DNA from: a virus
Taxonomy: Duplodnaviria; Caudoviricetes
DNA length: 54,708 nucleotides
Strand: one strand, 5' to 3'
IMG/VR virus record: IMGVR_UViG_3300033415_000003
Location: 1-54,708 of that record
Positions 1 through 54,708 of this stretch are shown piece after piece. A program made the position numbers and the translations under genes. How positions within the stretch are numbered: position 1 is the stretch's first letter; each line of letters opens with the position of its first letter. The notes beneath the pieces are model-generated. The model did no database searches and was not told where the DNA came from. It worked only from the letters and a program-made list of their open reading frames with translations.

Positions 1-54
1 AATAAAATTTGTATTTCTATGCTTACGGTCTATGAAATACTAACAGTCCCACAG

Positions 55-122
55 TGCCGCCGGAGATATTCGAAATCTCAAGCTAAGGTTTTACAGACCT
101 GGCTTCTCCCTGGATCGTCGGC
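55..122 (-). tRNA. atypical tRNA-Tyr(GTA), short D region and no long variable arm
   Basis: Acceptor GCCGACG/CGGCGGC (1 mismatch), anticodon loop CT-GTA-AA, T arm GAGAT-TTCGAAT-ATCTC; only 68 nt. Confidence 0.7.
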
Positions 123-123
123 A

Positions 124-288
124 TTATTCTTCATTCTTTCCATACCCTTTTACATGATGGCATGGTTTTTTCCACTTGTATGAATCTAAAATTTCTTCTT
201 TAAGCTTGTTAGCTTTAATTATGTCTCCAACAGATTTTAAAGCTTTATGCTCTATCCACCTTTCGTCATCACTAATGTTAGATTTCAT
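124..288 (-). CDS. small hypothetical protein (54 aa, MKSNISDDERWIEHKALK...)
   Basis: ATG-to-TAA ORF read by eye, below the ORF-track cutoff. Confidence 0.5.
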   Translation of the reverse strand: MKSNISDDERWIEHKALKSVGDIIKANKLKEEILDSYKWKKPCHHVKGYGKNEE

Positions 289-360
289 TTAATTTCATTT
301 TTCTTCTTAATTTCCATCCGTCTGGAATTAAATCTACAACGATAAATTTTCTTACCACAG

Positions 361-436
361 TCTAGCTGGTGAGATTCGAACTCACAATAACCTGCAGTCC
401 AAGTGCAGTAACTACGCCTAATTAGATCGCAACTAG
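361..436 (-). tRNA. tRNA-Pro(TGG)
   Basis: Cloverleaf: CTAGTTG/CAGCTAG, CTGCA-CTTGGAC-TGCAG, GTGAG-TTCGAAT-CTCAC. Confidence 0.9.
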
Positions 437-447
437 TTATTAATCTA

Positions 448-725
448 TAATTTTTGGTGTGTTACTACACCAAATGCTCTGACGACTAAGTTTAACTGTT
501 TGGCCAAACTATGTATCAATCCAACATTATTTCAAAGATGATTGCAACTATCTTTAATTTTCAAAGACCATATTACCACGTAACTTACCCATATCGGATC
601 TTCTGTTTCCAGCCTGTTAATTCAGGGGCCGTATTTCTGTACCAATCGGTGTTGCAAACCATTGGCCTATCGAACTCGCAACTCTTTAAATGATGGCTAC
701 CCCCAAGCCCACATTCCAAAAATTA
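448..725 (-). ncRNA. structured ncRNA mimicking the 23S rRNA uL11-binding domain (H43-H44), with a ~210-nt insertion
   Basis: 5' part GGAATGTGGGCTTGGGGGTAGCCATCATTTAAAGAGT and 3' part GTGTAGTAACACACCA align with E. coli 23S 1054-1090 and 1091-1106 with compensatory changes; closed by a 10-bp terminal stem TAATTTTTGG/CCAAAAATTA. Confidence 0.85.
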
Positions 726-732
726 ATGATTG

Positions 733-808
733 TCCACGTAGCCGAATTCGAATCGACGTGCTCCATATCCCAAATATGGCGAGATAGACCTGACTCCTCT
801 ATACGTGG
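733..808 (-). tRNA. tRNA-Pro(TGG)
   Basis: CCACGTA/TACGTGG, CCATA-TTTGGGA-TATGG, GTCGA-TTCGAAT-TCGGC. Confidence 0.9.
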
Positions 809-874
809 TTAAATAAATTAAATTTCTACGCTTCTTTACTAACAGTATTTTGAAATACTAACAATCTCACATCT

Positions 875-1450
875 TTAATTAGACGGATGATAATATTGAA
901 TCCAATCTGAAAATGTATTATCCATGCTTAATTGATATAATTCTTCTTTTTTAATTTTATGTGTGTGCACTAATCTATGACAATTAGGGCATAATATAAC
1001 TAAATTAGACAAATTATTGCAATTTTCAATTTTCTTACCATTAATATGATGTATGTCAAGAGTTGATTCGTTCCAACCACATCTTTCACATTTTCTTTTA
1101 GCTCTGTACAAAATTTTAACTACAGTTGTTTTTGCAAGATCTAAAATTGTGTTAATCTCTTCTTTTGATTTTGCATGAACTACAATCCTTTTGCAATTAT
1201 TACAGTGTATTTTTTTACCACTTCTAATTTTTATACTTTCAAATTCACATTCACATTTTTCACAAACATAATTATATTTAATTATAATTCGGTCTACTTT
1301 AGTTTTTCTTTTTAATGTTTCACTTACTAATGAATTTATTAAAGAACGTTTTCCCTTTGTGCTAAACCCTCTAGAACATTTTGTTGAACAAAATCTACCA
1401 CTTCCATAAGAACCATTATGTTCTTTTCCACAATTTTCACAAATATACAT
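875..1450 (-). CDS. HNH homing endonuclease with N-terminal zinc-ribbon motifs
   Basis: CERCG...LDIHHINGK...NNLSNLVILCPNCHRLVH; N-terminal CENC...FCSTKC; free-standing within the tRNA cluster. Confidence 0.88.
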   Translation of the reverse strand: MYICENCGKEHNGSYGSGRFCSTKCSRGFSTKGKRSLINSLVSETLKRKTKVDRIIIKYNYVCEKCECEFESIKIRSGKKIHCNNCKRIVVHAKSKEEINTILDLAKTTVVKILYRAKRKCERCGWNESTLDIHHINGKKIENCNNLSNLVILCPNCHRLVHTHKIKKEELYQLSMDNTFSDWIQYYHPSN

Positions 1451-1452
1451 GG

Positions 1453-1466
1453 TTTATTTTATATAT
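1453..1466 (-). promoter_or_regulatory. putative phage late-promoter motif ATATATAAAATAAA (copy 1)
   Basis: Identical 14-mer also at 2913-2926 and 45613-45626, each just 5' of a start codon. Confidence 0.5.
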
Positions 1467-1510
1467 TTATGCTAACTATGAAAATATTTACAGTTATCGT
1501 AGTTCAAATG

Positions 1511-1593
1511 TGAGAGTAGAAGGACTCGAACCTTCGAAGTCGTTAAGACGATTGAGTTACAGTCAATTACAATTGCCGCTATGTGATACTCCC
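1511..1593 (-). tRNA. tRNA-Tyr(GTA), type II
   Basis: GGGAGTA/TACTCTC, ATTGA-CTGTAAC-TCAAT, long variable arm, GAAGG-TTCGAGT-CCTTC. Confidence 0.93.
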
Positions 1594-1723
1594 ATTATTC
1601 CCGGATTTACTTTTATCACTCCGGGTATGATAAGATAGTTTTACGTCGCGATTCGCTTCTATCGAGCTCAGTTTCGTTTGCTTGTACAATATGTAACAAG
1701 TAGAGGATTCACTGGCACCATTC

Positions 1724-1798
1724 GTGAAGGGAGAATTAACGAAATTCTGTCTTCCGGACTCCAACGCCCGGTACTCTGTCAACTGAGTTACTCCTTCA
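1724..1798 (-). tRNA. atypical tRNA (Pro/Gln-like) with an 8-nt anticodon loop
   Basis: D arm ACTC-AGTTGACA-GAGT, anticodon arm CCGGG-CGTTGGAG-TCCGG, T arm AGAAT-TTCGTTA-ATTCT, imperfect acceptor. Confidence 0.6.
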
Positions 1799-1931
1799 TG
1801 TAAGATTAAAGATTATTGATTTAGCTCGCATAGTTCTTAACTAACCATACAATAGACCGCATCATTACATTTTCCATTGTTAAGGGAATTCTATGTTTTG
1901 GTATCAACTACTGATAGAATCTTTAATTTTG

Positions 1932-2008
1932 TGGAGACGGGCAGGGTCGAACTGCCGCTAACTACCTGGATTTTCAGTCCAGAGCTCTTCCAACTGAGCT
2001 ACATCTCC
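1932..2008 (-). tRNA. tRNA-Phe(GAA)
   Basis: GGAGATG/CGTCTCC, GCTC-AGTTGGAA-GAGC, CTGGA-CTGAAAA-TCCAG, GGCAG-TTCGACC-CTGCC. Confidence 0.93.
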
Positions 2009-2016
2009 GAATTAAT

Positions 2017-2146
2017 AAGTAAGGTAATTTTCTATAGAGGAATTTTGATATTTTGCGGTTTCGACACCGCACCTTTAAAATGAAAATTTAATGTTCAATC
2101 TTTGAACTAAAAATACGAAGTAACTCTATTAGTTTAACACTCACTT
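2017..2146 (-). ncRNA. stem-loop RNA copy 1 (GTTWCWTCG family) enclosing a tRNA-Glu(TTC)-like cloverleaf; Y-RNA-like architecture
   Basis: Outer stem AAGTGAG/CTTACTT, inner stem ATAGAG/CTCTAT, motif GTTACTTCG, embedded cloverleaf at 2048-2116. Confidence 0.6.
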
Positions 2147-2161
2147 TGCTTTTCAATAATT

Positions 2162-2330
2162 TCAAATAACTTTTATAAAGGGAATAGAGCGTTACTAATT
2201 TTTTATCTTTACCATTTTCGCCTGATAAAGCCCTTTATTTTAGTGGGGAAGGCAGGAATCGAACCTACACAATAAATTTTTCAATTTTATTTTTACCGAT
2301 GAAACTCTTTATTTTAATACAATTACTTGA
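2162..2330 (-). ncRNA. stem-loop RNA copy 2 (GTTWCWTCG family)
   Basis: Outer stem TCAAGTAAT/GTTATTTGA, inner AGAG/CTCT, motif GTTTCATCG, encloses a canonical T arm. Confidence 0.5.
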
Positions 2331-2364
2331 GAATTCCATTAAGAGCATTTTTTTATGCTTCCCC
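2244..2364 (-). tRNA. interrupted or degenerate tRNA-like gene (Phe GAA-like loop), 121 nt
   Basis: Perfect acceptor GGGGAAG/CTTCCCC-A and T arm GTAGG-TTCGATT-CCTGC; D region expanded by ~45 nt. Confidence 0.45.
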
Positions 2365-2388
2365 ATATTTAAAAGAACGTATTCTTTG

Positions 2389-2460
2389 TTAACCTGGCCA
2401 GAATCGAACTGACACTCCTTGCGTCAAAAGCAAGTATCCTAACCATTAGATAACAGGTCA
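2389..2460 (-). tRNA. tRNA-Gln(TTG)
   Basis: TGACCTG/CAGGTTA, CTTGC-TTTTGAC-GCAAG, GTCAG-TTCGATT-CTGGC. Confidence 0.9.
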
Positions 2461-2499
2461 GATTATTTAATATCCAAGTTATTGTTCATATTAGATTTT

Positions 2500-2576
2500 A
2501 ATATATAAGAATTTTAGTCTTTGTGTATTTTTGAAAACCATATTTCGATGTAACAAAAACTTTTACTATACATATT
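2500..2576 (-). ncRNA. stem-loop RNA copy 3 (GTTWCWTCG family), minimal form
   Basis: Outer AATATGTA/TATATATT, inner AGTTTTTG/CAAAGACT, motif GTTACATCG, 3' AAAATT internal loop as in copy 1. Confidence 0.55.
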
Positions 2577-2580
2577 TTAG

Positions 2581-2655
2581 AGCTGCATGGAAGATTCGAA
2601 CTTCCGGCTTTAGTCATTTGCAGTGACTTCCCTTTGACCACTCGAGCAATGCAGC
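2581..2655 (-). tRNA. tRNA-Cys(GCA)
   Basis: GCTGCAT/ATGCAGC-T, AGTCA-CTGCAAA-TGACT, GGAAG-TTCGAAT-CTTCC. Confidence 0.93.
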
Positions 2656-2688
2656 ATTTATTTTTTATTATGTATTAATTTTATAATG

Positions 2689-2696
2689 CAAATATA
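2689..2696 (-). promoter_or_regulatory. Bacteroidetes-type sigma-A -7 element (TATATTTG) upstream of the tRNA cluster
   Basis: Matches TAnnTTTG; the same element is in intergenic gaps at 4963, 11825, 17121, 28022, 41212, 46158, 47271 and 49701. Confidence 0.7.
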
Positions 2697-2745
2697 ATAC
2701 ATTTTTTTATACTTTTTATAAAAGTAACGTTAATTTTTTATTAAT

Positions 2746-2778
2746 AAAAAACCTCTTAAGGAATATCCAGAAGAGGTT
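2746..2778 (-). terminator. intrinsic terminator of the putative attenuator
   Basis: AACCTCTT-CT-GGA-TAT-TCC-TT-AAGAGGTT running into a U6 tract. Confidence 0.8.
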
Positions 2779-2803
2779 GTATAATAGTTGTTGACTATAA
2801 TAG

Positions 2804-2899
2804 TTATTTTCTCCTGAATTTACACAAATAAAAACATAACTCTTGATAAAAGAGAGGTTGTTGTAATTGTTCGGGTTGATATGAAAAAGAATTTATCAC
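2804..2899 (-). CDS. putative attenuator leader peptide MINSFSYQPEQLQQPLFYQELCFYLCKFRRK (31 aa)
   Basis: GTG start, TAA stop ~25 nt before the terminator; 16 of 31 residues are Q/P/F/Y/C, the amino acids of the downstream tRNAs. Confidence 0.72.
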   Translation of the reverse strand: MINSFSYQPEQLQQPLFYQELCFYLCKFRRK

Positions 2900-2912
2900 T
2901 TAATGTATTTAT

Positions 2913-2926
2913 TTTATTTTATATAT
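2913..2926 (-). promoter_or_regulatory. putative late-promoter motif ATATATAAAATAAA (copy 2), upstream of the leader peptide
   Basis: Identical to the motif before both homing endonuclease genes. Confidence 0.5.
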
Positions 2927-2993
2927 CTCTTATATGTTTTATGTTTTATAAGGTTTTCGTAAATATTAACTATTTTAAAACTTTTATTCAACT

Positions 2994-3314
2994 TTATTTT
3001 AATATAAGATGAGAGAATTTTTTATTGATCACCTCAATCAATGGATTATCTATTGGAATTATGCACCAAACAATTTCAGCTTCTTGACACATATACCATT
3101 TTATATCTTTAAACCGAGGGGATTTATAATATGATCGTTCTCTTCCTTCACACATTGATATCTTATAACAATCATCTTTTTTCTCTATAGCAGCTGGATA
3201 ATTGCAGAAAAAAGAGCTTATGCCAATTAAACTTAAATGGTTGAACTTTTCAGCTGACATTTGAATTTCTTTTGGAGCATGCAATAATATTGGGCAATCT
3301 AAACCAATTTTCAT
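2994..3314 (-). CDS. hypothetical protein
   Basis: ORF; MKIGLD start preferred to avoid overlap. Confidence 0.6.
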   Translation of the reverse strand: MKIGLDCPILLHAPKEIQMSAEKFNHLSLIGISSFFCNYPAAIEKKDDCYKISMCEGRERSYYKSPRFKDIKWYMCQEAEIVWCIIPIDNPLIEVINKKFSHLILK

Positions 3315-3318
3315 AATA

Positions 3319-3585
3319 TTATAACATTTTATCAATTGTAACACAATAATAACCATATCCGTTTAAATAGGTATCTAATCTATTTACCACTACGCCATAA
3401 TCTTCACCTAAAATAGCCTTAATCGAATCTTCAACTTCTTTATCCGTTCTATCAATTCTATCATCTATTTGGTAGTAGAATTCAGAGTAAAAATAATCTT
3501 CTTCTGAACATGAATTATCTACTCTAAAATGGCCTATTAATGCTATATCAGACTGTTTAATTGCCTCAATAATTTTTTCTATCAT
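3319..3585 (-). CDS. hypothetical protein
   Basis: ORF in tight operon. Confidence 0.65.
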   Translation of the reverse strand: MIEKIIEAIKQSDIALIGHFRVDNSCSEEDYFYSEFYYQIDDRIDRTDKEVEDSIKAILGEDYGVVVNRLDTYLNGYGYYCVTIDKML

Positions 3586-3592
3586 TATATTG

Positions 3593-4089
3593 TTATTCAG
3601 CTAAGTTATTAATTTCTTCTAAGATATTTTCATTTGCCATAAAATCAATACTAGATACGTCATCACCAAATAAAGCGTGCAATGCACCTAAATCATACGC
3701 AATATTTTCCTTATTATTTTTAGATATAATAGATGTTGTGCCATTTAGTTCGTCATTAAATCCTTTCATATACCATTCCAACAAATTATTTGTTTTCTTC
3801 GGCAATTCATCAATTAATTTTTGTATCGCTGATATTTGATTAATATAGTTTGCTCTTAATAATTCGGGATCATTAGCTTCATTCCAATAAGGAACTAATT
3901 CACTATCAGCTGCATTGCAATCAATATTATTAACGACAATTTTATTTCCACAATTTCTGCACTTAGCACCACCTAAATTAAATGAAGAGTATCCGCAGTT
4001 ATAAAAATTTATATCTTCACTTCCACATTTAATGCATGTACATACTCTACAAAATCTTCTACTAATTTTTCAACTTTTAATTTTCCCAT
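3593..4089 (-). pseudogene. frameshifted zinc-ribbon (Lar-like CxxC...CxxC...WN) protein gene
   Basis: ATG at 4089 (MGKLKVEKLVEDFVEYV) stops at 4009; the -1 frame continues CIKCGSED...KCRNCG...PYWN and is open to 3593. Confidence 0.55.
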
Positions 4090-4090
4090 T

Positions 4091-4282
4091 TTATTTCATT
4101 GAATCTGATACATCTTCGTCTGCAACTTTCATTAATAACTCAGCCAACTCATATAATCCTTCTGGTCCATACATACTAAGAAGACCATCTATATTAAGTG
4201 GTTCATTACAATCAGGACACTTGAATCCGTCAATTGTCTTGTCATAATTAGAATTGGTCATAATTTGATTATCATACTTCAT
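4091..4282 (-). CDS. small protein with CxxC motif
   Basis: FKCPDCNEP; overlapping start/stop. Confidence 0.6.
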   Translation of the reverse strand: MKYDNQIMTNSNYDKTIDGFKCPDCNEPLNIDGLLSMYGPEGLYELAELLMKVADEDVSDSMK

Positions 4283-4563
4283 CCTTTTATAAATTTTTCG
4301 TAAAAATCATCAGAATTATCAAATGATAAAATATCAATATTATTTTGTAATAATGTATTAATCCACATTTGGTCAAGACCATCTAATTTTCTATTGGTCA
4401 ATGTTCCATTCTTATGTGATAGCATAAGTTCTTTCACGAAATCCCAATTATTATAGATCTCCATAATAAATAAATTATACTGCATTTCTTCTGACATATG
4501 ATTCGTTATATTTCTTTTTAATGGTTTATAGCCAAAATCTTTAAAGAACTCATGATCAGACAT
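4279..4563 (-). CDS. hypothetical protein
   Basis: ORF, coupled start/stop. Confidence 0.65.
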   Translation of the reverse strand: MSDHEFFKDFGYKPLKRNITNHMSEEMQYNLFIMEIYNNWDFVKELMLSHKNGTLTNRKLDGLDQMWINTLLQNNIDILSFDNSDDFYEKFIKG

Positions 4564-4943
4564 TAATTCTTAATAAATGTCTGATCACCTTCAGTAATAC
4601 CTACTTTTTCAATAAGATTGTTAATAATATTAGTAAGATGACTTATTTCATCATCTTTTACTTTTAATAATCTTTCATATACAATTTTATCATTTTTTGC
4701 AGTTTCTGTTCTAGCAGAAATTAATGAGTCTAATTTTGCAAGTTCGGTATATTTATTTTGTAATCCAGAATGATATTCATGTTCATGATTTGCGGTTTCA
4801 GTTGCGCATTGTATTTTGAGATCATGCATTTTATCTTGTATGGTTTTTTCATACTTTAATAAATCAGCATCCATTTCTTGTTTTTTTAATCTATAATCTA
4901 ATTCTAGATCTCTTAATTTATGTCGATAATTTCGTAATAACAT
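4563..4943 (-). CDS. coiled-coil hypothetical protein
   Basis: ORF downstream of the TATATTTG promoter at 4963. Confidence 0.65.
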   Translation of the reverse strand: MLLRNYRHKLRDLELDYRLKKQEMDADLLKYEKTIQDKMHDLKIQCATETANHEHEYHSGLQNKYTELAKLDSLISARTETAKNDKIVYERLLKVKDDEISHLTNIINNLIEKVGITEGDQTFIKN

Positions 4944-5020
4944 ATTTTATATTTTTTATATGCAAATATAATAATAAAATTCACATAATTTATAAATTTT
5001 AATAAAAAGTTTTTAGCTAT

Positions 5021-5365
5021 TTAATCTAATTGAAATAATTTAGATCGTAACACGAATTCTTCTAACCAAAGAATATAATTTTTTGTAAACCAATCCATGT
5101 TATTATCAGTTCGTTTAACTGCAATTTTCTCCCCTGTATCTTTTATGAATTCACTTCTAAGATATCTTCCTTTATTTCCATCATAAAAAATATGTTCTAA
5201 CCATTCTCCATAATAGCTTTTAACATCATCACCTCTTAAATGTCCTGACTTATCAGTGTCTTTACTGAAGCATGGATACATTCCTGTCGCAAATTTAAAT
5301 TTTGTTCTCAAATACATGTAATTCATAATATTATTTTTTAGATGTTTGACAATTATACCATTCAA
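5021..5365 (-). CDS. hypothetical protein (real start probably MNYMYL)
   Basis: ORF. Confidence 0.6.
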   Translation of the reverse strand: MNGIIVKHLKNNIMNYMYLRTKFKFATGMYPCFSKDTDKSGHLRGDDVKSYYGEWLEHIFYDGNKGRYLRSEFIKDTGEKIAVKRTDNNMDWFTKNYILWLEEFVLRSKLFQLD

Positions 5366-5771
5366 TAAACTTTATACAAGCATTATATACGCACTCTATC
5401 TTATAGTCAGATTCTATAGCAGGAATTATAGTATGCATATCATTTAATTCTGCATTTGTGATTACACTAATAGCACACCAATGAAGTTTTTCATTAGCAT
5501 GATATGCTGCTATTTCAGTGCAAAATCCTAATTTTTCTATTTTATCAAGTACTGACATTAACCAGCTCCATGATGTATGATATTTTAAATCTTTATAACC
5601 ATCAAATGACCAATAAACATTCTTTTTTAAATTCTTTCTTGCACTTATCCAAGAAGTTCTATTTTCAAATGTCCAATGAGCATACTCCTTGCCCATAAAA
5701 TCAAAGATAAGTTTGTTATTGATAATAATGTCTTCTTTATTCATAATTGTTTTTATTAATACTGCAATCAT
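5331..5771 (-). CDS. phage hypothetical protein (LKYHTSWxWLMxVxxKIE motif)
   Basis: Motif typical of Bacteroidetes phage proteins. Confidence 0.65.
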   Translation of the reverse strand: MIAVLIKTIMNKEDIIINNKLIFDFMGKEYAHWTFENRTSWISARKNLKKNVYWSFDGYKDLKYHTSWSWLMSVLDKIEKLGFCTEIAAYHANEKLHWCAISVITNAELNDMHTIIPAIESDYKIECVYNACIKFIEWYNCQTSKK

Positions 5772-5807
5772 TTAACAAACACAATACATTTGTTTCAAGT
5801 AATGTCA

Positions 5808-6425
5808 TTATATGGCTAATGATTTATGGTCTATAATATCTCCTATTGCAGTAGATGCAATATCTGCTGCAATAATAATTTTAACTAATGGATTTTCAAA
5901 AGCTGCTTGATATGAATATTGTGGTAATCCTGGAATCTGTGTACCAGGTTCACTCGCGCCCATATGCCAACGCACCGCAAGTGCTTCTGGTTGAGTAAGT
6001 TCTACATATTTGTTAATATAATACAAACTTTTTTCTCCATGACCCATAGGAAAAGAATCATTAAATTTCCATCCCATATAAGATAACCACTTATTGTTAT
6101 CATCTTTTGCCCAACATTTATCTAAAGTGTATTGATTTACTTTACAAACATCATGAAATAAAGCAGCAATAATAACAGATTCTTTTAAATATTCTAATTC
6201 AGGTTTATACTTTATTGTCCAATTAAATAAAGTGAGAGCATATTCTGCAACATGACAACTATGTTCAACTAAACCTCCTTCATAATTGCCATGAAATTTT
6301 GTACTAGCTGGGGCGCTAAAAAAATCGGTAGTTTCTAACCAAGCGACAAGTTTATCTATTCCTGGTCTATTAATATGGGATACAAATTTGTCAAATTTAA
6401 TTCTTAATTCAGATAATGAATTCAT
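5808..6425 (-). CDS. HD-domain phosphohydrolase (YhaM-like HD core)
   Basis: APAS..FH...GGLVEHS, ALFHDVCK, GHGEKS, WHMG, AD. Confidence 0.85.
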   Translation of the reverse strand: MNSLSELRIKFDKFVSHINRPGIDKLVAWLETTDFFSAPASTKFHGNYEGGLVEHSCHVAEYALTLFNWTIKYKPELEYLKESVIIAALFHDVCKVNQYTLDKCWAKDDNNKWLSYMGWKFNDSFPMGHGEKSLYYINKYVELTQPEALAVRWHMGASEPGTQIPGLPQYSYQAAFENPLVKIIIAADIASTAIGDIIDHKSLAI

Positions 6426-6634
6426 ACGTTATATGTTTTTATTATTCTTGTTATTGGCAATAAAGTAAGTTGTGATTCTATAAATTTTTCGGCAGATTCT
6501 ATTGTATTAAAAAATCCCGACGTATTTGCATCAATATTTGATGGATTATACCAAAATAGATTTAAAAATTTCTTTTGAACTTCATAATCTTTATATGTCC
6601 CATAATCATACTCTTTTATTCTATATTTTTTCAT
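6422..6634 (-). CDS. hypothetical protein
   Basis: ORF with coupled start/stop. Confidence 0.6.
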   Translation of the reverse strand: MKKYRIKEYDYGTYKDYEVQKKFLNLFWYNPSNIDANTSGFFNTIESAEKFIESQLTLLPITRIIKTYNV

Positions 6635-7134
6635 TAGTCGAATAATGGAATATTAGCTGCAGGTAATTCATCTGGATCAATTTCTTCAGTTTCATCTACA
6701 AGATCTAAATCTTCAACTATCATTAATGGTTGAGCCTTTGTAGATACTAAAGATTCATTTTTAGCTACTTCTTTAAGAATCATGTAAGGTAAATCTTTTA
6801 TTGTACCATTAAGTAATCCCGCGACTTGAAATTTTAACCATTCTTCTTCTTCAATTAATCTACATATAAGATTGGTTTCTTCACGTTCTACTAAAATATA
6901 TTTTCCATAAGGAAGACCTTTGGTATAATGCAATACATCTTTTGAGAATATTCCACCTTTACCATTAGTAAAATTAGAAAATTGCATACTAGTCATATCT
7001 CCTGGCAGAAATATCGTATGTTTTCCGTCTATAACATTGATTACAACATTATTTATAACATTAGGTATTAATTCATTAATATTAATATCTGATACACTAT
7101 AATCTTCTGATTCTATTTTTTTAACTTCTTTCAT
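6634..7134 (-). CDS. hypothetical protein, acidic C-terminus
   Basis: ORF. Confidence 0.65.
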   Translation of the reverse strand: MKEVKKIESEDYSVSDININELIPNVINNVVINVIDGKHTIFLPGDMTSMQFSNFTNGKGGIFSKDVLHYTKGLPYGKYILVEREETNLICRLIEEEEWLKFQVAGLLNGTIKDLPYMILKEVAKNESLVSTKAQPLMIVEDLDLVDETEEIDPDELPAANIPLFD

Positions 7135-7418
7135 TTTGTGATATGTATATTTATTTCTTGTTCTATATTTTTATCAATAGAGTCAAATTCATCATATTTT
7201 TTGTATATGAATTTTAACTTTTCTATTACTACATTTAATTCTGCCGATAAAGATATTTTTCTTCCATCATATGCAGATTTCATTATTCTTTCATGCCAGC
7301 TATTAGATAGAATTATCATGCCAGGAGTTGAATAATACTCAATAATAGCTTCTATTCCTCCAACTTCATATACTAATAAAACATCTTTTACTCTTGGATA
7401 AAAAGATGTTTGCGTCAT
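7131..7418 (-). CDS. hypothetical protein
   Basis: ORF. Confidence 0.6.
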   Translation of the reverse strand: MTQTSFYPRVKDVLLVYEVGGIEAIIEYYSTPGMIILSNSWHERIMKSAYDGRKISLSAELNVVIEKLKFIYKKYDEFDSIDKNIEQEINIHITK

Positions 7419-7834
7419 TTTTGATCTAACATTTTTTGAAATGTTTTTAATTCAGTAACAATAAGGTCAGGGAAAAATTCAAGCGCGTCATAAATACTTT
7501 TTTTATCAAATTCCATTTTCTTAGCATACGCTGTTACAAGTGTATCACTAACTTTAATCTTTGTTTCTTTCTTTTCTTTTGCTTGTTTTACACCTTTTAC
7601 AAACATCCAATGTGGAGTTCTTCCGCCATATGTCTTATATAAGTATTTTTGCCAAAAATCCATCACACTAGCCTGATCAATCTTTATATGTTGTAAAGCT
7701 GCAGCTTGAATTGGATGTTGTATAGCAAATCTTCTTGAAAGAAGAAAAAACCACTTGCGTTTATCACTAGCAGCAACATCTTGCCACTCACCTGGTCTTT
7801 CAAACATAATTTTTGTAAGGTCAAATAATTCCAT
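7415..7834 (-). CDS. possible clamp-loader small subunit (T4 gp62-like)
   Basis: Size, MELFD start and F-x-x-x-R helix resemble gp62-like proteins; gp44-like gene nearby. Confidence 0.45.
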   Translation of the reverse strand: MELFDLTKIMFERPGEWQDVAASDKRKWFFLLSRRFAIQHPIQAAALQHIKIDQASVMDFWQKYLYKTYGGRTPHWMFVKGVKQAKEKKETKIKVSDTLVTAYAKKMEFDKKSIYDALEFFPDLIVTELKTFQKMLDQK

Positions 7835-7879
7835 TTATTAAATTTATTATTTTATTATAAAAGATTAATAAGGTTTTAT

Positions 7880-9094
7880 TTAAAATAATTTTTTATTCAT
7901 GTTAATTCTATCTAAATGTCCAAATATGGAAGCTTCTGAACCAGTTGTTTTAGATTTTCCACCATAACTACTGCTTACGTATCTAGTGCCTTGTAACAAA
8001 TTATGCATAGTTATACTTGCAACATCTATTCTAGGTTTAGCTAAAAGAATATCCTTTTCAGCTTCAAATTTTTCCTTTATTGAATCAGGAAAAACAAATG
8101 GGTCAAGTGCAACTAATTTAATTTGTCGATTTAATCTAGTACCAATATCAAAAGATGGAGTTTGTTTTGTATATTTTATTAACAATTCAAGGACTTTTTC
8201 CTTTTTTTCTAAAATGTTAAAATAATCTAATGGTCTTACTGCAGTAGATTGTAGATCTTCATAGAGTTTATCAAATTTAGACTCAGTAAACCTTGCGGTT
8301 TTTGGATCTCCATTTTTATCTACACCCGGAATTATCCATGTAAATATAGATGGAATCTCATCTCCGTCGTCTCCACAGAATATTTTCCGAAGTCTAATCA
8401 TACGACCGTCAACTTCTTCAAATTTAGTTTTATCCATTGTTAAGATTCGTTTAAACGATTCTTTATCTGGATTTATAGACGCACTCATATTCCATATACT
8501 AACTTCTTCATCATCTTTATTTACCCAATTATTAAATCCTGCCGGAATAAATAATTTTCTTGATGCATTTTTGCCTTGTAGAAATGGATTAAAAACTGTA
8601 GCGTAGGCGGGTGTAGAAGCTTCTTCATTAAAGAAAACCAATTGTCTAATATCTTCATCGCCTGAAACGGATATGATATGTTCATTTCTATCGAACGCAA
8701 ATACATGACTCCATAATGCCATAATATCATCGGCTTCAGCTGTATCTATTTTTGATACTAAAAATCCATAATCATTTGCTAATGAAAGAAATTCATCCAT
8801 AACGGAATACACATTATTCCAATTAAGTTTAACTTTCTTTTCTTCACGACTAGCTTTGTATCCATCGTTTTCCTCTATGTGAATTTGTTTTCGCCATGAT
8901 TTGGAATCAACGGTGAAAATTACTCTGGCTGGATTCATTCCTCTTATGATGAACGAAGTGTCCATTGCAACTTTTCGCATTAATTCATCAAGTTCTTTTT
9001 GATTATCAAAGGTATAAGACTTTTGTCCAAACCCTGATATAGCAAAAAGAGATCGCATAAATATGTTACTAATGTCGAATTGTAAATTTATCAT
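7880..9094 (-). CDS. 5'-3' exonuclease / T4 RNase H-like flap endonuclease
   Basis: D-x-SN, SWRK, YKASR, EADDIMA, SGDEDIRQL, GDDGDEIP motifs. Confidence 0.88.
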   Translation of the reverse strand: MINLQFDISNIFMRSLFAISGFGQKSYTFDNQKELDELMRKVAMDTSFIIRGMNPARVIFTVDSKSWRKQIHIEENDGYKASREEKKVKLNWNNVYSVMDEFLSLANDYGFLVSKIDTAEADDIMALWSHVFAFDRNEHIISVSGDEDIRQLVFFNEEASTPAYATVFNPFLQGKNASRKLFIPAGFNNWVNKDDEEVSIWNMSASINPDKESFKRILTMDKTKFEEVDGRMIRLRKIFCGDDGDEIPSIFTWIIPGVDKNGDPKTARFTESKFDKLYEDLQSTAVRPLDYFNILEKKEKVLELLIKYTKQTPSFDIGTRLNRQIKLVALDPFVFPDSIKEKFEAEKDILLAKPRIDVASITMHNLLQGTRYVSSSYGGKSKTTGSEASIFGHLDRINMNKKLF

Positions 9095-9259
9095 TTATGA
9101 ATTTTATTATAAAATATAGAATATATTATAAGACTATTGTTTATTAAGGTAGTTGAATGATTATATGATATATTATTTGTATTAAACCATGTGTTAATAA
9201 CTGATTCCATATAGTCTTCTTCACATCCTGTGTTAAATTTAAAAATTTTTATATGCATA

Positions 9260-9436
9260 TTAGCTTAATAGTAAATTAGGTTTTTCGGAATATGTAACAT
9301 TTACAATTACTTTTCCATCACGTTCCATCATAGATGTACTTTTTACCGATGCACCTTTGTTTTCATTCAAGAACTTGTTGATCTCTGGCTGTACTTGGTC
9401 AGCGCTATCAACTACCAATACTTTTACTTTGTCCAT
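9260..9436 (-). CDS. small hypothetical protein (58 aa, MDKVKVLVVDSADQ...)
   Basis: ORF read by eye. Confidence 0.55.
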   Translation of the reverse strand: MDKVKVLVVDSADQVQPEINKFLNENKGASVKSTSMMERDGKVIVNVTYSEKPNLLLS

Positions 9437-9452
9437 TATTTATCTTTTTATA

Positions 9453-9869
9453 TTATTGTTCAGATATTTCATCTGTTATTTTTTTATATTCTGACGTGAA
9501 CTGTTCAGTCTTAACTGTGTTCAAAAAATTAAATAAATTATTATCTCGTAATACAAATTTAACATAACCATCCTCGTATATTTTATCATCCCATCTAAAC
9601 GCAGTATAAAATTTAGGATCTATATTATTAGGTTTATATATAGCTTCAACTATTTTCTTAGATTTAATTATTTTACATATCATTGTTTGAGAAGCATTAT
9701 TCAAACGAATAGATACAATAGTAAAAACAAGACCCATTGGTAAGATTATATTGCCCTTTTTTAAGTCAGAATTAGAATAGTATAAGTTAAAAGATTTATC
9801 ACTTACATAATCTTCAGTAAGTATATACTTATTTGATGCTCTAAAATTTAGTAATTCATTTAATTTCAT
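9453..9869 (-). CDS. hypothetical protein
   Basis: ORF. Confidence 0.6.
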   Translation of the reverse strand: MKLNELLNFRASNKYILTEDYVSDKSFNLYYSNSDLKKGNIILPMGLVFTIVSIRLNNASQTMICKIIKSKKIVEAIYKPNNIDPKFYTAFRWDDKIYEDGYVKFVLRDNNLFNFLNTVKTEQFTSEYKKITDEISEQ

Positions 9870-9871
9870 AA

Positions 9872-10285
9872 TTATAATAGTTTTAAATGTTTAGTTATTT
9901 TGTCTATTTCATCTGACCAATCTGGCCCTATACAAATGCAAGTCTTTGTCTTCACCCCATGAAATTCTGTAAGACCATTATCTTCAATCATTATAGTGTT
10001 CAAACCTGCCAAAGAAGCTTGATTATAAATGTCTAAAAGTTCTTCTTCACTATCTACGCTTACACATATTTTTGTGAATGAATCTTTTAACCATTGAGAT
10101 TCAGGCTCGTTTTCCCATAAATAAAGAGATCTTTTTTGATATTCCGGATAAGTAGTTGATTCCATCATTTGAAGTATTGCGCCAAGAGACGCATGTGCAG
10201 CTTGAGCACATTCTTTTCCCCGACGCATTTTCAAATCTTTGCGCATAACAATAACTTGTTTAACGTGTCTTTCTTCTATTGTCAT
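9872..10285 (-). CDS. pth2: peptidyl-tRNA hydrolase, Pth2 family
   Basis: KQVIVMRKDLKMRRGK..AQAAHA, KICV, DNGLTE, IGP...IDKITKHLKLL. Confidence 0.93.
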   Translation of the reverse strand: MTIEERHVKQVIVMRKDLKMRRGKECAQAAHASLGAILQMMESTTYPEYQKRSLYLWENEPESQWLKDSFTKICVSVDSEEELLDIYNQASLAGLNTIMIEDNGLTEFHGVKTKTCICIGPDWSDEIDKITKHLKLL

Positions 10286-10548
10286 TCGTATACTGTAATT
10301 ATTTTTGTTTTTTCAAACACTTCTTGCATTGTTTGATCTAATAGATCTGATCCATTATGGCCAAATTGTGTATATGTGAAGCCAAAAAATTTGCCATCTG
10401 AAATTCGTTGCACAACACATTTATAATCTACAAACCCTTTTTCACCATCAAAATCACATTCATTTTGTTCAATCAATTTATATCCATCCCAATCTTCGGG
10501 GTAATCTTCAATATGTACGTCTCTAATTTTAATTTTTTCTCTTGTCAT
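10282..10548 (-). CDS. hypothetical protein, paralog of the next gene
   Basis: VVQRISDGKFF...MQEVFEKTKIITVYE. Confidence 0.65.
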   Translation of the reverse strand: MTREKIKIRDVHIEDYPEDWDGYKLIEQNECDFDGEKGFVDYKCVVQRISDGKFFGFTYTQFGHNGSDLLDQTMQEVFEKTKIITVYE

Positions 10549-10549
10549 C

Positions 10550-10843
10550 TTATTTGTATATTGTTTTTGTTATTACTTCAGGAAATACTTCTTCCATGTA
10601 GTTATCGCCAAATTCCATCATATACCCATTATTATATCCAGCATCCCAACAATTCCATTTGAAATATTTTTTATCGCTTTGTCGTTGAGCGACAATATCC
10701 CATGATGGGCCATCTGACTTCTCATCAGTTCTGATGACTTCTACAACAAGATAAACTTCGTTTCTTAACACCCATTGTGTCCCGCCAGTAAAATCAAAGT
10801 ATTCTAATTCTTCTTCTGTTAAATGAATTCGCTCTTTTTTCAT
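10550..10843 (-). CDS. hypothetical protein, paralog of the previous gene
   Basis: VAQRQSDKKYF...MEEVFPEVITKTIYK. Confidence 0.65.
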   Translation of the reverse strand: MKKERIHLTEEELEYFDFTGGTQWVLRNEVYLVVEVIRTDEKSDGPSWDIVAQRQSDKKYFKWNCWDAGYNNGYMMEFGDNYMEEVFPEVITKTIYK

Positions 10844-10844
10844 C

Positions 10845-11801
10845 TTATTGATTTATAATTATTTGTATCTTTAGTACTAACGCTAACAGCGATAATAAGG
10901 GATCTATCACATTAATCCGTTGTGCTTGATATTCAGCTGTTGTAATTAGTACTAATGGTAGTTTGTCTAATTTGTTAGGGCATTCAGACTTTAAAAACTC
11001 AACGAAATCAAAACTAAGCGCGTTCATGGCCTCGTCAACTTTACTTCCAAATTCTGACACTATGAATTTATAATTTTCATATGGTTTGTCTGATTTACTA
11101 ACACATAGTTTAAAAAGGTCGTTAAAATCAAAATTCAAATTAAAATTACCAGAATTTAATTCTTTTATTCCTTGTAAATAAAATGATTGAATCTTATTCA
11201 TCAATCGTCTCATATCAGGAAATGAATTTTTTATAAACTTATCAAGAATTTCTGGCGTATATGTAATCCCAGCAGCAGTAAGTATTGTACCAACACGTTG
11301 TTTATATTCATTGAATGTATATTCCTCTTCATCTGCACTTATTGGATCTAACGAAATGCAATTAAATCTAGATTGTACAGGTTCTGGTATTTTATTGATA
11401 TAATTACAAGTTGCAATGAATCTACAAACATTTGCATATTTTTCCATAACAGCTCGTAAAGCTTTAAAAAATTCTTCTGTAGCTCCATCCATCTCATCCA
11501 GAATAACTACCTTTAATTTTTCCCTTCCACCTTCCAATGAAATAGAAGAACAAAATTTTGATATTCTTTCTCTGATAACATCAATACCACGTTCTGATGA
11601 TGCATTGATATATAAGTGAGTTGTATCTTTCATCATTATGAAAGCAATACTCGTTTTTCCTATACCTGGACTGCCATAAAGTAATAAATTTTGAACTAAT
11701 CCTCTAGATAACTCATTTTTAATTCTAGCCGGCGCAATTAAGGTTGCTAAATCTTTAGGTCTAAACCTTTCTGTAAAAAGCTGTTGTACGATTTGTGTCA
11801 T
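10845..11801 (-). CDS. clamp loader large subunit (T4 gp44/RFC AAA+)
   Basis: ERFRP, GSPGIGKTS, INAS, LDEMD, TCN, SRF, PDMRR. Confidence 0.93.
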   Translation of the reverse strand: MTQIVQQLFTERFRPKDLATLIAPARIKNELSRGLVQNLLLYGSPGIGKTSIAFIMMKDTTHLYINASSERGIDVIRERISKFCSSISLEGGREKLKVVILDEMDGATEEFFKALRAVMEKYANVCRFIATCNYINKIPEPVQSRFNCISLDPISADEEEYTFNEYKQRVGTILTAAGITYTPEILDKFIKNSFPDMRRLMNKIQSFYLQGIKELNSGNFNLNFDFNDLFKLCVSKSDKPYENYKFIVSEFGSKVDEAMNALSFDFVEFLKSECPNKLDKLPLVLITTAEYQAQRINVIDPLLSLLALVLKIQIIINQ

Positions 11802-11830
11802 TTGTATAATATTTTATTATTATACAAATA

Positions 11831-11884
11831 TATGAAAAAAAGGTTTTAATAAAAAAATCGGTTTATTAAAACCTTTTTTTCATA
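11831..11884. terminator. 23-bp perfect inverted repeat (likely terminator), overlapping the promoter of the clamp-loader operon
   Basis: TATGAAAAAAAGGTTTTAATAAA / TTTATTAAAACCTTTTTTTCATA. Confidence 0.6.
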
Positions 11885-11885
11885 A

Positions 11886-11966
11886 TCAGAGTGAATTCAG
11901 ACTCACCATTTTAATTATAATAGGGTATTATATAAATTAAAAAATACACCATCTGAGCGCTTCAGA
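11886..11966. repeat. TCWGA-phased intergenic element A
   Basis: TCAGA-N6-TCAGA ... TCTGA-N5-TCAGA. Confidence 0.55.
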
Positions 11967-11978
11967 TTATTGTCCAAT

Positions 11979-12833
11979 TTATTTTATATTATCGAATGTG
12001 CGCTCCACCTCCTGCACATATTTAATATATTCAGATGTATATTTTATGGTCTGATCACGATTATTTCCTAGATTAATATTAAATTCTGCTGCAATTTCTC
12101 CAGGGTTAGTTTTCATTATAAATAATTTGTTTGATAGATATACAGCTTCTCTAATATCATGGGTAACTAATATAAAAGTTACGTCTATCTTAGGATTTTT
12201 AAATAAATCTAACAATACGTTTTGTAACTCATTTCTATTCTTAATGTCAAGAGCTGAAAACGGTTCGTCAAGAAGTAAAATTTTAGGATTCGCTATAATA
12301 CTTCGTGCAATTGCAACTCTTTGTAATTGTCCACCTGATAATAACGGATGTTTTGCCCATTTATTTTCATGGCCAGCCAACCCAACAAGTTTAATCAATT
12401 CTTCAGCTTTATCGTATGCCTCAGTTTTATTAGTTTTATTTAGAATTAAAGGTAAAGCTACATTTTCAATAACACTTTTCCACGGAAGAGAAGAATACTG
12501 TTGAAATATCATAGGTACTCTATCGTCTGGAGCCATTTTTTTATCATAAATAAATAATTCCCCAGATGTAGGTTTTTGCAATCCAGCTATATATCTTAAT
12601 ATTGTAGATTTGCCGCACCCAGATTTACCTAATAATGAAACAAATTGTCCAGATTCTTTAATATCCTTTATATTAAAGTTGAAATTATCAAATAAAATAT
12701 TTTCGGATTTATTTGTCTTATAAACTTGTCTAACATTTTTTATACTTATAACATCAATGTCTTCATAAGTATTAGGATCATTTTGTGTATTATATGATCC
12801 AAAATTTTCGATAGTATCTGTTAAATATCCCAT
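11979..12833 (-). CDS. ABC transporter ATP-binding subunit (NitT/TauT-like)
   Basis: GKSGCGKST, Q loop, LSGGQLQR, LLLDEPFSALD, VTHD. Confidence 0.93.
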   Translation of the reverse strand: MGYLTDTIENFGSYNTQNDPNTYEDIDVISIKNVRQVYKTNKSENILFDNFNFNIKDIKESGQFVSLLGKSGCGKSTILRYIAGLQKPTSGELFIYDKKMAPDDRVPMIFQQYSSLPWKSVIENVALPLILNKTNKTEAYDKAEELIKLVGLAGHENKWAKHPLLSGGQLQRVAIARSIIANPKILLLDEPFSALDIKNRNELQNVLLDLFKNPKIDVTFILVTHDIREAVYLSNKLFIMKTNPGEIAAEFNINLGNNRDQTIKYTSEYIKYVQEVERTFDNIK

Positions 12834-13717
12834 TATGATTTTATTTCAGTTGGTTTCAATGAATGTTTTAATAAAAAACTAATTACTGCTGTCGATTTAA
12901 TTCTATCAATTAGCGACATTTTTATTTGAGAATCTTCAGATCTATATGGAAATAATAATCGTTCTATACCTTTAAATGTTAAATCAGAAAGATATCCTAT
13001 GATTATAATTATAATTAGAACAGCAAATACCATATCTGTTCTGCTTTGTTTAGCTGAAGTAGAAATTAAAGCGCCTACTCCTAAATCTTTAGCAATTAAT
13101 TCAGCTACAATTATATAAGTCCAAGAAATTGCAACTATAACCCTTATATCAGAAAATATTTTAGACATCACAGAAGGCAAGTATAAATGTTTAAATGTTT
13201 GCCAATTAGACGATCCTAACGTCCACATAGTTTGTTTATGTACAGAATCAGTTTCATTAACTCTAGTAACAAAAATTGGCAATAAATAAATAATAATACC
13301 AAATGATAAAAAATGCACTTTCATATCTAATCCTATGCCAAATATTCCAATAAATATTCCAGTAATTGCAGTTAATGGAATAAATCTAGTAGAATCTACC
13401 CATTTAGAAAACATACCATTTAATATAGGAAATAATCCAATCAGAAAGCCTAACGGTATAGAAATCATAATAGCTTCAATGTATCCCCATAAATTTAACT
13501 TTATTGAATACCATGTATTACCAGTTAAATTATAGTTATTATATAATTCAATTATAGATGAAACTACTTTAAACGGTGATGGAAATATAGTATTAGATAT
13601 TCCGCCGAATCTAACTATAGATTCCCATAATAGTATAATTATTACAAATCCTATAGTTGATAATATGATATTTTGACGGTTATTTAAAGATTCGCCAAAT
13701 TTAAATAAATTTTTCAT
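12833..13717 (-). CDS. ABC transporter permease (NitT/TauT-like)
   Basis: Multiple TM helices, FPSP, degenerate EAA loop, SWTYIIVAEL. Confidence 0.9.
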   Translation of the reverse strand: MKNLFKFGESLNNRQNIILSTIGFVIIILLWESIVRFGGISNTIFPSPFKVVSSIIELYNNYNLTGNTWYSIKLNLWGYIEAIMISIPLGFLIGLFPILNGMFSKWVDSTRFIPLTAITGIFIGIFGIGLDMKVHFLSFGIIIYLLPIFVTRVNETDSVHKQTMWTLGSSNWQTFKHLYLPSVMSKIFSDIRVIVAISWTYIIVAELIAKDLGVGALISTSAKQSRTDMVFAVLIIIIIIGYLSDLTFKGIERLLFPYRSEDSQIKMSLIDRIKSTAVISFLLKHSLKPTEIKS

Positions 13718-13775
13718 TTTAGTTATTTTTATACAACATAAATACTATATTAAGAAATAATTATAAACAATCTAA

Positions 13776-13812
13776 AATAAAAATAGCAAACTTTGAGTTT
13801 GCTATTTTTATT
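13776..13812. terminator. bidirectional intrinsic terminator
   Basis: AATAAAAATAGCAAACT-TTG-AGTTTGCTATTTTTATT perfect hairpin. Confidence 0.8.
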
Positions 13813-13830
13813 GTTATATTTTATTTAAAT

Positions 13831-15375
13831 TTATTCAGAAACTAATTCGAAATCAGTTTTTCTATAGGCTTCATTCGCACCTAATACTCCATCATTTATA
13901 GCCTGTGAACTTCCATTACCAATTACAATGAATTTGTTTTTGTCAAATCCATATTCTTTAATTAAATAATTGGCCACAGATTGAGCTCTTTTTTCAGACA
14001 AAATTTGATTACTTGTTGGATTACCAACTGCATCAGTATTACCTTCTATTCGTACTCTTGCCATTGCAAAAGACTTTGCGATTCCAACAAATTCTTTATC
14101 AATAACTGCTTTATCTTCATCATTTAGATCATATGATCCGGTAGGAAAATTAATAGTTACCTTTTTATTAGAAATTGCTTCTTTATTTTTAATTTTTTCA
14201 GTTACTGCAGTAAATTTAATTTCAGACTCAGCTGAATTATCCCCGGTAGCAGTAAGAGAAATAGATTCTACTATTGATGTATTAGATATACCTCGCCAAG
14301 CTAATGGGGAAGATGTTAATTTTAATCCAGAATATACAATGGACATCTTAGAATATAGTTGTTCGCCAGTTACACCTTGATAAGTAGAATTAAGTCCAAA
14401 AAAGTTTAGATTATCTCCATATGTAGCTAATCTAACATTAGCCAATCCATTTTGAGCAAATCCTTTATCTACATTAAAACATTTCGCAAAATCTACAGCG
14501 GCTTGATCCAATTTTGATTTATCACTATTAAGTTCACCATTAGCTGTTAACCATGCAGATAAAAATTTCGATAATACTTCTTTATTTTCATTAATAAATT
14601 CTTTCTTCGCAAGAAGTCCATCGGCAATAACATATGCAGCTACTTTAGTACTAACTAATACTTTTGATCCTGGAATAGCAGCTAAACAATCTCCATCATC
14701 TGGCGTCCAAACAACGGCTAAATCAGTAGTTCCTGCTTTAAATAATTTGGCAGCTTCTATACCATCAGAAACTTTAACCATTTTAATATCTGACATTTGT
14801 AATCCGTTTGATTCCAACGTTTTTATTAGAAATGTATTAGAAGCGGTGCCTTCAGCCACAGCCACAGTTTTTCCTTTCATATCTGCAACTGTATTAATAC
14901 CCTTTCTTGCTACAATTAAATCTCCACCTCTAGACCAATCTACTTGTCCAAACAATTCAGTTTTTAATTCAGACATTCCAGATTGTGCACCCATTTCAAC
15001 TGGTAGAGCATCAACTGTACAATATACAACATTAACGGCATTTGTTTTAAATGAATTTCGAGAATCATCAAAAACATCGAGAATTTTAATTTGAAGTTTA
15101 ATACCGTATTCTTTATACAAACGGCTTTCTTTATTAGGTTCAAGCGAGCCTCCGTTCATCCAGACAATTGGAGCAAAACCTGTCCATGTATTTACTCCTA
15201 ACACAATATCCGGTCCGGACGAAAAAACGTTAGAAACTTTGTTTAAAACTCCAGCTGATTTTTTTTCTGGCTGTGCATCACCTTTTGGTTTGAACATATA
15301 AATTCCACCAAATACCAATCCTACTAAAACAAGTAAGAGAAAAAACTTAAATCCAGTTGTTAATCTACTAAACAT
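13831..15375 (-). CDS. NMT1/SsuA-like substrate-binding protein fused to an OmpA-C peptidoglycan-binding domain
   Basis: N-terminal TM anchor, WTGFAP, DWSRGGD, DMKGKTVAV; C-terminal IEGNTDAVG..NQILSEKRAQSVANYL. Confidence 0.88.
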   Translation of the reverse strand: MFSRLTTGFKFFLLLVLVGLVFGGIYMFKPKGDAQPEKKSAGVLNKVSNVFSSGPDIVLGVNTWTGFAPIVWMNGGSLEPNKESRLYKEYGIKLQIKILDVFDDSRNSFKTNAVNVVYCTVDALPVEMGAQSGMSELKTELFGQVDWSRGGDLIVARKGINTVADMKGKTVAVAEGTASNTFLIKTLESNGLQMSDIKMVKVSDGIEAAKLFKAGTTDLAVVWTPDDGDCLAAIPGSKVLVSTKVAAYVIADGLLAKKEFINENKEVLSKFLSAWLTANGELNSDKSKLDQAAVDFAKCFNVDKGFAQNGLANVRLATYGDNLNFFGLNSTYQGVTGEQLYSKMSIVYSGLKLTSSPLAWRGISNTSIVESISLTATGDNSAESEIKFTAVTEKIKNKEAISNKKVTINFPTGSYDLNDEDKAVIDKEFVGIAKSFAMARVRIEGNTDAVGNPTSNQILSEKRAQSVANYLIKEYGFDKNKFIVIGNGSSQAINDGVLGANEAYRKTDFELVSE

Positions 15376-15405
15376 AACTTTTAATTTTTAAGTGTTGATA
15401 ATTAA

Positions 15406-16455
15406 TTATAAATATTTCGATTTTCTTTGCGATGTATAATTACCTTCAACAGGCAATTTATCTGGTTCAGTATTAATAGAAAATTTAACCGCATCTGTAT
15501 TGCCTTTCATGAGGGCTAATGTTGATGGAGGGTTTTTTAATCCACTAAACATTCCCTCAATTCCAATTTCATTATACTTTTTAATCAAATCATCACCTTT
15601 AATGCCAAACATCTCTTTCTCAACATCTATTTGGTCCATTAAGCCTCCTGCTGTATTTACAACTCTATCCATTTCTCCCACCCTTCCCATAATATCATCA
15701 TTAACAAATTGGAAAGCTTGATTATACAATGCAAGTTCATCCGGATTACCTTTTATGACAGACATTGCGCTTTTAAAGGCAGAGTGCGAAAGTTTTATCA
15801 TCTTATATCTCTCTTCTTGAGCATTTACTTCATTTTCAGAATCTTGGGCATACAATTTAGCCATTTCAGCTATTTTACTCATCATATTATACCATTTTTC
15901 TGAAGATTCAGACATTTCAATATAACTTTTAGTTAAATCAGTTAATCTGGTAACTTGTCGTTTTTCAATCAACGCTACGTCTCTTTTACCTTGATTTTCC
16001 GCCGCTTGAGCTCTATCTAATGAATCTTGTAATTCAGCTTTCTTTTGTCGGATTTTATCCTTTAACGCAATTCTAACTCCATTAAGTTTATTCATACTAA
16101 TTTCCATTTCTTCAATCTTTTGATACATTTTTTTAATGCCATCTTTAAGAATTGATATTGGATCCATTTTTACAATCAATCCAAGAAATTTAGTTACATA
16201 AATCATATACATTGTAGATACAGCTAATCTGAAATTTTTATCAAATGCTATGTATAATATAGCAGCTGACGCAACTCCACATACAATTAATCCTAATAGA
16301 TTCTGAGCAAACGCATAAATTGCACCAATGTTAAATATAACTGCAATAACAACAATAGCAAGTAATATTAAGCCAAACGTACCCCCTCTTTTTTTAAATG
16401 GGTCAACTAATGCTTGACCACCCATTTTAGCTAAACCGTTGATAGACTGTTCCAT
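15406..16455 (-). CDS. membrane-anchored coiled-coil protein, PspA/IM30-like
   Basis: N-terminal TM helices then DPISILKD..long helical region with A..A...G..D.A. Confidence 0.6.
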   Translation of the reverse strand: MEQSINGLAKMGGQALVDPFKKRGGTFGLILLAIVVIAVIFNIGAIYAFAQNLLGLIVCGVASAAILYIAFDKNFRLAVSTMYMIYVTKFLGLIVKMDPISILKDGIKKMYQKIEEMEISMNKLNGVRIALKDKIRQKKAELQDSLDRAQAAENQGKRDVALIEKRQVTRLTDLTKSYIEMSESSEKWYNMMSKIAEMAKLYAQDSENEVNAQEERYKMIKLSHSAFKSAMSVIKGNPDELALYNQAFQFVNDDIMGRVGEMDRVVNTAGGLMDQIDVEKEMFGIKGDDLIKKYNEIGIEGMFSGLKNPPSTLALMKGNTDAVKFSINTEPDKLPVEGNYTSQRKSKYL

Positions 16456-16458
16456 AAC

Positions 16459-17091
16459 TTATTGAATATAATTATTAATTTTTTGTTTATCATTTGATAA
16501 GGTTGAAATTACTTTATCAACAGATTGTTTGAAATTTGACTCTGTCATTTTTAATTTCATTTCTTCTTGCTGAACTTCCTGAGTTGATACCATCACAAAC
16601 TCATTAAGTTCTTTTATTTCATTGCTTAACACAATTATTTTTTCCTGTGATTGCGTAATTTTAAGCTTTTTGTTTTCAACATTTTCTTTAAATGTTTCAG
16701 CTAATTCATTATTAAATGTCAAAAGCTCGTTATTAATAATATCGATATAAACATCGATAGATGTTAATAATTTTTCTTTTGTTGAGCCCTGACTTTTAAG
16801 AATAGAAAAAACTGTAATAAATTTAGTTGTCTCATCAATTGGGACATCTTTCATATTATCAAGAGCTTGTTTAAACTCCACATAATCTAATCCCGGAATG
16901 TTATTGTCTGTAATAACATTTTCAAGCATTTGAATAAATTTATCATCTGGAACACCAACTATTCCACGATTTTCAATTTTATTAAATACAGATGAAGTTT
17001 CTACTGGTTTAACTTCTACAGGTTTAGAATCTAACGCAGATTGGTTTTTTACCTCTACTGCGGGTTTTACGATTAAATCTAAAAATCCCAT
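16459..17091 (-). CDS. helical hypothetical protein, first gene of the ABC/OmpA operon
   Basis: NIPGLDYVEFKQAL motif, coiled coil; promoter at 17121. Confidence 0.7.
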   Translation of the reverse strand: MGFLDLIVKPAVEVKNQSALDSKPVEVKPVETSSVFNKIENRGIVGVPDDKFIQMLENVITDNNIPGLDYVEFKQALDNMKDVPIDETTKFITVFSILKSQGSTKEKLLTSIDVYIDIINNELLTFNNELAETFKENVENKKLKITQSQEKIIVLSNEIKELNEFVMVSTQEVQQEEMKLKMTESNFKQSVDKVISTLSNDKQKINNYIQ

Positions 17092-17167
17092 TGTGTTATT
17101 ATTTTAAATTATTTATAATGCAAAAATAATATAAATTTACGAATTAAAAAAATCTTTATGAAACTTT

Positions 17168-17725
17168 TTAATGAAAAGTTTCATTGTATTTTCTTATGGC
17201 ATTGTTAATAACATCATCATGATGAAACGCCCATACATTAGGATCAGAAAATAATCCATCATTAGATAATAATTCTACATCCAACCACATTACATCATCC
17301 ACCTCATCATTTTTAAATGATTCAACTTCTAATGGAAGGCCATCAGCATATTCATAAACAAACATGTAAATTAGAGTTACATTTTGTCGGGCATCCCTGC
17401 TTGGATCACTGCTGACCTTTATTGGTTCTTCGTTATTGTTATAAACCTGCCAATATCTATTTTCTAAAACGTCAAATCCTGTCTCTTCAATTGTTTCTCT
17501 TAATACGGCATCATAAGCACTTTCATCCCAATCAAGATAGCCAGAAACAACAGCCCATTTTCCTGGGCAATCCATCTTTGCAGATCGTTTCTCAACAAGT
17601 ACATACATTTTATCATTATGTTCGGCTAAATGTACTCCTACTACTGCTACTGATCTAGAAATCCAATATGTTTTGCCGTCAACTTTTATTTCTTCATTTT
17701 GACGATTATTAAATTTTTTTGTCAT
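17168..17725 (-). CDS. Nudix hydrolase
   Basis: Nudix box GYLDWDESAYDAVLRETIEETG; WAFHHD. Confidence 0.92.
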   Translation of the reverse strand: MTKKFNNRQNEEIKVDGKTYWISRSVAVVGVHLAEHNDKMYVLVEKRSAKMDCPGKWAVVSGYLDWDESAYDAVLRETIEETGFDVLENRYWQVYNNNEEPIKVSSDPSRDARQNVTLIYMFVYEYADGLPLEVESFKNDEVDDVMWLDVELLSNDGLFSDPNVWAFHHDDVINNAIRKYNETFH

Positions 17726-17946
17726 ACTACTTCAGTTGTTAATATATTTATAGTTCGTTGTAACTCTTCTTCTGATCTAATTAAATGAGAAAATATCACC
17801 ACATTACCAGTTCTTTTTGTCTCATAACAATTTTGACATGCCATTTCTATACCTAAAGATGGTACACCCCATAAAATTCCAGCTCTTCCATCTTTGGCCC
17901 CACAAATCTTACACTCATTATATTGCATTTTCATATTTACCAACAT
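17722..17946 (-). CDS. small zinc-finger protein
   Basis: CKICG...CQNC. Confidence 0.6.
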   Translation of the reverse strand: MLVNMKMQYNECKICGAKDGRAGILWGVPSLGIEMACQNCYETKRTGNVVIFSHLIRSEEELQRTINILTTEVV

Positions 17947-18170
17947 ATTGTTATAGTTGTACCATCTTTTTGATTATATTCAGCTTTTAATTTATAACCA
18001 TCATATTCTAATTTAGACTTTACTTCAATCTTTATTGGCTCATAATAATACGTGTAAAGATTACCTATGTTAGATGCTTTTTTAATTAAATTAATAATTT
18101 CAAGATATTGTCTTGATGATTCTGTATTAATTGCTGCATGTGCAATAACTCTTGCTTCTTTTGCGTTCAT
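17937..18170 (-). CDS. hypothetical protein
   Basis: ORF. Confidence 0.6.
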   Translation of the reverse strand: MNAKEARVIAHAAINTESSRQYLEIINLIKKASNIGNLYTYYYEPIKIEVKSKLEYDGYKLKAEYNQKDGTTITICW

Positions 18171-18370
18171 AATATATTTGTAAGTTTAGTTTTTATTGCT
18201 TCTAAATTTTTATTTCGAGACAACTCAGATAAAAAACTAATTAAAATTAAATCACCTTTTTTTGTCGTAAACTTTAGCGAAGGTGGTTTTAATATATCAT
18301 CTACTTTCTGAACAGCAATTATTTTGCTTAAATTAACACAACCTTCTTCGAAAAATATCCAATTTTCCAT
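18167..18370 (-). CDS. hypothetical protein
   Basis: ORF. Confidence 0.55.
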   Translation of the reverse strand: MENWIFFEEGCVNLSKIIAVQKVDDILKPPSLKFTTKKGDLILISFLSELSRNKNLEAIKTKLTNIL

Positions 18371-18375
18371 ATATT

Positions 18376-18978
18376 CTATGATTTACTTAAATTAATAAAT
18401 TCTTCTGACTTCATCCACTTTTTATGTTCCAATGAATATACTTCATCTACTGATTCGATAATAGGCAAACAATGGGTAGCAATAATTAACTGAACATTAT
18501 TTGATACCGATATTTTAATTTCTTCTGCTATTTTATACTGATTCTTTAATGATAATGCAGATTCTGGCTCATCTAAAAAAAGTACACAATCTTTAGCTTC
18601 ACGTATTCTATTTACGGTAAATTCTCTTAATACTTCGCCATGTGACATAAATCTTGAACGCAAAGCTCCACCGTACCCAATTCCTCTAGATGATCCGTCT
18701 GGATTAGAATATAACTCAGGATCAACAACTCTAGGATTCATTTTTTCTGAGTCAAAATAATATGTTTGAACTCCTTCTATATGAGCTTCTTTTGATAATT
18801 TGCATCTTAATAATTTATTATTATCTCTAAGAAGATTAAGTAACGTACTTTTACCACATCCTTGTTCCCCAACAAGCAATGTAACATTTTTTAACTCAAT
18901 AAATAAACCCTTTTCTAATACATATTTATCTCCAAGTAAAGTAATACTCTGAAGATATAATTCTTTATTTTTTTCCAT
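18376..18978 (-). CDS. stand-alone ABC-type ATPase (SHGE signature)
   Basis: GEQGCGKST, SHGE, LFLDEPESALS, IATH; start MEKNKE preferred. Confidence 0.85.
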   Translation of the reverse strand: MEKNKELYLQSITLLGDKYVLEKGLFIELKNVTLLVGEQGCGKSTLLNLLRDNNKLLRCKLSKEAHIEGVQTYYFDSEKMNPRVVDPELYSNPDGSSRGIGYGGALRSRFMSHGEVLREFTVNRIREAKDCVLFLDEPESALSLKNQYKIAEEIKISVSNNVQLIIATHCLPIIESVDEVYSLEHKKWMKSEEFINLSKS

Positions 18979-19005
18979 ATCGTAATAAAATATATCTATA
19001 TCCAA

Positions 19006-19095
19006 ACAGACTATATTCAGAAAGCGTCTGATCAATTATTTTAATTAATATATGAATTACTATTAATAAATAAAAGACATCACTCAGACACCTCT
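19006..19095. repeat. TCWGA-phased intergenic element B
   Basis: ACAGA-N6-TCAGA-N5-TCTGA ... TCAGA. Confidence 0.5.
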
Positions 19096-19096
19096 A

Positions 19097-19309
19097 TTAA
19101 ATTGTGCCAATATTAAGAAATTTAATATCATCTTGAAATGATATGTCAGCATTACTATCATTTCCAAAATAAGGATTAGATATTTCTTTTATCATATTAT
19201 GTGTAATGCCATATTGGTGATCTTTACCATCATGTGTTATTACAATAGGTAAGTTAGGATCGAGATTTTGCAGTTCTTCAATTAAATCTTTTACTCTTAA
19301 ATTTTTCAT
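19097..19309 (-). CDS. hypothetical protein
   Basis: Common phage VKDLIEELQNLDPN start. Confidence 0.6.
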   Translation of the reverse strand: MKNLRVKDLIEELQNLDPNLPIVITHDGKDHQYGITHNMIKEISNPYFGNDSNADISFQDDIKFLNIGTI

Positions 19310-20454
19310 AATCCGTAAATATGTTTTCTTATTTTAATAAGTAAGTCATTTGTCAATTTAGGGTTAACTTGAGATGGAAGATTACATTTTTCATAGGTTT
19401 CATCCATTTGTTTCATTAAATTTTCAGCCTCTGTAAGAAGTGTATCGAATTCATAATCTCCTTTTTTTATGGAAAGTAAACGTTTTACTTCTTCGGGATT
19501 TCTTCTTACTATAATTCCTTTGCCTTCTGCAATTTCCTTTGCCATGGTTAACAGCCTAATTGTGTGTAACATATTTTTTCCGTCATATTTCTTACCATGG
19601 CTGTTGTTCATCTTGACTCTATTAGGATTACGTTCTTTCAACCAAGTCTGATATTCAGCATATCGTTTACAATGAGTAGAATATCCATCTTTATTGAATA
19701 CAAGAACCCCTTTATATAAAGCATTCTTAGAGAATGAAGTGAGCTGAACATCATTTGCTGTTTCTTCATTAGAAACTATACCACCATAATTTACATTACT
19801 TGTTTCTGGCTCATCAGCAATGTCATAAATTCCATAACAATCTTTTGCATGATCTATCTTTGATAGTCCAAAATCTTTTTGTGTAAACTCCCCCGCAAAA
19901 TTCTCCCTTAATCTTTTTCGAGCAGTATCATTAAGTTTATTAATCCAATCGTTGACCGGCATCGATCCATTTCCGTCTTCTTTAAGAACATAACAAAAAT
20001 CAAGAACTGTCTTTCTTGTCATTTCTCCTTCTTCCCAGTTCATTTTCTTATTAAGACCTCTTGCTTTCTTAATTTGTTCCATTGCATATCCACCAAATGT
20101 CCAACGACATTTTTTGGTAAGTAATTCATCAATATTTTCAAATATTACATGCATAATTGGATTGCTTATAAGTATACAATCCAATGGAGCATTAAGTAAT
20201 TCCAAAATATTTGGATTATTAGTTTGCAATAATTCTAAGAATCTACGTATTTCATAATATGTTGTGTCATTACTTGAATCAGAAACTTGATCAACATATC
20301 CCATTCCTAGTATGGAATCTAGTGGTTGTATATAAATTCCGCGTATATCAACGTCTGATTCGGGCGTATTAGTTCCATAGGCAATACTGCCCATGATTGC
20401 AGAAAAAATGATTAAACCTTGTTCTTCTAAATCTTTTATTGTTAATGTTGCCAT
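19306..20454 (-). CDS. Pol-beta superfamily nucleotidyltransferase (YcgL/RlaP/NrdC.11-like)
   Basis: GSIAYGTNTPESDVDIRGIY, NNPNILELL, YDGKNMLHTIRLL. Confidence 0.88.
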   Translation of the reverse strand: MATLTIKDLEEQGLIIFSAIMGSIAYGTNTPESDVDIRGIYIQPLDSILGMGYVDQVSDSSNDTTYYEIRRFLELLQTNNPNILELLNAPLDCILISNPIMHVIFENIDELLTKKCRWTFGGYAMEQIKKARGLNKKMNWEEGEMTRKTVLDFCYVLKEDGNGSMPVNDWINKLNDTARKRLRENFAGEFTQKDFGLSKIDHAKDCYGIYDIADEPETSNVNYGGIVSNEETANDVQLTSFSKNALYKGVLVFNKDGYSTHCKRYAEYQTWLKERNPNRVKMNNSHGKKYDGKNMLHTIRLLTMAKEIAEGKGIIVRRNPEEVKRLLSIKKGDYEFDTLLTEAENLMKQMDETYEKCNLPSQVNPKLTNDLLIKIRKHIYGL

Positions 20455-20704
20455 TTAATATATTTTATATGTTATAAGTTTTTCAACAATTGGAGCGGAA
20501 TATCGTATGCTAACAACTAAACCGCCGATAAGTAATAAAAACTGAATACTAGAGTTATGACCATGCAAATGTTGTTAAATGATCCAAATAATCCAACTAT
20601 TTCAGCTTCTACATCAATGGCATCAACTAAAATAAGATACCATCCTCTGATATACATTAATATTAAAACTATACCAGCTAAAATTAATAACAATTCTCCT
20701 ATTG

Positions 20705-21172
20705 TCATGCTATTATATTTAATGATTTTACTTCACTTATTGCGCATTCTATTGCCTTTTTTCTTGTATCATAATAATCATCAGAATATTGACAAAATTT
20801 ATATTGATTCCATACATCTCCATTAAATATATGTCTAATTTCGATATCATAATAAGGTGTGTTTATGCTTTCGTACACTTTTCCTTCCCCTGGTTCAGGA
20901 AATTTTACAGTTATGTCTAATCTATATTTTTCTCTGAAGAAATCTATAGCTTGTTGCCATAAAGGTGCTTTTATTGTAGTATTAAAATCAGTAAAAGCAA
21001 TATTTTTTGTTTCCTTTCCTCTATACTCAGCTTCTTCTTTTGACATTAACTTTACAGGATTATTAACATCCCATGTAGTATTATCATAAAAATATTTAAA
21101 ACAATCTTTATCAAAGCCTAATACCTTAAGGCTTAAAGCTATATCTGATGTTACAAATTCTTTATCTAACAT
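20705..21172 (-). CDS. phage hypothetical protein, APLWQQ family paralog 1
   Basis: EFVT..IA..LK.LGF...C...APLWQQAIDFFR. Confidence 0.7.
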   Translation of the reverse strand: MLDKEFVTSDIALSLKVLGFDKDCFKYFYDNTTWDVNNPVKLMSKEEAEYRGKETKNIAFTDFNTTIKAPLWQQAIDFFREKYRLDITVKFPEPGEGKVYESINTPYYDIEIRHIFNGDVWNQYKFCQYSDDYYDTRKKAIECAISEVKSLNIIA

Positions 21173-21321
21173 AATATTAAGATGAAAAGCATTAACACAT
21201 AAATAAATATTGCAAAATATATAAGTATTTTATTTAAATACTTTTCATCTATGATTTTAAATTCAAAATCATTAAATTCAAAATCTTCAAAATAATCATT
21301 AATGCTTTTCATATTAACACG

Positions 21322-21951
21322 TTATTTTAATAAAGTATCAACCATCTTAATAATATCCTCTATGGCTCCGGATTGAGGTGCAATAAGTCCAACAAACATA
21401 GTTTGTAAATTTACAAAGAACACAATAAATAATGCAATCGAAGATATCAAGCTTGATATAAGCATAAATACCCATTGTGGCTTCCATGTAAGTCTTCCCC
21501 ATTCGTCTGCTCGAGTTTTAAGAAGTTTATCATCAGACATATTAACTATTCTGTATGAAAATATGCCAAAAATAATAGCAAATAAACCAACAAATAAATA
21601 ACTTATAGATATAGCAAGATGTTTTAGAGTTAATACTCGATATACTTCTGCTACTGTAGTTTTTAAAGTTTGTGCAAGTACTACTAATCCTGCTTCTAAT
21701 TTTGGAGCAGCATACTTTATAATTTTATTAGCATCGTCGTAAAGAGTACCTAGAACACCTTTACCATCGGCATATGCGGTAGCAACTATAGCTTGTGCAT
21801 CTTGGTGAAGGGTAGAAATGGCATCCTTTGTATCAGAATGTAAAGCAGTTACTTCACTGCCTACTCCATTAATAACTTTGTCAGTAGTTGTCTGACCGTA
21901 TGACATTATTGTTGTCATAATAAGAACTAAAGATAAGATAATTGTTTTCAT
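21322..21951 (-). CDS. membrane protein with signal peptide
   Basis: Signal-like N-terminus, two TM helices. Confidence 0.7.
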   Translation of the reverse strand: MKTIILSLVLIMTTIMSYGQTTTDKVINGVGSEVTALHSDTKDAISTLHQDAQAIVATAYADGKGVLGTLYDDANKIIKYAAPKLEAGLVVLAQTLKTTVAEVYRVLTLKHLAISISYLFVGLFAIIFGIFSYRIVNMSDDKLLKTRADEWGRLTWKPQWVFMLISSLISSIALFIVFFVNLQTMFVGLIAPQSGAIEDIIKMVDTLLK

Positions 21952-22724
21952 TAGATAATTGAGTTTGTGCTATCCCATTGGGTAACGATTAGAAAAAATA
22001 TTTCATTAGTGCCTTTTGATTTAAATGGCAATATAACTATAGGGTCTTCTGCGCAAGGAAAAATACATTTTGATTTAATTCCATCAAAATTGATAAGTTC
22101 TCTACTGTTACTAATCATAACATTATTAAGATTAAACAAATTAAGAGGAGCTACTATCATAGCCTTTGACTTTGGTGATACATTACCATCTACTATACTT
22201 TGAAATTTTCCTGCTGTTAACGTAGTGTAGTGTGATGCAAACTCATCAAATGGAAATTCTTCTATTTCTTTTATATTTTTCATTGGAATTTGACCAATAA
22301 AAAATTTTGAATCGCCAAAATAAAGATTATGCTTATTGCAAAGATTGCTAAGTTGATTATATCCTATGATATTTTTTTTATACTTATCCTTTATTTTTTT
22401 TAATTCATTAATAGTCTCCATCGTTAATCCAGCATTATATAAATTTGTTTGATTTTGCTGGTATTCTTTCATATTCTTAGCTTCATTGAAGCCTAAATTA
22501 TCAAGTATGGTATGCTGTTTGGGAGAAATAGTTCGTTCTGCATCTTCATGCGATTGAAGTACTAGCTGTCTTTTTTCAGCAACTTTCTCAAATAATCCAT
22601 CTAAATTATCTTGGTATGATGATATATCATCCAATAACTGTGCGTTTTTTGTACTCATAAATTCTGTAGTTAATATCGTTAATTTTTTCTTTTCTTTTTT
22701 TATTTTTCTCAATCGATTCTTCAA
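21951..22724 (-). CDS. hypothetical protein
   Basis: ORF; true start probably internal. Confidence 0.65.
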   Translation of the reverse strand: MKNRLRKIKKEKKKLTILTTEFMSTKNAQLLDDISSYQDNLDGLFEKVAEKRQLVLQSHEDAERTISPKQHTILDNLGFNEAKNMKEYQQNQTNLYNAGLTMETINELKKIKDKYKKNIIGYNQLSNLCNKHNLYFGDSKFFIGQIPMKNIKEIEEFPFDEFASHYTTLTAGKFQSIVDGNVSPKSKAMIVAPLNLFNLNNVMISNSRELINFDGIKSKCIFPCAEDPIVILPFKSKGTNEIFFLIVTQWDSTNSII

Positions 22725-23103
22725 TATTCTGTTCTAAATTTACTATTATAATGTTTTCTATACCAAAATATTCACTACAATCATATGAAGTTAAACACCA
22801 TACACCAAGTATTAGAATATAAAAAAATATGAATGATTCTATAATAATAAGAGCTGATACATTACCAAATAAAGAAGTTAATGAAATTAAAAGTAAATAA
22901 AATAAAACATTTAATATTCTTGCAATATAAGAAATATAAGTATTTACATTATATGGTTTTGTAACATCCATTCGTATATTACCAATAAGTTTCAATACTA
23001 TTGCAACAAGTGCAATCCAAAAAAAAGAAACCGCCATTGTTAATTCATTTTCAGTTACTAATGTATTCCATGTACCAAATGATAAAAATTTTAGTGTCTC
23101 CAT
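22627..23103 (-). CDS. membrane protein
   Basis: About three hydrophobic segments. Confidence 0.6.
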   Translation of the reverse strand: METLKFLSFGTWNTLVTENELTMAVSFFWIALVAIVLKLIGNIRMDVTKPYNVNTYISYIARILNVLFYLLLISLTSLFGNVSALIIIESFIFFYILILGVWCLTSYDCSEYFGIENIIIVNLEQNIEESIEKNKKRKEKINDINYRIYEYKKRTVIG

Positions 23104-23132
23104 AATTAAATTATTTAAAAGTTAATATTATT

Positions 23133-23618
23133 TTATAAATTATATCTTTTTTTATATCGAGATATAGCAGTCAAAATAGCTTTTTCTCTTGCATCATCAT
23201 GATGTACTTCGGTTGGGCCGTATGTATAACTTGACATTAAACTATCTGCTGTCCAATCTTTTATAATATATCTAAAAAATGGATCATCATCATCTAATTC
23301 TTGATCATCTTCTACCCAAATCCATAAATCTAATGTTCTTAACCATTTAATAGCTTGTTGCCATAATGGTGCAGTAATATTAGCGCATTTTCTTAATACT
23401 TGTTTTCCATTTGGCAATGAATACACCATAAATGGATAATTAGTAATACACAATTGTAAAGTATCTTCGTCTACATCAGTATTATAATTTTGAAGCCACT
23501 TATTTTTTTTAGCAAACCAAAGTTTTTTATTTTCTTTGAACATTGCTATACATGGCAAGTTAAAGCCTAAATCTTTAAGTTCTTCAGCTATTTTGTATGT
23601 TACAAATTCTTCTTCCAT
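23133..23618 (-). CDS. phage hypothetical protein, APLWQQ family paralog 2
   Basis: EEFVTYKIAEELKDLGF..PC...APLWQQAIKWLR. Confidence 0.7.
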   Translation of the reverse strand: MEEEFVTYKIAEELKDLGFNLPCIAMFKENKKLWFAKKNKWLQNYNTDVDEDTLQLCITNYPFMVYSLPNGKQVLRKCANITAPLWQQAIKWLRTLDLWIWVEDDQELDDDDPFFRYIIKDWTADSLMSSYTYGPTEVHHDDAREKAILTAISRYKKRYNL

Positions 23619-23620
23619 AA

Positions 23621-23968
23621 TTAGCTTAATCTAAATGTTAAAAATATAAAATTAATAATATTTTTTTCATCGTAATCTTCGATTTCTTTCAAAAAATCTT
23701 GCCTATTCTTATAAAGTTTTTCTTCTCCTAATTCTACTTCATCGTAATCTTCGATTCTATGATTTACTCTTGATATTGTAATGGTATCAGCAATAAATAT
23801 ACGATTAATAATACTTGTGATATTAGTTGACAAAAAATGTTCTCTTTCAATAAAGGGAGTTCTAGTATTATCAACATTATCAGTATACGTAGTTGCAAGC
23901 TTATATAATTTTTTTATTAAAGCATTACGAACATCAGCCGTGAAATTGTAATAATCATATTTTTCCAT
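23621..23968 (-). CDS. hypothetical protein
   Basis: ORF. Confidence 0.6.
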   Translation of the reverse strand: MEKYDYYNFTADVRNALIKKLYKLATTYTDNVDNTRTPFIEREHFLSTNITSIINRIFIADTITISRVNHRIEDYDEVELGEEKLYKNRQDFLKEIEDYDEKNIINFIFLTFRLS

Positions 23969-23974
23969 AACATT

Positions 23975-25171
23975 CTAAAAATTAAAATATTCTTTAGATA
24001 ACGCAATTATATCAGATTTTGCTCGCATTTGAAATCTTGCGGCTGAAATTGGTTCTTTTTTCCACCCCAATAACATTTCTCCATTATGACAAGTTTGAAT
24101 GTATTTATATATAATGTCTACTTGAAGTGCATTCATATATACTGCAGTAGAACCAATTTTATAATTAAGCGTGCCACCATAATCTATCATATCTCCATGA
24201 ACTTTTACCCAGCCATTTTGATCTAACCAAGAATCTGGAGTTGGAATTAGACCGGCTTCATCGGGTACAGATGGAATTAATCCTTTTTTCTGTAATGCAT
24301 CTGCCAGTTGAATATGCAACATATTTGCTATCTCACCGTTTAAAGCGTAATAATCACCTGATGGGCTAAGCCATCCTGCTGACCAATTATCCAATATATT
24401 AACTCTATCAATTCCCTTTGACATTGCAGCATCTATAGCTCTTGCAGCATCTATATACATTTGCAAACCTTTATCTTCTGTTTCAACTTTGAAATTCAAG
24501 TTCAAAGTTTCCTGCATTAGTTGCATCAATGTTATAATATTATCTGATATATTTCCTTTAATACTAAGATACGAGTGAAAATTATCAAATCCATGATCAA
24601 ATTCACTCCAATTATCACACATCCAAATAATAGTATCTTTTATACCAGATGAAAATTTTATAAATGCTTTAGATGTATTAATTAATGATGTAATATGATC
24701 AATTTCTGAATTAAGTTTTAATTCCTCAAGAAGATATTTATCTTCACCTGCAATGAATTTAAAAATACTATTATATTCAATAGATGGGTGAAACATATAT
24801 CCATCTCTGCTTATAGTATATTTAAGTTTACTCCATTCATCAATCAATTCATCACAATGTTTAGATATTTGACGTTCTTTTGTTTCCATAAAATATAATG
24901 GATCTATTTTAGGGAATATATGATCATGAAATTCAGGAATTCTATTCATAGGTATAACTGATTGATCTTCTTCGTCAACAATTAAAACTATATCTCCTTT
25001 TATAATTTTAATGGCCATTTCAGTTGTGCAACCATGTAAGCTATCAGTAATAAACTTAATAGCTTTAATCGGGTCATTTTTATAAATAAGTATTTCTTGC
25101 GCAATTTGCATGATACGAATACCAAACTCTTCCCCTATAGTAAAACTTATTGTTCCTGAATTTTCCATCAA
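23975..25171 (-). CDS. hypothetical protein (GWLSPSG...H...GWVKVH motifs)
   Basis: Long ORF. Confidence 0.75.
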   Translation of the reverse strand: MMENSGTISFTIGEEFGIRIMQIAQEILIYKNDPIKAIKFITDSLHGCTTEMAIKIIKGDIVLIVDEEDQSVIPMNRIPEFHDHIFPKIDPLYFMETKERQISKHCDELIDEWSKLKYTISRDGYMFHPSIEYNSIFKFIAGEDKYLLEELKLNSEIDHITSLINTSKAFIKFSSGIKDTIIWMCDNWSEFDHGFDNFHSYLSIKGNISDNIITLMQLMQETLNLNFKVETEDKGLQMYIDAARAIDAAMSKGIDRVNILDNWSAGWLSPSGDYYALNGEIANMLHIQLADALQKKGLIPSVPDEAGLIPTPDSWLDQNGWVKVHGDMIDYGGTLNYKIGSTAVYMNALQVDIIYKYIQTCHNGEMLLGWKKEPISAARFQMRAKSDIIALSKEYFNF

Positions 25172-25210
25172 TTTTTAATTTGTTATATAATTTAATATGA
25201 TTATCTTTTT

Positions 25211-25405
25211 CTAATATTTTCTTGACGTATGTTTTGCGATATTTATATCAATTCGTTTTTCACTATTAATGATTTGTAACCATCTATGCATAACATCAAT
25301 CTCATATTCAGTAAGATTGTTTGTAATTATTTTGTGTAATTCTCGTGTAAATCCACAATCACGAGAGACATTAATCATTTCAGATAATATATTGCTATTT
25401 GGCAT
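25211..25405 (-). CDS. hypothetical protein
   Basis: ORF. Confidence 0.5.
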   Translation of the reverse strand: MPNSNILSEMINVSRDCGFTRELHKIITNNLTEYEIDVMHRWLQIINSEKRIDINIAKHTSRKY

Positions 25406-25441
25406 AATTTTAAAATGTAATACAGTTTTATTTTCTAAATT

Positions 25442-26377
25442 TTAAAATATTAAAGATGCTTTGGTTTCCCATCTATTATAAAGTTTACAATTTTCACGAA
25501 GTATTAAATATTTGTATGTATCTTTTACTTCTTCATTCATGCAGTCAGTATCAATAACAACGGACATTTCTTTTACATTGTATATTTCTGGTCCAAATGG
25601 AAGTATGCCAAGCTTGGTATGCAGTTTAACATATTCTACTAATTTATCATAAAATAATGTTGATGAATTAGATTCAATCCATTTATCAATATCATTGTTT
25701 AATTCTGATTTGTATAGTTTTCTAAATGTAATTTGGTCTGCACCTAATTCATTACATCTATTAATAACTTCAAAGACATCATAATCGTCATAATCTTTTA
25801 TAAGATTTAAAGATAGTCTTACATTAAAGTCTAGCTGCTTAACTTTTTTGATAACGTCAAATACATTGAACTTTAATTTTTCATCACAGCCTATAAGTTC
25901 TAAATTTCTATCATTGTCAAAAATATTAGATATAGAAAATGATATAGTGGTAATGCCTAAGCGTCTTAGTTCATCTAGTTTTTTTCTGGATTCATATTCA
26001 TCGTCAGTTGTTAACATAACTCCTGTTGTTTGCATTTCGATACATTTAAATGGAGTTTTTAATGTTGAATTAATATAAGAAAAGAATTTAAGAAATTTTG
26101 GATTTTGTATAGGTTCGCCTGTTCCAGTTAATACTATTACATTACATCCATTATCTCGCGCAAATTGTAATCTATTAAAATAATCAATATATGGTTGTTC
26201 AATATATGTAAGATCATCATATTTCATGTCCCTATATTTTTGATCTTTATAAGAGTATGAAATACTATTAATACGATCATCGTAAGGATTTGTATGAGTT
26301 CTACTTACACAAAATTTACAAGAGTTTACACATTTATTATGTGTTGGTACTACAAGAGAAAGACTTTGAATTTGCAT
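25442..26377 (-). CDS. radical SAM protein
   Basis: CVNSCKFC (CxxxCxxC), LTGTGEP, QTTG. Confidence 0.9.
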   Translation of the reverse strand: MQIQSLSLVVPTHNKCVNSCKFCVSRTHTNPYDDRINSISYSYKDQKYRDMKYDDLTYIEQPYIDYFNRLQFARDNGCNVIVLTGTGEPIQNPKFLKFFSYINSTLKTPFKCIEMQTTGVMLTTDDEYESRKKLDELRRLGITTISFSISNIFDNDRNLELIGCDEKLKFNVFDVIKKVKQLDFNVRLSLNLIKDYDDYDVFEVINRCNELGADQITFRKLYKSELNNDIDKWIESNSSTLFYDKLVEYVKLHTKLGILPFGPEIYNVKEMSVVIDTDCMNEEVKDTYKYLILRENCKLYNRWETKASLIF

Positions 26378-26413
26378 TAATCAATATTTAAAGATAGTGT
26401 TAATTATTTTCAA

Positions 26414-26752
26414 CTATCGATTCAATCTGAAATTTTCTTTCAGTTGGTCGGCAGACATTTTTGTATAACGATTAATCTTTTCATTGAAAATTTTAGTTTC
26501 CTGACCGATCCAATATTTCTCCGGCATTCTAGTTTCATACAACGAAAGATGTGATCTTCCGCGAGTTCCTGTTTTTGATAATGAACGGCCGGCAGCAATA
26601 TTTCTACCTGTAGATCTTGAGAAATTTTCTTTGGCTCCACATAAAGCAATACCTACCACAACATCATCGAATGTTGTGTCAAAGTATCCTGCAACTGTAA
26701 ATCTGCGACCATCAGATGTGGTGGCATGTCTAAAATAAATTCTTTTTTCCAT
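26414..26752 (-). CDS. phage hypothetical protein
   Basis: C..KENFSRSTGRNIA motif. Confidence 0.65.
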   Translation of the reverse strand: MEKRIYFRHATTSDGRRFTVAGYFDTTFDDVVVGIALCGAKENFSRSTGRNIAAGRSLSKTGTRGRSHLSLYETRMPEKYWIGQETKIFNEKINRYTKMSADQLKENFRLNR

Positions 26753-27077
26753 GTTAATTGTGATTTGTAATTAAAAATTAATGTATGTAAATATGATTTC
26801 AGGCAATGTAGTTAATTATTTTTTGATTTACCAATAGAGTAACCAAGCAAAGCGCCTAATCCAAATACAATAGCAAATCCTGCTGCAATAAGAAACTTTA
26901 TAAGAAATATTGTGGCAGGAATTAAAACATAAACTGCAAGAAATCCAAATACAATAATTCCTAAAATTACTAAGATAGTTGTTTTCATTTTTATAATTTA
27001 ATTATTTTAGGTAAAAATAATATAAAAAAACGAATTAAAGCAATACATTTAAAACTTTTTTAAAACTTTTTTAATTA

Positions 27078-27767
27078 CTACTCTAAAATCAGTCCTACAC
27101 CCGAAATATTCTTTATAGATAAGTCCAAATCATACTCTTTGAAAAAATTTCTAAGTTTTGAAATATGAACATCTGCGCTTCTTGAAGAATATATATCTGT
27201 TTTGTGCCAAACTTCTTCTAATAATAGATCTCGTTTAATTACACTTCTATAATTTTTTGCTAACATTTCTAATAATTTTCCTTCTTTTGTGGAAAACCGT
27301 TTTAATGCTATACCATTTAAATAAAATGTTCTATATACTACATCGTATTTAAACCCTTCGCCAAAATATATTTCGTTCATTCTAGGAGGACTCAAAGAAT
27401 TTATAATAGAATATAGTCTAAATTGATATTCAATAAAACATAGTATAGAATTAGTATCATTATCAGTTGCAGCTGCCCCATGCACAACATAATTGAGATC
27501 AATTTGTGAAGGCATACATTTTTTTGTGTTAGGATGAGATATTGATACTATAGGCAATCTAGGATTTATTCCTCTAATAGTACTAATAGCTCTTTGAGTG
27601 TAATCGAAATCAGCTGATATCATATATCCATCAAATTGAAGGCTGCAATGCTCAAATAAATCGGCTTCATTTGAAGTAATAATTAGTTCAACTGAATGGT
27701 TTTTTGCAGATCGTTGAAACGAATCTATACAAAATTGGTTTACGGAATGTAATAGAATTTTTAACAT
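27078..27767 (-). CDS. OmpR/PhoB-type response-regulator-like protein with degenerate receiver
   Basis: Winged helix: STKEGKLL..L, RDLLLEEVW, SRSADVHISKLR, GVGLIL. Confidence 0.82.
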   Translation of the reverse strand: MLKILLHSVNQFCIDSFQRSAKNHSVELIITSNEADLFEHCSLQFDGYMISADFDYTQRAISTIRGINPRLPIVSISHPNTKKCMPSQIDLNYVVHGAAATDNDTNSILCFIEYQFRLYSIINSLSPPRMNEIYFGEGFKYDVVYRTFYLNGIALKRFSTKEGKLLEMLAKNYRSVIKRDLLLEEVWHKTDIYSSRSADVHISKLRNFFKEYDLDLSIKNISGVGLILE

Positions 27768-27988
27768 TATCTTATAAGCTTAACAAAGAAAACATTTTTT
27801 CTATCATGATAGTTATGGCAAGCTTCTGAAATATTAAAAACTTTCATTAAATCCGTTTCGGCGTTATATGATATAACTTTTACTAAATTACCAACGTAAG
27901 TTAAATAAGTTTTCCCTACCACAATTTCTTCTGCTGGAATTTTTGTTAATTCCACTTCTTCGCCGTACATTATTTTTTTCTTAGCCAT
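27767..27988 (-). CDS. hypothetical protein
   Basis: ORF after the promoter at 28022. Confidence 0.6.
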   Translation of the reverse strand: MAKKKIMYGEEVELTKIPAEEIVVGKTYLTYVGNLVKVISYNAETDLMKVFNISEACHNYHDRKNVFFVKLIR

Positions 27989-28048
27989 TATATAAAGAGT
28001 TTATGTTTTTATTAATAAATACAAATATAATAAAAATTTTTAATTTAA

Positions 28049-28480
28049 TTAAAGTTTAACGCTAAAATTATTAATCATTTTTGAAATATTCTCTGTTGGA
28101 ACGTTATGAATAGAAATTTGATCATTTCTATTTTCCACTATTATAGAGACAAAATCATAATTATATTTTTTGGCTAACGACTTATATTCTTTTATATCTT
28201 TTTCTTTATTAAGAACGTTAGCAACAAACACTCGTGGAACGTCATTTTGTAGACTATTTTCTACTTGTTCATGACACCATTCATGAGCATAACGAAGTTT
28301 ATTAGCTACCCAATTATAATTTCCACTAGCATCTTCAAAAAACATGTCAGCTGAAAAAATCTTATCTGTAGGTTGTCTTATCATCATTTCAGCAAAAGTA
28401 CTTTTTCCTGCTCCCGGGCAACCCCTAACCGCAATTAATACGCGTTCATTATTAAACTTCTTCTTTTCTTTTGTATTCAT
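28049..28480 (-). CDS. P-loop kinase, polynucleotide-kinase/AAA_33-like
   Basis: RGCPGAGKSTFA, SADMFF, AHEWC, HNVP. Confidence 0.85.
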   Translation of the reverse strand: MNTKEKKKFNNERVLIAVRGCPGAGKSTFAEMMIRQPTDKIFSADMFFEDASGNYNWVANKLRYAHEWCHEQVENSLQNDVPRVFVANVLNKEKDIKEYKSLAKKYNYDFVSIIVENRNDQISIHNVPTENISKMINNFSVKL

Positions 28481-28690
28481 AAATTTTTTAATTGTTTATT
28501 TGTATATTGTAAAAATTATATGTCTTTTGACCATTCATCAAATATATCAATAAGCCACCTTGATCTGGCAAATTCTCCGGTATATAAGAGTTTACCACGA
28601 ATTTTTTTCGCGATATTTTGTTTTTCAATTTTAAGTTGGTTTTTAACTTCTTTATCAATTAGTATTTTTATTTCAGATGCATCCATATTT

Positions 28691-28933
28691 TTATCTACTG
28701 CCCTCTTTAAATGCTTCTTTTGTTTTATTATTAAAATCTATAATTTTTTCAATTCCTATACCAAAATAAAATATAGAATATGCTTCTATTGCACCTATAA
28801 GATCTGCCATCTCACATAATTGAAGTATTGGATCTCCTTGTTGATAAGCATCTTCGAGCTCTTCAAACTCTTCTTTTATCTTAGAGAATTCTTTATAATA
28901 CCCTTTTGATATTTTATTTTTATGATAGCCCAT
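28691..28933 (-). CDS. MazG-like all-alpha NTP pyrophosphatase
   Basis: KIKEEFEELEDA...CEMADL (EExxE...ExxD). Confidence 0.6.
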   Translation of the reverse strand: MGYHKNKISKGYYKEFSKIKEEFEELEDAYQQGDPILQLCEMADLIGAIEAYSIFYFGIGIEKIIDFNNKTKEAFKEGSR

Positions 28934-29471
28934 TATTAATTTTGTTTATTATATTACTTAATCTTGGTTCGGCACAACCCGTACCATATATCCATTTTAA
29001 AAACTCACATTGTCGTATACCGTAACTTCCCAGTTCATAACCTTTATACACTATGTCAAATCCTTCTTTAGTTCGTATACATTCAGCTTGCGGTATATAT
29101 TTTCTATAAAATTTTAATGCTATTTCAACAATTCCTACTAATTCATAGTTAGTTACAATATCAGTCTTTATAAGCTCGTTCTTCATAAAATATTTTGAAT
29201 GAGTAAAATCAAAACTTTCAAACCTAAAACAAGGCGTTATTGTTTGATATTGACCTTTAGATAAAAATTCTTTTAAATATAGATATAAAAATGATTGTTC
29301 ACCAGATGCAACCAAACATTTATTGTTATGTTTCAGTTGAAATGACAATACTCCATTGGGTTTTGTAATATTATCTACATATTCAGATACTGTCCATGGC
29401 GATTCTATTCTAGTGAATCCATTATCTTGATAATATGTTATCGATTCATCTAAAATTTTATAATTTATCAT
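28920..29471 (-). CDS. minimal class II aminoacyl-tRNA-synthetase-like catalytic domain
   Basis: Motif-1-like GFTRIESP, ASGEQ, motif 2 PCFRFE..FMKNEL, ELGSYG, motif 3 GTGCAEPRL. Confidence 0.72.
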   Translation of the reverse strand: MINYKILDESITYYQDNGFTRIESPWTVSEYVDNITKPNGVLSFQLKHNNKCLVASGEQSFLYLYLKEFLSKGQYQTITPCFRFESFDFTHSKYFMKNELIKTDIVTNYELVGIVEIALKFYRKYIPQAECIRTKEGFDIVYKGYELGSYGIRQCEFLKWIYGTGCAEPRLSNIINKINNGLS

Positions 29472-29487
29472 TATATTTTAAATTTAA

Positions 29488-30012
29488 TTATCCAAAATCT
29501 ATCATTCCATCTGGAAATTTATCCCAGAATTTTTTCAATTCTATTTTTGTCTCATCCAATGATTTATTTAGATGACATTCATTTTTTGGATCTTCGATAT
29601 ATTTTATCGTTTCTTCATAGGAAAACAACTTATCATCTGGATAGCCATATTTTCTAAAAACATCATGTGTTGTGCCTTTACTATTATAAAAACCCTTTCC
29701 TTTTATATAATCGGTTACTCCACCATTTATATGTCCAATTTCACAATATTTTTCTCTAATAGCTTCTTTACACAAACCTTTTTTTATCATTCTTATTTTT
29801 CTTTCGGCTATTGATATAGAATTAAGAGCAAATTCATCATCAATATATGGGGATTCTAATATAGTTTGTTGAGTGTATATATCTATAGATAAAGGATCGT
29901 ATAAGTATTCATTCCAATATTCTATAACATCCTCATACATTTTAATAACGCCATTGATGATATCCTCTTCTTTAACCTCTATTTTTTTATAAAACCATGT
30001 ATGACATCCCAT
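29488..30012 (-). CDS. hypothetical protein
   Basis: MGCHTWF...FWDKFPDGMIDFG. Confidence 0.7.
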   Translation of the reverse strand: MGCHTWFYKKIEVKEEDIINGVIKMYEDVIEYWNEYLYDPLSIDIYTQQTILESPYIDDEFALNSISIAERKIRMIKKGLCKEAIREKYCEIGHINGGVTDYIKGKGFYNSKGTTHDVFRKYGYPDDKLFSYEETIKYIEDPKNECHLNKSLDETKIELKKFWDKFPDGMIDFG

Positions 30013-30018
30013 AAATTC

Positions 30019-30396
30019 TTATTTAAAGTAATATTTGTACACAATACAATCTGTATTAAGATTAGTGAAATCAGGAAAAAATACATCTCCAATTGTTTCA
30101 TCATCAATAATTGATATATGCAATTCAGTGAAATATGAACAAAATGTTTCATATACAAATTTTCCACCTATGCACCAATCTAAATTGAGATATTCTTCAA
30201 TAGGTTTATTTTTGTTATAAACAATAATTTCTCTACCAGATAAAGTAGGCAAGCTTTTAGCAGTTTTATATCCCACTAAAAGTTTACCTCCCATAGTTAA
30301 TTTTTTAAAATGTAATAAATCTGTTGAAGATTTCCATGGCAATTTTTCATTTTTACCAATCCAACCTAATCTATTAACCGCAATTATAGCTTTCAT
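30019..30396 (-). CDS. folA: dihydrofolate reductase
   Basis: IGKNEKLPW..DLLHFKKLT, VGYKT, LSGR, IGG, GDVFFP. Confidence 0.9.
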   Translation of the reverse strand: MKAIIAVNRLGWIGKNEKLPWKSSTDLLHFKKLTMGGKLLVGYKTAKSLPTLSGREIIVYNKNKPIEEYLNLDWCIGGKFVYETFCSYFTELHISIIDDETIGDVFFPDFTNLNTDCIVYKYYFK

Positions 30397-31229
30397 TATA
30401 TTGCAATTTCTAAAGTAGATTTAATCTTAGGTATTGAAGATACATCAAAAATTTCAAAATCATCAATGGTTATATCATAAAAACACTTTTGTACATTTAA
30501 CTCAATCCTTGGATTAATATTTTCTATTGGAACTCTTTCTAAAATTTCATTAGCTGCTTCCATATGTCTGTCATAAACATGTAAATTTTGAACAAAATGA
30601 CAGAATTTACCGGGTTTATGACCCAAATGACTGCATACCATAAGCTGCAGTGCAACGTATTGTATCTTATTTATATAGCCAGCCATAATATAATCATTTG
30701 ATCGTTGAATCAATGTCATATCTAAAAATGTAACACCATTTCTTTTTCGAACTGACCATATTGTTTCATATGCACATGGATTTAATCCTTTTGTTTCAGA
30801 TAAATCTGAATATTGATATAAATTCATAATATGTCTTCTACCAAATGGATCTTTTTCTAAAGCTAATAATAATTCATCTATTAGATTATATTTATTTACA
30901 GTTGCACCGTATCTTTGTCCAATAGTATCATCGCCTATATTCCATTCATCCCACCAATTGATTCCACGTTTTCTTGCTGAAATTAATGAACTATTTTGAT
31001 CTTGATATATCCATAAAATCTCTTTGATGCCTGTTTTTATTGCAGTATTTCTTAAAGTTGTTATTGGATATTCTCCTGCGTTTAAGTCGTAATGTTCACA
31101 AACTTGACTAATAAATTTAGTATATGCTGATACACCATCTTTATATTTTGGACGTGGATTTTCGTCAAAATCACCATTAAAAATTATTTCATTTAAATTT
31201 TCTTTGTAATAATTGTCTGCTTTATTCAT
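30396..31229 (-). CDS. thyA: thymidylate synthase (ThyA)
   Basis: EILW, GRRHI, LNPCAY, QRSND, N...HVYDRH. Confidence 0.94.
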   Translation of the reverse strand: MNKADNYYKENLNEIIFNGDFDENPRPKYKDGVSAYTKFISQVCEHYDLNAGEYPITTLRNTAIKTGIKEILWIYQDQNSSLISARKRGINWWDEWNIGDDTIGQRYGATVNKYNLIDELLLALEKDPFGRRHIMNLYQYSDLSETKGLNPCAYETIWSVRKRNGVTFLDMTLIQRSNDYIMAGYINKIQYVALQLMVCSHLGHKPGKFCHFVQNLHVYDRHMEAANEILERVPIENINPRIELNVQKCFYDITIDDFEIFDVSSIPKIKSTLEIAI

Positions 31230-31273
31230 ATAAGTATTTTAATTTTATATGAAAAAGAATTAAAGGGATTTTA

Positions 31274-31792
31274 TTAATTTTTATTACTAAATATATTTTT
31301 TCTATTAAAACATATTACAGGATTGCAAGATACAAGATAGTTTCCTTTAATATCTCTAACATCAATTGGATTATCATCTATTACATTTCTAATGGCAATT
31401 GCGAACCTATGGTTAGATTCATCCATATATTCCATTGTAGAATTTATACAGAATAAATTCGCTTCTATATCTTCTGAAATAATCATACCAGTAAATAAAT
31501 GGCTTTTAAGTTTATATTTTTCTACAAACTTATCCGCATTACACCAGATATAAATACATTCTTTTTCTCTTAAAAGATAAACATGTGATGAATTAATTAT
31601 AAATCTATCAAACCCAATTAACCCGTCTTCAGATCCATGCCCCATCATAATTATTCTATCATGATCTTTAATCATTTTACATATCTTAGATTTTGACATG
31701 TTAGTACTAATCAAAGAATATTCTTTTCCTTTGTAAATATCTTTTAGGAAGTCTGTAGAATAATCAGCTGGATGTATAACAAGAGTTGTCAT
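31274..31792 (-). CDS. hypothetical protein (GHGS / WCNAD motifs)
   Basis: ORF. Confidence 0.7.
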   Translation of the reverse strand: MTTLVIHPADYSTDFLKDIYKGKEYSLISTNMSKSKICKMIKDHDRIIMMGHGSEDGLIGFDRFIINSSHVYLLREKECIYIWCNADKFVEKYKLKSHLFTGMIISEDIEANLFCINSTMEYMDESNHRFAIAIRNVIDDNPIDVRDIKGNYLVSCNPVICFNRKNIFSNKN

Positions 31793-32016
31793 AAGCTTTC
31801 TATTTTATCTTTAATCTTTTTCATTACAGTCACTATGTTTATGAAATATTCATACATCTCTTTTTCTTCCATATGTTGAATATTATCTATTTCATCTCCC
31901 ATATAGCCATAATCCCAAACTTCACCATCATTACCAGTTTTTTCTATGACATTCCATCTTATTTTTGGAAGATCTGCTAATATATTTTTAAGTTCTTGAA
32001 CATCAGCATCTTTCAT
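31789..32016 (-). CDS. hypothetical protein
   Basis: ORF. Confidence 0.6.
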   Translation of the reverse strand: MKDADVQELKNILADLPKIRWNVIEKTGNDGEVWDYGYMGDEIDNIQHMEEKEMYEYFINIVTVMKKIKDKIESL

Positions 32017-32270
32017 TTTAATTTACTTTTTGTGTACGCTATGTTATATAATTCTTCAAGAGTATCAAAAGATTTATCACCGCGAATTATTGTCATGTTT
32101 GGATTGTTAACGTTTATGTATCGGATATAACTGTTATTTTCTCGCTCATAACATTCTATTGAATCACGTCCTTTTTCAGTGTTATTCCATTGAACAAAAT
32201 ATCTTGGATTAGTCTTAACTATTAGTTTTACATCAGTTGTTTGGTCTATATATGCTTTATTACTGCCCAT
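32013..32270 (-). CDS. hypothetical protein
   Basis: ORF. Confidence 0.6.
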   Translation of the reverse strand: MGSNKAYIDQTTDVKLIVKTNPRYFVQWNNTEKGRDSIECYERENNSYIRYINVNNPNMTIIRGDKSFDTLEELYNIAYTKSKLK

Positions 32271-32272
32271 TT

Positions 32273-32902
32273 TTATAATTTAAGTGATAAACCTGTTTCT
32301 TCATTAACATATTCCAATGATGATACGATTTTTCTTTCAGCAAAATCATATACTAAATGATTCTGTATGATAACGATTGGGTTATGAGTTATTACAATCA
32401 TATCAACAGAAAAATTATAAGATAAATTATTTATTATATTGATATACTTTGACATTGCAAATAAACTAAACCCTTTATCTACTTCATCAAATACTAACAA
32501 AGTCTTGTTAGGGATAAATTTGCCAGCATATTTTTTCAAAAACATATCAAGATATATTAATGCACCTTCTCCATGAGACTTATGCCTAGTTGCAAACCCT
32601 CCCGATTCTATATATGCCATAGCATCTACTGCAACCATCATATCTGATCCATTATCTTTTATAGCATCAAAATAGAATATTTTTTCATATTCATGTTCTA
32701 CTTCTATATTGTGAGCAAGATCTTTTAAATCTCGCTTAATCATCATGTTTTCTTCACCATCATTCTTATATCCTCGAAGCGCTTGAAAAAGTGATGATTT
32801 ACCACATCCATTTTTTCCTGCAATAAGTAATGGAAAAGTATCAAAATCATAAAATTCATCTTTTTTCAATCCACGAAAATCATTAGTTACAGTTATTTTC
32901 AT
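32273..32902 (-). CDS. stand-alone ABC-type ATPase (SHGE signature), paralog of 18376-18978
   Basis: GKNGCGKSS, SHGE, VFDEVDKGFS, ITHNP. Confidence 0.85.
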   Translation of the reverse strand: MKITVTNDFRGLKKDEFYDFDTFPLLIAGKNGCGKSSLFQALRGYKNDGEENMMIKRDLKDLAHNIEVEHEYEKIFYFDAIKDNGSDMMVAVDAMAYIESGGFATRHKSHGEGALIYLDMFLKKYAGKFIPNKTLLVFDEVDKGFSLFAMSKYINIINNLSYNFSVDMIVITHNPIVIIQNHLVYDFAERKIVSSLEYVNEETGLSLKL

Positions 32903-32903
32903 G

Positions 32904-34844
32904 CTAGAATTCGTATTTATATGTTACTATTTTTATTCCCTTCTTTACAGCAGTTGTCATTTTTGATGTTTTTGATTCTAAATCATTGGTGACAAGATAA
33001 TTACAGTTTTTATCTTTAAGATCACATTCTACTAATTTTCCTTTATAATGTTCAAGAAAATCAGACTTTGTGCCAAAACCTGCGGATGAAGGACTTCCAG
33101 TTAAACATACAAATATTGTGTTTGTAGTATCAGGTATAAATGGGCGATCCACTTTAATGCCAACTCCTTCAAGTTCTTTTACCATATATTTAATCCAATA
33201 TGTTACCTCTGGTGTTTTCATACGTTCAACCAATGCCTTTTCAAGATTACCATAATCAAATGGTACTCCTGCATGTTCATTAGCCAATTGTATAGATAAC
33301 GTCTTTCCTACATTAGTAAATCCGAGAGATTGAATAACCTTTGCATAAGGAATACTTGTTATGTTCTTAAATGCATCCAAAAATATTTCATGAGATCTTG
33401 ATTTATAAGTGATACCATATTTTTCAATATCTACTGTATCTCCTTTGGTTCTTGCCCATACTATCAATTCAACAATATTCGAAAAATTTATTGCAAATGG
33501 AGCAATTGTTTTTCGACCTACTCGTTTAATTTTTAATACTTGTAATGAACTTGCTAAAATTTTAGCAATCCTACCCTGGCATTCTTCGTTGTTACACATT
33601 AAGTGAATACCATCAAATGTTAGTTTGGTATTACAATCAGGACAATTAGTAGGCAAACTAACTGGATTAGTACATCTTGTTATAACTGATTGGATTTCAG
33701 GTATAATATCCCCTGATTTTATAATACTAAATACTGCGCCTGGACCAATTCCGTTATTTACTAAAAATCCTGCATTATATCCGGAAGCTCTTTTTACAAT
33801 AGTACCTGCTAACTTTACTGGTTGTAATAATACAACTGGTGCAAGTTCTCCAGTTTTTCCTACATTGTATTCTATTCCTAGATATGATGTAATAGCTTGT
33901 TCTGATATGAACTTAATTGCAATTGCCCATTCTGGATCATGATCATTTTCTCCTAATGCTGATCTATATTCTGGCCGAAAAGAAAGCACAACACCATCTA
34001 ATTGGTATGGAAACTTATCTCTTAATTTTATCCAGTAATTAAGTTCATCTACATAATCTTCGCCTGCCATTTCTCGTTCATCTAGAATATAAAATCCATG
34101 TTGACATCCTAAATGAGAAATATATTTATCTCTTCTAACATTCTCACCATCTAATAAGAAATGTAAAGGTACTATAGTTAAATCTTTTAATACATCTTCA
34201 TCAAACTCATCACCACCAAGAATACCGGCAACAAAATTACGAGGATTAGCAGAATCTAATGCATATTTTTCTTCAAATATATTTTTATCAATAACTACTT
34301 CACATCGAATTTCCATTTGCCCCATATCGCCTTCTTCAACGTCGCCGCCTGTTAAAAGATTTTTTGGAGCAATTAAACTAATCCTATCAGTTATATTTTT
34401 TCCAAGAGCTCCGTCACCTCTAGTAAGAGCTTGATAGAATACATTATTATTATAAATTAGATTTATAGCATTTCCATCAAACTTAGCTGATGAATACATA
34501 AGTTTTTGAGACGGTTTTGCATCAGCGTAGTCTAATTTATAATTAGATGTTTGATGTTCTTTTGCATAAAGAGTAGCCAGTCTTTTTGCATACCAAACGC
34601 CAAATTCACTGGCCATATTATTGCCCTCTTCAGTTTGAATCTTAGAAAGAGATAGCATTTTATTTGGATGGGCATAATCAAAATCTTTTCTTTTTGATCC
34701 TACTTGTTCCACAACTTTTGACCCATTTTCTTTTAATAATCTTTCAATGAAGTCAAATTCTGAATCTTCCATTAATTGCCTACCTTCGTAATATGCAATT
34801 TTCGCGTCGAGGTATTGTTTCTCTAAATCAGGAATATTTATCAT
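32904..34844 (-). CDS. ligA: NAD-dependent DNA ligase
   Basis: YYEG..MEDSEFD, MLSL, KFDG, TRGDG, EIRCE, NPRN, DGVV, WAIAIKF, SGDIIP, zinc finger, BRCT. Confidence 0.95.
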   Translation of the reverse strand: MINIPDLEKQYLDAKIAYYEGRQLMEDSEFDFIERLLKENGSKVVEQVGSKRKDFDYAHPNKMLSLSKIQTEEGNNMASEFGVWYAKRLATLYAKEHQTSNYKLDYADAKPSQKLMYSSAKFDGNAINLIYNNNVFYQALTRGDGALGKNITDRISLIAPKNLLTGGDVEEGDMGQMEIRCEVVIDKNIFEEKYALDSANPRNFVAGILGGDEFDEDVLKDLTIVPLHFLLDGENVRRDKYISHLGCQHGFYILDEREMAGEDYVDELNYWIKLRDKFPYQLDGVVLSFRPEYRSALGENDHDPEWAIAIKFISEQAITSYLGIEYNVGKTGELAPVVLLQPVKLAGTIVKRASGYNAGFLVNNGIGPGAVFSIIKSGDIIPEIQSVITRCTNPVSLPTNCPDCNTKLTFDGIHLMCNNEECQGRIAKILASSLQVLKIKRVGRKTIAPFAINFSNIVELIVWARTKGDTVDIEKYGITYKSRSHEIFLDAFKNITSIPYAKVIQSLGFTNVGKTLSIQLANEHAGVPFDYGNLEKALVERMKTPEVTYWIKYMVKELEGVGIKVDRPFIPDTTNTIFVCLTGSPSSAGFGTKSDFLEHYKGKLVECDLKDKNCNYLVTNDLESKTSKMTTAVKKGIKIVTYKYEF

Positions 34845-34930
34845 AAAATATTGTTATATTTTTAATTAATTGTAAATATAATAAAAATTGTTCAAATAAA
34901 AAATTTGATTATGCAAATTTAATAACTTTT

Positions 34931-35200
34931 TTACGGTTGGTATAAAGGTTTCTGACCATTATCCCATGGGCTGGATGTCCATATCCACATAACTGTATCT
35001 CTATTAGTATCTTTTACTTCTATTAATCGTATGTCCCCATTAATAGCATCTTTTTGTCCTTCATAATATCCATACTCTATTAGTATTGTTCTTGATTTAT
35101 TCTCTTGTTTGTCTTCATTTTTCACAATTATTGTCATTCCAAATAATATTAATATCAATGTAATAACAATAAATATGAAATTTTTTAATTTTGCCTTCAT
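34931..35200 (-). CDS. small membrane-anchored protein
   Basis: N-terminal TM; GYYEGQKDA. Confidence 0.6.
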   Translation of the reverse strand: MKAKLKNFIFIVITLILILFGMTIIVKNEDKQENKSRTILIEYGYYEGQKDAINGDIRLIEVKDTNRDTVMWIWTSSPWDNGQKPLYQP

Positions 35201-37629
35201 GATTTATATTTATTAATAATAGTTTCTCTATTAGAAAATCCTCTACTTCTTGGTGAAAGTACAGGAATTGGAGCGGATTGTGCAGCTTTAAATACCGATA
35301 TACGACTTTTAGTAAATGTAAAATTTACTTCATTTATGAATTGTTCTTCATTATATTTTTCATAAATATCAGATGGAAAAAAGTCTTCAGTTAACTTTTT
35401 ATTATGCCAATCATCTAATAACTGACGTTTAGTTTTTCTGTGTCTAATTACTTCTGCACATAGACCAGATTGAATATAATAATCAATTGGATCATATTTG
35501 CTATCAGGTAATTCAGCTGCTGGAATTATCTTTCCATTATATAATTCTTCAGGAATAACAAATTCAGTAAATCCCATATTAAAGAATCTTTTATTTATAT
35601 GAATGCATAATTCATATAGTTCTAATTTAGTAAGATCTCCAATTGGAGAATGAACGCCGATTGATCCTATATCATGAAATGATGCCCATCCTAATACAAT
35701 TTCCGTATGATTTCCACAAGCAACTATACCGGATTTAAATCTATGACATGCAGCCAACCCTTGTACAGTTCTTAATACTGCCTGCATAGTTGCCTGACCA
35801 GTTTTATTTAATTCACTCCCAAAATTTTCGGTATCTTTTCTATTAAGTACTTGATATATTTCTTCCAACTCATTTGTGAAAATTGATGTGCCAAAATTCT
35901 TATTAAGTTTATACACCATCGGTAAACTATCACTATTTAAAGAAGTTGGATTTGTTATAAATACACAATTCTCTTTTCCCATAGATAATATAGATAAAGC
36001 CATCACAATAGCACTATCAATACCACCACTAATATGAACCTGTGCATTCTTGATTCCTAACAAACTAAATAATTCTTTTTGTTCAAAACAGATTGCATCG
36101 ATTATCTCGTCATATTTGTTCTTTTCAATTTGAATAGGTGTGCCGTTAATACGTGAAAAAACGGTAGATCTATATGTAATATTAATTGTATCTTCTTCAA
36201 ATCTCTTTCCTTGGTGGGTCTTAACTCCATTAGCATTATATGCCATAGAAGATCCATCATATATAATTATATTCTTAACTATATCGCCGACACCAATTGA
36301 ATTAACTTCAACTACTGGTACAGATAATTTTGATGAGATCTCATGAAATAGTTTTTCTCTTATAATTTGTTTGCCATAATAAAAATAAGATTGATTTATT
36401 GATATAAGTAATTCAGCTCCCATTTTTACCATTTCATTTGGTATATCTCTTGCATGATCTATGTACCACGAATCTTCACAAATTGGAACGCCAACTTTAA
36501 TATTTTTACCAGATAAAACCAAATCAAATATTTTTGATTCATTACCGGGTTTAAAATATTTTCTATCTTCGTGATGATCTCCGTTTGCAAGTAATTGTTT
36601 GTCGTATCGTTGTATTTTATTTTGATTAATCACAGCAACACTATTCTTAAGATGTGGAAATCCGTCTAATTTCATACCATGATAGCTAACATAGCCAATT
36701 ATTACAGCAATATTAGACGGTACCATTTCAACTACTTTATTTAAGCAAGCTTCTTGATCAAGTATAAAATCAATATTATCCCATAACGCGCCAACACAAT
36801 ATCCAGTGAATGCAGTTTCGGGAAAAACAATTATATCTGAATTATTTTTCAATGCGATATCTATTCGTTCTTTTATTTTATTGAAGTTTCCTTCTATATC
36901 GCCGCTTATAGTATTAATCTGATTTAAAGATATATTAATTTCGTCATTCATTTTTTTATATGAAGAATATGTTGTTTTTACACGAATTGATTCTCTAACA
37001 TAGTAATCATATGCATCTTTTTCTTTAAATGTGAAATAATAAGAACTATCCCACAGATCTCCACAGCCTGACCCATATAATTCTTTTAAAAAGGATATTT
37101 TATCTTCTCTTATCTCAACTTCATAAGGATAATACTCATCTAAGATATATTTATGTGTTGGAGTCCATTTAGATTCGCCATCGTGTTTTGACTTACCTAC
37201 ATTTTTTTCTATTTGTATAACTTGTCTTTTATCTGGAGGTAAAACACCATCTTGAGATGATTTTACTACATATATTAGTGGATAATCATTCTCTTTGTTA
37301 TACTTATTTTTATAATAAGCTTGTAATGATGGTGATAGATCATTCATTAGATCTTTTTTGGATATGATCTTAAAGTATTTTTCTTTTGGCCCATATCCAT
37401 GATTTGTTCTTATCTCATATGGTTTGTATTGATCATTATGGTGAAGATCTTCTATAATATGTGGATCATTAGGAAACCCGCTCATATATCTTGCAAATTC
37501 AAAACGTTCGTGAATATATACATCGTCTTTACTGATTCCAGCACTTACTGGAAATGTTTCATCACCAACTTTCAAATCTTCGTTTGAAAGCGTGTATAGT
37601 ATGTGTTGATATACGTGTGTTGTTTTCAT
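35197..37629 (-). CDS. nadE: glutamine-dependent NAD+ synthetase with a 226-aa N-terminal extension
   Basis: Nitrilase triad FPE / YDKQLL / ICEDSW; synthetase SGGIDSA, GNHTE, IGDLTK, PAAEL. Confidence 0.9.
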   Translation of the reverse strand: MKTTHVYQHILYTLSNEDLKVGDETFPVSAGISKDDVYIHERFEFARYMSGFPNDPHIIEDLHHNDQYKPYEIRTNHGYGPKEKYFKIISKKDLMNDLSPSLQAYYKNKYNKENDYPLIYVVKSSQDGVLPPDKRQVIQIEKNVGKSKHDGESKWTPTHKYILDEYYPYEVEIREDKISFLKELYGSGCGDLWDSSYYFTFKEKDAYDYYVRESIRVKTTYSSYKKMNDEINISLNQINTISGDIEGNFNKIKERIDIALKNNSDIIVFPETAFTGYCVGALWDNIDFILDQEACLNKVVEMVPSNIAVIIGYVSYHGMKLDGFPHLKNSVAVINQNKIQRYDKQLLANGDHHEDRKYFKPGNESKIFDLVLSGKNIKVGVPICEDSWYIDHARDIPNEMVKMGAELLISINQSYFYYGKQIIREKLFHEISSKLSVPVVEVNSIGVGDIVKNIIIYDGSSMAYNANGVKTHQGKRFEEDTINITYRSTVFSRINGTPIQIEKNKYDEIIDAICFEQKELFSLLGIKNAQVHISGGIDSAIVMALSILSMGKENCVFITNPTSLNSDSLPMVYKLNKNFGTSIFTNELEEIYQVLNRKDTENFGSELNKTGQATMQAVLRTVQGLAACHRFKSGIVACGNHTEIVLGWASFHDIGSIGVHSPIGDLTKLELYELCIHINKRFFNMGFTEFVIPEELYNGKIIPAAELPDSKYDPIDYYIQSGLCAEVIRHRKTKRQLLDDWHNKKLTEDFFPSDIYEKYNEEQFINEVNFTFTKSRISVFKAAQSAPIPVLSPRSRGFSNRETIINKYKS

Positions 37630-37632
37630 ATT

Positions 37633-37872
37633 TTATAAAAATGTTTGCATATAATCTTCAAGTGGTCTACCGTTCCATGCGTCTTGTACAAGCTCATCGT
37701 AATAAAAATCTATTGCACCTCGGATGGCTGAAGCATATTCAATACCTATAGACTCTGCGATAAAAGGAACTAGTTTATACGCTTCATTAATGGTTTTTGT
37801 CTTTATAATATTAGTTACTACTTTATTATAAATATCAACACCACTAATTTGATTCACATATTTTGCTTTCAT
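37633..37872 (-). CDS. hypothetical protein
   Basis: ORF. Confidence 0.55.
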   Translation of the reverse strand: MKAKYVNQISGVDIYNKVVTNIIKTKTINEAYKLVPFIAESIGIEYASAIRGAIDFYYDELVQDAWNGRPLEDYMQTFL

Positions 37873-37917
37873 ATTCGTTTCCTTAATTAAAGTGTTTTAA
37901 ACCCCAAATTTTAATAT

Positions 37918-37999
37918 TCAGACATTACAGAGCGATTTATTATTCAACGATTATAGGAATACACCAATAAAAAATTGGCACCATCTGAATTCACTCTGT
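37918..37999. repeat. TCWGA-phased intergenic element C
   Basis: TCAGA..ACAGA ... TCTGA-N6-TCTGT; shares CAGAGTGAATTCAGA (inverted) and CACCATCTGA with element A. Confidence 0.55.
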
Positions 38000-38183
38000 T
38001 ATTTCTCTTAAATAATTATCGACCAATTTATACAATTCAGTAATTGCCATATTCAACCCATCTATTTGTCCTGATAATTGAAATTTCAAATTATCAAATT
38101 CAACATGGTTTTTTAACTGTAACTCTAGTACAGATCTTTTATCTGTTAAAGTTTTTATCAAATAATCAAGTTGTATCATTGAT

Positions 38184-38687
38184 TTAATATTTATAATATC
38201 TAAAGAATTCGTCGTTTGTAAGTTCAGTTGCATCATCGTCTGCAGCTTTCTTAGCACGATCGAGTTGTTCTTGTAATATTTCTCTTTTTACTCCTTTAAT
38301 ATTTCTTTCTAATTCTTCAAATGAATCGGCAATTATTCCACCTGTGTATGCATCACAAATTTTAACAGTTCCAGCTGGTGTTCTAATAGAAAAGAAATCA
38401 AACTCATTAATAGTTCGTTCTTCAAATATATGAACATATGTACATATAACTTCATTCGTATTACCACCCATTACAAATGGTCGATAAGCACGAGTCCAAA
38501 TCTTTTTAATTTTAACTTGTTTTGGAGTTTCTTGGAATATTGATATAGATGGAGCGTAAGTTCCTGCATTATCATTGAGCATATCAACTACCCTATTTAA
38601 TAAAGCATATTCATTTTTATCCAACATTATATTAATAGTGGAACTGTCTTCTCCAGAGTTGCGAATTATGTATTTTTGTTTTTCCAT
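38184..38687 (-). CDS. hypothetical protein
   Basis: ORF. Confidence 0.65.
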   Translation of the reverse strand: MEKQKYIIRNSGEDSSTINIMLDKNEYALLNRVVDMLNDNAGTYAPSISIFQETPKQVKIKKIWTRAYRPFVMGGNTNEVICTYVHIFEERTINEFDFFSIRTPAGTVKICDAYTGGIIADSFEELERNIKGVKREILQEQLDRAKKAADDDATELTNDEFFRYYKY

Positions 38688-38834
38688 TGTAAGAATGTAT
38701 AATTAATAAATATTTAACGTAACATGTGAAACCTTTATCAACTTGTGCATAGAAAATTTACTTGAACGAAGTGAAAGCATATAAAAATACTTTAGTATTA
38801 TAATATGAAAAAATATTCAATATGTGAAACCTTT

Positions 38835-39083
38835 TTATGTAATTTTTAAAAGCTGGGCTGCACGTTTACCTTCTCTTGTATTTGGATAATTTTTAGCTAA
38901 AAAATGCAGATTCATATAAAATTTTTCTAACTTTTTTTGGCGTTGTTTATTTAACCTATTAAATTCTCTCTCATTGATTTTTAACATTTTATCAAAAATA
39001 TAAAGAGTATGATTTAATCTGGCAATATTATAATTTAAAGCAGGCCTGCTTATATTTTCTTTTAATGGATATAGTTTATTCAT
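38835..39083 (-). CDS. basic hypothetical protein
   Basis: ORF. Confidence 0.55.
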   Translation of the reverse strand: MNKLYPLKENISRPALNYNIARLNHTLYIFDKMLKINEREFNRLNKQRQKKLEKFYMNLHFLAKNYPNTREGKRAAQLLKIT

Positions 39084-39089
39084 ATTCTT

Positions 39090-39953
39090 TTATTTTAATT
39101 CTAAAACCTGAGAAATTTGGTTTATCACAATTTCTTTGATATCTTGTAATTCTCTTCTTGATATTGTGGGCTTTTCATTATAAATGTATTCATCTCTTTC
39201 TGATTTGTTATCAAACCAAAGCCATGATGTTTCGTAATTATGAATTAACTTGCTATTTATTTCATCTTTTATTTTCCATGTTTCTACATGGACTCCCCAT
39301 TTTAATTCAATTGGTTGTGGATGCGATATTCTTTCTAATGAAAGCCATCTGCCAAGAGTAATATGATTATGATTAAATGATAAAATCCGTTTTCCTTTAT
39401 CAGATGGTGCTACTTCAAATCCTATAGATTCTATGATAAATGGTATGTTATTTTCTCTACGATCTTTCTCATATAATCTATATATGACTTCATCGCCTAC
39501 AGTAATAATAATGCCTGTTTTCTTGCATTTTATTGAATATATCTCATATACCAATTTATCATGATTTTCTGCCCAACTTATTAATGGATAGCCATTAAAT
39601 GAAAATTCACCATCTGGCGTTTCATTTATGTTATAGATTTTATGAGAGTGAGTTGATATCATTTGGACTATTTCATAATCCCATACTTCTTTTATTAAAG
39701 TCCAAAATTCTGGAAAATTTTCCACTTCATTAGCATCAAGGTGTTTATACATTATATTCATGGAATCTGGCACATATCCATTTCCAAATCGAGTACTATT
39801 TATTATGGTACCTTTTTTCCATGAAGTAGGTATACCCGGATATGGTGTATTTAATTGATAAGTTTTTTTAATCATTTCATTTAAATTTATTGAATTTAAA
39901 ATCAGGCAAATAAGAAAGAGAAACAGAATATTTTTTTGCTTCTTTATCATCAC
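39090..39953 (-). CDS. phage hypothetical protein (YxLxxxYPG / NFPEFW); real start probably MIKKTY
   Basis: ORF. Confidence 0.65.
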   Translation of the reverse strand: MMIKKQKNILFLFLICLILNSINLNEMIKKTYQLNTPYPGIPTSWKKGTIINSTRFGNGYVPDSMNIMYKHLDANEVENFPEFWTLIKEVWDYEIVQMISTHSHKIYNINETPDGEFSFNGYPLISWAENHDKLVYEIYSIKCKKTGIIITVGDEVIYRLYEKDRRENNIPFIIESIGFEVAPSDKGKRILSFNHNHITLGRWLSLERISHPQPIELKWGVHVETWKIKDEINSKLIHNYETSWLWFDNKSERDEYIYNEKPTISRRELQDIKEIVINQISQVLELK

Positions 39954-40260
39954 CCATTATAGGATATTCGTAAGTAAACACACTAAAATTATATGTGTTG
40001 GAATCTAAGGAATAATTAACTGATGTAATTATACCTTCTTTATTATTTCTACCGTCAGTAGAAAATTTTATTATAGGTCCATCTTTCACATATGTAAAAA
40101 TTAGGCCAGATTCTGGGAGGTTTTTTGATGTAGAATACCATCCATTTTTATAATCATGACACCTAGGTATACGTTCAGATTGCATAGTATTTATACAATC
40201 TCTTAAAATTTCTTCGTCAAACTTATCCATATTAAATTTATTGATGTTAGTTTTATCCAC
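39877..40260 (-). CDS. hypothetical protein
   Basis: ORF. Confidence 0.6.
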   Translation of the reverse strand: MDKTNINKFNMDKFDEEILRDCINTMQSERIPRCHDYKNGWYSTSKNLPESGLIFTYVKDGPIIKFSTDGRNNKEGIITSVNYSLDSNTYNFSVFTYEYPIMGDDKEAKKYSVSLSYLPDFKFNKFK

Positions 40261-41191
40261 CCATTAGACTTAATATATTTTTTAATTCATCCAATGTTCC
40301 GGCATTGTCACCAAAGCCTAATTTTGCCGTTTCAGATGCATCTATGTTAGCTAAATTAAATACTTTTTCGTTAACATGTATATTAAATGTATGTCCGGCT
40401 AATGTAGGTGGACATTCTATATATTTAATAACATTTTCAATATCGGTTTTGTATATGATACCATATGCAGAAACTGCATATTCATTTCCATTATCAATAC
40501 GAAATCTAACATCGCCGAAATAAGCTTCTTTATAAGATATTGATTTTATTTCTTCAATATTTGCAATCCTGAAATGTTCGTATCCAAATGCTTTACCTAT
40601 TACGTGTGTCCTGTTATTATTATTTAGTAATGAACAATCTGACTCTGCTTTATAAATTTTACCACATGTAAATGGATCATTTAGCGCTAATGAATTAACA
40701 CTTTTATTAACACTTTTAATACATAATAGAAAATCTCCTTTTTTAAAGTGTAATTGTTTAAACGCTATAGATTCTTGCTCAGTAGCCATTCTAAAGAAAA
40801 TAGTATAATTAGTACGATATTTTGTACCATCATAAATCATCTTGTTAAAATTCTCATGTCGTATGAATTGATTTACATCAAATAATAAAGTTCCACCCCG
40901 CATATTATCGACTCTTAACGTTATATCTTCATTCCAAACAGGATTATTGTCTAAATATGATCTTTTAACTTCAAATACTACAATATCTCCAATTGCAAAT
41001 TTTTCATTATAAATAGGCTCCCATTTAGTTACAACTTCTGCAGGTAAAAATAAGTCTGAGTTAGATATATCTCCAGCTGATCCAAAATTCTTATTACCAG
41101 AACTTTTTATTGGATAATAAATTGATCCCGCTTTAACATCACCTAACCATAAATCATATGGTACTTTATAACCAATTATTTCTCTTTCCAT
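40253..41191 (-). CDS. modular phage protein (IIGY..P / LPxEVVxxWEPxY module)
   Basis: Module shared with 47331-48785; promoter at 41212. Confidence 0.7.
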   Translation of the reverse strand: MEREIIGYKVPYDLWLGDVKAGSIYYPIKSSGNKNFGSAGDISNSDLFLPAEVVTKWEPIYNEKFAIGDIVVFEVKRSYLDNNPVWNEDITLRVDNMRGGTLLFDVNQFIRHENFNKMIYDGTKYRTNYTIFFRMATEQESIAFKQLHFKKGDFLLCIKSVNKSVNSLALNDPFTCGKIYKAESDCSLLNNNNRTHVIGKAFGYEHFRIANIEEIKSISYKEAYFGDVRFRIDNGNEYAVSAYGIIYKTDIENVIKYIECPPTLAGHTFNIHVNEKVFNLANIDASETAKLGFGDNAGTLDELKNILSLMGG

Positions 41192-41273
41192 AATTATAAA
41201 ATTTTATTTTACAAATATATAAATATTTTTTAAAAATTTCCTATAATTTTAATAATAGTTTCAAAACTGCTAT

Positions 41274-41360
41274 TAATCAGATCACCTCAGATCGCTTTAA
41301 ATAAAATAAATAAGGTAACCTATATATTAAATAATAAAGTGATCTGAGGTGATCTGATTA
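41274..41360. repeat. TCWGA-phased intergenic element D (26-bp inverted repeat, 1 mismatch)
   Basis: TAATCAGATCACCTCAGATCGCTTTA ... TAAAGTGATCTGAGGTGATCTGATTA. Confidence 0.7.
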
Positions 41361-41615
41361 AGTTTTAAATGGTACGACATATAATGTACGTAAACCTTCA
41401 TCTATGCGTTTAGTTCCTATTTTTCCGAATAATCCATTGTAATTACCATTGTTTAACATAAATATTGCTCTAATTAAATCTGAATCAGTTTTGAATTTTA
41501 TCTTAAAAAACAATTTGTCCGATTTAGTTTTAGATTCTACTTCGCTATAATTTAAATTTAAACTTAATAATATTTCTAATAATTCAGATTTAGTAATTGA
41601 ATAATTATCTTTCAT
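41358..41615 (-). CDS. hypothetical protein
   Basis: ORF. Confidence 0.55.
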   Translation of the reverse strand: MKDNYSITKSELLEILLSLNLNYSEVESKTKSDKLFFKIKFKTDSDLIRAIFMLNNGNYNGLFGKIGTKRIDEGLRTLYVVPFKT

Positions 41616-41623
41616 ATATTAAT

Positions 41624-42559
41624 TTAATCTAAACTTAGAATATTTAGAATTTGTATTACCTCATATGACGATAAATGTGTTAATGCTCCAAATATAAACA
41701 AACCATTTTTATCTTCAGCAATTTTTACTTTTTTTGTTTCTATTACTCCATCAATAATCCTATTATATGTTAAATAATAACTATCTATAATATAAGTTTC
41801 ATATTTTCTGGCACCAAATTCATATCTACGCTCAGTGGCTTCATGAGAACAATTACCAAATAATGTTTGATATTTTAATATCGTATTTTTTATAGTAGAT
41901 TGCCGTTGATCTTCCTTTAATTTAACAGATTGTTGTTTATTCCAATATTCATTTACTTTTAATACAAAAGATTTTATTAAATTGTCAATAGATATATATT
42001 TAGAATAACGTAAAATGTCAAACTCATATAATGGAGGCATAACATATTTAATATGCCCTCTTTCGATTTCTTTTTTTACTGCCGTAGTTTTATTTCTGTA
42101 AATAATAGAAATATTAGGCGAATCACAAATGGTAGCGTTTAATAAAAAATCTTCTCTTGTTGGAATATTATATGATAAACCATTTATATTCAGTGTATTT
42201 ATTATTTTAACACATTCATGTATCCATGATTCATCGTAAGCGACTGCACAATATTGTGCAGTCTGTTCTGGAATTAATGCTAAATATGCATCAATATTTT
42301 GCGTATATTTTTGTAGAATATCATCTATATCTATATTCGCAAATTGCTGAATTTGATTAAATCCTTTTAACGCATAATGTACTTTTTTAGTATAATCAGA
42401 CTCCTCATGATCAGTATAATTATATGATATTGATATACTACCTTTTACTTCACTTAATTGAAGATATACTGTTGTACGTATATCTTCATAATATATGCCA
42501 TATCTGTTTTTTTCTGGCTCAAATTTAGATATAATATCAGGTTTTAATGTTAATTTCAT
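41624..42559 (-). CDS. hypothetical protein
   Basis: Long ORF. Confidence 0.7.
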   Translation of the reverse strand: MKLTLKPDIISKFEPEKNRYGIYYEDIRTTVYLQLSEVKGSISISYNYTDHEESDYTKKVHYALKGFNQIQQFANIDIDDILQKYTQNIDAYLALIPEQTAQYCAVAYDESWIHECVKIINTLNINGLSYNIPTREDFLLNATICDSPNISIIYRNKTTAVKKEIERGHIKYVMPPLYEFDILRYSKYISIDNLIKSFVLKVNEYWNKQQSVKLKEDQRQSTIKNTILKYQTLFGNCSHEATERRYEFGARKYETYIIDSYYLTYNRIIDGVIETKKVKIAEDKNGLFIFGALTHLSSYEVIQILNILSLD

Positions 42560-42597
42560 ATAATTATATTGATTAATATGTTTATTGTATTATTTTA

Positions 42598-42867
42598 TTA
42601 ATTAGATGTACTGGATCTCACAGGTTCCATTATTTGCCATCCGGTTAACCAAATTGGAATTATAAGTGTTTCTGAAAAAATAATAGACCACACCACATTT
42701 CCTACATTTACTTTATATACTACACCTGGAACTTTTGTATCTTGATAATCTGCCCAACCGTAAGGTTCAACTACAGTTTCTTTCCCGTCAACAATTAATG
42801 TTTTAGAATCTGCACAACTTGATAATAAAACAACAACTAACGATAATACTAATAGTAACTTTTTCAT
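42598..42867 (-). CDS. lipoprotein
   Basis: Lipobox LSSC; EPYGW, GNVVWSIIF. Confidence 0.75.
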   Translation of the reverse strand: MKKLLLVLSLVVVLLSSCADSKTLIVDGKETVVEPYGWADYQDTKVPGVVYKVNVGNVVWSIIFSETLIIPIWLTGWQIMEPVRSSTSN

Positions 42868-42882
42868 ATTTGAAAATTTAAT

Positions 42883-43107
42883 TTATTTAATTTCTGTTAT
42901 ACTCTTTGCTCCATAATATGCAACATTCATTGTATTTAAAAAATGTCTTTTTGCATCCAATTCAACATCTTCAATAATACCCTTTTTTACTTGTTCTAAA
43001 TCTGCTCCTTTTTTTAATTCGTACACAATTTGAACATAAATAATGTAATCTTCAATACCATTTCCTCTATCTATTTCTCCAATTACTTTAAAATTTTTCT
43101 TCATCAT
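42883..43107 (-). CDS. hypothetical protein
   Basis: ORF. Confidence 0.55.
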   Translation of the reverse strand: MMKKNFKVIGEIDRGNGIEDYIIYVQIVYELKKGADLEQVKKGIIEDVELDAKRHFLNTMNVAYYGAKSITEIK

Positions 43108-43120
43108 TCATGGCATTACT

Positions 43121-43411
43121 TTACATACTATTCTCTAAGTATCTAAGACTTAGTTCGAACTTAATATTCTTATTATAATGATTAATTTCTTTTGGTGTTG
43201 CCATTCTTATGATATCTTCTTCTTGTACATGAAATTTTTCTAAACTATCATCCTGTATATCATATCCTGAACAATGATTAGGTAAATTTATAATTTGAAC
43301 TACTGCGCCATATTTATAATGTTTATGATCACATTTTACATAAACATAATTATAGCACCTATATGTATCTGTCGGAATTGCAGGATAATTTAAATTCGAT
43401 TTGTTTATCAT
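43121..43411 (-). CDS. hypothetical protein
   Basis: ORF. Confidence 0.55.
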   Translation of the reverse strand: MINKSNLNYPAIPTDTYRCYNYVYVKCDHKHYKYGAVVQIINLPNHCSGYDIQDDSLEKFHVQEEDIIRMATPKEINHYNKNIKFELSLRYLENSM

Positions 43412-43415
43412 AATC

Positions 43416-43889
43416 TTAAATTATTTTAAATGTTTTACTTTCCATTACAGGCCACCAATATTTACCATCATTATATCCTTCATCATTAGGAAATTTTGGT
43501 AAATAAAAATCTTTATCTTTTTCAATAAGTCTTGCTCGCATAGCTCTATGAAAAGTTTCATCATTTAACCACCACGGTAACACTGGCGTGGTTTTAATAA
43601 TTAACTTTTCCATTGTAGTCTTTATTTTATGAACTTTTAGACAATGATCAAGAAATATATTATAATAGTTAGCTAATAATAATTCATATCCAACCCACAT
43701 TTGGACTGCAGGATGATTTTTCCAACCTTGTGAAATCCAAGATTTAGTTTCTTTCCAACTATCAGGTACATCTTCATAATGAAGAATGCATAATATTTGT
43801 TTTGTTTCTACAACTTGTTTCCAACAACGTTTTTTATCAATAGATTTTGCGGATTCTAAAAAATTTGAGTATGGTAAAAATGTTTGAAT
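43416..43889 (-). CDS. pyrimidine-dimer DNA glycosylase-like protein (DenV superfamily), probable ATT start
   Basis: Frame extends upstream of the track start: (I)QTFLPY.NF..SA..ID.KR..KQ.VE..QIL...GWKNHPAVQMWVGYE...PWWL..E.FH...YWWP. Confidence 0.8.
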   Translation of the reverse strand: MQTFLPYSNFLESAKSIDKKRCWKQVVETKQILCILHYEDVPDSWKETKSWISQGWKNHPAVQMWVGYELLLANYYNIFLDHCLKVHKIKTTMEKLIIKTTPVLPWWLNDETFHRAMRARLIEKDKDFYLPKFPNDEGYNDGKYWWPVMESKTFKII

Positions 43890-43908
43890 AATCTTAAATT
43901 TTAAATGT

Positions 43909-44229
43909 TTATAAAAATCCTTGGGTCCTATGATTAATCATATAATTGACTTCTTCTTTGGTTAGTAGTCTGTAACCAAATTTATCATTATTTAAAATAT
44001 CACATAATTCTTCAACTGTATCAGCTAAATCACAAAACCAACCATCAGTAAGAAAATTAGTCATTCCATATTTTTTAATTTTCTTAGACAATTGATAACC
44101 AAGCTTAAAAGAAACAGTTGCAGCAAAATCAACATTATTTCTTATGTCTTCAGATGTTGTAAGTTTTATAATAAAAAGACCAAAATTATAAAGTCTTAAC
44201 ATTTCCGGAGTAAATATGATTCTTTCCAT
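43909..44229 (-). CDS. hypothetical protein
   Basis: ORF. Confidence 0.6.
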   Translation of the reverse strand: MERIIFTPEMLRLYNFGLFIIKLTTSEDIRNNVDFAATVSFKLGYQLSKKIKKYGMTNFLTDGWFCDLADTVEELCDILNNDKFGYRLLTKEEVNYMINHRTQGFL

Positions 44230-44260
44230 TAATATGATAGTTTAATAAAATTTTAAAAAA

Positions 44261-44603
44261 AGAATCTATGACATCCACGTTCGATGTCAAAGTTGTATTA
44301 TGGTTTTGGCCTTTTACGTCAGTCGCACGACATGTTATAGTCCCCCATAATAGAATTCTGTTCCCCTCCACTCCAAGCTACACTATGGCTGGCTTCTCAT
44401 CCACCCAAATTTGACAAGTCCATTAGTCATCACTTTGGCTTTGGTAGCATTTATTCTTTTTACAACCTATGAAAATCTAAATCAGAAATTGACCAATATA
44501 CATCATGATTATTAACATTTAGCTCCCACGTATCGTGTCGACTAAATAAGTCAAACAACCTGTATAATATGATGAAAAATCATTAGATTATTCATTAGAT
44601 TCT
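44261..44603 (-). ncRNA. unknown multi-domain structured RNA (~343 nt)
   Basis: Terminal stem AGAATCTA/TAGATTCT followed by a U tract; many nested helices; GC-richer gap without a credible ORF. Confidence 0.65.
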
Positions 44604-44624
44604 ACTGCAGCATTTTAAATAAAT

Positions 44625-44879
44625 TTATGGCTCAACAAATTGATCCATTTGTTTTTTTGTATCTAGTACTTGAAATTTTCCACCACGATTATTAAACTTA
44701 ACTCCAAATTCTTCTTGTATATACATAATTACATCTGCAAAATCCATCCCTTTAATTTTTTCAGGATCGCCGCATAAATCAGATATAACTTTACCAAATA
44801 CAATCTGAACCTGATTATATGAATCTACATCGTAAACTCCAATATCCCCATCCTCATCTCGATATATAAATACTAGCAT
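44625..44879 (-). CDS. hypothetical protein
   Basis: ORF. Confidence 0.6.
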   Translation of the reverse strand: MLVFIYRDEDGDIGVYDVDSYNQVQIVFGKVISDLCGDPEKIKGMDFADVIMYIQEEFGVKFNNRGGKFQVLDTKKQMDQFVEP

Positions 44880-44896
44880 AACTTAATTTTTTATAG

Positions 44897-44970
44897 TGGG
44901 CCCGGAGGGATTTGAACCCCCGACCGTCTGGTTATGAGCCAGCTGCTACTTACCCCTGAGCTACGGGCCC
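44897..44970 (-). tRNA. tRNA with CAT anticodon, probably tRNA-Ile2 (lysidine)
   Basis: GGGCCCG/CGGGCCC-A, loop CT-CAT-AA, GGGGG-TTCAAAT-CCCTC; no initiator features. Confidence 0.88.
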
Positions 44971-45611
44971 TAATATTTTAATGTGAACGTTTGTTTCTTT
45001 ATTTGATCAATTTCTTTTTTCTTTATGATAATAAGATTTGATAATGATTTCCATTTTTCTAAATCACGATCTCTTTGATAGCCTTTTACTTCGACATACT
45101 TATCAAGATCAATTAAATAAAAATCTGGAAAATATGAATGAACTTTATTATTCCATATATAAGGAAATGATTTTTTATTTCTTTCCCACTTAATAGAATT
45201 ATTATCAAACCAATTAACTACTTCTAATTCCCACGAACTATCTAATGTTATTTCATTTGAATATTTTATTTTTTTACACCTTCCATTTACATTAGATGCT
45301 CGATAAGAATCAGGATATTTTAATACAGCTTTTCTCATTGATTCTGATAAATTTTTTCTTCTTTTATCCGACCATTTTTGAGATGATGTAGATTTTCCAA
45401 TTTTTAACCTTGTTTCAACAGATATAATTGGGGTTGGTAATCCAAGATTCTTTGCATAAGTAAATTGATTTTCAGATGATCTTCCCCAAAAAGGATTTAA
45501 TTTGCCATTTTTATCAAATTTTTCTATTTTATATGGGTTAAACCTACATTTTATCTCATGATTATTTAGTTTAGCTTTCGGAATAAACTCATTACAAAAT
45601 TTACAATTCAT
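44970..45611 (-). CDS. putative PD-(D/E)XK homing endonuclease with NUMOD3-like repeats
   Basis: DSSWE...WE....F.Y......SYFPDFYL...YVEVKG; SVETRLKIG and WSDKRRKNLS repeats. Confidence 0.8.
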   Translation of the reverse strand: MNCKFCNEFIPKAKLNNHEIKCRFNPYKIEKFDKNGKLNPFWGRSSENQFTYAKNLGLPTPIISVETRLKIGKSTSSQKWSDKRRKNLSESMRKAVLKYPDSYRASNVNGRCKKIKYSNEITLDSSWELEVVNWFDNNSIKWERNKKSFPYIWNNKVHSYFPDFYLIDLDKYVEVKGYQRDRDLEKWKSLSNLIIIKKKEIDQIKKQTFTLKY

Positions 45612-45612
45612 T

Positions 45613-45626
45613 TTTATTTTATATAT
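45613..45626 (-). promoter_or_regulatory. putative late-promoter motif ATATATAAAATAAA (copy 3)
   Basis: Identical 14-mer just 5' of the endonuclease ATG. Confidence 0.5.
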
Positions 45627-45691
45627 TCAGAGAATATATAAAATAATGGAGGTTATTGCTCTAACTTATTAAATTTAAAAGAACAATATGT

Positions 45692-45937
45692 TTATTTTGT
45701 TTTTTCGATATGTTCTCTATTATCAAGAATACATTTTACCATTACAAGATGTCCATAACTTTCATTCGACATCTGTTCGTATGCTTCTTCTTCCATTCTG
45801 AATTTTGCTCTTCTCTTTTCTGCTTCTTTTTCCAAATTAGATTGGAGTTTTTTCTCTCTGGTAAAAGCTTTCTTATAATAAGCTAACAACCTTTTTGTTG
45901 ATAAAGATTCAGCTAATTCTTTATTTATACGTGTCAT
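45692..45937 (-). CDS. hypothetical protein
   Basis: TKRLLAYYK...LDNREHI. Confidence 0.6.
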   Translation of the reverse strand: MTRINKELAESLSTKRLLAYYKKAFTREKKLQSNLEKEAEKRRAKFRMEEEAYEQMSNESYGHLVMVKCILDNREHIEKTK

Positions 45938-46133
45938 TATTCTGTTTATTAGGTTCTGTTTGAAAATCCAAAATTACTGTTTTTGGCAAATGCAAAAATT
46001 GTTGAGTTCTTGTCATAGAAGGGCATTTAAACGCTTGGACAACATTTGTACCCCACACCCAAAGAATTAATACAATAATTAGCCAATATCCAATTTCTTT
46101 AATTAATTTCCTTTCCTTTATCCAATTTTTCAT
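45921..46133 (-). CDS. small membrane protein
   Basis: One TM helix. Confidence 0.6.
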   Translation of the reverse strand: MKNWIKERKLIKEIGYWLIIVLILWVWGTNVVQAFKCPSMTRTQQFLHLPKTVILDFQTEPNKQNNDTYK

Positions 46134-46147
46134 AACTTGTTATATTT

Positions 46148-46197
46148 ATTTCTTATACAAATATAATAATTAAAAATGAATTAATAAAATCTTTTAT
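46148..46197 (-). repeat. 50-bp direct repeat containing the TATATTTG promoter (copy 1)
   Basis: Identical to 47261-47310. Confidence 0.9.
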
Positions 46198-46247
46198 GCA
46201 TTAGTTTTAAATAAGTTTCAAGAACTATAATAAACTAATGCATAAAA
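46192..46247. terminator. 16-bp inverted repeat after the lipoprotein cassette
   Basis: TTTTATGCATTAGTTT / AAACTAATGCATAAAA. Confidence 0.55.
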
Positions 46248-46252
46248 TTAAA

Positions 46253-46687
46253 CTAATTAGAAATATAAGGTTTGTAACTTTTAGGCAAAGGTTGAGTAGC
46301 ACCAGATGGAAGTGTTCCTATATTACAAAATGACCAGTTAATCTTTGACATTTGACTATTGTATTCAGCAGCTAATCCATTATAACTCGACTTAACTCCA
46401 GCCAATTCAGCCATCCATATTGATAACTGTTCTCTGTCATCTCTTGCCCATTCAGAACGTTTTAAACCCGCATAAGACTCCATGAGAGATTTATTTTTTT
46501 CTTCATAAACTGCAATGTCTGCAATTTTTTTATCAAGCTGCGCACTAGCATCTTTAAACCATTCATATTTCTTTAGTAATGCGCTTGCTTTAGTTTGATT
46601 GTACAATGTGTCAGCTGCATTATTGCCATATCTACAATTTGTAAATATAAATGCTATGCTAATCAATAATATGATTAATTTTTTCAT
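46253..46687 (-). CDS. putative lipoprotein / exported coiled-coil protein
   Basis: Signal peptide ending FTNC; KYEWFK...AEYNSQMSK.N. Confidence 0.7.
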   Translation of the reverse strand: MKKLIILLISIAFIFTNCRYGNNAADTLYNQTKASALLKKYEWFKDASAQLDKKIADIAVYEEKNKSLMESYAGLKRSEWARDDREQLSIWMAELAGVKSSYNGLAAEYNSQMSKINWSFCNIGTLPSGATQPLPKSYKPYISN

Positions 46688-46688
46688 G

Positions 46689-47231
46689 CTAAAGAATTTC
46701 TAAATTTAAAACTATATTCTTAACTGCCAATGGCTGATCAGATATATGAAGCATTTCATTACCACCTTTATAGTGTTGATGATAAAATCCCTTTGAATCA
46801 AACCAATAGATATATTCTACTGATCCTCCGTACATTCCATCATCACCCATAACCTCGTTTGTTAAATATGATCTACCATTAATAATAACTTTATTATATG
46901 AAGAACTTATATCTGCTGATGCTTCACCTATCACAGTTAATGGAGTAAGCCGTTTTCCTGAAGATGTAACTTTTCCTTTTACGGTAGAATATAAGAGCAC
47001 CTGTCCAGAATATTCAGAAATAACATATAAATGTTTAATAGATCCCGGTAAATTATCTCTATGAAGTCGTTCAGCATAATTTGCTTGTTCAACAGTATTT
47101 CCATCAACGTTGGTAACAACCGAAACATCCATCTTTTTTACACCTGAATTAGATACAGCATCACGAGGAATAGATTCTTCACATGAAGATAAGGAAAACA
47201 CAACGAACAAAATTAATAATAAATTTTTCAT
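46689..47231 (-). CDS. lipoprotein
   Basis: Lipobox LSSC; KGKVTSSGKRLTP, DDGMYG..YIYWF. Confidence 0.75.
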   Translation of the reverse strand: MKNLLLILFVVFSLSSCEESIPRDAVSNSGVKKMDVSVVTNVDGNTVEQANYAERLHRDNLPGSIKHLYVISEYSGQVLLYSTVKGKVTSSGKRLTPLTVIGEASADISSSYNKVIINGRSYLTNEVMGDDGMYGGSVEYIYWFDSKGFYHQHYKGGNEMLHISDQPLAVKNIVLNLEIL

Positions 47232-47260
47232 GATTAAATTAATTAATGATTAATAATTAA

Positions 47261-47310
47261 ATTTCTTATACAAATATAATAATTAAAAATGAATTAATAA
47301 AATCTTTTAT
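47261..47310 (-). repeat. 50-bp direct repeat containing the TATATTTG promoter (copy 2)
   Basis: Identical to 46148-46197. Confidence 0.9.
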
Positions 47311-47330
47311 AATAAAGTTATTAACTATTT

Positions 47331-48785
47331 TTAAAATGGTAATTTACCATCAATGTCGTTATAATATTCTACCATTTTTTCAATGTCAGTCTTCGTAAAT
47401 GTACCCGAACCATATGTAACAGAGTTAACATATCTATTAGAATTATCGTCACTTTCATTCATAAGTTTCCGAATAGAATATATGATTTCTTTACTGATTT
47501 GTGCACATCCAAATTCTACATGAGTATCAAAAAATTCACCAGTATATCCATTTATAATTATAGATGGACAAGACGGCACAATTTCTGCCCATTTTCCGTC
47601 AGCATATAATATCCTATCATAAGCAGTATTACCATATTTAGCAAGTCCGTCAGTATCAAAATCTCTGCCTTCGTCAGTTAATGATGTTATTGCAACATCA
47701 TGACCCTGTCTATTACCAATTACAAAATTATCATTAGTAACAATACATCTTTTAGATTTACTTGGATTATCAATATGTACAGGTAAAAAAATTGTGCCAA
47801 CTGGATATCTCTTTTTAACTTCTACAAGAAGCTCATTATCCAAATATTGTTGAATTTCTGCTTCCGTTGGCTTTCTTATATCAAGACACCATGAATTATC
47901 AACAGAATAATATAATTTATCTATTGAATCAAGCTTTCCGATATATCCAATGAATGCTTTATTATTTGTAATTTCTTTAGTTACAACAACAATTTCGCCA
48001 AGTTCAAATTGAACATTTTCTTCTCTATAAACCGGTTCCCACTGTTCTACAATTTCTTTTGGCAAACAACACATTTCATTGTCATTAATAACAGAACTAT
48101 TCTCATTTGCAGGAGAATAATAAGCACTAACAGGATAATAATTATCACTATTAACAACGTACATATACATTGTATCTTTTAATACTTTTCCACCAAACAT
48201 ATTAATAGGAGCCAAATAGCCTAAAATTATTTTCATAGAAGAATGTGTATTATTTAAAATATTTTTATCAAACTCAGCAAAACTTATTTCTACACCGTGA
48301 TAAGAACTACCAAATGAAAGTCCTGGTCTAACCCCATTATATTTTGCATCTATAATAGATTCGTTAAGATCGTTATGAGAACTTATACTTTTCCAATAAC
48401 GCGATAATTTATCATAACAATTATCTCCATTCAACATTTCACGATAATATGCTGCAACAATGTCGCATTCTTCAGATGACAATTTTTCAATATTAATGTA
48501 CCATTTTTCTGGAAATGGATTTAATACAAGATTTTTAAAATCTTCCAAACTTATTTCAACAGAATTTTCATTGTGCCAGTCTGCGTATTCAGCAAAATCT
48601 GCATTACAAATATCTTCATGTGACGTAATACTAACGCCACGACTAGTATGAGATCTTAAATACTTCCATCCAGCTTGATTTCTGGCATAACAAGTACTGG
48701 CACATTTTTTGTCATAATACGGGCCTACTATAGCTATAGTATCAGAATTAAGAACTATATGCCATCTTTCAGGTAATTTATTCAT
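47331..48785 (-). CDS. modular phage protein with tandem PE(R/K)W...EIS modules
   Basis: LPERWHI...VEISLEDFKNLVLN / FPEKWYI...VEISFAEFDKNILN. Confidence 0.75.
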   Translation of the reverse strand: MNKLPERWHIVLNSDTIAIVGPYYDKKCASTCYARNQAGWKYLRSHTSRGVSITSHEDICNADFAEYADWHNENSVEISLEDFKNLVLNPFPEKWYINIEKLSSEECDIVAAYYREMLNGDNCYDKLSRYWKSISSHNDLNESIIDAKYNGVRPGLSFGSSYHGVEISFAEFDKNILNNTHSSMKIILGYLAPINMFGGKVLKDTMYMYVVNSDNYYPVSAYYSPANENSSVINDNEMCCLPKEIVEQWEPVYREENVQFELGEIVVVTKEITNNKAFIGYIGKLDSIDKLYYSVDNSWCLDIRKPTEAEIQQYLDNELLVEVKKRYPVGTIFLPVHIDNPSKSKRCIVTNDNFVIGNRQGHDVAITSLTDEGRDFDTDGLAKYGNTAYDRILYADGKWAEIVPSCPSIIINGYTGEFFDTHVEFGCAQISKEIIYSIRKLMNESDDNSNRYVNSVTYGSGTFTKTDIEKMVEYYNDIDGKLPF

Positions 48786-48791
48786 ACTTTA

Positions 48792-49430
48792 TTATTTAAT
48801 TATTTCAAAAACTTCAAAATTTCCAGTTTCAATTTCTATTTTATAAACACCTTGTTTGTAATCTTTATTATACTCGTTTTGTACAAATAAAAATTTATCT
48901 GACTTCAGTATACTTCCACCATATTTTAATATGATAGTATTTGTTTTAAGATTTCTAATAGTATTATCTACACCAAGTAAACAACCACCATATAAATAAG
49001 GATAGCTAGTCATTCGTTCAGCTTCATATACTACAATTCCATCTTTATTTACAACGCAATGAATGCCTGAACTAAACTCCCATTTTGGATCGGTTGATTT
49101 AGGTGGTTTACCAGTTCGTGACAATTTTTTCTTCGTATAAACAATAAGATCTATATAATCTCCCTTCCAATTTCCGCCTAATCCACCTTTTCTAAATATT
49201 TTATCGGATATTTTATTATCTTCTTTATACAAATAAGAGTAATTACTACGATTGTTATCTAAATCTTCTAGTGGAACTAAATAATAACCTTCACCTAATT
49301 TTTCCCATCCTTTTTCTTGAAATTTATCCAATTTTGGAGATGGAAACATATTATCCATCATTGATTGAATGATCTCAACATGGTTAGTACTCAAATTCAA
49401 CGAGTTAGCAAAATATTTTAAATAATTCAT
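48792..49430 (-). CDS. hypothetical protein
   Basis: ORF. Confidence 0.65.
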   Translation of the reverse strand: MNYLKYFANSLNLSTNHVEIIQSMMDNMFPSPKLDKFQEKGWEKLGEGYYLVPLEDLDNNRSNYSYLYKEDNKISDKIFRKGGLGGNWKGDYIDLIVYTKKKLSRTGKPPKSTDPKWEFSSGIHCVVNKDGIVVYEAERMTSYPYLYGGCLLGVDNTIRNLKTNTIILKYGGSILKSDKFLFVQNEYNKDYKQGVYKIEIETGNFEVFEIIK

Positions 49431-49482
49431 TGTGTGTTGTTTAAAATTTTGAACAAACTAATCAAATGTTATATTGTAACAA

Positions 49483-49680
49483 TTAATGAACATCACAATA
49501 TTCCATTATAATTGATAATGCTTCTTCATAACTATCTGAGCTAAAACATTTTGAAGACATTTCTTTTGCTTCATAATATTGTCCTACATTTTTTAAAGCG
49601 CTTGACGCAATACTTATTAAACTAAATATATTGCCATCTTTACCAGATAATTTTACTTTTGGCTTATTTTTACCGTCCAT
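49483..49680 (-). CDS. conserved small phage protein (GxDGN motif)
   Basis: LSGKDGNIFSLI...SYEEAL; promoter at 49701. Confidence 0.7.
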   Translation of the reverse strand: MDGKNKPKVKLSGKDGNIFSLISIASSALKNVGQYYEAKEMSSKCFSSDSYEEALSIIMEYCDVH

Positions 49681-49752
49681 GATATTAAAATTTTGATATG
49701 CAAATTTAATAATAAATAATGAAAATTTAAAATCTTTTAAAATAAATATTTA

Positions 49753-50253
49753 TTAACTTATGATATTATAAGTGTTAATAAATATTTTTCTTCGTACTAT
49801 CCAGACATCAGATTTATCTTCTCTGTTACGACAAATATAATCTCCTATTTCTGCTTTTTGAATATTAATTGTAACATCTTGTGATATTACTAATTCTTCT
49901 CCCCAATGACCCTTGATAAATAAATCTTTACCAACATAGCTTTTATCTATTTCAAAACATTCGACTGAATTATCTGGTTTTGGCTCACATATCATCCATC
50001 CGTCTTTATCAATATCGGTCACATTATATTTTTTAATGAGATTTTTAGGCATTTGTTGCCAAATATCGTTACTTTCTCCTATACAAATAACTGAACCGTC
50101 GCCAAGATTTTCCTTACCTTCAAGCGTATCAACTAAAAATTTACTCAATACACTTCTATCCACCATTATAGATAATAATGGTTTTGCTTTTATATTTTTT
50201 GTCTTTTTTGCTATCTGCCAATTAACAATTTCTTCAACATTAATTTGTTTCAT
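49753..50253 (-). CDS. PGDYG-like domain protein
   Basis: TLEG, GDYIC...WIVRRKIF.NTY. Confidence 0.6.
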   Translation of the reverse strand: MKQINVEEIVNWQIAKKTKNIKAKPLLSIMVDRSVLSKFLVDTLEGKENLGDGSVICIGESNDIWQQMPKNLIKKYNVTDIDKDGWMICEPKPDNSVECFEIDKSYVGKDLFIKGHWGEELVISQDVTINIQKAEIGDYICRNREDKSDVWIVRRKIFINTYNIIS

Positions 50254-50257
50254 TTGC

Positions 50258-50617
50258 TTAATTTAATAATTCTAATTTTTTTTGTAATTCACTTTGTGTT
50301 TTATCAGTCAAGATTAGTTTAAATGTTTCATTAGACATTCCATAGACTGGACAATCGTTTAACTTATTTTTATCAATTAAACATTTTGCGCGACTAACAA
50401 ATTGAGATGACGCATCATCAGGATCATCAATAATTCGGGCTATACATTTTTTATCGTTAAGAAGACACTTACAATATTTATTACAATCACCTGATAAATG
50501 ATAATCATAATTTTCATTTGTTAAAGCTGGACAAGTTTCTCCAATTACTGTATTTTTTACTTTTTTACTTTTCATTGTATTTAATCTATAAGTTTTAAAA
50601 TTCCCACTATTACACAA
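50258..50617 (-). CDS. cysteine-rich hypothetical protein
   Basis: ORF. Confidence 0.6.
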   Translation of the reverse strand: MCNSGNFKTYRLNTMKSKKVKNTVIGETCPALTNENYDYHLSGDCNKYCKCLLNDKKCIARIIDDPDDASSQFVSRAKCLIDKNKLNDCPVYGMSNETFKLILTDKTQSELQKKLELLN

Positions 50618-50735
50618 ATTCCTCCTAATATAGGAGCATCAACACAAAATAATGATATACCAGCTATAAATAATAATATTGCTGCACGTTCGTTATGACT
50701 TAATTTCATTTTTTATTTGGTTAAGATTGAATTTA

Positions 50736-51650
50736 TTAACTTATGATATTATAATGTTTATTAAATTTTTCAAGAGTTTTAATTGCTGAACTACTTATAT
50801 GTTCAAATTCTCTATCACAAAAAATAGATACAAGTTTTATAGAAGGATCAAAATCTTGTAAAAATCTATATTGATTTATTTCATACTGCAAATCAGTAGT
50901 ATTTCTAAGTCCTCTAATTACAGTAACGTCATACCCTAATTTTTTAACGAAATCTGTAAGCAAACCATCATATATTTCTATTTGTCGATTTAGTAATATA
51001 TCAGGCAATTTTTCTATACTGCCAGATTTATCAGGATTAATACCACGAGCTATAATAACTTTGTCAAATATTTTCTCAGCTTTTGTTAAAATATTTAAAT
51101 GACCGATATGAAAAGGGTTAAATGAACCTGGATATACAGCAATATTCGGCTTTTGACGTTTTACTGCGCTAATATAAATTGGATTGACATTATATTTTTC
51201 AAGAAATTTTATTCTATTTTCTTGATAAACTGACCAATCGAGATATTGATATTCTTTTGCAATATTATTGGTATTTGTCATAAATGTATCAAAATCTGAA
51301 TATAATCCCGACATATCAAGATCACATAGCAATGAAGAAAGCCTAGTAGATGGTACATGATCTTTAGTTTCCAATATAGCATGTTTAATAAATTCATTTG
51401 GTATTAATGAATAAAATAAATCTGCAGATCTTTCTTCATTATCAGTACGATGTGGATCATATATAATATCATGAAATAATATTGCTAGAAATAAATCATG
51501 ACTAAGACAACCTCTATTTTTAGCCTTTTCTAATAAATCAATTATATGATTTAAATTATGATAAAATCTGTGAGGCTCATTATATCTAGACAATACCATA
51601 TCTACAGGTATATTATATCTATTTAACATGTCAATAATTCTATATAACAT
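50736..51650 (-). CDS. HD-like phosphohydrolase fused to CoaD-like (phosphopantetheine) adenylyltransferase
   Basis: RFYHNLNHI, FHDIIYDP, DNEERSA, DLD; AVYPGSFNPFHIGH, RGLRN..D..YE, ISSSAIK. Confidence 0.85.
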   Translation of the reverse strand: MLYRIIDMLNRYNIPVDMVLSRYNEPHRFYHNLNHIIDLLEKAKNRGCLSHDLFLAILFHDIIYDPHRTDNEERSADLFYSLIPNEFIKHAILETKDHVPSTRLSSLLCDLDMSGLYSDFDTFMTNTNNIAKEYQYLDWSVYQENRIKFLEKYNVNPIYISAVKRQKPNIAVYPGSFNPFHIGHLNILTKAEKIFDKVIIARGINPDKSGSIEKLPDILLNRQIEIYDGLLTDFVKKLGYDVTVIRGLRNTTDLQYEINQYRFLQDFDPSIKLVSIFCDREFEHISSSAIKTLEKFNKHYNIIS

Positions 51651-51656
51651 AATTAT

Positions 51657-52241
51657 TTAATTAAGACGATTAGATTTAACAAATTTAATACTTTTTATTA
51701 TAGCTTTTTTTCTAGCTTTTTTATACGTAGAATACAAATTAAATTCTGAAAGTTTTTTTCCTTTTAATTCAATACCAATCCTTTTAACGGCATTATCTAT
51801 AATCCCGTTATATAAATTTTCTTTTGTTGATATACTAACTTCATAAAAAACTTCATTAATATCTTTAGGCTGATTCATGTATGATGTAATTGCAATATGT
51901 ACATCATATTTAACTCTAAACCAATCTATTACATCTTGCCAAAGTGGTGCCGAATAAACAATGTCAAATTCATTGCCTTCACCATCAACTTCATCAAAAA
52001 ATTTATTAAAATTATATTCTATTATTGAATCCATTAAATCAAATTTAGTTAGACTATTACAAAATGTTGATAATGGTTCAATATTATATATGTCATCTAA
52101 TTTTAAGGGATTTAATTGTAATGTATATCCATCTAATGATGATTTATACCATACAGCTATACACGGTTCAGTAAACCCCAAGTCTTTAAGCTCTACAGCA
52201 ATTTTAAATGGTACAAACTTTTTTTCTATATCACTTTTCAT
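51657..52241 (-). CDS. phage hypothetical protein, APLWQQ family paralog 3
   Basis: KFVPFKIAVELKDLGFTEPC...APLWQDVIDWFR. Confidence 0.7.
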   Translation of the reverse strand: MKSDIEKKFVPFKIAVELKDLGFTEPCIAVWYKSSLDGYTLQLNPLKLDDIYNIEPLSTFCNSLTKFDLMDSIIEYNFNKFFDEVDGEGNEFDIVYSAPLWQDVIDWFRVKYDVHIAITSYMNQPKDINEVFYEVSISTKENLYNGIIDNAVKRIGIELKGKKLSEFNLYSTYKKARKKAIIKSIKFVKSNRLN

Positions 52242-52577
52242 TTATTTTATGTAAATTTTTGATGGAAAACATCCAAATACAAACTTTGTAACATCGCATA
52301 ACCAAACAGCAAAATCAACATTTTTGCCTGTTAAATGATAGATACCCCCATCATATGCTTCTTCTAAAAAATTTAATAAATAGTCATATCCTTTAAATTC
52401 TTCTTCAGATAAGGTTAGAACGACTTCATTTTTTTCTTGTGCGATATAATCTAACATTGTATCCGCGCCCATGACCATTTCAAGATCTTCTTTACTTCCT
52501 TGCCATTCAGGTATCACAGCAAACCATCTATAATCATTTTCTCTAACAAATTTAAAACTTTTCATTTTATTTGCCAT
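52242..52577 (-). CDS. conserved hypothetical protein (DUF6717-like)
   Basis: LEMVMGADTMLD, WLCDVT..VFG.FP..IY. Confidence 0.6.
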   Translation of the reverse strand: MANKMKSFKFVRENDYRWFAVIPEWQGSKEDLEMVMGADTMLDYIAQEKNEVVLTLSEEEFKGYDYLLNFLEEAYDGGIYHLTGKNVDFAVWLCDVTKFVFGCFPSKIYIK

Positions 52578-52828
52578 TTGAATGTAAGTACTGCATGTAA
52601 ATATTCTTTTTGCAGAATAGAATCGTCTTTAAATAAAGATAACTGTTCAAGCATTCGTTGATAATATTTTCCACAATCAAAATATTCTTCAGCTGATAAT
52701 TTTTCACAATTATAAACTTTATCAATAAGTGTTCTTGTATGATTATCGCCCTTTATGTGCGGGTGTTGACGATCAGCCAAATCATATAATAGATTTAATT
52801 CTTTTTCACCCATACTAAATGTTGCCAT
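52562..52828 (-). CDS. hypothetical protein
   Basis: ORF. Confidence 0.55.
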   Translation of the reverse strand: MATFSMGEKELNLLYDLADRQHPHIKGDNHTRTLIDKVYNCEKLSAEEYFDCGKYYQRMLEQLSLFKDDSILQKEYLHAVLTFKWQIK

Positions 52829-52892
52829 GCTAAATTTTTTTACTGGTATATAATATATGTAGTTTCACAAAAGTATTACAAATTTGTATATT

Positions 52893-53087
52893 CTATAGGT
52901 AACGCAGTACTGACAACCTATTATGATATCGAGCTTCTGCATCATACCATTCTCCATATGATATATGATCTTCATCATTAAATATAGAATTATTATAATT
53001 CTCCCAATTTGATTTTACTATCTTTTCAAATTCTTCATTAGAAAGTTCATTTATTTCTTTTTCAGATAATGTATCAAAGTTTTTCAT
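52893..53087 (-). CDS. hypothetical protein
   Basis: ORF. Confidence 0.5.
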   Translation of the reverse strand: MKNFDTLSEKEINELSNEEFEKIVKSNWENYNNSIFNDEDHISYGEWYDAEARYHNRLSVLRYL

Positions 53088-53416
53088 TTTCTAATTGATT
53101 CTAGATATGTTAAACATAATTGTAATGATGTATCTTGTTCTAATATGTTAAGATCATCTATATAAAATGGCCAAAATCCGTTTTCACACCAAATAAATTC
53201 CTTTTTATTATGATCAATACATATGTAATCTTCATCTCCACCCGTACAATTTGGAACTTCTATGTAACCATCTCGTATAAGTTTAGTGACAAAATTTTTC
53301 CATACATTAGGTATTTTACTATACCACTCATTAAAACTTCCAATAAAGTCAAATTTTGATATAGTAACTATAGAAAATCTTTTTGATTTAGTAGTCTTTG
53401 TATTTAATTTACACAT
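53084..53416 (-). CDS. hypothetical protein
   Basis: ORF. Confidence 0.55.
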   Translation of the reverse strand: MCKLNTKTTKSKRFSIVTISKFDFIGSFNEWYSKIPNVWKNFVTKLIRDGYIEVPNCTGGDEDYICIDHNKKEFIWCENGFWPFYIDDLNILEQDTSLQLCLTYLESIRK

Positions 53417-53427
53417 AGAATTTTTTA

Positions 53428-53838
53428 TTATTTATATTTGATAAAATAACCATAGTTTTCATCAATTTCTAAGAATCCTACATATAAATTTGCATTCCAA
53501 CTACAAAATGGACCAAAAAAAGATTGACCTATTTCATAAATCACTTCAACTTGGCTATTATGCCTTGACATATCTGATGGAAAAATATCATATTTGTCTT
53601 TATCATACAAATGGAAATCATTTGAAAATTTATAATTAGCATGAAACGAATACCAACAAAACTGATCTATAGTAAACAATGTTTTACTTTCAATTAAGTT
53701 TGAAATCATAATAGGCAATACAATATTTATGAATGGAATAGTTAGAATTTTTTTATTCTTTATCTTATTCCACCCTTTATTTAGATTAGCTGCACCTATC
53801 GCTAATCCACCAAATGCATTGTCTACATATTGTTTCAT
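53428..53838 (-). CDS. hypothetical protein
   Basis: ORF. Confidence 0.55.
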   Translation of the reverse strand: MKQYVDNAFGGLAIGAANLNKGWNKIKNKKILTIPFINIVLPIMISNLIESKTLFTIDQFCWYSFHANYKFSNDFHLYDKDKYDIFPSDMSRHNSQVEVIYEIGQSFFGPFCSWNANLYVGFLEIDENYGYFIKYK

Positions 53839-53848
53839 TTATCAATGT

Positions 53849-54376
53849 TTATTCATAATTTTCATCAAACTCTTTATTACAAGTTGACAATATAGATTTG
53901 AGCTCGTCTTCTTTTTGTTTTTCTATTTTAGCTTTGTTGTTTATATTTTCTATAATACTTTCGTATCTTTCACCAATTGTACTATTTGTATTTAATAATT
54001 CATCATGCATTAATCGTAATTTATCTTCATCACCAATAATAATATCAACAGTCGTTTTGTATTTCCACTCATATATATTTATTGGATATAACAATATATT
54101 AGTTAACCATTTAATTTTCTTATATTCTACCCATGATAGCTCCCATTTTTCTATTCTATATAGATGATCATAAAAACTACTATAATTATTAACTATTTTA
54201 TAAATAGGATCAATTTTAGTTTCGTATATTTTATTCTTCTTTTTGTAAATGTTAATATGGTTTTTATTATCTATATAATGATATAACACCATAGTAAATA
54301 TAGCTAAAATAAAATAAGCTAATATAGATAATAAAATACTAGCTGCATTCAATGTATAAATATCTTCATTACTCAT
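53849..54376 (-). CDS. membrane-anchored hypothetical protein
   Basis: N-terminal TM helix. Confidence 0.6.
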   Translation of the reverse strand: MSNEDIYTLNAASILLSILAYFILAIFTMVLYHYIDNKNHINIYKKKNKIYETKIDPIYKIVNNYSSFYDHLYRIEKWELSWVEYKKIKWLTNILLYPINIYEWKYKTTVDIIIGDEDKLRLMHDELLNTNSTIGERYESIIENINNKAKIEKQKEDELKSILSTCNKEFDENYE

Positions 54377-54708
54377 AACTTAAGTTTTTATAATTAGTAA
54401 TTTTCAGATAAATTAATATTAACAATGAGAATTAACCCATTTTACTGCTACATTTGTATCAAAATTTTGATTCAATCCATCTTTAGCTCTAATAAAATCA
54501 CTGATGATAACTGCAAGTTCTTTTTTATCAAAATTTTGTTTATATTCTTTTACAATGATGTTATTAAAATCATCGGTTTTGATTACAATTCCACATCCAT
54601 CTTGCATTCTATGATCTGACACAAATTTATTTTCACAATCTACACCAGTAAACTCTACTAATATAGAAGTTATAATATTATCCGAATTGTAAGATTCTAT
54701 GTATTCAT

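Follow-up and report, generated by a model that had tools for sequence, protein, structure and literature searches.

A putative phage RNA family that resembles the GTPase-associated centre of 23S rRNA

rRNA-like RNAs and the element in the window

Helices H43/H44 of 23S rRNA (E. coli 1051-1108) make up the uL11- and thiostrepton-binding domain, i.e., the GTPase-associated centre (GAC), and the internal part of H42 is presumably the uL10-bL12 site. The tertiary contacts of the solved rRNA GAC domain include 1060:1088, 1082:1086 and 1072.(1092-1099); the H43/H44-loop residues 1067, 1068, 1096 and 1097 are near-invariant in rRNA. Ribosomal-protein mRNA leaders, e.g., the L10 leader, mimic rRNA binding sites, and to our knowledge the known cases of rRNA mimicry are such short, cis-acting leaders of ribosomal-protein operons. 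Two further RNAs, GOLLD and ROOL, are associated with tRNAs in phages, and according to a 1997 PNAS report, EF-G reportedly binds oligonucleotide mimics of the thiostrepton and sarcin-ricin domains.

The viral DNA analysed here (the window, 54,708 nucleotides) carries on its minus strand, at 449-724, an element that aligns with E. coli 23S rRNA 1051-1108, i.e., the H43/H44 GAC. The GAC-like halves are split by a 206-nt structured insert, and the element lies between two tRNA-Pro(UGG) genes (Table 1). The two halves and the interior of about 210 nt quoted in a preliminary description of this DNA are all present on the minus strand, and the E. coli 23S stretch quoted there agrees with the K-12 rrlH sequence, our reference for 1051-1108. 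The differences from E. coli that it listed are likewise found, i.e., G-C at 1054:1105, U-A at 1052/1053, U-A at 1090:1101, U/U/A at 1072/1092/1099 and G at 1067, and both flanking tRNA-Pro genes are real. When the window was searched with R1, a covariance model of 149 positions made from 37 short family members with the window left out, the match covered 449-724(-) and model positions 1-149 of 149 with 75.3 bits (E 1.2e-18), which is far beyond chance.

Table 1 Parts of the element and flanking tRNAs in the window, with 23S equivalents in E. coli numbering
Feature	Position	Strand	Basis and remarks
Upstream tRNA-Pro (anticodon UGG)	732..808	-	ARAGORN; not reported by Rfam at gathering score
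Closing stem, 5' strand (equivalent to 23S 1047-1054)	717..724	-	Pairs with 449-456, 8 bp; sequence and family covariation
GAC 5' half (equivalent to 1055-1090)	681..716	-	rrlH comparison, conservation, covariation, R1 match
Variable inserted domain, 206 nt	475..680	-	Several internal hairpins
Linker UUUG, between insert and G1091	471..474	-	Family consensus UUU+R
GAC 3' half (equivalent to 1091-1104)	457..470	-	rrlH comparison, conservation, R1 match
Closing stem, 3' strand (equivalent to 1105-1112)	449..456	-	Sequence and family covariation
Downstream tRNA, anticodon loop UGG = Pro	361..436	-	Rfam tRNA 36.1 bits, E 6.1e-6; not called by ARAGORN

The closing stem of the window element is extended by G1055(716)-C1104(457), and the 5' half comprises the H43 hairpin, with G at 1067-1070 and U at 1072 in its loop, the U1082-A1086 turn, and G1087, A1088, G1089 and U1090. 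The insert is closed by the P-ins helix, in which U680-A475, G679-C476 and C678-G477 are followed by G.A, A.G and G.A oppositions (677/478, 676/479 and 675/480). The 3' half contains the H44 hairpin with loop G1093-A1098 (A1095 present), and then A1101, C1102, A1103 and C1104. At the tertiary positions the window has U/U-A (1072/1092-1099), U-A (1082:1086) and U-A (1060:1088); the UGC/GCA pairs closing the insert, the UUUG linker and A1101 agree with the family described below. No additional copy of the element was found elsewhere in the window, and the minimum free energy fold of the element alone has z = -1.41, a value that carries no information. Three wastewater runs, of one study labelled RNA-Seq, gave short contigs over window positions 477-714, 430-579 and 577-711; all were guessed to be RNA, but two are flagged 'probably DNA', and we take these contigs as speaking neither for nor against expression. 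For window positions 300-1500, no RNA source is on record.

Extent of the family and covariation of the GAC fold

Judged from its sequence, the window element is one member of a large family of putative phage non-coding RNAs. Scans of viral contigs gave at least 116 loci with a 5'-anchored pattern and at least 120 with a 3'-anchored pattern, and the pooled scans at least 171 loci, corresponding to at least 149 unique elements. Among the 5'-anchored set, 8 of 73 loci have the 5' half without the 3' half under the pattern, four of them being cut by the locus end, and 30 of 144 matches of the 3'-anchored set have no 5' half within 900 nt (9 at a locus end); many of these unpaired 3'-anchored matches are expected to be chance matches. 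The full element is present in only 33 of 120 genome-contig loci. Counts and alignments leave out locus L102, which is a genuine 23S gene, and the loci of annotated records.

Cultured jumbo phages carry the element as well, i.e., Cronobacter GAP32, Serratia BF, Pectobacterium CBB and Pseudomonas pf16, in all of which it is unannotated. These phages were recovered with the elements of loci L012 and L180 as blast queries; the window element gave no match to named phages in a distant blast at E 1e-5. R1 scores pf16 with 92.9 bits and Serratia BF with 76.2 bits, and the genuine E. coli GAC with 56.3 bits. No conserved neighbour protein was found, the best cluster occurring in 15 of the 149 listed loci.

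The preliminary description had read the compensatory differences from E. coli as selection on the GAC fold and had named homologs without covariation as a refutation. Covariation across the family bears out that reading: when 147 aligned members are fitted to the rRNA structure, 95.0% of the cells are paired, compared with 75.4% in shuffled and 34-56% in slid alignments, and the covariation score is 0.500 compared with 0.132 for shuffled alignments, with 0 of 500 shuffles reaching the observed values. Double-sided changes occur in 15 of 21 pairs, and all eight pairs of the closing stem change on both sides. Covariation extends to the 1072.(1092-1099) triple, where the 1072/1092 partners are CC in 80, UU in 36 and CU in 1 of 117 members, and the 1082:1086 pair is UA in 84, CG in 19 and AU in 12 of the same number; 115 of 117 members have UA at 1060:1088, and all 117 keep G1093.A1098. 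These data support the view that the element would reproduce the secondary and tertiary fold of the GAC under selection, as far as covariation can show.

Some members are identical to the 23S GAC over as many as 37 bases in a row, and the family shares with it the helices, the tertiary pairs 1060:1088 and 1082:1086, and the 1072.(1092-1099) triple with covariation of the same type. However, the phage element is a stand-alone gene in tRNA arrays, the continuation of H42 is replaced by a plain stem, and an obligatory insert of 23-365 nt, the UUU+R linker and A1101 set it apart from rRNA, in which A1101, here family-specific and paired with U1090, and UUU+R are absent as features. The replacement of H42 makes titration of uL10-bL12, which had been put forward earlier, unlikely, since its site, the internal part of H42, is absent, and the plain covarying stem abuts the tRNAs. 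The factor-contact bases, which in the H43 loop also contact thiostrepton, are relaxed in the phage element: at 1067, 72 of 101 members have A, 26 have G, two U and one C; at 1068 the counts are 72 G and 29 A, at 1096 they are 40 A, eight G and one U, and at 1097 they are 31 C, 13 U and five A. The relaxation at 1067, together with the G residues at 1067-1070 in the window, weakens the earlier suggestion that translational GTPases are recruited.

Rfam 15 contains no family matching the element, with the window tested at E<=10 and 14 family loci at gathering score, as the preliminary description had anticipated for an undescribed family; however, the two split LSU fragments that it expected from cmscan did not appear, and there was no match whatever to the element. 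Identity as a 23S rRNA gene or fragment was rejected, with no LSU match at E<=10 or gathering score, tRNAs as flanks and no other 23S segment present. Full-text literature searches yielded no description of such an RNA. The main text of a survey of 10,006 candidate viral structured RNAs (PMC10690425) presents no rRNA-like candidate, and its supplementary tables might list the family; PMC13157829 is, to the extent of its excerpted text, unrelated to a GAC-mimic RNA. The phage GAC-mimic RNA gene is widespread and apparently undescribed.

The insert, its junction and the tRNA arrays

Every listed member (n = 149) has an insert, of 23-365 nt, between 1090 and 1091, and an insert-less pattern gave 0 matches in viral contigs. 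The insert interrupts the 5' strand of H44 and leaves the hairpin of that helix (1091-1100) intact. The earlier picture of a GAC rebuilt around an insert holds with respect to the presence of the insert but not to its place, as it is the H44 5' strand that is interrupted and the H44 loop is not replaced. The three P-ins pairs are canonical in 148, 146 and 140 of the 149 listed members, compared with 74, 86 and 65 after shuffling; the linker has UUU in 49 of 49 members and a fourth base that is G in 41 and A in 8, as counted in the 5'-anchored set, where these positions are not forced by the search. The base preceding the insert is U in 101 of 101 members. The insertion appears to be obligatory and its junction designed.

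Such a junction could also suggest that there is no RNA gene in its own right, and that the element is a self-splicing intron with rRNA exon flanks or a captured, decaying rRNA fragment. U before the insert (101/101) and G as the last linker base (41/49) are as at group I splice sites, and the HNH endonuclease gene upstream of the window element would fit an intron. Group I introns have a conserved catalytic core, a terminal G and about 200 nt or more. A group I intron was rejected as identity: no RF00028 match was obtained, the smallest insert, of 23 nt, is much too short for such an intron, and 8 of 49 members have A as the terminal base. Furthermore, Rfam scans of the window and 14 family loci returned neither a group I intron nor an LSU match, at least 149 divergent copies show strong selection on the structure of the flanks, A1101 and UUU+R are family-specific and foreign to rRNA, and the element is never found within an rRNA gene. 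The intron or decaying-fragment reading is already contradicted by these observations, and we consider it hardly credible.

The shortest inserts (23-36 nt) consist of one irregular hairpin. Inserts fall into distinct, conserved classes, of which the UGCGAG...AGAGCA class has 23 unique members including the window and a second has a common CACCCCG...GGTAAGG motif. Relatives of the window insert are L047, the only one among the pattern-scan matches listed, and L272 from the genome loci; helices inside the insert show compensatory changes among these three. It could be argued from the conserved classes, the covarying internal helices, and the invariant insertion point and linker, as for a designed junction, that the GAC only serves, as a compact handle protected by protein, to stabilise or localise the RNA and that the variable insert is the working, lineage-specific part of the RNA. 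We regard this as unlikely: inserts shrink to 23-36 nt, the constant part is the GAC and not the insert, and the sole recognisable payload, the SRL, functionally belongs with the GAC.

The exact 11-mer of the SRL loop (H95, E. coli 2653-2667) occurs in 13 of the 149 listed inserts, where about 0.006 would be expected by chance according to our own arithmetic, and lies in a hairpin whose flanking stems covary; an SRL module is counted in 13-16 of 149 members. Three copies have G at the position of A2660, and two others are more diverged. The motif is absent from about 90% of the members and was not found in the window insert, so that membership of the window in the SRL-bearing subgroup was rejected. 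No other piece of 23S, 16S or 5S rRNA recurs in the inserts, as judged by nhmmer on 16 of the 149 inserts and a k-mer count on all 149, and blastn-short with E. coli 23S, 16S and 5S against the window and the viral loci revealed no further rRNA segment, the few 13-15-mer matches being AT-rich or lineage-specific chance. With the GAC and the SRL as the sole recurring rRNA segments, what is mimicked is specifically the factor-binding site of the ribosome.

GAC and SRL are the two rRNA elements that touch translational GTPases, which raises the possibility that the RNA serves as an off-ribosome docking platform, where the GAC, with the SRL if present, would bind translational GTPases such as EF-G or the tRNA elbow and acceptor stem, and sequester, deliver or sense them. 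The location of the RNA among tRNA genes, a purine at 1067 in 98 of 101 members and the 1997 report that EF-G is said to bind oligonucleotide mimics of both domains would agree with such a role. Those synthetic GAC and SRL oligonucleotides, which illustrate that fragments of this kind can be bound in isolation, resemble the phage element as isolated RNAs acting as off-ribosome ligands, but are separate, laboratory-made molecules, whereas some phages join both in one RNA together with a variable domain. Furthermore, in the A/R state, as described in the excerpted text of PMC5829649, the tRNA elbow is stacked by A1067 and the acceptor stem is touched by the SRL, contacts that a docking RNA might reproduce. 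However, 1067 is G in 26 of 101 members and in most SRL-bearing lineages, three SRL copies have G for A2660, and the SRL is present in only about one tenth of the members, and we consider a docking role very unlikely.

The 3' end of the upstream tRNA-Pro is 7 nt from the closing stem, and the downstream tRNA, on the same strand as the element and not a close duplicate of the upstream tRNA-Pro, begins 12 nt past it. The upstream tRNA is likely a processing signal for the element, and the downstream tRNA likely provides an RNase P site that sets the 3' end of the element. An HNH endonuclease gene is located 150 nt upstream of the element in the window. Across the 149 listed family loci, 847 tRNAs are co-oriented with the element and 2 are opposite; 105 loci bear tRNAs, and in 49 a tRNA is within 15 nt of the element, with no clear preference for the identity of the flanking tRNAs across the family loci. 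Because the element is embedded in tRNA arrays, its excision by tRNA processing is plausible, in agreement with the release proposed in the preliminary description.

Other RNAs occupy this or a similar niche. GOLLD and ROOL share the genomic niche, but there were no cmscan matches to them in the window and 14 family loci. T4 rnaC/rnaD are co-oriented in a tRNA region, are annotated adjoining tRNA-Arg and are presumably matured by the same enzymes, but have no sequence or model similarity to the phage GAC element; the T4 species 1 and 2 RNAs were rejected as relatives, with no R1 match in the whole T4 record and rnaC/rnaD unlike the element by eye. Ribosomal-protein leaders are similar in being off-ribosome RNAs that imitate an rRNA protein-binding site; however, they are cellular, cis-regulatory and located upstream of the cognate gene, whereas the phage element is flanked by tRNAs, is far closer to rRNA, gives no Rfam leader match and occurs in carriers of which five of five have no uL11. 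Identity as a ribosomal-protein leader was also rejected, the downstream neighbour being a tRNA and PF00298 being found in 0 of 5 carrier genomes.

Possible roles of the phage RNA

The search for uL11 (PF00298) in carrier phage genomes gave 0 of 5, with a positive control that matched in 14 of 14 genomes; the five carriers comprise three genomes that are at least 99% complete by CheckV estimate and two GenBank complete-genome records. According to the mechanism that we propose, the element would be transcribed with the phage tRNA array and then excised by tRNA-processing enzymes, as suggested by the co-orientation and the few-nt spacings, and the released RNA would fold into the GAC tertiary structure. 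Host uL11 probably binds this RNA, because the isolated rRNA domain is a known uL11 site and the five carriers lack a uL11 of their own, and the RNA would compete in trans for molecules that recognise the ribosomal factor-binding site. We consider the general proposal, a tRNA-processed, trans-acting mimic of the factor-binding site, about evenly poised between right and wrong.

Within this mechanism our leading guess, a tentative one, is that the RNA would be a decoy: it would sequester enzymes or toxins that target H44 or the SRL of host ribosomes, and so would protect translation during infection. Enzymes that attack both mimicked sites exist: as given in the excerpted text of PMC8661411, Tre23 ADP-ribosylates H44 at 1095-1098 and VapC-type toxins cut 23S rRNA. 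Several points stand against a decoy. Because the H43/H44-loop residues 1067, 1068, 1096 and 1097 are relaxed, a ligand that reads these bases would not be served in all lineages. We know of no anti-phage defence system that targets the GAC, and a decoy that works stoichiometrically would offer little defence against a catalytic enzyme without very tight binding. Furthermore, the obligatory insert and the UUU+R linker are left unexplained, the SRL is present in only about 1 in 10 members and is missing from the window copy, and the neighbouring proteins, with a best cluster of 15 of 149 listed loci, give no functional hint.

Next in our ranking is titration of uL11 itself, the foremost proposal of the preliminary description, where the RNA would act as a sponge for free or exchangeable host uL11, leaving ribosomes without uL11 and blunting RelA-dependent (p)ppGpp synthesis in infection. 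RelA activation needs uL11, what all family members have in common is exactly the minimal uL11-binding domain, which keeps every tertiary determinant, and the carrier phages have no uL11 of their own (0/5); the relaxed positions 1067 and 1096 also fit a need for the fold over factor contacts. However, a sponge leaves both the SRL module in 13-16 of 149 members and the obligatory insert unexplained, and it needs RNA amounts near ribosome level, whereas mature ribosomes already carry uL11. Such a sponge appears unlikely to us. A doubtful but possible form of the general mechanism is an RNP of host uL11 and the GAC-fold RNA, in some lineages with the SRL; off the ribosome, its partners would be translational GTPases, RelA-tRNA complexes or rRNA-directed toxins.

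A trans-acting, near-exact copy of a ribosomal functional centre encoded by viruses would establish a new class of viral RNAs. Selection maintains the GAC copy in at least 149 distinct phage lineages with hosts of many phyla, and in cultured jumbo phages the element accounts for gaps left without annotation in the tRNA arrays. It may offer a natural, compact GAC (+ SRL) RNA for structural studies, and the availability of carrier phages in culture makes direct tests feasible. The family suggests that phage and host are in conflict at the GAC in a way not recognised before, whether the RNA lures away rRNA-directed toxins or controls uL11, the stringent response or translation factors; and, if true, a uL11-GAC RNP would give the phage direct control of translation-factor traffic or of ribosome-targeted immunity.

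Anatomy of the element in the window

Alignment to E. coli K-12 rrlH, the reference for 23S numbering, places the ends of the element at 23S 1047-1090 and 1091-1112. All base differences from E. coli listed in the preliminary description are present, among them U/U-A at 1072/1092-1099 and G at 1067. The insert it had reported is also there, but it interrupts the 5' strand of H44 and leaves the hairpin loop of that helix, with A1095, in place. G occupies 1067-1070, an extreme among the relaxed H43 loops of the family.

The insert has no match to the E. coli sarcin-ricin loop (SRL), and it falls in a class with UGCGAG...AGAGCA ends, which comprises 23 unique members of the 149 listed inserts, in SRL-bearing and shorter forms. 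Its nearest relatives among the listed loci, the carrier loci L047 and L272, display several internal helices with compensatory changes.

Features of the window around the element
Feature	Position	Strand	Basis
GAC-mimic element, 276 nt	724-449	-	between two tRNAs, read against E. coli rrlH
Closing stem, 8 bp, replaces H42	724-717 with 456-449	-	sequence
5' half = 23S 1055-1090	716-681	-	alignment to E. coli rrlH
Insert, 206 nt	680-475	-	between U1090 (681) and G1091 (470)
Linker UUUG	474-471	-	between insert and G1091 (470)
3' half = 23S 1091-1104	470-457	-	alignment to E. coli rrlH
Upstream tRNA-Pro(UGG)	732-808	-	ARAGORN only
Downstream tRNA, UGG anticodon	361-436	-	Rfam only
Co-oriented tRNA array, at least 7 tRNAs: Pro, Pro, Tyr, Phe, unnamed (2047-2116), Gln, Cys	361-2655	-	ARAGORN + Rfam
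191-aa ORF, HNH endonuclease domain PF01844 (28.6 bits), zinc-ribbon-like cysteines	875-1450	-	domain search
Distant tRNA-Met	44896-44970	-	tRNA scans

One or two tRNAs called by ARAGORN are missed by Rfam and vice versa, the unnamed one being found by Rfam only. The HNH ORF lies inside the array, 150 nt upstream of the tRNA-Pro neighboring the element. The estimated completeness of the record (54.7 kb) is 14%, suggesting that it is a piece of a very large phage genome. Two public runs labelled microbial mat metagenomes contain 95-96% of the words sampled from window 300-1500, with no RNA run among those listed as containing it, and wastewater runs contain close relatives with about 98% identity over window 477-714.

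A family carried in phage tRNA arrays

Searched with 16 bases from the 5' half, viral contigs yielded at least 116 loci. Among the matches listed, the complete 5' half occurs at 74 places, and L102 is the sole locus where it continues as true 23S rRNA; at the remaining listed places unrelated sequence follows, and the 3' half and the complement of the 5' flank come 84 to about 450 nt further on. The 3' half with the linker retrieved at least 120 loci and, among the matches listed, 101 unique elements in which the 5' half was not forced by the search. In genome contigs, mostly MAG contigs from many phyla, the full element was present at 33 of 120 loci. Pooled, viral and genome contigs hold at least 171 loci and at least 149 unique elements, a family size that is a lower bound, with a sample composition shaped by the anchors used.

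Named carriers are Cronobacter phage GAP32, Serratia phage BF, Pectobacterium phage CBB, Erwinia phages Kaldavass and the pEa_SNUABM series, Xanthomonas phages XbC2, XaC1 and XacN1, Acinetobacter phage ME3, Yersinia phages fHe-Yen9-03 and fHe-Yen9-04, Aeromonas phage 4_4572, and Pseudomonas phages pf16, Astolliot and UNO-G1W1; in their GenBank records the site is unannotated or under 'hypothetical protein'. A covariance model, as proposed in the preliminary description, was built from 37 short members with the window excluded, and scores pf16 at 92.9 bits, Serratia phage BF at 76.2, window 449-724(-) at 75.3 and the true E. coli GTPase-associated centre (GAC) at 56.3. Across whole genomes it matches GAP32, Serratia BF and pf16 once each and a 409-kb phage twice, and has no match in T4. 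Paired elements or model matches within one phage, at L259:3995-4345 with a second element about 1.2 kb downstream and at 156611-157565 of contig G002, suggest occasional duplication.

tRNA genes accompany the element in 105 of the 149 listed loci, 847 of them on its strand and 2 on the opposite one; in 49 listed loci a tRNA lies no more than 15 nt from the closing stem, and the identity of the flanking tRNA varies across listed loci. No protein family is common to the neighbourhoods, the best cluster reaching 15/149 listed loci; this cluster, of about 200 aa and presumably TerD-like by the appearance of its sequence, lies for example about 1.5 kb upstream of the element in L135. A search positive in 14/14 control genomes gave no uL11 domain in five carrier genomes, of which three are at least 99% complete by CheckV estimate and two are GenBank records titled complete genomes.

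Other RNA genes occur in these arrays. CUA-anticodon tRNAs labelled tRNA-Pyl by ARAGORN (L013:3087-3162, L016:332-407, L108:10123-10198) may be amber suppressors, which would point to TAG recoding in these three carriers. tmRNA genes are present at L016:2083-2433, L028:4045-4349, L061:9767-10142 and L108:209-583, and an abiF RNA motif (RF03085) at L108:6062-6099 (-), with 41.6 bits for a gathering score of 37.

Conservation of the GAC fold and departures from rRNA

The rRNA secondary structure was imposed on an alignment of 147 members, with pairs, tertiary contacts and individual base roles taken from the solved rRNA domain. Among these listed members, standard pairs fill 95.0% of cells versus 75.4% after shuffling and 34-56% with partners slid, both-sided changes affect 15 of 21 pairs, and the covariation score is 0.500 versus 0.132, the observed values being attained in none of 500 shuffles. 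Within 117 unique listed cores, 1058:1080 is UA in 75, GC in 23, AU in 11, CG in 3 and wobble in 5, and 1082:1086 is UA in 84, CG in 19 and AU in 12; 1060:1088 is UA in 115, G1093.A1098 is universal (117/117), and the non-Watson-Crick triple partners 1072/1092 are C/C in 80, U/U in 36 and C/U in one. Such counts are predicted by selection on the GAC tertiary fold, and the same view, reached earlier from a single sequence, is thereby borne out family-wide. Since both sets were gathered with sequence anchors, conservation of each half was read solely in the set whose anchor lay in the other half; the 3'-half search pattern itself fixed several 3'-half positions.

Loop bases vary more. At 1067 the counts are A 72, G 26, U 2 and C 1, and at 1068 G 72 and A 29 (3'-anchored set, 101 listed); at 1096 they are A 40, G 8 and U 1, and at 1097 C 31, U 13 and A 5 (5'-anchored set, 49 listed). 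These bases, which in the ribosome contact factors and thiostrepton, are under weaker constraint than the fold. Unlike 23S rRNA, the family element lacks the internal part of H42, the uL10 binding site.

In contrast to the 23S GAC, 116 of 117 listed members have A at 1101 pairing with U1090. Every listed member carries an insert (23-365 nt, median 158) and a pattern search of viral contigs for an insert-less form gave no match. A helix bounds the insert, with pairs one to three canonical in 148, 146 and 140 of the 149 listed members versus 74, 86 and 65 when shuffled; G.A, A.G and G.A oppositions come next in about a quarter of listed members, including the element in the window. UUU and then a purine come after this helix, UUU being present in 49/49 listed members. 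A second insert class, with a conserved CACCCCG-TAACTG-GTAAGG stretch in common, occurs in many short members (e.g., L213:238-368, L089:4452-4609, L132:5768-5974); CACCCCG is found in 17/149 and GGTAAGG in 25/149 listed inserts. L189:4107-4394 and L220:489-775 have, besides the usual insert, an additional insertion of about 29 nt inside the H43 3' strand, after the U1078 equivalent, a second site at which insertion is tolerated.

An exact 11-base match to E. coli SRL 2655-2665 occurs in 13/149 listed inserts, all long, against about 0.006 matches expected by chance (149 inserts, about 165 nt each). The match forms part of a hairpin, the stem of which varies in sequence among lineages with pairing kept; in three more copies the 2660 position is G, and two are more diverged. 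No other 23S, 16S or 5S segment was found to recur in the family inserts or loci, so the copied pieces are exactly the two that form the factor-binding site.

Possible ligands and place among viral RNAs

The GAC fold, the obligatory junction and insert, and the tRNA-array setting define a conserved structured RNA gene. The RNA would be co-transcribed with the tRNAs and released by RNase P and 3' processing enzymes, and host uL11 would bind it, since the GAC rRNA domain is the known minimal uL11 site. Because it can act only by being recognized in the ribosome's place, we give even odds to action in trans, with the RNA imitating the ribosomal factor-binding site or competing with it.

As the relevant ligand we tentatively rank first the rRNA-directed enzymes, with the RNA as decoy. 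Toxins exist against exactly these sites, Tre23 targeting H44 bases 1095-1098 and VapC types the SRL (PMC8661411), and phage tRNA regions have been tied to escape from RNA-targeting immunity (PMC13096335). The optional SRL suits a modular decoy. Decoys are, however, weak against catalytic enzymes, and we know of no anti-phage system directed at the GAC. Titration of uL11 itself, with loss of RelA activation, accounts for the universal part of the family but leaves the SRL unaccounted for, and is unlikely. We consider it more doubtful still that the GAC is a mere handle for the variable insert as payload, and least probable that the ligand is a translational GTPase or tRNA: 98 of 101 listed members have a purine at 1067, and the elbow and acceptor stem of the A/R tRNA are contacted by GAC and SRL (PMC5829649), but A1067 and A2660 are not universal. 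The invariant UUU-purine junction is accounted for by none of the four, the decoy included.

The preliminary description had called for a check against known families; scans of the window and 14 family loci gave no Rfam 15 family for the element. A full-text literature search found no description of such an RNA; the supplements of PMC10690425, a catalogue of 10,006 candidate viral RNAs, lie outside that search and may contain the family. With that reservation, RNAs of this type, in which a virus encodes a ribosomal functional centre as a stand-alone copy, have not previously been described.

What the first reader, a model, noticed from the sequence alone, without database searches (positions are those of the whole stretch)
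2746..2926. Leader-peptide attenuator that appears to sense the tRNAs the downstream phage operon encodes
Seen: a 31-codon ORF (GTG 2899 to TAA 2804), MINSFSYQPEQLQQPLFYQELCFYLCKFRRK, has 5 Gln, 4 Phe, 3 Tyr, 2 Pro and 2 Cys (16 of 31 residues) plus 2 Glu. The tRNAs downstream in this window are Cys, Gln, Phe, Tyr x2, Pro x2 and a Glu-like module. A terminator follows ~25 nt after the stop. Codons 28-30 (UUCAGGAGA) can form 9 consecutive pairs (2 G-U) with UCUUCUGGA in the terminator 5' arm, giving an antiterminator. Established: this is the geometry of ribosome-mediated attenuators such as trp/his/pheST. Inference: a ribosome reaching the stop masks the antiterminator so transcription terminates, while stalling at Q/P/F/Y/C codons (host tRNA cleaved or uncharged) lets transcription read into the phage tRNA/ncRNA operon. 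That would be on-demand tRNA replacement from the putative late promoter, on top of a separate sigma-A promoter at 2689. I do not know of a described phage tRNA-operon attenuator.
Basis: partly seen in the sequence, partly recalled or inferred. Interest (0 to 1): 0.92.

Follow-up and report, generated by a model that had tools for sequence, protein, structure and literature searches.

The report
Phage tRNA-cluster leader-peptide attenuator
A 31-codon mini-gene with a switchable terminator, sitting in front of a giant phage's tRNA genes, is conserved in related phages and is written in the very codons those tRNAs read, so it probably lets the phage make more tRNA only when decoding runs short.

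Summary
The ORF (GTG 2899 to TAA 2804, minus strand), the hairpin plus T-run (2778-2743) and the 10-bp alternative pairing (2819-2810 with 2774-2765) are all there.

The window is a fragment of a Lak-like megaphage. Relatives found through a nearby 5'-3' exonuclease gene carry the same unit: a 28-37 codon ORF, then a purine-rich segment complementary to the terminator's 5' arm, then a terminator. All 15 metagenome loci with a tRNA array have it upstream of that array, which starts with tRNA-Cys in 14 of them.

Leader residues are enriched for C, Q, P, L, Y, T, F, S and E. These are the amino acids of the first tRNA cluster. They are depleted for all 11 amino acids of the second cluster.

Five phage genomes, including published Lak-A1, carry 15 leader units of unrelated sequence. 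Each matches its own downstream cluster, for example LLQQLQLLQL before Gln/Leu tRNAs and a His-rich peptide before tRNA-His. The true pairing is the best of 13,824 within-genome permutations.

No expression data could be obtained. Eight literature searches found no description. Verdict: new variant of ribosome-mediated attenuation, high interest.

The parts
2919..2956 (-). Promoter-like motif AAACCTT...ATATATAA, 20 nt upstream of the leader start. It is the only match to AAA[AC][CT]TT..TATATA[AT] on the gene strand of the window.
   Evidence: The same bipartite motif precedes the leader in relatives. It also precedes ordinary genes in the tRNA regions of G001 and G006. No transcription start data.
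2804..2899 (-). Leader ORF of 31 codons plus stop: GTG start, TAA stop, peptide MINSFSYQPEQLQQPLFYQELCFYLCKFRRK.
   Evidence: A 24-sequence nucleotide model built without the window hits 2937-2826(-) at E=3.1e-5, the only hit below 0.1. A peptide HMM built without the window ranks this ORF first of 492 short ORFs at E=0.005.
2822..2887 (-). Regulatory-codon zone, codons 5-26 (FSYQPEQLQQPLFYQELCFYLC). 17 of 22 residues are amino acids of tRNAs seen in the window. The count is 21 of 22 if Leu is included; Leu tRNAs are seen in relatives' arrays but not in the truncated window array.
   Evidence: A ribosome with its A site at codons 1-25 leaves the antiterminator free in the simulation.
2810..2819 (-). 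Antiterminator 5' strand ('region 2'), AUUCAGGAGA, covering codons 27-30 and ending 3 nt before the stop codon.
2779..2803 (-). Spacer between stop and terminator, holding a direct repeat AACTATTATA(G/C) x2. Relatives carry a conserved ATCAT..TATATAC motif here instead.
   Evidence: Function unknown.
2765..2774 (-). Antiterminator 3' strand, UCUUCUGGAU, made of the terminator 5' arm plus part of the loop.
2750..2778 (-). Terminator hairpin AACCUCUU..(GGA..UCC)..AAGAGGUU. The core is -9.7 kcal/mol.
   Evidence: Homologous hairpins in 27 sequences: 88.9% of cells paired, 6 of 8 pairs with compensatory changes, 0 of 500 shuffles as high.
2743..2751 (-). T-run (TTTTTTATT) following the hairpin.
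2689..2696 (-). TATATTTG promoter element between the terminator and tRNA-Cys. It provides an entry into the array that bypasses the attenuator.
   Evidence: 13 copies on the gene strand against 2 on the other strand, 7 of them intergenic and just upstream of genes. The same arrangement of terminator followed by TATATTTG occurs at 11841/11832.
2580..2655 (-). tRNA-Cys(gca), first gene of the array.
2388..2460 (-). tRNA-Gln(ttg)
2045..2118 (-). tRNA-Glu(ttc). Rfam 48.4 bits; found by ARAGORN only at a relaxed threshold.
1931..2008 (-). tRNA-Phe(gaa)
1510..1593 (-). tRNA-Tyr(gta)
732..808 (-). tRNA-Pro(tgg)
360..436 (-). Second tRNA-Pro(tgg). Rfam 36.1 bits; ARAGORN only at a relaxed threshold.
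54..125 (-). Weak second tRNA-Tyr(gta)-like gene, found only by ARAGORN at -ps80. The array continues beyond the contig end.

Best explanation
This is a ribosome-mediated (leader-peptide) transcription attenuator placed in front of a megaphage tRNA gene cluster. It is one member of a family of such units in Lak-like huge phages.

Proposed mechanism:
1. Transcription starts at the promoter-like motif at 2956-2919.
2. The 31-codon ORF is translated while RNA polymerase approaches the hairpin.
3. Codons 5-26 are almost all codons read by the tRNAs of the cluster that follows (Cys, Gln, Glu, Phe, Tyr, Pro and, by inference from relatives, Leu).
4. If those tRNAs are plentiful, the ribosome runs to the stop codon and covers AUUCAGGAGA (2819-2810). 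The terminator hairpin (2778-2750) then forms and transcription stops at the T-run.
5. If any of them is scarce, the ribosome stalls upstream. AUUCAGGAGA then pairs with UCUUCUGGAU in the terminator's 5' arm and polymerase reads into the tRNA genes.

The result would be negative feedback in which each tRNA cluster is made on demand. This acts on top of attenuator-independent entry from the TATATTTG promoter at 2696-2689.

Shown here: the sequence features, their conservation, the match of codon content to tRNA content, and the covarying alternative pairings. Inferred: translation, coupling to transcription, the direction of the switch, and the physiological trigger.
For: (1) Conservation.
- A nucleotide model of the unit hits 42 of 130 sources: the window plus 129 exonuclease-anchored loci, giving 33 distinct sequences. 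All hits are on the gene strand.
- All 15 metagenome loci with a tRNA array have the unit upstream of it, as does a 16th locus cut at its contig end.
- In 23 of the 25 distinct units with a tRNA in view downstream, the array starts with tRNA-Cys.
- Models built without the window still find the window's unit.

(2) ORF.
- All 38 distinct leader ORFs are open. 37 start with ATG; the window starts with GTG at the homologous position.
- The other two frames hold 113 and 84 stops. Openness of frame 0 is by construction for the 11 units that the ORF-requiring scan picked.
- The region upstream of the start is 57% A with no Shine-Dalgarno sequence. The window's own genes are the same, 0 of 58 having one.

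(3) Composition, in 26 distinct leader-1 peptides against the phage proteome.
- Enriched: C 4.1x, Q 3.4x, P 2.3x, L 1.9x, Y 1.7x, T 1.5x, F 1.4x, S 1.3x, E 1.1x.
- Depleted: all 11 amino acids of cluster 2 of the complete phage G001 (K, G, D, W, A, N, I, V, M, H, R) are below 1.

(4) Independent leader units.
- G001 leader 2 is MIRMAKHMVNNWNANDNGIRGK... Its first 22 residues all come from the cluster-2 set, and all 11 of that set are present.
- G001 leader 3 is MKAINNISISITSSTTGTE, before Thr/Ser tRNAs.
- In G004, MKKMNHFIHYLRIYLHILFSIHVH ends in a hairpin 12 nt before tRNA-His.
- In G006, MKNSVNILLQQLQLLQLRSCGRFCIM precedes only Gln and Leu tRNAs.
- In G006, MKTIITIKRRTIKRMMRKMIIFSNQV precedes Met, Lys and Arg tRNAs.
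- In Lak-A1, a peptide holding GMHPVCGMVHMFPCGGGRPM precedes His, Pro, Arg, Gly, Cys and Met tRNAs.
- Under within-genome permutation, the true leader-to-cluster assignment is the best in each genome. This is 1 of 6,912 for 13 units and 1 of 13,824 for 15 units, and it is unchanged with an alternative ORF choice.

(5) Structure.
- A terminator is present in 25 of 26 units, with compensatory changes.
- The duplex between the ORF's 3' end and the terminator's 5' arm averages -14.9 kcal/mol, against -8.3 for shuffled and -12.1 for mismatched loci.
- In the 13 other units the average is -11.0 against -6.9, with quite different stem sequences.
- For the core helix, 5 of 6 pairs change on both sides and 0 of 500 shuffles reach the covariation score.
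- Region 2 ends -1 to 18 nt before the stop codon.
- L037 and L087 keep the same region-2 letters in different reading frames.

(6) Geometry. In the ribosome-position simulation the antiterminator forms for A-site codons 1 to about 21-27, and not for the last 7-12 codons or the stop, in 25 of 25.

(7) Codons. Leaders favour CTA, CTC, CCA and CCG and avoid CTT and CCT relative to genome usage. This fits the UAG and UGG anticodons of the arrays.
Against: - There are no transcript or ribosome data.
- The window's start is GTG, alone among 38 units.
- The window's unit is a divergent member. A 9-sequence model without it found nothing, and the larger models give only E=3e-5 and 0.005.
- A promoter element lies between the terminator and tRNA-Cys, so the attenuator can govern only part of the array's transcription.
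- Codon-position variation is nearly flat at 0.42/0.45/0.48. Substitution patterns therefore do not by themselves prove coding.
- In naked truncated RNA the antiterminator is the minimum-energy fold in only 14 of 25.
- The antiterminator is weak in 3 of the 13 other units and in the Lak-A1 His unit.
- Not every cluster has a leader. G002 cluster 2 has none. One scan hit in G004, before the suppressor tRNA, does not look like a leader.
- Within the leader-1 family the fine covariation is imperfect. L037 has six Ser without a visible tRNA-Ser. L015 and L096 have four Thr without a visible tRNA-Thr, though these arrays are truncated.
- The window's Pro codons are CCC and CCT, whereas the encoded tRNA-Pro has anticodon UGG.
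- Leu tRNAs are not visible in the window.
Confidence: 0.78

Rival explanations
1. The ORF is translated and tuned to the cluster's codons, but it does not act through the antiterminator/terminator switch. For example, ribosome stalling might change transcript cleavage or stability, or Rho access, or the unit might mainly insulate the array from upstream transcription.
For: In naked RNA the antiterminator is the minimum-energy fold in only 14 of 25. It is weak in some units. A promoter lies downstream of the terminator. There is an unexplained conserved spacer motif between stop and hairpin.
Against: The segment complementary to the terminator arm follows the arm's sequence across unrelated units. 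The stop codon is always placed so that a terminating ribosome would cover that segment. Region 2 is kept in a different reading frame in L087 compared with L037.
Confidence: 0.1
2. The ORF encodes a small functional peptide with its own terminator. Its resemblance to the tRNA content is incidental.
For: Some columns of the leader-1 family are well conserved: T/S then Y at positions 6-7, QLP, and CEQLPL.
Against: Fifteen units of unrelated sequence each match their own cluster and not the others in the same genome. Within the family, residue order is shuffled while composition is kept. The C-terminal part is conserved as nucleotides, not as peptide.
Confidence: 0.05
3. It is an RNA-only element, for example a structure that binds tRNA or a protein, in which the open frame is a by-product.
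For: There is nucleotide-level conservation of QLP (CAACTCCCA), ACATAT and the spacer. 3-periodicity is weak.
Against: An ATG is kept at the same place in 26 of 27 leader-1 sequences. The frame is open in all of them, while the other frames are full of stops. No Rfam family matches at E<=1, T-box included. Non-homologous units share only the ORF-plus-terminator logic and the codon match.
Confidence: 0.05
4. It is a chance ORF lying in the 3' untranslated region of the upstream operon, before an ordinary terminator. This was my starting view.
For: AT-rich DNA makes many short ORFs rich in F, Y and Q. The arrangement of terminator followed by promoter recurs at 11841/11832 without any tRNA.
Against: The conservation, the composition rank of 1 in 271, and the cross-genome permutation result.
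Confidence: 0.02

Closest known systems
Multi-amino-acid leader-peptide attenuators of enterobacterial biosynthetic operons (ilvGMEDA, ilvBN, thr; also trp, his, leu, pheA). Recalled from textbook knowledge.
   Same: A short ORF rich in regulatory codons, an intrinsic terminator, and an alternative antiterminator overlapping the terminator's 5' arm. The ribosome's position decides between them, and several amino acids are sensed by one leader.
   Different: The regulated genes here are tRNA genes themselves, not amino-acid biosynthesis genes. Between 2 and about 12 amino acids are sensed, mirroring a tRNA cluster. The system is phage-borne. Several leaders per genome divide the amino acids between them. 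No clear 1:2 pause hairpin was shown. No Rfam leader family matches.
pheST attenuator (pheM leader) of E. coli. Recalled.
   Same: A leader peptide senses the supply of charged tRNA and controls a component of the translation apparatus.
   Different: It controls a synthetase, not tRNA genes. It senses a single amino acid. It is cellular, not viral.
T-box riboswitches. Recalled.
   Same: The signal is tRNA status and the output is a choice between terminator and antiterminator.
   Different: A T-box binds uncharged tRNA directly, needs no ORF, and is about 200-300 nt long with specifier and T-box motifs. No such match here.
Bacteroid-trp leader motif. Recalled from Rfam; not retrieved here.
   Same: Leader-peptide attenuation in the phylum from which Lak hosts (Prevotella) come.
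   Different: It has Trp codons only and sits upstream of trp genes. cmscan of the window region reported no such hit at E<=1.
Phage tRNA clusters of T4, T5 and other large phages. Recalled; one search lists a paper on the T4 tRNA region by title and abstract only.
   Same: Arrays of phage tRNA genes interspersed with homing endonuclease genes.
   Different: I found no leader-peptide control described for them. I did not scan those genomes.

Membership tests
Ribosome-mediated (leader-peptide) transcription attenuator | Short ORF with a start codon in the leader transcript | tested here: met
   ORF 2899-2804 with a GTG start. A homologous ORF is present in all complete relatives, 26 of 27 starting with ATG.
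Ribosome-mediated (leader-peptide) transcription attenuator | Regulatory codons cognate to what the operon supplies | tested here: met
   Window: 0.60 of residues are in the set of tRNAs seen downstream, against 0.25 expected. Family enrichment. 15 units in 5 genomes match their own clusters, 1 of 13,824 permutations.
Ribosome-mediated (leader-peptide) transcription attenuator | Intrinsic terminator between the ORF and the regulated genes | tested here: met
   25 of 26 units; compensatory changes in 6 of 8 pairs.
Ribosome-mediated (leader-peptide) transcription attenuator | Mutually exclusive antiterminator that uses the terminator's 5' arm | tested here: met
   Window: 10 bp, and the minimum-energy fold of the truncated transcript. 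Family.
Ribosome-mediated (leader-peptide) transcription attenuator | The ribosome at the stop masks the antiterminator strand, and stalls at regulatory codons leave it free | tested here: met
   In silico only. Region 2 ends -1 to 18 nt before the stop. Simulation gives 25 of 25.
Ribosome-mediated (leader-peptide) transcription attenuator | Upstream 1:2 (anti-antiterminator or pause) hairpin | tested here: inconclusive
   In 11 of 25 naked truncated transcripts the arm is not paired with the ORF end. I did not map what region 2 pairs with instead.
Ribosome-mediated (leader-peptide) transcription attenuator | Promoter upstream of the leader | tested here: inconclusive
   A conserved promoter-like motif is present. 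No transcription start data.
Ribosome-mediated (leader-peptide) transcription attenuator | Read-through depends on translation and on tRNA supply | not testable with these tools
T-box riboswitch and the curated Rfam leader families | Match to the family covariance model | tested here: not met
   cmscan of 1-4000 at E<=1 found only tRNAs and two sub-threshold chance-level hits.

The most novel reading that the evidence does not exclude
Lak-like megaphages run a modular, self-tuning tRNA supply. Their tRNA genes are split into clusters, and each cluster is gated by its own leader peptide written in the codons which that cluster decodes. The phage would therefore measure the cell's decoding capacity one codon set at a time and top up only what is short. 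Shortage could arise from mismatch between host and phage codon usage, from decay of host tRNA during infection, or from host anticodon nucleases.

The first cluster of some relatives (G001, G004, L021) also holds an amber-suppressor-like tRNA(cta). The same gate could therefore take part in timing a switch of genetic code.
Probability: 0.6. Interest if true: 0.93.

Novelty: new variant of a known kind. Interest (0 to 1): 0.9.

Why it matters
Leader-peptide attenuation is a classic mechanism, but as far as my searches reach it has not been described for tRNA genes, nor for a virus's translation apparatus.

If it works as inferred, it would show three things:
- Huge phages do not merely carry tRNAs but regulate them by direct feedback from the ribosome.
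- The grouping of phage tRNA genes into clusters has a regulatory logic, with the amino acids divided among leaders.
- Short 'chance' ORFs in front of non-coding RNA genes can be sensors.

It also gives a sequence-only rule for finding regulatory units in uncultivated phages: the leader's composition equals the tRNA set that follows. It offers a compact natural sensor of the availability of chosen tRNAs. And it makes the long-open question of why phages carry tRNAs experimentally approachable, through reporters whose read-through reports which tRNAs run short during infection.

Tried and rejected
**Searches for relatives that found nothing**
- Close relatives through the adjacent 120-aa ORF: IMG/VR, the phage collection by tblastn, metagenome contigs.
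- Exact window stretches in IMG/VR.
- The single exonuclease protein in IMG/VR. Only the 35-sequence alignment A1 reached relatives.
- DNA search of 1-3400 against phages touched only the tRNA and HNH parts, not the leader.

**My first reading, dropped**
- I started from a chance ORF plus the terminator of the upstream operon plus a promoter. I gave it up.

**Tests with weak or negative results**
- Whole-region fold z-score is only -0.54.
- Codon-position variation is weak, 0.42/0.45/0.48, so I do not use it as evidence of coding.
- A 9-sequence model without the window did not find the window. A 24-sequence model did.
- Covariation of Thr, Ser and Asn counts with lineage-specific tRNAs inside the leader-1 family was examined by eye. 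The cases for it are L101 (6 Thr, 2 tRNA-Thr), L035 (6 Asn, tRNA-Asn) and L050 (6 Ser, 2 tRNA-Ser). The cases against are L037, L015 and L096. I call it suggestive only, because the arrays are cut by locus ends and the sequences are related.
- G002 cluster 2 and the window's lone tRNA-Met (44896-44970) have no leader.
- The G004 scan hit at 14436 does not look like a leader. I left it out of the permutation test.
- For G006 unit 1, two overlapping ORFs fitted the scan. I first chose one by eye. The other gives the same permutation rank.
- G001 leader 2 was found by reading the region upstream of cluster 2, not by the automatic scan.
- The MAFFT alignment A2 had the 5' arm out of register. I therefore re-aligned with a covariance model. 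Counts on A3 lean towards the terminator structure it was fitted to.

**Not used or not available**
- Complex prediction, structure prediction and the protein atlas were not used, as irrelevant.
- Supplementary files of papers were not consulted; they are closed. I know of none that bears on this.
- An old report of attenuator-like sequence before the E. coli pheU/pheV tRNA genes is only a vague recollection. I could not retrieve it: searches gave nothing relevant. It should be checked before any claim of priority.
This is the same report with that field corrected.
Full report
**What is in the window**

On the minus strand, GTG 2899 to TAA 2804 is a 31-codon ORF that reads MINSFSYQPEQLQQPLFYQELCFYLCKFRRK. 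Twenty-five bases after the stop lies the hairpin AACCTCTT...AAGAGGTT (2778-2750), followed by TTTTTTATT. A home-made scan finds only three intergenic hairpin-plus-T-run sites in the 54.7 kb window, and this is one of them.

In a transcript that ends before the 3' arm it is the minimum-energy fold, with pair probabilities of 0.95-1.0. In the full transcript the two folds lie 3 kcal/mol apart.

Downstream tRNAs:
- tRNA-Cys, Gln, Phe, Tyr and Pro are found by default ARAGORN.
- A Glu(ttc) and a second Pro are found by Rfam and relaxed ARAGORN.
- A weak second Tyr is found by relaxed ARAGORN only.
- The array runs off the contig end.

The Q/F/Y/P/C share of the ORF (16 of 31) is the highest of 271 short ORFs in six frames.

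Between terminator and tRNA-Cys lies TATATTTG (2696-2689). This element stands just upstream of genes in seven intergenic regions of the gene strand, 13 copies against 2 on the other strand. From memory it matches the Bacteroidetes -7 promoter consensus TAnnTTTG. The same arrangement of terminator followed by TATATTTG occurs at 11841/11832. At this stage I judged the ORF most likely a chance ORF in front of an ordinary terminator.

**What the window is**

It is a virus record of 54,708 bases with 28% G+C and nearly all genes on the minus strand. A 404-aa 5'-3' exonuclease gene (9094-7883) is 29% identical to that of the Prevotella Lak megaphages. It has hundreds of closer relatives (46-77% identity) in metagenomes. 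Searches for close relatives with the neighbouring small ORF or with exact window DNA found nothing. An alignment of 35 exonucleases retrieved 80 metagenome loci and 49 IMG/VR loci, each with up to 10 kb of flank.

**The unit is conserved**

In 15 of the 48 longer metagenome loci scanned, a tRNA array lies 5-8 kb downstream of the exonuclease gene. It begins with tRNA-Cys(gca) in 14 of them.

Upstream of tRNA-Cys I found the same architecture as in the window:
- an A-rich, Shine-Dalgarno-free stretch;
- an ATG and an ORF of about 30-36 codons;
- a purine-rich GGAGG-like segment near the ORF's end;
- a conserved spacer;
- a G+C-rich hairpin with a T-run.

A nucleotide profile of ten such units hits all 15 array-bearing loci, one more locus cut at its end, and the window. 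Over all 130 sources it makes 42 hits, always on the gene strand, giving 33 distinct sequences. These encode 26 distinct peptides of 28-37 residues. Examples are MISNYTYFLSQLPQCYCELPLFEFFSGGNEHKCS and MITTLTYQPFLTQMLTQLCEEPFYAQKGETG.

The window's unit is a divergent member:
- A 9-sequence profile without it finds nothing in the window.
- A 24-sequence profile without it hits 2937-2826(-) at E=3.1e-5, the only hit below 0.1.
- A peptide profile without it ranks the window's ORF first of 492 short ORFs at E=0.005.
- Its GTG stands where the others have ATG, and the next codon is ATA as in most relatives.

**Composition**

Relative to the proteome of the same loci, the 26 leader peptides are enriched in C (4.1x), Q (3.4), P (2.3), L (1.9), Y (1.7), T (1.5), F (1.4), S (1.3) and E (1.1). 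They are depleted in G, R, H, N, M, V, I, K, A, W and D.

The meaning of this split became clear from G001, a 405,016-bp IMG/VR record with terminal repeats, rated 100% complete. Its roughly 40 tRNA genes form three clusters:
- Cluster 1: Cys, Gln, Phe, Leu, Pro, Tyr, Glu, with a cta-anticodon tRNA, Met and Gln at the far end.
- Cluster 2: Lys, Gly, Asp, Trp, Ala, Asn, Ile, Val, Met, His, Arg.
- Cluster 3: Thr and Ser.

The residues enriched in leader 1 are exactly those of cluster 1 plus Thr and Ser. All eleven of cluster 2 are depleted.

In the window, codons 5-26 contain a single residue (Ser6) outside C, Q, E, F, Y, P and L. The flanking residues are MINS at the start and KFRRK at the end; the KFRRK codons encode the antiterminator strand.

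**Independent leaders**

Each of the other two clusters of G001 has its own unit, with the same upstream motif, ORF and terminator but an unrelated sequence:
- MIRMAKHMVNNWNANDNGIRGKLTPAVYMIYLIGK stands before tRNA-Lys. Its first 22 residues all come from the cluster-2 set, and all 11 of that set are present.
- MKAINNISISITSSTTGTE stands before the Thr/Ser cluster.

I then ran an automatic scan on parts of three further records. The scan looked for a hairpin of -7 kcal/mol or better with a T-run, an ATG ORF of 14-45 codons ending 10-60 nt before the hairpin, and a tRNA within 1.5 kb. It gave the following.

G004:
- A leader-1 type unit.
- MTIIKNIMNIWNAADDKGNVKGRIMSAGKELIRS, before Lys, Gly, Val, Asp, Asn, Trp, Ala, Met, Arg and Ile tRNAs.
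- MKKMNHFIHYLRIYLHILFSIHVH, whose hairpin ends 12 nt before two tRNA-His genes.
- MKRFIFILTSIRTSTISTG, before Met, Ser, Thr and Ile tRNAs.

G005: two units.

G006, whose exonuclease is only 29% identical:
- One unit before Glu, Asp, Val, Phe, Ile, Asn and Trp tRNAs.
- MKTIITIKRRTIKRMMRKMIIFSNQV, before Met, Lys and Arg tRNAs.
- MKTTSSTYHFASGRCSAGYPVAPTSDNPVTYVFE, before Tyr, Thr, Pro, Ala, Ser, Cys, His, Gly, Val and Arg tRNAs.
- MKNSVNILLQQLQLLQLRSCGRFCIM, before tRNAs for Gln and Leu only.

The published Lak-A1 genome (MK250016.1) has two units. One of them, MKTLNMTYGMHPVCGMVHMFPCGGGRPMSILECLKFSCMLQS, ends in a hairpin 14 nt before His, Pro, Arg, Arg, Gly, Cys and Met tRNAs.

I scored each peptide as the share of its residues in a cluster's amino-acid set minus the share expected from the proteome. 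On this score the true assignment of leaders to clusters is the best of all permutations in each genome. This is 1 of 6,912 for 13 units in four genomes. It is 1 of 13,824 for 15 units in five genomes, and the same with the alternative ORF in G006.

Exceptions:
- G002's second cluster has no leader.
- One scan hit in G004 does not look like a leader and was left out.
- The window's lone tRNA-Met has none.

**Structure**

Twenty-five of 26 leader-1 units have a hairpin plus T-run 23-45 nt after the stop. The 26th has a hairpin with a poorer T-run. On a covariance-model alignment of 27 sequences the terminator helix is 88.9% paired. Six of its eight pairs show changes on both sides, and none of 500 shuffles reaches its covariation score. 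That alignment was fitted to this helix.

The antiterminator:
- The best duplex between the last 39 nt of the ORF and the terminator's 5' arm plus loop averages -14.9 kcal/mol.
- This compares with -8.3 for shuffled ORF ends and -12.1 for ORF ends taken from other loci.
- It ends -1 to 18 nt before the stop codon.
- Units with unusual stems have matching region-2 sequences. Examples are L117, L072, L092, L075, L035 and L050, which rank 1-4 of 25.
- A fixed six-pair core counted on the alignment is 77.2% paired. Five of its six pairs change on both sides. Its covariation score is 0.378, against 0.281 for shuffles (0 of 500 as high), and the slid controls are lower.
- In the 13 non-homologous units, whose stems are quite different, the mean is -11.0 against -6.9. 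Three are weak.
- L037 and L087 have the same letters in region 2 but read them in different frames and stop at different places, both just after region 2. This part is therefore kept as RNA, not as peptide.

I simulated a ribosome by removing the RNA up to 13 nt past the first base of the A-site codon. The antiterminator then forms for A-site codons 1 to about 21-27. It does not form for the last 7-12 codons or the stop, in 25 of 25 units. In the window the switch point falls after codon 25.

Without any ribosome, the terminator is the minimum-energy fold of the full transcript in 25 of 25. The antiterminator is the minimum-energy fold of the truncated transcript in 14 of 25, against a shuffled control of 0.15.

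**Codons and initiation**

Leaders use CTA and CTC (0.21 and 0.20 of Leu codons, against 0.08 and 0.04 in genes). They use CCG (0.31 against 0.08) and avoid CTT and CCT (0.04 against 0.27, and 0.07 against 0.42). The arrays carry Leu(tag), Leu(taa) and Pro(tgg) most often. These counts include homologous positions and so are not independent.

Of 38 distinct leader ORFs, 37 start with ATG. The 20 nt upstream are 57% A, and two of the 38 have a Shine-Dalgarno-like word. None of the window's 58 long genes has one. Lack of a Shine-Dalgarno sequence is therefore normal in this phage.

Variation by codon position is nearly flat. I do not count it for or against coding.

**Upstream motif**

AAACyTT, 5-30 nt, then TATATAA occurs once on the window's gene strand, at 2956-2919. 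The same motif precedes the leaders of relatives and also ordinary genes within their tRNA regions. In G006 there are 9 copies on the gene strand and 0 on the other. It is thus a good promoter candidate of unknown class. 'Late' is not shown.

**Mechanism and its limits**

The simplest reading is classical attenuation. A ribosome that reaches the stop covers region 2 and the terminator forms. A ribosome held up at any of the cluster's codons leaves region 2 free to pair with the terminator's 5' arm, and polymerase reads on. The phage tRNAs would feed back on their own synthesis, cluster by cluster.

What is shown is sequence, conservation, matching and covariation. What is inferred is translation, coupling to transcription, the sign of the response and the trigger.

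In the window, and in many relatives, the TATATTTG promoter downstream of the terminator means the gate controls only the transcription that arrives from upstream. No expression data could be had (closed).

**Novelty**

Rfam has no matching family. Eight full-text searches gave no paper describing leader-peptide control of tRNA genes in phages or of phage tRNA arrays. Of the papers listed I read only listings and abstracts, plus passages of PMC3082878, which proved irrelevant. The library lacks most subscription journals and old scans. A vague memory of attenuator-like sequence upstream of E. coli pheU/pheV could not be checked.

I class the finding as a new variant of a known kind of mechanism. 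It is found here in a whole clade of huge phages, including the published Lak-A1.

Noticed in passing
window 875-1450 (-): A 191-aa ORF with an HNH-type motif (HHINGKK...NLVILCPNCH) sits inside the tRNA array between tRNA-Tyr and tRNA-Pro. Its DNA is 67-70% identical to stretches of the Prevotella Lak phages. It is probably a homing endonuclease.
   Followed up: partly
window 2119-2387 and 1594-1930 (-): There are long spacers between the tRNA genes. One gives a sub-threshold tmRNA-like Rfam hit at 2241-2364 (13.8 bits, gathering score 47). Relaxed ARAGORN calls an odd tRNA-like element at 1724-1798. Their nature is unexplained.
   Followed up: no
window 11841-11832, and 47278, 46165, 41219, 28029, 4970 (-): TATATTTG elements recur just upstream of genes on the gene strand only. 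At 11880-11832 a hairpin plus T-run is followed at once by one. This suggests a host with Bacteroidetes-type promoters.
   Followed up: partly
G001 (L130-L132), G004 (L135-L137), L021, G005 (L138-L139): The first tRNA cluster of G001, G004 and L021 holds a tRNA with anticodon cta (amber-suppressor-like). G005 has one with tca (opal-suppressor-like). This hints at stop-codon recoding, as reported for Lak phages (recalled). The window's own long ORFs look intact under table 11.
   Followed up: no
L047, L021, L055, L072, L101, L061, L119, L113; G001 before tRNA-Lys: A conserved motif GTTCTTTGACATATTGG lies 5-25 nt upstream of the first tRNA of a cluster, and often right after the leader's terminator. 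It is absent from the window's array region. It may be a processing or binding site.
   Followed up: no
L037, L087, L120, L081, L099, L117, L096 (spacer between leader stop and terminator): The spacer is strongly conserved (ATCATTTATTATATACTCCTTTC). Its role is unknown, possibly a pause site. The window has a direct repeat AACTATTATA x2 (2803-2779) instead.
   Followed up: no
L030, L055, L058, L087, L093, L095, L120, L015 (between terminator and tRNA-Cys): In these relatives a small conserved gene of about 64 aa, ending ...EEWDV or QDWDI, lies between the attenuator and tRNA-Cys. It has its own TAnnTTTG promoter. The window lacks it.
   Followed up: no
window 44896-44970 (-): A lone tRNA-Met begins 5 nt after the stop codon of a protein gene, with no leader or terminator in front.
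   Followed up: partly
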